The translations under genes and the position numbers were made by a program. The notes below the pieces were generated by a model that saw only the letters and a program-made list of their open reading frames with translations, did not search any database and was not told the DNA's origin. Shown piece by piece: positions 1 through 25,969 of a stretch of DNA of 25,969 nucleotides. The DNA lies in the IMG/VR virus record IMGVR_UViG_3300020042_001009, positions 1-25,969 of that record; one strand, written 5' to 3'. This stretch comes from a virus. Taxonomy: Duplodnaviria; Caudoviricetes. Within the stretch, counting starts at the first letter, position 1, and each line of letters begins with the position of its first letter.

Positions 1-1167
1 ATATGGGGTGAGCGTTTGCAGATCCATACCGCTCACAAACTGACAACCTCATCTGAAATCTTTTGGAAAATCGATGAGATCATCCAAGCCAATGAACAAC
101 TTCTGACTCGGTTTGTTAAAAAGTACGAAACCAAGGGAAGCCAAGAGATCCGACTCAATGACGGCACCCGTTACCTGGTAAGAGCCAATAACTCAGCTGC
201 TCGCGGTATCGCAGCGCCTGACACAATCCACCTGGACGAAGTTCGTGAGTACAAGGACGATGAAGTTTGGGCATCTTTGCGTTTTACGCAGATGGCTTCA
301 AAGAATCCCATGGCGATTATGTATTCCAATGCTGGAGACCAGCACTCAGTAATTTTGTTACGCATGAGAGAGCGAGGACTGGCAGCAGCTGCTGGATCTA
401 ATGATCCGATTGGTTGGTTTGAATGGTCAGCAGAGCCAGGATGTCCAATCGATGACATGAACGGATGGCAACAAGCCAACCCGAGCCTTGGACATACAAT
501 CCATATCGATAATCTTAAATCTGCAATGTCAGATGATGAGTCTATTATTCGCACAGAACTTTTGTGCCAATGGGTGAGCCAGATCAACCCTGCCATCAAT
601 CCGTCAAGTTGGACAGAGTGCGCGTCTGAGGGTACGCTCGCTTTGGATCGGGAGCAACCAACTTGGATGGCGATTGATCTATCACCAGATCGAAAAGCAG
701 CTGCGTTAGTTGCAGCGCAACGACTTGTTGGGGACAAGTTCTGCGTTGTATTACTGGAGACATATTCGAATCCAGTTTCGATTGACGATAAAGACCTTGC
801 AAACAGTATCGCTGTCTGGACGAAGCGTTACAGCGTGGAGACGGTCGCTTATAGTCGTCAAACGGCTGGCGCAGTTGCTTCTCGATTGATCCCAGCAGGA
901 ATTCCGACGACTGCCATCGATGGAGCAGTTTATGGACAAGCTTGTGATGAAATGTTGTCGGCTATTACCTCCCAGCGATTGGTCCACACAAATCAAGCCG
1001 AATTAAACAAGCAAGTTTTATCAGCTGTTAAATTGCCATTTAAAGATGGGGGCTGGTACCTTGGACGGAAAGCGTCAGGTGCCACAATATGCGCGACGGT
1101 TGGAATGGCGATGGTGTCTCACTTTGCGACACGACCTGATTCAGAAGTTGATATCGTGTTGGGTTGA
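1..1167 (+). CDS. terL: Terminase large subunit (5'-truncated by the window edge)
   Basis: Frame open from position 1; Walker B TIHLDEVRE, SNAG coupling motif, ANPSLG, nuclease-domain AIDLS; directly precedes portal. Confidence 0.92.
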   Translation: MWGERLQIHTAHKLTTSSEIFWKIDEIIQANEQLLTRFVKKYETKGSQEIRLNDGTRYLVRANNSAARGIAAPDTIHLDEVREYKDDEVWASLRFTQMASKNPMAIMYSNAGDQHSVILLRMRERGLAAAAGSNDPIGWFEWSAEPGCPIDDMNGWQQANPSLGHTIHIDNLKSAMSDDESIIRTELLCQWVSQINPAINPSSWTECASEGTLALDREQPTWMAIDLSPDRKAAALVAAQRLVGDKFCVVLLETYSNPVSIDDKDLANSIAVWTKRYSVETVAYSRQTAGAVASRLIPAGIPTTAIDGAVYGQACDEMLSAITSQRLVHTNQAELNKQVLSAVKLPFKDGGWYLGRKASGATICATVGMAMVSHFATRPDSEVDIVLG

Positions 1168-1170
1168 TTA

Positions 1171-1179
1171 TGGTATAAT
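1171..1179 (+). promoter_or_regulatory. Extended -10 promoter (TGgTATAAT) for the portal/structural operon, probably near-leaderless
   Basis: Perfect TGn-TATAAT in the terL-portal gap; copy B has TGcTATAAT (only the n position differs within the element); no SD before ATG 1189. Confidence 0.7.
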
Positions 1180-1188
1180 TTTGTGCTA

Positions 1189-2283
1189 ATGGCACTTAGA
1201 GATTTATTCGCAAAAGCTCCTCAATCTGCTGGACTAACGGTTGATGCAGCTGCGACTCCGGCACCTTTTAACATCAGCCAAAACAGTTACTTTTATCCGT
1301 TGTCAAGTGCTACACGCGCACAAGCGATGGCAATTCCAACGATCGCGAGAGCTCGTAACATTTTATGCAGCCTTGCCACTTTGCCATTAGAGCAATACAT
1401 CAAGAGTACCGGCGCACATGTCGAACCCAATCGAGTAATAAACCAACCTGATTCGCGCGTTCCCGGTTCTTCTATTTACGCATTTATCGCTGAGGATTTA
1501 CTATTCCACGGCGTGGCTTATGGACAAGTTATGTCCATGTATGCAGATGGTCGAATCCAGGAATGGACACGCGTTGCAGTTGATCGCGTTACTTATCAAA
1601 CAAACGACACGCAAACAGAAATCATTGCTTACCGAGTAGATGGATCTGCCGTACCTTCAATGGGAGTTGGATCTCTTGTTGTGTTTAATGGTTTGGATGA
1701 AGGATTCTTATCTCGCGCTGGTCGCACAATTCGCGCAGCTATTGCATTAGAAAATGCGTCAGAAGCTTTTGCTAAAGAGCCAGTACCAATGATGGTACTA
1801 AAGTCAAATGGCACAAATCTTACTAGCGAGCGTATTGGCAAATTGCTTGAAGCCTGGCGCGTAGCCCGCAGCACTCGGAGCACAGCATTTCTGAATGCCG
1901 ATGTCGAATTGCAGGCTATGGGAATTGATCCAAACAAACTGCAACTAAATGAAGCTCGTCAATATGTGGCGCTTGAATTATGCCGCGCTATTGGCTTACC
2001 TGCTTACTTTGCAAGCGCTGAAACGACTTCAATGACTTATTCAAACGCTACTGCTGAGCGTCGTTCACTTATCGACTTTGGTGGTCGTAATTTACTTTTG
2101 GCAATCGAACAAAGGTTGTCAATGCCGGATTTTGTCGGTCAAGGCAATGAAATCCGTTACTCGCTAGACGAATACCTACGCGGTAATCCTTTGGAGCGCG
2201 CTCAGGTATATGAAATCCTGAATCGTATTGGCGCAATGAGCGTTCAAGAGATTCGCGAAGAAGAGGATCTAATCGACACATGA
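1189..2283 (+). CDS. Portal protein (HK97-like)
   Basis: ~365 aa between TerL and protease; DLLFHGVAYG, TYSN, MSVQEIREEEDL C-terminus. ATG 1189 preferred over GTG 1183. Confidence 0.9.
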   Translation: MALRDLFAKAPQSAGLTVDAAATPAPFNISQNSYFYPLSSATRAQAMAIPTIARARNILCSLATLPLEQYIKSTGAHVEPNRVINQPDSRVPGSSIYAFIAEDLLFHGVAYGQVMSMYADGRIQEWTRVAVDRVTYQTNDTQTEIIAYRVDGSAVPSMGVGSLVVFNGLDEGFLSRAGRTIRAAIALENASEAFAKEPVPMMVLKSNGTNLTSERIGKLLEAWRVARSTRSTAFLNADVELQAMGIDPNKLQLNEARQYVALELCRAIGLPAYFASAETTSMTYSNATAERRSLIDFGGRNLLLAIEQRLSMPDFVGQGNEIRYSLDEYLRGNPLERAQVYEILNRIGAMSVQEIREEEDLIDT

Positions 2284-3824
2284 AAATAACAATGCCAGTA
2301 ACAATTACTGCGTCAGATGCTGAATCACGCATCATCGCAGGTCGAATTGTGCAATGGGACGCAGAAGGTAATACATCTGCTGGTCGCACAAAGTTCCTTC
2401 CTAACTCAATCGAGTTTGGTAAGAACACAAAACTAGTTTTAGAACATAACCGCACAAAGCCTCTTGGCAAGTTGGTCGAATGGTCTCAAGATGATTCAGG
2501 TATTACTGCATCTTTTAAGATTGCAAAGACAACTGCCGGTAATGATGCTTTGGAAGAAGCTGCAACTGGACTTCGTTCAGATTTCAGCGTCGGCGTGGAA
2601 GTAGATGCGTGGGATAACAAAGATGGCGTTATGGCTATCAGCGCATCGAAATTAATTGAAGTTTCACTTGTAACCGATGGAGCAATCCCAGGTGCTGAAG
2701 TGGAAAAGGTCGCAGCGACCGAAGCACAAGGACAAGCTGCGAGCGAATCAACCCCGGAACCTCAGATCGAGGAACCTAAGACAGAAGGAGATGACCTAGT
2801 GTCAGAAACCGTTTCAGAAGCAGTATCAACCGAAGCGGTTGAAGCTGCTAAGGCAGAAGTCAAGGCGACTTCATATCCACTAAATTCACAAAAGGTTCGT
2901 AACCCAATCGTAGACAAAGCTTCATACTTGGAGCACTCAGTCCGCGCAGCACTTGGTGACGAAACATCAAAGTTGTATGTTGCAGCAGCTGCTGACACAA
3001 CAGACAACGCTGGACTAATCCCAACACGCCAACTAACAGAGATTGTTAATGGCGTATCAAACGGAGATCGCGGAGCAATCGATGCGATTTCACGCGGTAC
3101 ACTTCCGGACGCTGGAATGAGTTTCGAAATCCCTAAAATTACTCAGCCAGCCCTTGAGGGAGAAACTGCAGAAGGCGGAACACCTTTTGAGCAAGATGTA
3201 AACACATCTTTTATCTCAGTACCAGTTAAGAAGTTTGCTGGACAGCAGACGTTCTCAGTTGAATTACTAGATCGCTCAAACCCAGCATTCTTTACAGAGC
3301 TTGTACGCCAGATGGAGTTTGCTTACGCAAAGACAACTGACGCATTTGTTGCAACAGGAATGATCAACAATGGCGCTCTTAACGCAACTGCAAACGCTAA
3401 CTCAGCAACAGGCATCCTTGCTTACACATCATCAGCAGCAGCTGCTGTTTACGGTGCATCACTTGGCTTTGCTCGTTCATTGATCGTTTCACCTGATCAA
3501 TGGGGCAACATCATGGGATACAACGACTCAGGTCGTCCAATCTACAACGCAGCACAGCCACAAAACGCAGCTGGTGTAGCAACACCAACTTCACTTCGTG
3601 GAAATGTTGCAGGACTAGATCTTTATGTATCACGCAGCCTCTCAGGTACAGGCGATTCATCAATGATCGTTGTGAACCCAGAGTCTTACACATGGTATGA
3701 GTCACCACGCCTACAGCTGTCATCAAACCTAATCTCAACAGGTCAGGTTCAGGTTATGTACTACGGTTATGGAGCACTTGCAACAAAGATTGCAAACGGC
3801 GCTAACCGTTTTAACTTCACCTAA
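2280..3824 (+). CDS. Fused prohead protease / acidic linker / HK97-fold major capsid protein
   Basis: N-terminal protease motifs (LVLEHN..PLG, FSVG, LIEVSLV), low-complexity linker, then capsid motifs (FEIPKIT, VKKFAGQQTFSVELLDRS, GRPIY). Confidence 0.9.
   Translation: MKITMPVTITASDAESRIIAGRIVQWDAEGNTSAGRTKFLPNSIEFGKNTKLVLEHNRTKPLGKLVEWSQDDSGITASFKIAKTTAGNDALEEAATGLRSDFSVGVEVDAWDNKDGVMAISASKLIEVSLVTDGAIPGAEVEKVAATEAQGQAASESTPEPQIEEPKTEGDDLVSETVSEAVSTEAVEAAKAEVKATSYPLNSQKVRNPIVDKASYLEHSVRAALGDETSKLYVAAAADTTDNAGLIPTRQLTEIVNGVSNGDRGAIDAISRGTLPDAGMSFEIPKITQPALEGETAEGGTPFEQDVNTSFISVPVKKFAGQQTFSVELLDRSNPAFFTELVRQMEFAYAKTTDAFVATGMINNGALNATANANSATGILAYTSSAAAAVYGASLGFARSLIVSPDQWGNIMGYNDSGRPIYNAAQPQNAAGVATPTSLRGNVAGLDLYVSRSLSGTGDSSMIVVNPESYTWYESPRLQLSSNLISTGQVQVMYYGYGALATKIANGANRFNFT
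2783..2801 (+). promoter_or_regulatory. Internal in-frame RBS (AGAAGGAG) + GTG start for the capsid portion
   Basis: SD at 2783-2790, 8 nt before in-frame GTG 2799; GAAGGAGATGACCTAGTG identical in copy B. Confidence 0.6.
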
Positions 3825-3840
3825 GATAAACAACTAATCA

Positions 3841-3872
3841 TGGGGGGGCGGTTGCTCCCGATCGCTCCCCCA
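3841..3872 (+). promoter_or_regulatory. Conserved 12-bp RNA hairpin with anti-SD-like loop TGCTCCCG after the capsid gene
   Basis: TGGGGGGGCGGT / ATCGCTCCCCCA stem with two G.U pairs (favours the + strand RNA); no U-tract; identical in copy B while the flanking capsid end differs. Confidence 0.75.
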
Positions 3873-3891
3873 GCAGTCTAGAGAGGATGAA

Positions 3892-4461
3892 ATGCCAACA
3901 ATTATTACAGCGTCAGAGTTGCGATCAGTGCTTGGCGTTTCATCCGCTTTATACAGCGACGCATATTTAAATGAAATTATTGACACTAGCGAGGCTGTTA
4001 TCTTGCCTTTGCTTGTTACATATGCTTCACCAATAGCCAAGGTTTCGCTGACTGATAATGTCGCAACCTTTGAGACAGTAGGGATTCATGAGTTCACCGA
4101 AGGACAATCAGTTGTCATCGCTGGATGCGGATCTCCATTTAACGGCACTCGAACAGTCAATGCTGATCCAGATGCATACACATTTACAGCAAACATCACT
4201 AATGCCGATATCACCGAACGAAATGTCATCCCTAGCGGATCCGCAACACTTACAGGCGCTTCAACTTATGTTGGGGTCGCAGCTGTTGAATCGGCGATCA
4301 TGGTAGTTTCAGTTGAAGTATTCCAATCTCGTACTGCTCCTGGCGGTCAGATCGAAGGAGTAGATTTTGCGCCGTCGCCATATCGGATGGGGCGCAGCTT
4401 GTTTAATCGTTGCGTTGGTCTCTTGGGACCTTACATCGATGTTGAAACGATGGCTCAGTAA
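3892..4461 (+). CDS. Head-to-tail adaptor with inserted beta-rich domain
   Basis: Position after MCP; helical N-terminus (ITASELRSVLGV..D..L..II..SEAVI) and C-terminus (GLLGPY) flanking a beta-rich insert. Confidence 0.7.
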   Translation: MPTIITASELRSVLGVSSALYSDAYLNEIIDTSEAVILPLLVTYASPIAKVSLTDNVATFETVGIHEFTEGQSVVIAGCGSPFNGTRTVNADPDAYTFTANITNADITERNVIPSGSATLTGASTYVGVAAVESAIMVVSVEVFQSRTAPGGQIEGVDFAPSPYRMGRSLFNRCVGLLGPYIDVETMAQ

Positions 4462-4847
4462 TGCCGAGCACTATTCTTTCAGCAGTTCGTACTCCTCTTG
4501 CTACAGCTCTTGCTGGAGTCTCTGCAAACATATTTAGTTATGTTCCAGAGCAAGTTCCTGCACCTGCTGTTGTAGTCGTCCCGGATTCTCCTTACATGGA
4601 GTTTGACACAATCGGCAAGAGCACCTTTCGATGCAAACTAAATTACACAATAACCTGCTGCGTTGCGTACAACAGTAACCCAGCATCGCTTGATAACATC
4701 GAGCAACTCATAACGAGCGTTGTGGCGGTTATACCAGCTGGATACGAACTCCAGGTAGTTGATCGACCAACAGTTACAACAGTAGGCGCTAGCACCTTGC
4801 TGGTCGCAGATATACGGGTGTCCACTTGGTACACCCAAACAGCATAA
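4461..4847 (+). CDS. Tail terminator-like / neck protein
   Basis: 128 aa between adaptor and tail tube; PAVVVVP motif; synteny with small actinophages. Confidence 0.6.
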   Translation: MPSTILSAVRTPLATALAGVSANIFSYVPEQVPAPAVVVVPDSPYMEFDTIGKSTFRCKLNYTITCCVAYNSNPASLDNIEQLITSVVAVIPAGYELQVVDRPTVTTVGASTLLVADIRVSTWYTQTA

Positions 4848-4859
4848 GGAGAACCAATA

Positions 4860-5261
4860 ATGCCAACAACAGTCATTACGGGTCGCGACCTAGTCCTCAG
4901 CATCGCAACAGTAAATTACGATGCGCAGACAACTAGCGTCACACTCGTGAATTCACCAACCATCGATATTTACCAGACCCTCGATGGAAAAGCTTTTAAA
5001 CATACAGACGACAACTGGACTCTTAATGTAGAGCTACTTGCCGACTGGGGTGTTGCTTCATCACTATTCGAAGCAATGTGGACAGCAGCTGATACAGCAC
5101 CAAACACAACTCTTGCAGTATCTCTTACAGCTGCAACTGGCGCAGTATTTACTTGCAATGTTTTGCCTGTTTATCCAACAGTCGGTGGAACTGCTCCAGG
5201 AGCACAGACCGATACTTGGGCACTACAGGTAGTCGGAACACCAGCAGACACATTCAGCTAA
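4860..5261 (+). CDS. Major tail (tube) protein
   Basis: Strong SD TAAGGAG, Thr-rich beta protein immediately before the tail chaperone. Confidence 0.75.
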   Translation: MPTTVITGRDLVLSIATVNYDAQTTSVTLVNSPTIDIYQTLDGKAFKHTDDNWTLNVELLADWGVASSLFEAMWTAADTAPNTTLAVSLTAATGAVFTCNVLPVYPTVGGTAPGAQTDTWALQVVGTPADTFS

Positions 5262-5283
5262 AATCTAACAAACGGGAGCAAAG

Positions 5284-5559
5284 ATGAAACTACCAATCAC
5301 AATTACATATAACTCAGGCGACGAAGCAACTTACACGGCTCAACCTCCTGAGTGGGCAAAGTGGGAGAAGGCAACTGGCAACACGATTTCTCAAGCTAAT
5401 GACAAGATTGGCATTTGGGATCTTATGTTTCTGGCTTATAACGCTTACAAGCGAGAGAATGCTGGAAAGCCTGTTAAGTCTTACGAAATATGGTCTGACA
5501 CCGTTGCTAATGTAACGGTAGGAGACGATAGCCCAAAAGCCACCAGCCAGGAAGCATAA
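5284..5559 (+). CDS. Tail assembly chaperone (gpG-like)
   Basis: Follows tail tube; ends just after slippery CCCAAAA (5532-5538). Confidence 0.8.
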   Translation: MKLPITITYNSGDEATYTAQPPEWAKWEKATGNTISQANDKIGIWDLMFLAYNAYKRENAGKPVKSYEIWSDTVANVTVGDDSPKATSQEA

Positions 5560-5675
5560 GGCGGATCCTCGTATCTCTAGCAATAGAGACGGGGATACCG
5601 ATGCAATACTGGGATGATGCAGATGACATATTAACGGCGATAGATATATTGAAGGAGCGATCGGATGGCAGATGA
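5284..5675 (+). CDS. Tail assembly chaperone gpGT-like, -1 frameshift product
   Basis: C CCA AAA heptamer; -1 frame reads PKSHQPGSIRRILVSLAIETGIPMQYWDDADDILTAIDILKERSDGR*; changes vs copy B are mostly synonymous in this frame. Confidence 0.85.
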
Positions 5676-6129
5676 AGTCAAGATCGCTTATGATAAATCA
5701 GATCTACGCGGTATTACCAGGGCTTTTAAAGCGATGGACGATCAAGCCATCGAAGCTGCTAAAAAGGAAAGTTCTAATCTTGCTGAGTATGCTGCTGGAC
5801 AAATTAAGATTGCAGCAGCGACTCGCACGGTTTCAGGTATTGCTGCTCGCCGTATTGCTGATGGAGTTAAAGTAAGTAAGACATCTAAGATCGGTGAGTT
5901 TAGTTATGGATTTGCCCGTCAGAAGTTCAGCGGTGGCGGTTCAACTTTAGATTTACTTTACGGTATGGAGTTTGGTTCTAATCGCTTTAAGCAGTTCCCA
6001 AAGCGTACGCCAAATAAAGGCAGAGGTAACTCAGGTTACTTTATCTACCCAACCCTGCGACAGATCCAACCGGATCTAGTTCGTAAGTGGGAAGAAGCAT
6101 TTAGCAACATTTTGAAGGAGTGGGATTAA
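5665..6129 (+). CDS. HK97 gp10-like tail completion protein
   Basis: Basic 154 aa with YGMEFGS and GYFIYPTL motifs typical of the gp10 family. Confidence 0.65.
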   Translation: MADEVKIAYDKSDLRGITRAFKAMDDQAIEAAKKESSNLAEYAAGQIKIAAATRTVSGIAARRIADGVKVSKTSKIGEFSYGFARQKFSGGGSTLDLLYGMEFGSNRFKQFPKRTPNKGRGNSGYFIYPTLRQIQPDLVRKWEEAFSNILKEWD

Positions 6130-7505
6130 TGGCAGGAAATAGAACCCTTAAACTCTCGATCCTTGCTGATGTTGATGATCTCAATAAGAAGTTAAAGGCG
6201 GCTAATGGTGACGTTGAAAACAGCGCTACCCAATTAGAGAAGTTTGGCAAAGTAGCCGGGGCTGCGTTTCTTGCAGCTGCAGCCGCTGCCGGTGCCTATG
6301 CAGTAAAGATTGGCGTTGATGGCGTTAAAGCTGCACTAGCCGATGAGCAAAGCCAGGTTAAATTAGCCTCAGCGTTAGAAAACGCAACTGGCGCAACTAA
6401 GGCGCAGATTGCTGCTACTGAGGACTCGATCGACAAGATGGCTCGCGCGACTGGTGTAGCAGACGACCAACTACGTCCTGCCCTTTCACGTCTTGCAATT
6501 TCAACAGGTAATGTCTCAAAGGCTCAAGAATTACTCAGCCTGGCACTTGATATCTCAACACAAACAGGCAAGCCACTTGAAGGCGTTGCTAATGCTTTAG
6601 GTAAGGCTTATGACGGTAATACCGCAGCTCTTGGCAAGTTAGGTGTTGGCTTATCGTCTGCCGAATTAAAAGCGATGTCATTTACTGATGTTCAGCAAAA
6701 GCTAAGTGATCTCTTTGGTGGCGCAGCTGCTAAGAATGCTGAAACTTTCCAAGGTCGCATGGATCGTCTCAAAGTGGCATTTGATGAATCAGTTGAAGCA
6801 ATCGGTTACAAATTGCTTCCGATCATCCAATCATTAATCGATATCATTCTTACAAAGGTAGTTCCAGGCTTTGAGAAGTTTGCAAAACTCTTTGATCCAA
6901 TCAAGGATGCAATCGACCGTAACAAGGAGTCTTTTCAAGCTCTGGGCAATTTCATCGTGGATTACATCGTGCCAGTATTTACGGTTGCATTAGGTGGAGC
7001 AATCTCATTTGTTGCCAAGATTGCTGCTGGCGTTGTAGATATTGTGGGCGGTGTAATTAACGTTATCCGCACTTTGGTATCTGGCGCCATTGATGGAATC
7101 AATGCCTTAATCAAGGCTTACAACGCTATCCCAATCTTGCCTAACATCCCAACAATTTCTAAGCCATCATTTACAACTCCAACCGTTTCAGCGCCAAAGG
7201 TAAGCACTCCGACCTACACGGCGCCAACTATTTCTAGCACGGGTGGCGGTGGATCAACCGGTACAACAACTAGTACGAGTTCAGTATCCTCAGCTGCATC
7301 AAGCGCTGCGATAGCCTCAACTGCTATTGGTTCATTTAACGCTGGATCTTTCAGAGCTACTGAATCTGCCTCAATGGCACCCGTTTACAATATCAATGTA
7401 ACCGGAGCCTTAGACAAGGAAGGCGTTGCCCGTCAGATTGTTGAGATTATTAACGAATCGGCAGCGCGAGGCACAGGCGGATCTAGTGCCTTTCAGGTGG
7501 CTTAA
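6129..7505 (+). CDS. Tape measure protein (short, ~458 aa)
   Basis: Ala-rich helical protein, N-terminal RTLKLSILAD, hydrophobic helices, Ser/Thr/Pro-rich C-terminus; ATG overlaps the upstream TAA. Confidence 0.88.
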   Translation: MAGNRTLKLSILADVDDLNKKLKAANGDVENSATQLEKFGKVAGAAFLAAAAAAGAYAVKIGVDGVKAALADEQSQVKLASALENATGATKAQIAATEDSIDKMARATGVADDQLRPALSRLAISTGNVSKAQELLSLALDISTQTGKPLEGVANALGKAYDGNTAALGKLGVGLSSAELKAMSFTDVQQKLSDLFGGAAAKNAETFQGRMDRLKVAFDESVEAIGYKLLPIIQSLIDIILTKVVPGFEKFAKLFDPIKDAIDRNKESFQALGNFIVDYIVPVFTVALGGAISFVAKIAAGVVDIVGGVINVIRTLVSGAIDGINALIKAYNAIPILPNIPTISKPSFTTPTVSAPKVSTPTYTAPTISSTGGGGSTGTTTSTSSVSSAASSAAIASTAIGSFNAGSFRATESASMAPVYNINVTGALDKEGVARQIVEIINESAARGTGGSSAFQVA

Positions 7506-8749
7506 TGACTGCATGGACACCCGATTGGGCAGTATCGATTAATGGCGCTGGAGATGTCACTAACGTAACCCTTGCTAACCTGACAATCACCTCAGGTCGC
7601 AATGATATTTATTCTCAGCCTTATGCCGGTTATTGCAACATCGAACTCATCAACTTAAACCAGTCTTCAATTAATATCGATGTCAATGATTCTGTAACAA
7701 TTAAGGTCAAGGATACAACTGGCACCTATGTAAACTTGTTTGGTGGCGATGTTACCGACATCGACGTCGAAGTAACATCATCAGGCACCGGTGGCATTAA
7801 TGAGCGAATCAAGATTGTAGCCCTTGGCGCACTTGCCAAACTGCCTAAGATCATTTTTGATGATTCATTAAGCAGAGATAATGACGGAGATCAAATCTAT
7901 GCGGTTTTGTCGTCTTATCTGTTTGGAACTTGGAACTCGGTTCCAGCTGCTTTAACTTGGGCTGCTTATGATCCGACAACAACTTGGGCAAATGCTCAAA
8001 ATACTGGTCTAGGCGAGATCGACCGTCCAGGCGATTATGATTTAGGATCTAGATCAGCTGATCCGATTGATGTTTATTCACTCGTTAGCGGATTGGCAAC
8101 TTCTGGACTTGGTTATTTATATGAGGACTCATCTGGACGAATCGGGTATGCGGACAGTACACACAGAAGCCAATATTTAGCCACTAACGGTTATGTCGAA
8201 GTGACTGGCAACCACGCCCTAGCCAATGGCATTCGTACGTCTAAGCGCATCGGAGACCTACGCAATAAAGTAACCGTCGAATCCAAAACTGGCGCTCAAA
8301 GAACTGCAACTGATGCAGCTTCTATTGCTTTATATGGTGAGCAAGGTCAAGTCATCAAGACGACTTTGCATGATGCTAATGATGCCCAGACCCAAGCAGA
8401 TTTTTATTTATCTTTGCGCGCTTACCCACAAGATCAATTTAGATCGATTACCTTCCCATTAACTAGCCCTGAAATCGATAACTCAGACCGCGACAAATTG
8501 CTCAACGTATTTATGGGTGAGGCTTTAGATATTACAGACCTACCGTCAAATATGGTCGATGGACGCTTTCAGGGCTTCGTAGAAGGCTGGACTTTTAGCG
8601 CTGGATACAACCGTCTAAACTTAACCCTAATCCTCTCACCGGTAGCTTACAGCCTTCAGGCGTTTAGATGGAATAGCGTCCCAGCACCTGAAACATGGAA
8701 TACATTAAGCCCAACCCTAGAATGGATTAACGCTACAATAGTAGCCTGA
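7505..8749 (+). CDS. Minor tail / baseplate hub protein
   Basis: 414 aa directly after TMP; beta-rich, GYLYEDSSGRIGY hub-type segment, two Trp-rich repeats. Confidence 0.7.
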   Translation: MTAWTPDWAVSINGAGDVTNVTLANLTITSGRNDIYSQPYAGYCNIELINLNQSSINIDVNDSVTIKVKDTTGTYVNLFGGDVTDIDVEVTSSGTGGINERIKIVALGALAKLPKIIFDDSLSRDNDGDQIYAVLSSYLFGTWNSVPAALTWAAYDPTTTWANAQNTGLGEIDRPGDYDLGSRSADPIDVYSLVSGLATSGLGYLYEDSSGRIGYADSTHRSQYLATNGYVEVTGNHALANGIRTSKRIGDLRNKVTVESKTGAQRTATDAASIALYGEQGQVIKTTLHDANDAQTQADFYLSLRAYPQDQFRSITFPLTSPEIDNSDRDKLLNVFMGEALDITDLPSNMVDGRFQGFVEGWTFSAGYNRLNLTLILSPVAYSLQAFRWNSVPAPETWNTLSPTLEWINATIVA

Positions 8750-8761
8750 TAAAGGAGAAAA

Positions 8762-9451
8762 ATGGCAACGACAACTAACTATTCGTGGAGCACCCCGGAT
8801 GACACGGCACTCGTTAAGGACGGCGCAGCTGCTATCCGCACGTTGGGCTCCTCTATCGATACAACTACCAAGGCGCTTAATCCATCAACGACTTTAGGCG
8901 ATATTGAATATCGCTCATCAACTGCTAATACAAACACTCGTCTAGGCATTGGATCAACTGGCAATGTTTTGACGGTTGCAGGCGGCGTTCCAACATGGGC
9001 TGCTCCGGCTTCTCCAACTTTAACCTTTTCAGGTGCAAGCATTTATAAATCTGCTGATCAATCAATTTCAAATTCATCTCAGACAAAAATTACATTTGAT
9101 ACAGAAAGATTTGATACTGATGCTTATCATAGTCTTGTAAGCAATACAGAACGATTTACAATTCCAGCAGGAAAAGATGGGAAGTATTCATTTTCAGCCG
9201 GTATTCAATATGCTCAAAACTCTACTGGTAATTATAGAATTTTATCTATTTACAAAAATGGCAGCACACAAAAGTTTGCTACGCTTTTATTGCCAGTCAA
9301 TGCTCCAAACATGGCGTTAAACATGACAGTTATCGATGATGCTGTTGCTGGTGATTATTATGAAGTAGCAGGTTTCCAAGATAGTGGTGGTTCATTAAAT
9401 GTAAGAGGAAGCGAAGCCACTTGGTTCATGATTACTTACTTAGGAGCATAA
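8762..9451 (+). CDS. Receptor-binding / tail fibre protein with C1q-like C-terminal domain
   Basis: N-terminal anchor shared with copy B; C-terminus ITFDTERFDT..RFTIPAGKDGKY..IYKNG..GDYYEV is a C1q/TNF-like pattern. Confidence 0.7.
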   Translation: MATTTNYSWSTPDDTALVKDGAAAIRTLGSSIDTTTKALNPSTTLGDIEYRSSTANTNTRLGIGSTGNVLTVAGGVPTWAAPASPTLTFSGASIYKSADQSISNSSQTKITFDTERFDTDAYHSLVSNTERFTIPAGKDGKYSFSAGIQYAQNSTGNYRILSIYKNGSTQKFATLLLPVNAPNMALNMTVIDDAVAGDYYEVAGFQDSGGSLNVRGSEATWFMITYLGA

Positions 9452-9452
9452 A

Positions 9453-9722
9453 ATGATATTGTTTACAAAACCAGCAAACCTTAATGGTGCGGAATTACTT
9501 GATGAATTAAGCGCAGTTGGCGTTGTTGTCAAAGGCTACCCATTAGCAGACGACAATGGCAATGTTTGGCTTGACATCAAATTAACAGACAAAACAAAAA
9601 CTGAAAAAGTTGTGGCAACTCATAACGGAACTACAATTGCTCCTGATAAAACCGCAGCTCGGCAAACAATTCTTGATCGGCTTGGACTTACCGCAGAAGA
9701 AGCAGCAATCTTACTTGGATGA
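9453..9722 (+). CDS. Small fibre-associated protein (putative chaperone)
   Basis: Follows RBP with SD TAGGAG; C-terminal LDRLGLTAEEA; replaced together with the RBP tip in copy B. Confidence 0.55.
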   Translation: MILFTKPANLNGAELLDELSAVGVVVKGYPLADDNGNVWLDIKLTDKTKTEKVVATHNGTTIAPDKTAARQTILDRLGLTAEEAAILLG

Positions 9723-10225
9723 AAGCTCGACTCAGTAAATCGGTTATCCAGTTAAGAGAACAGGCAGATGATGCTTATCCATCTCGAAAGCGTCATTCAG
9801 ACGGCACGATCGGAGATGCCAAACACTCAACCCGAAAAAGCGATCATAACCCTGACCCTGATACAGGATATGTCCGCGCTATCGATCTCGATGCTGATTT
9901 CAACGAACAAGCCTCTACAGCTGCTTACATTGCCGACCAGATACGAATTGCAGCCAAGTCAGATAAACGCATTGCTTATGTCATCTTTAATCACAAGATT
10001 GCAAGCGCTCGAAGCTTCTGGCGCTGGCGTAAATACACGGGAGTCAATCCACACACCAAGCACATCCACATCAGTTTTACAAAGGCTGGTGACACGGATT
10101 CGAAGTTTTTTAACATCCCATTACTAGGAGGAACAGATGACACAGGACCTAAAGAAGATGCTGGCAAGTTGGGCAAGAGCATTTCTGACCGCTGCGCTTG
10201 CACTTGCAGCTGCGGGCGAAACTGA
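9719..10225 (+). CDS. Putative endolysin, Zn-peptidase (M15-like)
   Basis: SDHNP..RAID..HxxHIHISF metal-ligand pattern; between tail genes and holin-like genes. Confidence 0.7.
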   Translation: MKARLSKSVIQLREQADDAYPSRKRHSDGTIGDAKHSTRKSDHNPDPDTGYVRAIDLDADFNEQASTAAYIADQIRIAAKSDKRIAYVIFNHKIASARSFWRWRKYTGVNPHTKHIHISFTKAGDTDSKFFNIPLLGGTDDTGPKEDAGKLGKSISDRCACTCSCGRN

Positions 10226-10319
10226 TCTGAAGCAGATCGCTTACGCTGGAGCGATTGCAACAATTCCTCCAGTATTGCGTTGGCTAAATCCTAAAGATGA
10301 AGCTTTCGGTTTGAGGTGA
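10137..10319 (+). CDS. Putative holin
   Basis: 60 aa, two hydrophobic segments, RWLNPKD..FG C-terminus, SD GGAGG; overlaps the endolysin 3' end. Confidence 0.65.
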   Translation: MTQDLKKMLASWARAFLTAALALAAAGETDLKQIAYAGAIATIPPVLRWLNPKDEAFGLR

Positions 10320-10507
10320 GTGCGAATGATTGGGCGGGATTCACTCTCGCTATTGTCTCGACGATTGCTATTTTTATTGGCGGTTTGCGTTACCTGGTTC
10401 GCGGTTGGTTGTGGACTCTTACGCCGAATGGTGGTTCATCTCTCGCAGACCGATTGGCAAGAATAGAGACACGCCAGGAACAGATGATGGAACTTCTTAA
10501 GAAGTAA
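10316..10507 (+). CDS. Small membrane protein (TM + coiled coil), lysis-associated
   Basis: N-terminal TM, PNGGSSLADRLARIE motif; conserved in copy B. Confidence 0.7.
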   Translation: MSANDWAGFTLAIVSTIAIFIGGLRYLVRGWLWTLTPNGGSSLADRLARIETRQEQMMELLKK

Positions 10508-10522
10508 GGGACACTTATCCAC

Positions 10523-10747
10523 ATGGCAAGAAAAGCAACTAAAGCACTAGAGGAGCAAGGTTATTCAAAACTTGATGCTTATTGCATTGGGCTATATGAA
10601 TACTTTTGCAGCTTGAAACGCGCTGGCTTTGCAGAGGATATTGCGATGTTCATGATCACCGAGCCTCAAGCTTATCCTGGCTGGATCTTGCCTGATCCAA
10701 TCGACCCTGAAAAGTTTGGGGACTATGATGACGACGATGAGGACTAA
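10523..10747 (+). CDS. Hypothetical protein with acidic C-terminus
   Basis: 74 aa, conserved in copy B, translationally coupled (TAATG) to the phosphoesterase. Confidence 0.75.
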   Translation: MARKATKALEEQGYSKLDAYCIGLYEYFCSLKRAGFAEDIAMFMITEPQAYPGWILPDPIDPEKFGDYDDDDED

Positions 10748-11496
10748 TGACAGTCAAAAGAATTGCCTGGATCTCAGATATCCAAGCACCTTTCTTTCAT
10801 GAAGCAGCAGTCAAGAATCTAGGCAAGTTTTTAAGAGCTTACAAACCTCACCAAACTATCTGCATTGGTGACGAGATCGATCTACCTCAACTTGGGGGCT
10901 TTGCTCAACCGTGGCAAGAGGTTGAAGGCAACATTGACGAGGATCGTAAACTGACTTTAGAGATTCTCGAATATCTTGGCGTTACTGATGTAGTTGGCTC
11001 CAATCATGGAGCGCGTGTTTACAAGTCTTTGTCTCGCAGATTGCCCGCTTTTATGAATCTGCCAGAGCTGCGTTATGACAAGTTTATGGGCTATGACAAA
11101 GCTGGTATTAAGTACCATCCAAACGGCTTTGACTTTGCTCCAGGTTGGCACACATGCCACGGAGATGCTTTTCCACTATCAAACAAGCCTGGACAAACAG
11201 CCTTAAACGGTGCGGTGCGTATGGGTAAATCAGTTGTGTCAGGACATACCCATAGACTGGGGCTGAGTGCCCATTCAGAGGCTTCAGGAGGGCGTTACGG
11301 GCGCATTGTGTGGGGTGTTGAGGTTGGCAACCTAGTGGACTTATCAAGCCCTGGAATGGGCTACACAAAGGGTTATGCGAACTGGCAGATGGGTTTTGTA
11401 GTAGGCACATTACACGGCAAGCGCTTCACGCCTGAACTTATCCCAATCGATCCTAAAGATGGATCGTTCATTTACCAAGGCAAACGCTGGGGCTGA
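10747..11496 (+). CDS. Calcineurin-like metallophosphoesterase
   Basis: Five motifs: SDIQ, GDEID, GSNH, HG, GHTH. Confidence 0.85.
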   Translation: MTVKRIAWISDIQAPFFHEAAVKNLGKFLRAYKPHQTICIGDEIDLPQLGGFAQPWQEVEGNIDEDRKLTLEILEYLGVTDVVGSNHGARVYKSLSRRLPAFMNLPELRYDKFMGYDKAGIKYHPNGFDFAPGWHTCHGDAFPLSNKPGQTALNGAVRMGKSVVSGHTHRLGLSAHSEASGGRYGRIVWGVEVGNLVDLSSPGMGYTKGYANWQMGFVVGTLHGKRFTPELIPIDPKDGSFIYQGKRWG

Positions 11497-11497
11497 A

Positions 11498-11515
11498 TCG
11501 TTACCGTTTCGTTAT
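11498..11515 (+). promoter_or_regulatory. 11-bp-period direct repeat TCGTTA-N5-TCGTTA (GTTAC-N6-GTTAT), possible OmpR-family binding site
   Basis: Sits at the start of the ~100-bp intergenic gap (11497-11598) ahead of the early genes. Confidence 0.4.
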
Positions 11516-11598
11516 CAAAATAAACGTGTAATTGTCTGCCAGATGTGAGACCGTAATCCAGTAGCCAACAACGGTTACAAGAATCGGGAGCAAATCAA

Positions 11599-11748
11599 AT
11601 GGATCTACAAGTACCAGTAATAGTTTTACTGATGTTAGCTAATATCCTTTGGTTTATCGTTGGTTGGGGCAAAGGCTTCGAGGAAGGCAAGCGCGAGGGC
11701 TTGGTAGTTGGCAAGAACAGTCAGCGCGTGAGTGTTAATGCGCGCTAA
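11599..11748 (+). CDS. Small membrane protein, 49 aa (not in ORF track)
   Basis: MDLQVPVIVLLMLANILWFIVGWGKGFEEGKREG...; SD GGGAG 8 nt upstream; overlaps the next gene. Confidence 0.7.
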   Translation: MDLQVPVIVLLMLANILWFIVGWGKGFEEGKREGLVVGKNSQRVSVNAR

Positions 11749-12022
11749 TGACATCCTTGACGAAGCAAAAGACCTCATCGCAGACCGCGGTAAAGATTAC
11801 GGCTTGGCAGCTCTCAATCACCTTCGAATTGCCAAACTCTGGTCAGCCTATCTTGAACGCAACATCGAGCCTCACGAAGTCGCAATCTGCATGGCACTTG
11901 TCAAAATCTCACGCTTACAAGAGACAAGCCAGCACGCAGACAGTTACAAAGACGGCGCAGCATACATTGCGCTCGCTGGACAGATTGCATCAACTGATTG
12001 GAGTGACCTTGACAGTTATTAA
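11738..12022 (+). CDS. DUF6378-like protein
   Basis: RGKDYG..N..RIA.LWSAYL..EVAICMALVKISR..H.DSY.D.AAY pattern; ATG 11738 preferred. Confidence 0.75.
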   Translation: MRANDILDEAKDLIADRGKDYGLAALNHLRIAKLWSAYLERNIEPHEVAICMALVKISRLQETSQHADSYKDGAAYIALAGQIASTDWSDLDSY

Positions 12023-12260
12023 GGCAGCCCCTGGGGTTTGGTGCGATTACTGCAAGGTTAGATATGGCACTAACTCACCATTAGGACAAAAGGGTGCCAG
12101 TTACACAGTTATCAGTAACCATCCACGAAGCCAAGGCGTACGCAGAAATTATTGCAATGCTTGCGCCATTGAGGTGCAGACATGGGCAGACGGTACTGTT
12201 TGGTCACTACCGGAACAAACCGAGTATCTAATGAAACAAGAGGAGTTACCAAGTGTTTAA
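12009..12260 (+). CDS. Zn-finger protein (CxxC...CxxC), 83 aa
   Basis: GGAG then TTG 12009; WCDYC and YCNAC. The track's longer start at 11748 overlaps the DUF6378 gene. Confidence 0.7.
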   Translation: MTVIKAAPGVWCDYCKVRYGTNSPLGQKGASYTVISNHPRSQGVRRNYCNACAIEVQTWADGTVWSLPEQTEYLMKQEELPSV

Positions 12261-12381
12261 GAGAAAATGTCATAAATATGGACAAGCAATCGTCCGGGCT
12301 GGTGATTTGTTGATTATGTGCGAATGCATTACTGACACCGATATCAATACCGTATTAGATTGGGGAACAGAAATTGTTTAA
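12253..12381 (+). CDS. Small Cys/His protein, 42 aa (not in ORF track)
   Basis: AGGAG + GTG; MFKRKCHKYGQAIVRAGDLLIMCECITDTDINTVLDWGTEIV; fills the gap with overlaps at both ends. Confidence 0.55.
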   Translation: MFKRKCHKYGQAIVRAGDLLIMCECITDTDINTVLDWGTEIV

Positions 12382-13051
12382 TTTGGCAGATTACGAGACA
12401 GTTGAAAGTCGTTTAGAGAAGTTCATCAAGGACTTCCCGGATTTCAGAATTAGCACAGAATTGGAGAGTTTCCAGAATGATCGATTCATTGTTAAAGCAT
12501 ACTTATATCGGACTTTCGCTGATAGCGTGGCGTTTTCCACCGGATACGCTGAGGAGAAGGTTACTGACCGCGGTGTTAATTCAACTTCAGCGCTGGAAAA
12601 TTGCGAGACTAGCGCGATCGGTCGGGCGCTTGCAAATGGAGGTTACGCAGCTAAAGGTAAAAGACCTTCTAGAGAAGAAATGAGCAAGGTCGAACGACTA
12701 AGCGCCAAGGACATTGCCAAGGCTAAGGAAGTACCAAGTTTTGCTACAAAAGAGGAGGCATTAGCTGCCGATCCTTGGACTAATGAACCAATTTACGGCG
12801 ATCCTAAGCAACCAGAAGCAATCAGCGCAGCTGAGGCTATTGCAAACGTTGAAAACATCTTGGGAGTTGTAAATCAAGAGGGTTGCGTTCATGGCGACAT
12901 GGTTTGGAAAGAAGGGGAGAAGGCTGGGCGTCCGTGGGGTGGATTCTTTTGCGGATATGCACCAAGAACAGGCGAAGCCAAATGCTCAACAGTTTGGTAC
13001 AACCTTGGATCTAATGGCAAATGGGAACGTCAAAAACTAAGGAGCATTTGA
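12374..13051 (+). CDS. Putative Rad52/Sak-like single-strand annealing protein with C-terminal Zn finger
   Basis: YETVESRL, ALENCETSAIGRALA, RPSREEM motifs; C-terminal CVHG..GFFC..C (GRF-like). Confidence 0.6.
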   Translation: MFNLADYETVESRLEKFIKDFPDFRISTELESFQNDRFIVKAYLYRTFADSVAFSTGYAEEKVTDRGVNSTSALENCETSAIGRALANGGYAAKGKRPSREEMSKVERLSAKDIAKAKEVPSFATKEEALAADPWTNEPIYGDPKQPEAISAAEAIANVENILGVVNQEGCVHGDMVWKEGEKAGRPWGGFFCGYAPRTGEAKCSTVWYNLGSNGKWERQKLRSI

Positions 13052-13052
13052 A

Positions 13053-13229
13053 ATGGGATTTGTTGAAGTAAATGTAAACGGTCAATGGATGAACCTGATG
13101 CACTTCACCTTGCGTTGCCAGTTATGCAATGAGGAGATCATCCTGGCTCATGTAGCAAAGATTGAAAACGCTGATGCTCCAGTCAATGCGACCTGGACGT
13201 GCAAGAGATGTCATTCAGTCAATGGCTAA
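13053..13229 (+). CDS. Zn-ribbon protein, 58 aa (not in ORF track)
   Basis: AAGGAG + ATG; RCQLC...WTCKRCHSVNG. Confidence 0.7.
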   Translation: MGFVEVNVNGQWMNLMHFTLRCQLCNEEIILAHVAKIENADAPVNATWTCKRCHSVNG

Positions 13230-13401
13230 ATACTTTATAACTAAAGCGCACTATCCAAGTGCTAGATACGACTTCAGCGGGTATGGCGGTGTCAATAACT
13301 GCTCTGAGTGCGACATCTTTCATCACACAAACGAATATGTCAGAGACGATGGCTTGGTTGTCTGGTTCTGCACCAAGTGCGAGGACAAACTCGAACTATG
13401 A
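13222..13401 (+). CDS. Zn-finger protein, 59 aa
   Basis: ATG 13222 overlaps the previous gene's end; CSEC...FCTKC. Confidence 0.65.
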   Translation: MAKYFITKAHYPSARYDFSGYGGVNNCSECDIFHHTNEYVRDDGLVVWFCTKCEDKLEL

Positions 13402-13826
13402 CAAACCATCGCAAACATCGAGGTTATCGGACTCAAAAGGTCATAGCCGATTATCTAAAACAATGGTGGGAGTATGCTGACACCGCTGGCGCTGGTCGTC
13501 AGGGTGAGGACATCCTCAACATCCCAAGTATCTCAATCGAGGTTAAGGCTAGGGCAGACTTTCAACCGTTAGCCTGGATCAAACAAGCATCTACAAATGC
13601 CAACGGCAAACTGCCAATGGTAATTATGCGATGTAACGGTCAAGGGGAGGATGCGGGCGAGTACTTAGCCTTTGTCAAGGTCAAGGACATTATGCCGGTA
13701 TTGGCTGATCTGTTACCAACAACAAACATAACCAGATGTACAAGCTGCGGAGCCTGGACGTTTGAGGAAAGGGAAAGGTGCCTATCGTGCCAACATACGA
13801 ATACAAATGCGTCAAATGCCAAATAA
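13398..13826 (+). CDS. Holliday-junction-resolvase-like PD-(D/E)XK nuclease
   Basis: RKHRG..Q..GEDI..IEVKAR..QA pattern; ATGA overlap at 13398; C-terminal CTSC..CLSC. Confidence 0.7.
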   Translation: MTNHRKHRGYRTQKVIADYLKQWWEYADTAGAGRQGEDILNIPSISIEVKARADFQPLAWIKQASTNANGKLPMVIMRCNGQGEDAGEYLAFVKVKDIMPVLADLLPTTNITRCTSCGAWTFEERERCLSCQHTNTNASNAK

Positions 13827-13948
13827 GCATGGAGTTAGAGAAATCTATCCATGAGGAGGCAGATCCAATCTGTTGCGGTGAGTCTATGCGTCGGGTATAT
13901 GGGACGTTTGGCATAACCTTCAAAGGAACAGGTTGGGGTCATCAATGA
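13787..13948 (+). CDS. FmdB-family zinc-ribbon protein, 53 aa (not in ORF track)
   Basis: MPTYEYKCVKC...CCGESMRRVY...FKGTGW is the canonical FmdB pattern. Confidence 0.85.
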   Translation: MPTYEYKCVKCQISMELEKSIHEEADPICCGESMRRVYGTFGITFKGTGWGHQ

Positions 13949-14079
13949 CCTACTGGTTTGAATGTGAGTGCGGTTATTCATTAAGAGCTGCGTTGAACTT
14001 CATCAGCGAGACCCAAGCCAAAGCAATGATGGCTAACCATTTATCAGTATTTAAGTGCGACACGCCCAAGGCAAGGTAA
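13945..14079 (+). CDS. Small Cys/His protein, 44 aa (not in ORF track)
   Basis: ATGA overlap; MTYWFECECGYSLRAALNFISETQAKAMMANHLSVFKCDTPKAR. Confidence 0.55.
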   Translation: MTYWFECECGYSLRAALNFISETQAKAMMANHLSVFKCDTPKAR

Positions 14080-14127
14080 TACTAATTAAGGCTCTGACCT
14101 GCGGTTTTACCGATAAAGGAGTAAAAG

Positions 14128-14541
14128 ATGCTTGACACTAACGGTACGCTAACGGCGCAGAGCCCATCAAGGGCTCACCGCGACCCGCTGAGGCGGGTAG
14201 GTCGCGGGGTGCTAGTAGCTATTGGGATATCTCTGTTCTCACCCGCTTATGCGGTAGCACCAGTTGATGAAAAACAATATGTTTCGATTAAAGAATATGC
14301 AGCTATCTTGGTAGATGATAAAGACCAGATGATATGTTTAAGTAAGTTATACGGTAAAGAGTCAGCATGGAATCCAGAGGCTAATTCAGGCTCTCATTGG
14401 GGTATTCCACAAGGTAGATCTGAGTACCTTAGAACAGCAACACCAGAGCAACAGATTCAATGGGGATTGAAGTACATCGATAATCGTTATGGCTCACCTT
14501 GTGCAGCTTGGCAGTTCTTTCAAAAGAATAACTATCACTAA
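14128..14541 (+). CDS. Secreted/membrane-anchored lytic transglycosylase (SLT-like)
   Basis: KESAWNP, WGIPQ, QIQWGLKYIDNRYGSPCAAW motifs; hydrophobic segment ending AYA. Start is ATG 14128 (SD AAAGGAG) or GTG 14209. Confidence 0.8.
   Translation: MLDTNGTLTAQSPSRAHRDPLRRVGRGVLVAIGISLFSPAYAVAPVDEKQYVSIKEYAAILVDDKDQMICLSKLYGKESAWNPEANSGSHWGIPQGRSEYLRTATPEQQIQWGLKYIDNRYGSPCAAWQFFQKNNYH
14132..14150 (+). promoter_or_regulatory. Putative late promoter TTGACAC-N6-TACGCT
   Basis: Actinobacterial TANNNT -10 preceded by GACAC; followed by tandem hairpins. Confidence 0.4.
14160..14207 (+). other. Tandem GC-rich hairpins
   Basis: GAGCCC-ATCAA-GGGCTC (14160-14176); CCGCGACC/GGTCGCGG (14178-14207) with alternative inner stem ACCCGC-TGAG-GCGGGT. 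Confidence 0.6.
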
Positions 14542-14710
14542 TGGCTAAGCAATCAGCATTAAGAGATGATGGTAGTACTGCGTTATGGCGTAGGATACGA
14601 CAGAGAGTACTGACCAGAGATCAGCATACTTGTCAAAGGTGTGGACTAGAGGCTACTCACGTCGATCACATCATACCGAGACGCTTAGGAGGAGATGATT
14701 CAATGGATAA
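14541..14710 (+). pseudogene. HNH endonuclease, 3'-truncated at the junction
   Basis: WRRIRQRVLTRD..CQRC..HVDHIIP..GGDDSMD, then loses the expected NL..LCxxCN; continuation is antisense phosphoesterase DNA. Confidence 0.85.
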
Positions 14711-14777
14711 GTTCAGGCGTGAAGCGCTTGCCGTGTAATGTGCCTACTACAAAACCCATCTGCCAGTTCGCATAACC
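14705..14777. repeat. 73-bp exact inverted match to 11371-11443 at the junction
   Basis: Base-by-base comparison; divergence starts at 14778. Confidence 0.9.
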
Positions 14778-15401
14778 TTTTGTGTACCCCATACCAGGGC
14801 TTGCAAGGTCAACCAGGTTGCCAACCTCAACACCCCACACAATACGCCCATACTTCCCTCCAGAGGCTTCAGAGTGAGCAGATAATCCAAGTCTGTGAGT
14901 GTGTCCAGATACGACTGATTTGCCCATACGCATTGCGCCATTCAACGCAGTTTGCCCGGGCTTGTTTGATAATGGAAAAGCGTCTCCGTGGCAAGTGTGC
15001 CAACCCGGAGCAAAGTCAAAGCCATTTGGATGGTACTTAATTCCAGCCTTGTCGTATCCCATAAACTTGTCGTAACGCAGCTCTGGCAGGTTCATAAATG
15101 CTGGTAATCTGCGGGATAGTGACTTGTAAACGCGTGCGCCGTGATTAGATCCAACGACGTCAGTAACGCCTAGGTATTCGAGAATCTCTAAAGTGAGTCG
15201 ACGATCCTCATCGATGTTGCCTTCGACTTCTTGCCATGGTTGAGCGAATCCACCGAGTTGCGGTAGATCGATTTCGTCACCGATACAAATGGTTTGGTGA
15301 GGCTTGTAAGCCCTTAAAAACTTGCCTAGATTCTTGACTGCTGCTTCATGAAAGAACGGTGCCTGAATGTCTGAGATCCAAGCAATTCGTTTTACGGTCA
15401 T
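14705..15401 (-). pseudogene. Calcineurin-like metallophosphoesterase, copy B, 3'-truncated at the junction
   Basis: 4 aa differences from copy A over 232 aa; lacks the last 17 aa. Confidence 0.85.
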
Positions 15402-15625
15402 TAGTCCTCGTCGTCGTCCTCATGATCCCCAAACTTCTCGGGATCAACTGGGTCTGGCAGAATCCATCCAGGATACGATTGAACGTCGGTTATCATAAAC
15501 AACGCTAAACCCTCGTTAAAACCAGCCTTGCGTAAGGATTTGTAATACTCATGAAGCCCAATGCAGTAAGCATCGAGTTTTGAGTAGCCTTGATCCTCTA
15601 GCGCTTTAGTTGATTTTCTTGCCAT
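15401..15625 (-). CDS. Hypothetical protein with acidic C-terminus (copy B)
   Basis: Homolog of 10523-10747. Confidence 0.75.
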   Translation of the reverse strand: MARKSTKALEDQGYSKLDAYCIGLHEYYKSLRKAGFNEGLALFMITDVQSYPGWILPDPVDPEKFGDHEDDDED

Positions 15626-15640
15626 GTGGATAAGTGTCCC

Positions 15641-15832
15641 TTACTTCTTTAATAACTCCAAGATGTCCTCTTGGCGTGTCTCTATTCTTGCCAATCGGTC
15701 TGCGAGAGATGATCCACCATTCGGCGTAAGAGTCCACAACCAACCGCGAACCAAATAACGCAAACCGCCAATAAATATAGCAAGCGTCGAGGCAATGGCG
15801 AGAGCGAATCCCGCCCAATCATTTGCGGTCAC
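15641..15832 (-). CDS. Small membrane protein (copy B)
   Basis: Homolog of 10316-10507. Confidence 0.7.
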   Translation of the reverse strand: MTANDWAGFALAIASTLAIFIGGLRYLVRGWLWTLTPNGGSSLADRLARIETRQEDILELLKK

Positions 15833-15972
15833 TTTTTCTTTGGAGTGGCATAACCAAAGACGCCGGACAAGATCGCGAACAAAATTGCACGATGATCGAG
15901 TGAGAAGTTAGATCCTGCCCAAGCTGCTAAAAAAGCACCAGCAGTTAAAGCGTAAGGATTCTTGATATTCAT
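15829..15972 (-). CDS. Putative holin, 47 aa (not in ORF track; unrelated to copy A holin)
   Basis: MNIKNPYALTAGAFLAAWAGSNFSLDHRAILFAILSGVFGYATPKKK; TAATG and GTGA overlaps; two hydrophobic segments, basic tail. Confidence 0.65.
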   Translation of the reverse strand: MNIKNPYALTAGAFLAAWAGSNFSLDHRAILFAILSGVFGYATPKKK

Positions 15973-16397
15973 TACTTGCCTCCTAGCATTGGGATTTGGT
16001 AAAAGTCAGATGCTTCATCAGCAACCTTTTGAAACGAGACGTGAAGGTGCTTGATGTGCGGGTTAATGCCTTTATATGTGCGCCACGCCCAGCCCCGCTT
16101 GGATGATGCGATTTTGCCGTTGAATATGACGTAAGCAATTCGCTTAGGATGAGACTTGCCATAGAGTCGAATCTGATCCGCAAGGTCGGGCATAAGGTCA
16201 GGCTTTGACTTTCCGGATAGGTCACGATCGATGTCGATGGCACGAACCCAACCTTGCTCATCAGGATTATGATCTGACTTGCGCGCAGAATGTCGTGTGT
16301 CGCCGATCCAGCCATCGCTAGTTCGATCTCGATCCGGGAAGGCATCATCGATCTGCTCACGCAGCTGAACGGCAGACTTACTTAGTCTTGGTCTCAT
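15972..16397 (-). CDS. Putative endolysin, Zn-peptidase (copy B)
   Basis: SDHNP..RAID..HIKHLHVSF; diverged homolog of 9719-10225. Confidence 0.7.
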   Translation of the reverse strand: MRPRLSKSAVQLREQIDDAFPDRDRTSDGWIGDTRHSARKSDHNPDEQGWVRAIDIDRDLSGKSKPDLMPDLADQIRLYGKSHPKRIAYVIFNGKIASSKRGWAWRTYKGINPHIKHLHVSFQKVADEASDFYQIPMLGGK

Positions 16398-16536
16398 TTA
16401 CCGGCAAACTCGGTGTGGATTGTTCCGCTTGTCGGCGGTCGTATTCTGACTTTAGCATTGTGGTTATTGAACCATCTGCGTGTTCAATAGTTGCGTGCTC
16501 TTTATTCTCAAAGTCTGTAAAATAAATAGTTGTCAT
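16378..16536 (-). CDS. Small fibre-associated protein, 52 aa (not in ORF track)
   Basis: MTTIYFTDFENKEHATIEHADGSITTMLKSEYDRRQAEQ...; TAATG coupling to the RBP. Confidence 0.6.
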   Translation of the reverse strand: MTTIYFTDFENKEHATIEHADGSITTMLKSEYDRRQAEQSTPSLPVNETKTK

Positions 16537-17792
16537 TATAACTCCGCGCTAAAACCGATAAAGGTAGTTGAACCTGATGCCGATGGGAAAAGACTTTCAC
16601 CTGCTGTAAATACTGCCGAGCCGTGAGTATAAATAACACGCACACAATTATCAAATCTTTGATTAAGTGCCCAAGTTCCGCTCGAATAAGTAACACCATT
16701 TGCAGGACGATAAACGCCTTGATTTGATAAATCCATTGTGGCTGGTCCAACTCTCATTGTTGTTCCCAAAGGTAAAAGAAACATCGCAACCGTTGTTGAA
16801 AAAGCAAAACCAGAAACAAAGATTGAGTCACCAGAAGCAGCACCAGTTGTACGTGTGTAATAGCGTTGGCAAGCGGCTAGTTCTCCTTGAATTGTTTTAC
16901 CTGCTCGCTTGAAGGTTGTTGCAATAGATCCAACTTCTAATTGAACTCCAGTAAACAAAATGGTTTGACCACTTGTTAAGTTTCCATTAGAACCGACAAC
17001 CAGACGCAAAGTTTTAGCCGTAGAAGGAACCGCGAAAGTCTGTTGTACTCGTGTCCAAGATGTTGTAGTAGCAACTGAGGTGCTTGAAATTGTTGTATAA
17101 GTACCAGTAGGTGAATCATCAACATTAGTTGAATAATCTAAACGAATCTGAGCATTTGTCGAGTTGCTTGTTTTTACATAGTAAGAGAGTACAACTGTTT
17201 GATTTGCAAAACGTAAAGAATCTTGAGTCTCAATGGCAAGGATTCCAGAAGGTGTTGCCGTTCCCGATAATGTGCATTTCATCGCATAACGAAACCCTGT
17301 TGGAACATCTGAGGTCTCTTGACTAAAGGTTGTCGATGAACTATTCATATACCAGCGATCGGCAGTTGTATAGCCATTACTGCTGCTTGATGTTGAGCGT
17401 TGCCAAAAATCCATACCGCCATTAATTACGGCATTTCCGTTATAAGATGTTTGATAGCGCAAGCCTGTTGAAGTGGAACTATCTGCTACGAGTGTCTCGC
17501 CGTTGTTGCCTACTGCTAAGCGGGCAGGTGTATCAGCTGCACTCGCTGCAATGAGATCACCCTTAGCGTCAACGATCGCATTTTGAATTGCGTTTGAATC
17601 ATCCTGGGCAACCCAAGTAAAGTCCATGTCAGTATTGGAGGTTTTGCTAAGTACTTGACCCGTTGTTCCACCCTTTAACTCAGCCATCGAAGTATCAATA
17701 GATTGACCAAGTGTACGGATCGCAGCAGCGCCGTCCTTAACGAGACTTGTATCGTCTGGAGTGCTCCAGTTGAAATTGGTAGTACTTGCCAT
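16536..17792 (-). CDS. Receptor-binding / tail fibre protein with carbohydrate-binding-module-like domain (copy B)
   Basis: Shared N-terminal anchor; NAVINGGMDFWQR..TADRW..WTR..F..GVQLEVGS.AT.F..ELAACQRYY pattern. Confidence 0.7.
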   Translation of the reverse strand: MASTTNFNWSTPDDTSLVKDGAAAIRTLGQSIDTSMAELKGGTTGQVLSKTSNTDMDFTWVAQDDSNAIQNAIVDAKGDLIAASAADTPARLAVGNNGETLVADSSTSTGLRYQTSYNGNAVINGGMDFWQRSTSSSSNGYTTADRWYMNSSSTTFSQETSDVPTGFRYAMKCTLSGTATPSGILAIETQDSLRFANQTVVLSYYVKTSNSTNAQIRLDYSTNVDDSPTGTYTTISSTSVATTTSWTRVQQTFAVPSTAKTLRLVVGSNGNLTSGQTILFTGVQLEVGSIATTFKRAGKTIQGELAACQRYYTRTTGAASGDSIFVSGFAFSTTVAMFLLPLGTTMRVGPATMDLSNQGVYRPANGVTYSSGTWALNQRFDNCVRVIYTHGSAVFTAGESLFPSASGSTTFIGFSAEL

Positions 17793-17804
17793 GTTTCTCC
17801 TTTA

Positions 17805-19049
17805 TCAGGCTACTATTGTAGCGTCAATCCATTGTAGGGTCGGGCTTAAAGTGTTCCAAGTCTCGGCAGGATTTACGCGATCCCAACGAGTAGTAATGAT
17901 TGAGTATTCGGTAGGGCTAAGAGTCAGAGTTAGGTTCAGTTGGTTATAACCAGCCTGGAAAGTCCAGCCCTCGACAAAGCCTTGGAAACGTCCATTAGTG
18001 ATGTTTGTTGGTAGATCGGTAATGTCCAGAGGTAATCCCATAAACACATTCAGCAGGGCATCGCGGTCAGTATTGTCTAACTCGCCATTAGCCAACGGAA
18101 AGGTAATTTCTTTGAATTGTGCCTGCGGAAAGGCTCGAAGTCCTAGATAGAAATCTGCTTGCTCCTCAGCGTCGATGGTGTGTTCTAGTGATGTATTGAT
18201 CTGGTATTGCTGAGGTCCATAAATAGAGGTCGATTGCAGATCGATGGCGTTAGCCGTTGCGTTTGCTTTGTAAACAATAGTGACATCGTTGCGGACATCG
18301 CCTGAACGCTTTTGGGTACGAATACCGCGAGCAAGTGCAGTATTGGCAGATAATTCTGTGTAGCCGTTTGTGCCTAGGTAATCGGCTCTGTGAGTACTAT
18401 CGGCATAACCGATTCGCCCAGATGCGTCCTCGTAGATGTAGCCAAAGCCAGATGTAGCCAAAGCCGATACCAAAGCATAAACATTGGTTAAGTCTGATGA
18501 TCGAGAAGTTAATTCGTAATTACCTGGTTGATCGATCTCGCCAAGTCCGACGTTCTCAGCATTAGCCCAGGTTGTCGTTGGATTGTAATCAGCCCATGTC
18601 TCAGCTGCTGGCACTTCATTCCAACTGTTGAGCAATAAATCCGAGAGGATTGAGTAAATCTGATCTCCGTCAAAGTCCTTGCTTAAAACTCCGTTTGTAA
18701 GGCTTTTAGGCAGTTTTGACAAGGCACCCAAGGCAATGACACGGATGCGCTCTGAAATGCCGTTAGAGCCTGCGTCAGAGACTGTTACGTCTATGTCTGA
18801 GACAAAGCCACCAAAGATGTTTACAAAGGTACCGGATGAATCTTTGACCTTGATTGTTACTTGGTCATTGATGTCTATCTCGATTGGTGACTGGTCAAGG
18901 TTGATAATCTCAACATTGCAGTAACCGGCGTAAGGCTGAGAATAAATGTCAGTACGACCTGATGTAATTGTCAGGTTGGCAAGTGTCAGATTAGTGACAT
19001 CACCTGCACCATTGATCGAGACCGCCCATTCTGGATTCCATTGCGTCAT
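17805..19049 (-). CDS. Minor tail / baseplate hub protein (copy B)
   Basis: Same length as, and colinear with, 7505-8749. Confidence 0.7.
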   Translation of the reverse strand: MTQWNPEWAVSINGAGDVTNLTLANLTITSGRTDIYSQPYAGYCNVEIINLDQSPIEIDINDQVTIKVKDSSGTFVNIFGGFVSDIDVTVSDAGSNGISERIRVIALGALSKLPKSLTNGVLSKDFDGDQIYSILSDLLLNSWNEVPAAETWADYNPTTTWANAENVGLGEIDQPGNYELTSRSSDLTNVYALVSALATSGFGYIYEDASGRIGYADSTHRADYLGTNGYTELSANTALARGIRTQKRSGDVRNDVTIVYKANATANAIDLQSTSIYGPQQYQINTSLEHTIDAEEQADFYLGLRAFPQAQFKEITFPLANGELDNTDRDALLNVFMGLPLDITDLPTNITNGRFQGFVEGWTFQAGYNQLNLTLTLSPTEYSIITTRWDRVNPAETWNTLSPTLQWIDATIVA

Positions 19050-20425
19050 GCTATCTGGAACGCTCCTGATCCTCCACCGCCACCGCGAGCGCTTGAATCA
19101 TTAAGAATCTCAACAATCTGACGGGCAACGCCTTCCTTGTCAAAGGCTCCTGTTACCGTGATGTTGTATGTGTCTCCAGATGTAGCAGCTTCTGCCATTC
19201 TGAAAGAACCAACATTAAATGAGCCGATTGCAGTTGATGCAGCTGCTGCTGCGGTTGATGCAGTTTTGACTGCACTTGTACCGCCAGTTGTACCAGTTGA
19301 TCCGGCACCGCTTGGCGCTGAGATCGTTGGTGCTGTGTAGGTTGGTGTGCTTACCTTTGGGGCTGAAACTGTTGGGGTTGTAAATGAAGGCTTAGAAACA
19401 AGAGGCACATTAGGCAACAAAGGTACTGAGTTGTAAGCCTTAATCATGGCATTGATGCCATCGATGGCGCCAGATACAAGAGTGCGGATTACGTTAATAA
19501 TTCCGCCAATAATGTCTACAACACCGCCGGCTACTCTGGCAACGAATGAGATCGCTCCGCCCAAAGCCACCGTAAATACTGGGACGATGTAATCAACGAT
19601 AAATGAACCGAGTGCTTGAAAGGACTCCTTGTTATCATCAATGGCTTTTCTAATTGGATCAAAAAGTTTTGCGAACTTCTCAAAGCCTGGTACAACTTTG
19701 TTTAGAATTACATCGATCAAGGATTGAAGGATGGGCAATAACTTGTATCCGATTGCTTCGACTGACTCATCAAAGGCAACCTTTAGGCGATCCATACGAC
19801 CCTGGTAAGTCTCGGCGTTCTTAGATGCTGCGCCACCAAAGAGATCGCTCAGTTTACGTTGCACGTCAGTAAAGGTCATTGCCTTTAATTCGGCGCTAGA
19901 TAAGCCAACGCCTAACTTGCCAAGCGCAGCAGTATTGCCATCGTAAGCCTTACCCAAAGCGTTTGCTACGCCTTCGAGTGGCTTGCCTGTCTGAGTTGAA
20001 ATGTCAAGAGCAAGCGAAAGTAATTCTTGAGCCTTGCTAGTTGAGTTTGTCGAAAGAGCCAAACGAGCAAGAGCTGGACGCAGTTGGTCATCGGCTACAC
20101 CAGTAGCACGAGCCATCTTATCGATTGAGTCCTCAGTAGCAGCAATCTGGGCTTTAGTTGCACCCGTTGCATTAGTTAATGCTGACGCTAATTTAACCTG
20201 GCTTTGTTCATCGGCAAGTGCAGCTTTAACGCCATCAACGCCGATCTTAATTGCATAGGCACCAGCAGCAGCAGCAGCTGCTAAAAACGCGGCACCTGCA
20301 ACCTTGCCAAACTTCTCTAACTGTGTGGCTGAGTTTTGAACGTCGCCATTAGCAGCCTTTAATTTCTTATTGAGATCATCGACATCAGCAAGGATCGAGA
20401 GTTTAAGGGTTCTATTGCCTGCCAT
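19046..20425 (-). CDS. Tape measure protein (copy B)
   Basis: Homolog of 6129-7505. Confidence 0.88.
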   Translation of the reverse strand: MAGNRTLKLSILADVDDLNKKLKAANGDVQNSATQLEKFGKVAGAAFLAAAAAAGAYAIKIGVDGVKAALADEQSQVKLASALTNATGATKAQIAATEDSIDKMARATGVADDQLRPALARLALSTNSTSKAQELLSLALDISTQTGKPLEGVANALGKAYDGNTAALGKLGVGLSSAELKAMTFTDVQRKLSDLFGGAASKNAETYQGRMDRLKVAFDESVEAIGYKLLPILQSLIDVILNKVVPGFEKFAKLFDPIRKAIDDNKESFQALGSFIVDYIVPVFTVALGGAISFVARVAGGVVDIIGGIINVIRTLVSGAIDGINAMIKAYNSVPLLPNVPLVSKPSFTTPTVSAPKVSTPTYTAPTISAPSGAGSTGTTGGTSAVKTASTAAAAASTAIGSFNVGSFRMAEAATSGDTYNITVTGAFDKEGVARQIVEILNDSSARGGGGGSGAFQIA

Positions 20426-20889
20426 TAATCCCACTCCTTCAAAATCCCGCTAAATGCTTCCTCCCACTTACGAACCAACTCGGGCTGAATCTGACGCAAA
20501 GTTGGGTAAATGAAATACCCAGAATTGCCTCTGCCTTTGTTTGGCGTACGCTTTGGGAACTGCTTAAATCTGTTAGATCCAAACTCCATACCATAAAGTA
20601 GATCCAGAGTTGAACCGCCACCTGAAAACTTCTGACGCGCAAAGCCGTAACTAAACTCACCGATCTTTGAAGTCTTGCTTACCTTAACTCCATCAGCAAT
20701 ACGGCGAGCAGCAGTACCTGAAACCGTCCGAGTCGCTGCTGCGATCTTAATCTGTCCAGCAGCAAACTCAGCAAGGTTAGAACTTTCCTTTTTAGCAGCT
20801 TCAATGGCTTGATCGTCCATCGCCTTAAAAGCCCTGGTAATACCGCGTAGATCTGTTTTGTCATAAGCGATCTTGACTTCATCTGCCAT
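20425..20889 (-). CDS. HK97 gp10-like tail completion protein (copy B)
   Basis: Near-identical to 5665-6129. Confidence 0.65.
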   Translation of the reverse strand: MADEVKIAYDKTDLRGITRAFKAMDDQAIEAAKKESSNLAEFAAGQIKIAAATRTVSGTAARRIADGVKVSKTSKIGEFSYGFARQKFSGGGSTLDLLYGMEFGSNRFKQFPKRTPNKGRGNSGYFIYPTLRQIQPELVRKWEEAFSGILKEWD

Positions 20890-21270
20890 CCGATCGCTCC
20901 TTCAGTATTTCTATCGCGGTTAAAATGTCGTCTGCATCCTCCCAGTATTGCATCGGTATCCCCGTCTCTATTGCTAGATTAACGAGGATCCGCCTTATGC
21001 TTCCTGGTTGGTGGCTTTTGGGCTATCGTCTCCGACCGTTACATCAGCAACGGTTTCAGACCAAATGTCGTAAGACTTAACAGGTTTTCCAGCGTTCTCT
21101 CGCTTGTAAGCGTTATAAGCCAGAAACATAAGATCCCAAATGCCAATCTTGTCATTAGCCTGAGAAATTGTGTTACCAGTTGCCTTCTCCCACTTCGCCC
21201 ACTCAGGAGGCTGAGCAACATAAGTTGCTGAGTCGCCTGCGTTATATGTAATTGTGATTGGTAGTTTCAT
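20879..21270 (-). CDS. Tail assembly chaperone gpGT-like, -1 frameshift product (copy B)
   Basis: CCCAAAA at 21016-21022 (minus); -1 frame PKSHQPGSIRRILVNLAIETGIPMQYWEDADDILTAIEILKERSDGR*. Confidence 0.85.
20995..21270 (-). CDS. Tail assembly chaperone gpG-like (copy B)
   Basis: Homolog of 5284-5559. Confidence 0.8.
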   Translation of the reverse strand: MKLPITITYNAGDSATYVAQPPEWAKWEKATGNTISQANDKIGIWDLMFLAYNAYKRENAGKPVKSYDIWSETVADVTVGDDSPKATNQEA

Positions 21271-21291
21271 CTGTGCTCCCGTTGTTAGATA

Positions 21292-21693
21292 TTAACTAAA
21301 TGTGTCTGCTGGTGTTCCAACGACTGTCAGAGCCCAAGTATCAGTCTGAGCGCCTGGAGCGCCTCCGCCGATTGTTGGGAATACTGGCAACACGTTGCAA
21401 GTAAATACTGCGCCTGTTACGGCTGTTAGTGATACCGCAAGAGTTGTGTTTGGGTTTGCATCAGCTGCGCCCCACATTGCTTCGAATAGTGATGATGTTG
21501 CACCCCAGTCAGCAAGTAACTCGATATTAAGAGTCCATTGATCGTCTGTGTGCTTGTAAGCCTTGCCATCGAGAGTCTGGTAGACGTCGATTGTTGGGCT
21601 GTTCACGAGAGTCACGCTAGTTGTCTGAGCATCGTAGTTTACTGTTGCGATGGTTAGAACGAGGTCGCGACCCGTAATGACTGTTGTTGGCAT
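21292..21693 (-). CDS. Major tail protein (copy B)
   Basis: Homolog of 4860-5261. Confidence 0.75.
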   Translation of the reverse strand: MPTTVITGRDLVLTIATVNYDAQTTSVTLVNSPTIDVYQTLDGKAYKHTDDQWTLNIELLADWGATSSLFEAMWGAADANPNTTLAVSLTAVTGAVFTCNVLPVFPTIGGGAPGAQTDTWALTVVGTPADTFS

Positions 21694-21705
21694 TATTGGT
21701 TCTCC

Positions 21706-22092
21706 TTATGCTGTCTGCGTATACCAGGTGGATACGCGTATGTCCGCGACTAGCAAGTTACTAGCGCCTACTTGTGTGACTGTTGGTCGGTCTACTACCT
21801 GGAGATCGTATCCAGCCGGTATAACCGCCACAACGCTTGTGATTAGTTGTTCTATGTTATCAAGTGATGCTGGGTTGCTGTTATAAGCAACGCAGCAGGT
21901 AATTGTGTAATTCAACTTGCATCGAAAGGTACTCTTGCCGATTGTCTCAAACTCCATGTATGGAGAATCCGGAACGACGACAACCGCAGGAGCCGGGATC
22001 TGCTCTGGGACGTAACTAAATATGTTTGCAGATACTCCAGATAGTGCGGTGGCAAGAGGAGTGCGAACTGATGAGAGGATTGTGCTTGGCAT
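21706..22092 (-). CDS. Tail terminator-like protein (copy B)
   Basis: Homolog of 4461-4847. Confidence 0.6.
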   Translation of the reverse strand: MPSTILSSVRTPLATALSGVSANIFSYVPEQIPAPAVVVVPDSPYMEFETIGKSTFRCKLNYTITCCVAYNSNPASLDNIEQLITSVVAVIPAGYDLQVVDRPTVTQVGASNLLVADIRVSTWYTQTA

Positions 22093-22661
22093 TATTGCGC
22101 CATCGTCTCGACATCGATGTATGGCCCGAGTAGACCTACTACACGATTAAACAAGCTGCGTCCCATACGATAAGGAGACGGAGCAAAATCTACGCCTTCA
22201 ATCTGTCCGCCTGGAGCAGTACGAGATTGGAAAACTTCAACTGAAACTACGATGATTGCGGATTCGACCGCAGCAACGCCGACATATGTAGCAGCGCCTG
22301 TAAGTGTTGCGGATCCGCTAGGGATGACATTGCGCTCTGTGACATCGGCGTTAGTGATGTCTGCTGTAAATGTGTATGCATCTGGATCAGCATTGACTGT
22401 TCGAGTGCCGTTAAATGGTGTTCCGCATCCTGCGATGACAACTGATTGTCCTTCGGTAAACTCGTGGATTCCTACTGTTGTGAAGGTTGCGACATTATCA
22501 GTCAGCGAAACCTTGGCAACTGGTGATGCAAAAGTAGTAAGCAAAGGCAAGATAACTGCCTCGCTAGTGTCAATTATTTCATTCAAATAACTATCGCTGT
22601 ATAAAGCTGATGAAACGCCAAGTACAGACCTCAACTCTGACGCTGTGATAATACTTGGCAT
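22092..22661 (-). CDS. Head-to-tail adaptor (copy B)
   Basis: Homolog of 3892-4461. Confidence 0.7.
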   Translation of the reverse strand: MPSIITASELRSVLGVSSALYSDSYLNEIIDTSEAVILPLLTTFASPVAKVSLTDNVATFTTVGIHEFTEGQSVVIAGCGTPFNGTRTVNADPDAYTFTADITNADVTERNVIPSGSATLTGAATYVGVAAVESAIIVVSVEVFQSRTAPGGQIEGVDFAPSPYRMGRSLFNRVVGLLGPYIDVETMAQ

Positions 22662-22680
22662 TTCATCCTCTCTAAACTGC

Positions 22681-22712
22681 TGGGGGAGCGATCGGGAGCA
22701 ACCGCCCCCCCA
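22681..22712 (-). promoter_or_regulatory. Post-capsid hairpin (copy B)
   Basis: Identical to 3841-3872. Confidence 0.75.
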
Positions 22713-22731
22713 TGATTAATTGTGCTGGAGA

Positions 22732-24288
22732 CTATGCAACCATCCAGCGGTATGCGCCAGCGCCCAACTTAGTTGCGACTGCGCCGTAACCGTAGTAACC
22801 AACCTGAACCTGACCTGTTGAGATTAGGTTTGTCTGTAGCTGCAAACGGCTTGACTCGTACCATGTGTAAGCATCTGGATTAACAACTAGCATTGTGTTG
22901 TCGCCAACGCCTGAGCCTGTTGTTAACTGACGGTCTACGCGGAGGTTAAGTCCTAGTAGGTTTCCACGAACGCCAGTAGCAGTTAGGTTTCCGCCTGCGT
23001 TCTGTGGGTTAATTGTCTGTGTGAAAATTGGACGGTTTGAACCATCGACCAAGCCCATTAGCGCGCCCCATTGTTCTGGAGATACGATGATGTTCTGAGC
23101 AAATCCAAGTGTTCCCTTGTAGATTGAAACTGCTGCATCTGAAACGAAGTCAGCGATGTTTGCAGCTGTAACTGTACGGTTTCCACCGTCTGTACCGCCA
23201 GCGATTAGAGCAGCTGAAACTGCTGCATCTGTTGCCTTTGCGTATGCGTACTCCATTTGGCGTACCAATTCAGCAAAGAACGCTGGTGATGAGCGATCAA
23301 GCAACTCTAGTGAAAATGTCTGCTGTCCGATGAACTTCTTGACATCTACTGAAATGAACGCTGCGTTCTGATCTGTCTCTGATGGTGTTCCGCCTTCAGC
23401 TGCGATTGCAACTGTTGGAGCAACTGTGATCTTTGGGATCTCGAATGTCATACCAGCGTCTGGTAGAGCACCGCGAGAAACTGACTCGATTGATGGACGG
23501 TCTCCGTTTGATATTCCGTTAATAACTTCTGTTAATTGACGTGTTGGTACTAGACCAGCGTTGTCTGTTGTGTCCGCTGCTGCTGCAACGTACAACTTTG
23601 AGTCCTCGTTACCCATTGATGCGCGAACTGAGTGCTCCAAGTATGAAGCCTTGTCTACGATTGGGTTGCGAACCTTTTGTGAGTTTAGTGGATATGAAGT
23701 TGCCTTCACTTCTGACTTTGCAGCTTCAACCGCTTCGGTTGATACTGCCTCTGAAACGGTTTCTGACACTAGGTCATCTCCTTCGGTCTTAGGTTCCTCG
23801 ATCTGAGGTTCCGGGGTTGATTCGGTTGCAGCAGTACCAGGTGTTTCAGTAGCTGCTACCTTTTCCACTTCGGCTCCTGGGATTGCTCCATCAGTTACGA
23901 GTGAAACTTCAATTAACTTCGACGCGCTGATAGCCATAACGCCATCCTTGTTGTCCCACGCATCTACTTCAACGCCAACGCTAAAGTCGGAGCGCAAACC
24001 AGTTGCAGCCTCCTCTAGCGCGTCATTTCCGGCTGTTGTCTTTGCGATCTTAAATGATGCAGTAATACCAGTATCGTCCTGAGACCACTCAACGAGTTTT
24101 CCTAGCGGACGAGTTTGGTTATGTTCTAAAACTAGTTTGGTGTTCTTGCCAAACTCGATTGAGTTAGGTAGAAACTTAGTGCGACCCGCTGAGGTATTAC
24201 CTTCTGCGTCCCATTGCACAATTCGACCTGCGATGATGCGTGATTCTGCATCTGACGCAGTAATTGATACCGGCATTGTTATTTTCAT
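22732..24288 (-). CDS. Fused prohead protease-major capsid protein (copy B)
   Basis: Protease near-identical to copy A; capsid C-terminal half diverged; internal GTG at 23769. Confidence 0.9.
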   Translation of the reverse strand: MKITMPVSITASDAESRIIAGRIVQWDAEGNTSAGRTKFLPNSIEFGKNTKLVLEHNQTRPLGKLVEWSQDDTGITASFKIAKTTAGNDALEEAATGLRSDFSVGVEVDAWDNKDGVMAISASKLIEVSLVTDGAIPGAEVEKVAATETPGTAATESTPEPQIEEPKTEGDDLVSETVSEAVSTEAVEAAKSEVKATSYPLNSQKVRNPIVDKASYLEHSVRASMGNEDSKLYVAAAADTTDNAGLVPTRQLTEVINGISNGDRPSIESVSRGALPDAGMTFEIPKITVAPTVAIAAEGGTPSETDQNAAFISVDVKKFIGQQTFSLELLDRSSPAFFAELVRQMEYAYAKATDAAVSAALIAGGTDGGNRTVTAANIADFVSDAAVSIYKGTLGFAQNIIVSPEQWGALMGLVDGSNRPIFTQTINPQNAGGNLTATGVRGNLLGLNLRVDRQLTTGSGVGDNTMLVVNPDAYTWYESSRLQLQTNLISTGQVQVGYYGYGAVATKLGAGAYRWMVA

Positions 24289-25382
24289 GTGTCGATTAGA
24301 TCCTCTTCTTCGCGAATCTCTTGAACGCTCATTGCGCCAATACGATTCAGGATTTCGTAAACCTGAGCGCGCTCCAAAGGATTACCGCGCAGGTATTCGT
24401 CTAGCGAGTAACGGATTTCATTGCCTTGACCGACAAAATCCGGCATTGATAAACGCTGCTCAATAGCCACAAGCAAATTGCGTCCACCAAAATCAATAAG
24501 TGAGCGACGTTCAGCAGTCGCGTTTGAGTATGTCATTGATGTTGTTTCAGCGCTTGCAAAGTATGCAGGCAAACCGATTGCACGACATAACTCCAGCGCT
24601 ACATATTGACGCGCCTCATTTAGTTGCAGTTTGTTTGGATCAATTCCCATTGCCTGCAATTCAACATCAGCATTTAGAAATGCGGTTGATCGTGTACTGC
24701 GGGCAACGCGCCAGGCTTCAAGCAATTTGCCAATACGCTCGCTAGTAAGATTTGTTCCGTTTGACTTTAGAACCATCATTGGTACTGGCTCTTTTGCAAA
24801 AGCCTCTGATGCGTTTTCTAAGGCAATAGCTGCTCTAATTGTGCGACCTGCGCGAGATAGAAAACCTTCATCCAAACCATTAAACACGACAAGAGATCCA
24901 ACGCCCATTGTTGGCACGTCGTATCCATCAACTCTGAAACCAACGATCTCAGTTTGTGCGCTGTTGAGAGTTTCAGTTACGCGTTCTGGTGCAACGCGTG
25001 TCCATTCTTGGATTCGTCCATCTGCATACATCGACATAACTTGTCCATAAGCCACGCCGTGAAATAGTAGATCCTCAGCAATAAATGCGTAAATAGTAGA
25101 ACCGGGAACGCGCGAATCAGGTTGGTTTATTACTCGATTGGGTTCGACGTGTGCGCCGGTACTTTTAATGTATTGCTCTAGTGGCAAAGTGGCAAGGCTG
25201 CAAAGGATATTGCGCGCTCTTGCGATTGTTGGAATTGCCATCGCTTGCGCGCGGGTTGCAGATCCCAAAGTGCCGAACATATTGCCGACGGTTGAGATAT
25301 TGAAAGGTGCTGGAGTCGCAGCTGCGTCTACCGTAATTGTCATCGGTTCAGGAGCCTTCGCGAACAAATCTCTGAGTGCCAT
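24285..25382 (-). CDS. Portal protein (copy B)
   Basis: Homolog of 1189-2283. Confidence 0.9.
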   Translation of the reverse strand: MALRDLFAKAPEPMTITVDAAATPAPFNISTVGNMFGTLGSATRAQAMAIPTIARARNILCSLATLPLEQYIKSTGAHVEPNRVINQPDSRVPGSTIYAFIAEDLLFHGVAYGQVMSMYADGRIQEWTRVAPERVTETLNSAQTEIVGFRVDGYDVPTMGVGSLVVFNGLDEGFLSRAGRTIRAAIALENASEAFAKEPVPMMVLKSNGTNLTSERIGKLLEAWRVARSTRSTAFLNADVELQAMGIDPNKLQLNEARQYVALELCRAIGLPAYFASAETTSMTYSNATAERRSLIDFGGRNLLVAIEQRLSMPDFVGQGNEIRYSLDEYLRGNPLERAQVYEILNRIGAMSVQEIREEEDLIDT

Positions 25383-25391
25383 TAGCATAAA

Positions 25392-25400
25392 ATTATAGCA
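25392..25400 (-). promoter_or_regulatory. Extended -10 promoter TGcTATAAT (copy B)
   Basis: Positional and sequence match to 1171-1179. Confidence 0.7.
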
Positions 25401-25403
25401 TAA

Positions 25404-25969
25404 TCAACCCAACACGATATCCACTTCTGTATCTGGTCGTGTCGCAAAGTGACTAACCATTGCCATTCCAACTGTGGCGCAAATTGTGGCTGCGCTGGCT
25501 TTTCGTCCAAGGTACCAACCGCCATCTTTAAAAGGCAGCTTAACCGCCGATAGCACTTGCTTATTTAACTCGGCTTGATCGCCATGAACTAAACGCTGGG
25601 AGGTAATAGCCGACAACATTTCATCGCAGGCTTGCCCGTAGATCGCTCCATCGATGGCAGTTGTTGAAATGCCGGCAGGAGCCAATCGAGAAGCAACTGC
25701 GCCAGCCGTCTGACGACTATAAGCGACCGTCTCCACGCTATATCGCTTAGTCCAAACGGCGATACTGTTCGCTAGGTCTTTATCGTCAATCGATACTGGA
25801 TTCGAATACGTTTCCAGTAATACAACGCAGAACTTGTCCCCAACAAGCCGTTGCGCTGCAACTAACGCAGCTGCTTTTCGATCTGGTGATAGATCAATCG
25901 CCATCCAAGTTGGTTGCTCCCGATCCAAAGCGAGCGTACCCTCAGACGCGCACTCTGTCCAACTTGACG
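25404..25969 (-). CDS. terL: Terminase large subunit C-terminal half (copy B, truncated by the window edge)
   Basis: Homolog of 602-1167. Confidence 0.9.
   Translation of the reverse strand, partial: SSWTECASEGTLALDREQPTWMAIDLSPDRKAAALVAAQRLVGDKFCVVLLETYSNPVSIDDKDLANSIAVWTKRYSVETVAYSRQTAGAVASRLAPAGISTTAIDGAIYGQACDEMLSAITSQRLVHGDQAELNKQVLSAVKLPFKDGGWYLGRKASAATICATVGMAMVSHFATRPDTEVDIVLG
25849..25969. repeat. 121-bp exact inverted match to 602-722 at the window end
   Basis: Base-by-base comparison; first mismatch at 723 / 25848. Confidence 0.9.

Follow-up and report, generated by a model that had tools for sequence, protein, structure and literature searches.

A conserved hairpin behind the capsid gene of freshwater miniphages has a loop that covaries with the start of the tail assembly chaperone gene

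What does a short hairpin directly behind the capsid gene of a small freshwater phage do, and why is its loop complementary to sites at the starts of other genes? The window analysed here, a stretch of 25,969 nucleotides of viral DNA (IMG/VR record IMGVR_UViG_3300020042_001009), holds two related ~15-kb freshwater phage genomes, A and B, which lie head to head with a junction near 14.7 kb. The complementarity between the arms of the window is 72-91%, and the head-to-head junction at 14700-14740 is probably an assembly or library chimera. In genome A, terL, the portal gene and the protease-major capsid fusion gene are followed by three head-tail and tail genes, a 91-aa gene, a 154-aa gene and the tape measure gene, and then by tail and lysis genes, a metallophosphoesterase gene and finally the early genes and an HNH gene. 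At the junction the HNH gene of A and the phosphoesterase gene of B are both cut and overlap by ~36 nt.

The hairpin comes after the stop codon of the protease-major capsid fusion gene, the nearest cultured homologues of which are from ~15-kb actinophages (Table 1). The block enclosed between the hairpin and the start of the chaperone gene consists of the putative adaptor, tail-terminator-like and major tail genes (3892..5261, + strand). The window's own major tail protein gave no match where its counterpart in a relative (L088) matched cultured actinophages. Three other relatives (L490, L492 and L500) carry a conserved ORF of ~30 aa between the tail-terminator-like and major tail genes, ~1040-1150 nt past the capsid stop; this ORF is typical of one large clade and is lacking in the clade of the window. 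We infer an actinobacterial host. A genome-bin search for the host returned eight matches in mixed taxa, two of them in one Nanopelagicaceae MAG, and no host was assigned.

Table 1. Positions of the features discussed. Coordinates refer to the window unless a locus is named.
Feature	Position	Strand	Basis
Clade-restricted 14-nt site inside terL (codons D-R-E-Q-P)	646..659	+	Match counts; codon invariance
Protease-major capsid fusion gene	2280..3824	+	PHROGs matches (major head protein, maturation protease); capsid-protease fusion in the annotation of cultured homologues
Post-capsid RNA hairpin with a strong lower stem and a weak cap rich in G.U, lacking a U-tract	3841..3872	+	Fold, stem covariation, pair types
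Apex, putative guide segment complementary to the targets	3852..3860	+	Cheap opening; covaries with chaperone start
Putative adaptor	3892-4461	+	ORF; adaptor label from position
Tail-terminator-like gene	4461-4847	+	ORF; PHROG minor tail match
Major tail protein	4860-5261	+	ORF; equivalent-position protein of relative L088 matches cultured actinophage major tail proteins
Principal candidate target, ribosome-binding region of tail assembly chaperone	5273..5281	+	Match in both chaperone families; duplex energy
Tail assembly chaperone (G form)	5284..5559	+	Gene position; -1 slippery heptamer with extension
Slippery heptamer (5532-5538) and -1 frame extension, predicted GT form	5532..5675	+	Three-frame translation; conservation
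Match before the 154-aa gene, judged incidental	5654..5664	+	An SD within the GT coding frame; its complement is the 3' arm of the stem
Secondary, facultative candidate target, start region of first early gene (11599-11748)	11583..11593	+	Matches of at least 7 nt
Chaperone-start target, second genome, 8 nt	21274..21281	-	Sequence match
Identical hairpin, second genome	22681..22712	-	Sequence match of the 32-mer
terL site, second genome	25912..25925	-	Sequence match
Local hairpin regions, Rhodococcus phages	L616:5896-6002 (Shagrat), L617:5902-6020 (REQ1), L618:3377-3501 (Madraxi), L619:3382-3501 (Jflix2)		

A preliminary description of the window had reported that the 32-nt hairpin is identical in both genomes, that its G.U pairs favour the mRNA strand and that it has no U-tract, and all three observations were borne out. 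On the + strand the fold is a CUCC tetraloop on a 14-bp stem that includes three G.U pairs (-24.9 kcal/mol, z -4.0), far better than on the - strand (-15.1 kcal/mol, z -1.2). The identity of the two copies is weak evidence by itself, because the hairpin opens a block (I2) that is 86% identical between the genomes. Two tandem GCTCCC units had also been described, one of them as exposed in the loop. Both units are there, with CUCC alone unpaired: the first unit includes the closing pair and is not wholly exposed, while the second sits in the 3' stem arm and is variable among relatives. The cap is weak, and opening the apex costs 3.1 kcal/mol for the 8 apical bases and 5.6 kcal/mol for ten. The hairpin lies 16-20 nt past the capsid stop, and the donor is intergenic.

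In an alignment of 17 stem sequences, 88.9% of cells pair and 38 two-sided changes are seen. The covariation score of the stem was 0.82, compared with 0.28 after shuffling (0/500 shuffles) and at most 0.24 when the alignment was slid. Moreover, the lower stem is paired in 62-73 of 74 distinct CUCCC-type hairpins at each position, with many pair types, and positions 3-4 from the loop are often open (55/74 and 57/74). Judged by these paired changes, the post-capsid hairpin is a conserved RNA structure. Rfam covariance models, suggested earlier as a check, gave nothing at the hairpin up to an E-value of 5. With regard to intrinsic termination, the GC-rich stem is present and the U-tract absent, and the hairpin was not called by a promoter/terminator scan of the window, which itself performed at chance level. 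At least five T within the next 8 nt were found in 6/582 hairpin loci, and efficient intrinsic termination is therefore doubtful.

The reverse-complement matches to the loop and 3' arm listed in the preliminary description were reproduced. In genome A these are the site in terL (14 nt), the sites at the first early gene and before the 154-aa gene, there called gp10-like (11 nt each), and the site at the chaperone start (9 nt); in genome B they lie at 25912-25925, 20890-20900 and 21274-21281 (8 nt). The 9-mer CGGGAGCAA does occur four times in genome A, as had been counted, with three of the occurrences being sites and the fourth the hairpin itself. A random 14-nt apex with a central CTCC yielded at least three sites of at least 9 nt in genome A in 207/20000 trials, and one with a central GCTCCC did so in 450/20000. 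The pattern within one genome is only modestly unusual (1-2% significance), and for this reason the comparative tests carry the weight.

Searches with capsid queries returned 608 loci, or 610 with the two window halves. A post-capsid hairpin was found in 586/610, and 427 of these loci also extend past the major tail gene. Since the set includes near-identical genomes and repeated contigs, counts were taken on distinct apex/target pairs. The apex was defined blind, as the 14 nt around the loop centre. The target window ran from -20 to +35 relative to the start of the gene that follows the major tail gene; it was widened to +35 after the data had been seen, and background windows were given equal width. 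Mis-picked hairpins (L396, L452 and L462), hairpins weaker than -11 kcal/mol and loci without the full target window were dropped before counting. The GCCCCU clade was counted only in the analyses of apex/target pairs and classes, its chaperone having been mis-framed by the gene caller in the survey of called starts. A first tree, built from the capsid C-terminus, was incongruent with loop class and placed the two genomes of the window apart, and so a tree of the adaptor and major tail proteins was used.

The gene whose start is matched lies between the major tail and tape measure genes. A -1 slippery site followed by an extension is the hallmark of the G/GT tail assembly chaperones of lambda, and 340/346 distinct CDSs of this gene have a -1 slippery heptamer that is followed by at least 35 aa of extension. 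It had no Pfam or PHROG match; in the Atlas, the closest cluster with a name is a phage chaperone at a score of 0.79, which counts as no more than a lead. Position and frameshift signal together mark the gene as a tail assembly chaperone.

The predicted duplex between the loop and the chaperone start has an energy of -17.2 kcal/mol, and opening the site costs 1.6 kcal/mol. Matches of at least 7 nt are found at the chaperone start in 104/106 and 36/47 members of two chaperone families. Among 3350 called starts (175 loci of at least 9 kb), only the chaperone and first-early families stand out at this threshold, with 0-4% of starts in large structural gene families matching the loop. In the distinct pairs, a Watson-Crick run of at least 8 nt joins the apex to its cognate chaperone start in 280/329 cases, and one of at least 7 nt in 293, compared with 0.53% and 2.2% of 56626 background windows of the same width. 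The orientation of the match at the chaperone start is pairable in 280 cases and opposite in 0.

The preliminary description had proposed the chaperone RBS as a target and had named loop variation without compensating RBS changes as a refutation. This test went in favour of the proposal, since across the family loop and start covary, the start being altered where relatives differ in the loop. When the pairs were sorted into 15 loop classes, the mean match was 8.07 for cognate and 4.61 for non-cognate combinations, and the diagonal was the row maximum in 11/15 classes. Loop class changes at least 22 times on the adaptor and major tail tree. Of 17 path-independent contrasts between differing classes, 12 favour the cognate and 2 the swapped partner, with 3 ties (p=0.0065). 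Loop/target pairs include GCTCCCG/CGGGAGC, GCTCCCA/TGGGAGC (L340), TTCTCCCGA/TCGGGAGAA, TCCTCCCGA/TCGGGAGGA and GCCCCTGT/ACAGGGGC, and the match in L352 reaches 12 nt. Single-base compensations are seen in L340 and L494, that in L494 at a synonymous Ala codon.

A closer inspection of the targets reveals that they range from -15 to +32 of the chaperone start. The loop GAGGCTCG has its target CGAGCCTC directly past the AUG, the loop GAAGCCTT has its target AAGGCTTC within codons 8-10 of the chaperone gene, and the pair GATGCCTT/AAGGCATC involves a synonymous change. None of these three loops is an anti-SD sequence, and their targets lie in coding sequence at about +5 and +22; the match is therefore not an SD artefact. 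All distinct CDSs of the GAAGCCTT clade (49/49) share the same Lys and Ala codons at the target; 2/35 of the other codons reach a level of 0.97, and other conserved codons average 0.63. Genomes with a separate canonical SD keep the tag between SD and AUG. Variation in the host anti-SD was considered as a cause and rejected, as other genes there use ordinary AAGGAG-type SDs without a match to the loop. As neither chance nor SD mimicry nor a protein operator passes all tests, we consider RNA-RNA pairing at the chaperone start highly probable from the comparative record.

The match is not uniform. G.U replaces A-U in L070, L427 and the RBS of one clade, and mismatches other than G.U are seen in L083, L086, L366 and L418. 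The UGCCCUU class (7 pairs) reaches 7-8 nt only with G.U, and in the AGCCCUC class (21 pairs) the match at the chaperone start is merely 4-6 nt. The latter clade (L110, L113, L122, L129 and relatives) retains a strong hairpin and a conserved loop, and some of its members have a 6-nt match in the loop of an early 5' hairpin instead.

At the first early gene, matches of at least 7 nt were found in 24/35 family members with called starts. Among independently called first early starts the figure was 30/75, compared with 1.0-2.3% of other starts; by loop class, matches were seen in 23/40, 3/5 and 3/13 (the last two being non-SD loops) and in 0/10 and 1/7 elsewhere. The RBS of this gene, one of the targets suggested earlier, is thus plausible, albeit a weaker and facultative one. 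In the window, the region 11540-11600 resembles an extended -10 promoter (TGn ahead of nAnnnT) that leads into a short 5' hairpin, with the tagged RBS behind it, and a similar arrangement can be recognised by eye in several relatives. A further early gene family (family 31, e.g. L095:621-815) has matches of at least 7 nt at 10/27 starts, all in genomes with CUCCC loops.

The suggestion that the site in terL is also a target did not hold across the family, where a match of at least 8 nt is present in 2/195 loci outside the window's terL clade. Within that clade it stands as a candidate, with 13-14 nt matched in 33/33 loci. Four codons of the site are synonymously invariant in 29 sequences, which is true of 5/182 four-codon windows (three regions). 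The site may be a clade-specific target or another constrained element. Two other stretches of terL, at 592-610 and about 94-105 of the window, are also synonymously invariant in 29 relatives and are candidate RNA or DNA signals. The RBS of the gp10-like gene, also put forward as a target, appears incidental: at least 7 nt were matched in 4/111 cases, the site pairs with the variable stem arm and opening it costs 10.0 kcal/mol. Site and matching arm co-occur in 9/196 loci, with 10/19 site-bearing loci lacking the arm and 23/32 arm-bearing loci lacking the site. Two further sets of matches of at least 7 nt in the GAAGCCUU clade were rejected. Those at a small ORF before the major tail gene do not follow the loop change in L494/L495, and at the 5' end of the capsid gene the site is variable.

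In cultured phages the search gave a mixed picture. Rhodococcus phages REQ1, Madraxi, Jflix2 and Shagrat were reached through homologues of the major tail protein. In all four (4/4 examined) the gap directly before the chaperone gene contains a hairpin, and 7-8 nt of its loop find their match between SD and AUG, with two sequence types represented; the look was post hoc, and the four represent two independent cases. The post-capsid hairpins of the same phages match the chaperone start by 4-6 nt. The gaps of these four phages also hold partial extra copies of the tag, and Madraxi has an additional 9-nt match at the start of gene 15. The device was absent from six cultured small actinophages (Arthrobacter phages Decurro, Kels, MooKitty and Atraxa, Gordonia phage Schiebs and Curtobacterium phage Penoan), 4/6 of which have no gap past the capsid gene; MooKitty and Atraxa have a hairpin with a match of 3-4 nt. 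The match was 6 nt in phiPsal1 and 4-5 nt for the post-capsid hairpins of phiSASD1, Yara and Wentworth, and no usable hairpin was found in Dubu or P1312. Another gap in Yara has a weak fold (-8.7) with a 7-nt match, which was left out of the count. In all, the four Streptomyces phages and the one Thermobifida phage examined gave nothing convincing.

The simplest reading, which we would put at roughly 0.55, is that the apex pairs with the chaperone start and damps translation of the chaperone (G and GT), both at initiation and through coupling from the tube gene. The apex would bind an 8-12-nt single-stranded site at the start of the chaperone gene, 1.4-1.6 kb downstream. It might do so in cis, on a read-through late message with the adaptor-to-major-tail block looped out, or in trans, with abundant capsid messages whose end would be the hairpin. 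Initiation would be hindered by the duplex, as would re-initiation by ribosomes that come off the heavily translated major tail gene, and compared with capsid and tube the chaperone and the downstream tail genes would yield less. In genomes with a tagged first early gene, build-up of the late loop would turn down the early message as well. Across clades, most targets overlap the SD or abut the AUG. Pairing usually blocks initiation within about five codons; targets at +19 to +32 lie beyond this, and an effect through decay or structure would suit them no less than occlusion. A duplex of 8-9 bp may form in few molecules at a time, be it across 1.4 kb of translated RNA or in trans with no chaperone assisting.

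Two other readings accept the pairing and differ in its effect, and the targets at about +22 appear to fit either of them at least as well as damping, being far for occlusion. The pairing could act on RNA processing or stability, which we consider unlikely. The hairpin would then cap the 5' end of a processed adaptor-to-major-tail message and the loop would dock just beyond the major tail stop, protecting the 3' end or directing cleavage, with tube protein kept high and downstream tail RNA decaying. No hairpin follows the major tail gene in these phages (the spacer is about 20 nt), and the scarcity of T-runs noted above would also suit this role. Moreover, the core of intergenic targets is never less than 11 nt from the major tail stop, and 11 nt past a stop is outside the footprint of a terminating ribosome. 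A spacing test with either the start or the upstream stop as anchor (sd 1.97 vs 2.03) does not separate them. However, the early-gene tag sits at a start codon with a variable distance to any upstream stop, and the Rhodococcus version likewise lands between SD and AUG. Activation is more improbable still. Here the capsid stop region with its terminating ribosomes would be brought near the chaperone start, or the start held unfolded, tying chaperone synthesis positively to capsid translation. The donor does follow closely on the stop of what is presumably the most translated gene, targets in the coding region would leave SD and AUG free, and the lambda G chaperone is needed in quantity; yet the target overlaps the SD or abuts the AUG in most clades, and the chaperone start is already open at a cost of 1.6 kcal/mol.

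That there is no pairing at all, the pattern being the product of an SD-like loop and the shared ancestry of a linked block, is largely refuted by the comparative data. The loop core in the window's clade is complementary to the SD core, hairpin and chaperone are inherited together, and one genome alone gives no better than 1-2% significance. Against this stand the non-SD loops with targets in coding sequence, the frozen synonymous codons, the tree-independent contrasts and the other SD-bearing starts that lack a match. The lowest odds go to a DNA operator, bound in either orientation by a phage Zn-finger or other protein, the Zn-finger case being the alternative that the preliminary description had offered. 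A tag does lie by the early promoter region, and the genes include some for small Cys-rich proteins. However, the whole motif is exchanged from clade to clade and single bases in it change in compensation, its inverted copy is always in the apex of a covarying RNA stem, and the 280 to 0 orientation at the chaperone start speaks against a site read both ways. The two Zn proteins of the window are found in only 2/11 and 5/11 relatives whose early region is largely covered. Taken together, these comparisons point to a strongly covarying long-range RNA pairing element that appears to be real, a variant of RNA pairing controls already known, with damping of the chaperone as its predicted effect.

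Tailed phages are known to carry an intrinsic terminator after the capsid gene, e.g. phiPsal1. As in such terminators, a strong GC stem stands right after the capsid stop; unlike them, the hairpin lacks a U-tract and its apex is apparently under sequence selection tied to a distant site. As in loop-seed sRNAs, an accessible loop is complementary to a target start region, with covariation. Portions of several published accounts describe systems that bear comparison. Freshwater 'miniphages' of ~15 kb have been described, and these and the small actinophages with a capsid-protease fusion are alike in genome size, gene order and the fusion itself (PMC6802176). In the icaR mRNA of Staphylococcus aureus, a pyrimidine-rich motif in the 3'-UTR pairs with the ribosome-binding region and blocks initiation (PMC3868564). 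The likeness is a short motif beyond the coding sequence that is complementary to the ribosome-binding region of an mRNA. In icaR, however, the target is the upstream SD of the same gene and the duplex is a substrate of RNase III (PMC3868564), whereas the phage donor is a hairpin apex, the target belongs to a gene four cistrons further downstream, and the motif is not bound to the SD. Capsid-gene starts, the equivalent of an icaR-type target, matched the loop by at least 7 nt in 0/165 cases. The 6C sRNA of high-GC Gram-positive bacteria binds mRNA targets through C-rich loops without Hfq or ProQ (PMC6486639), so loop pairing should be chemically feasible in the host group presumed here. Whereas 6C is a host sRNA in its own right, with many targets (PMC6486639), the phage element is one intercistronic hairpin with one or two targets of its own, and some of its loop classes are not C-rich. 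In MS2, the long-distance contact named after Min Jou shuts a downstream start by 7-nt long-range pairing; its donor sits within the coat cistron, where ribosomes open it as they translate (PMC11339067), whereas the donor here is an untranslated intergenic loop of a DNA phage, with a span of 1.4-1.6 kb.

Start associated sequences (SAS) of Cluster K mycobacteriophages, a fixed 13-mer of unknown function present in 11-19 copies before non-structural genes, offer a suggestive parallel (PMC3203893). Four Cluster K genomes have one SAS copy in the opposite orientation (PMC3203893). Both are conserved, oriented tags, beyond a plain SD, at selected start codons; the tags described here differ in numbering 1-3, in including a tail gene and in having a sequence that differs by clade and changes with a complementary loop. 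The first part of a review of phage sRNAs names nothing alike (PMC12197685). The first cultured acI phages have 39-kb genomes of another kind, according to the portion of that report used here (PMC10202952). Three motifs were absent from six supplements of a survey of viral structured RNAs, and the bare hairpin may be catalogued in its files 1, 2 and 4 (PMC10690425). No description of this hairpin/loop-target element was found in the literature searched, which was mostly non-subscription.

It is possible, though we advance it tentatively, that these phages exemplify a recurrent and undescribed class of RNA device, in which a tailed-phage hairpin loop aimed at the tail-chaperone start sets virion stoichiometry. 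In freshwater miniphages it would have moved behind the capsid gene, and the capsid message would be a protein-free regulator that meters tail assembly and, via the first-early and terL tags, sets the timing of the early-to-late switch where the genome is too small to include a repressor. The ratios of late-operon products, with hundreds of capsid and tube subunits next to controlled amounts of chaperones and minor parts, are usually ascribed to SD strength, terminators and frameshifting. Conserved pairing of a loop with a start would add an RNA-RNA layer to these, the evidence for it here being compensatory evolution in an abundant family of uncultured phages. The natural loop/target variants provide ready-made swap experiments, and the cultured Rhodococcus phages with the local version make the idea testable. 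For the unexplained start-associated tags of actinophages, a hypothesis follows, namely that their complement may sit in a hairpin loop. Lastly, the spacer between the major tail and chaperone genes of L079, L151 and L194 contains a tandem, partly degenerate second copy of the tag ahead of the full one.
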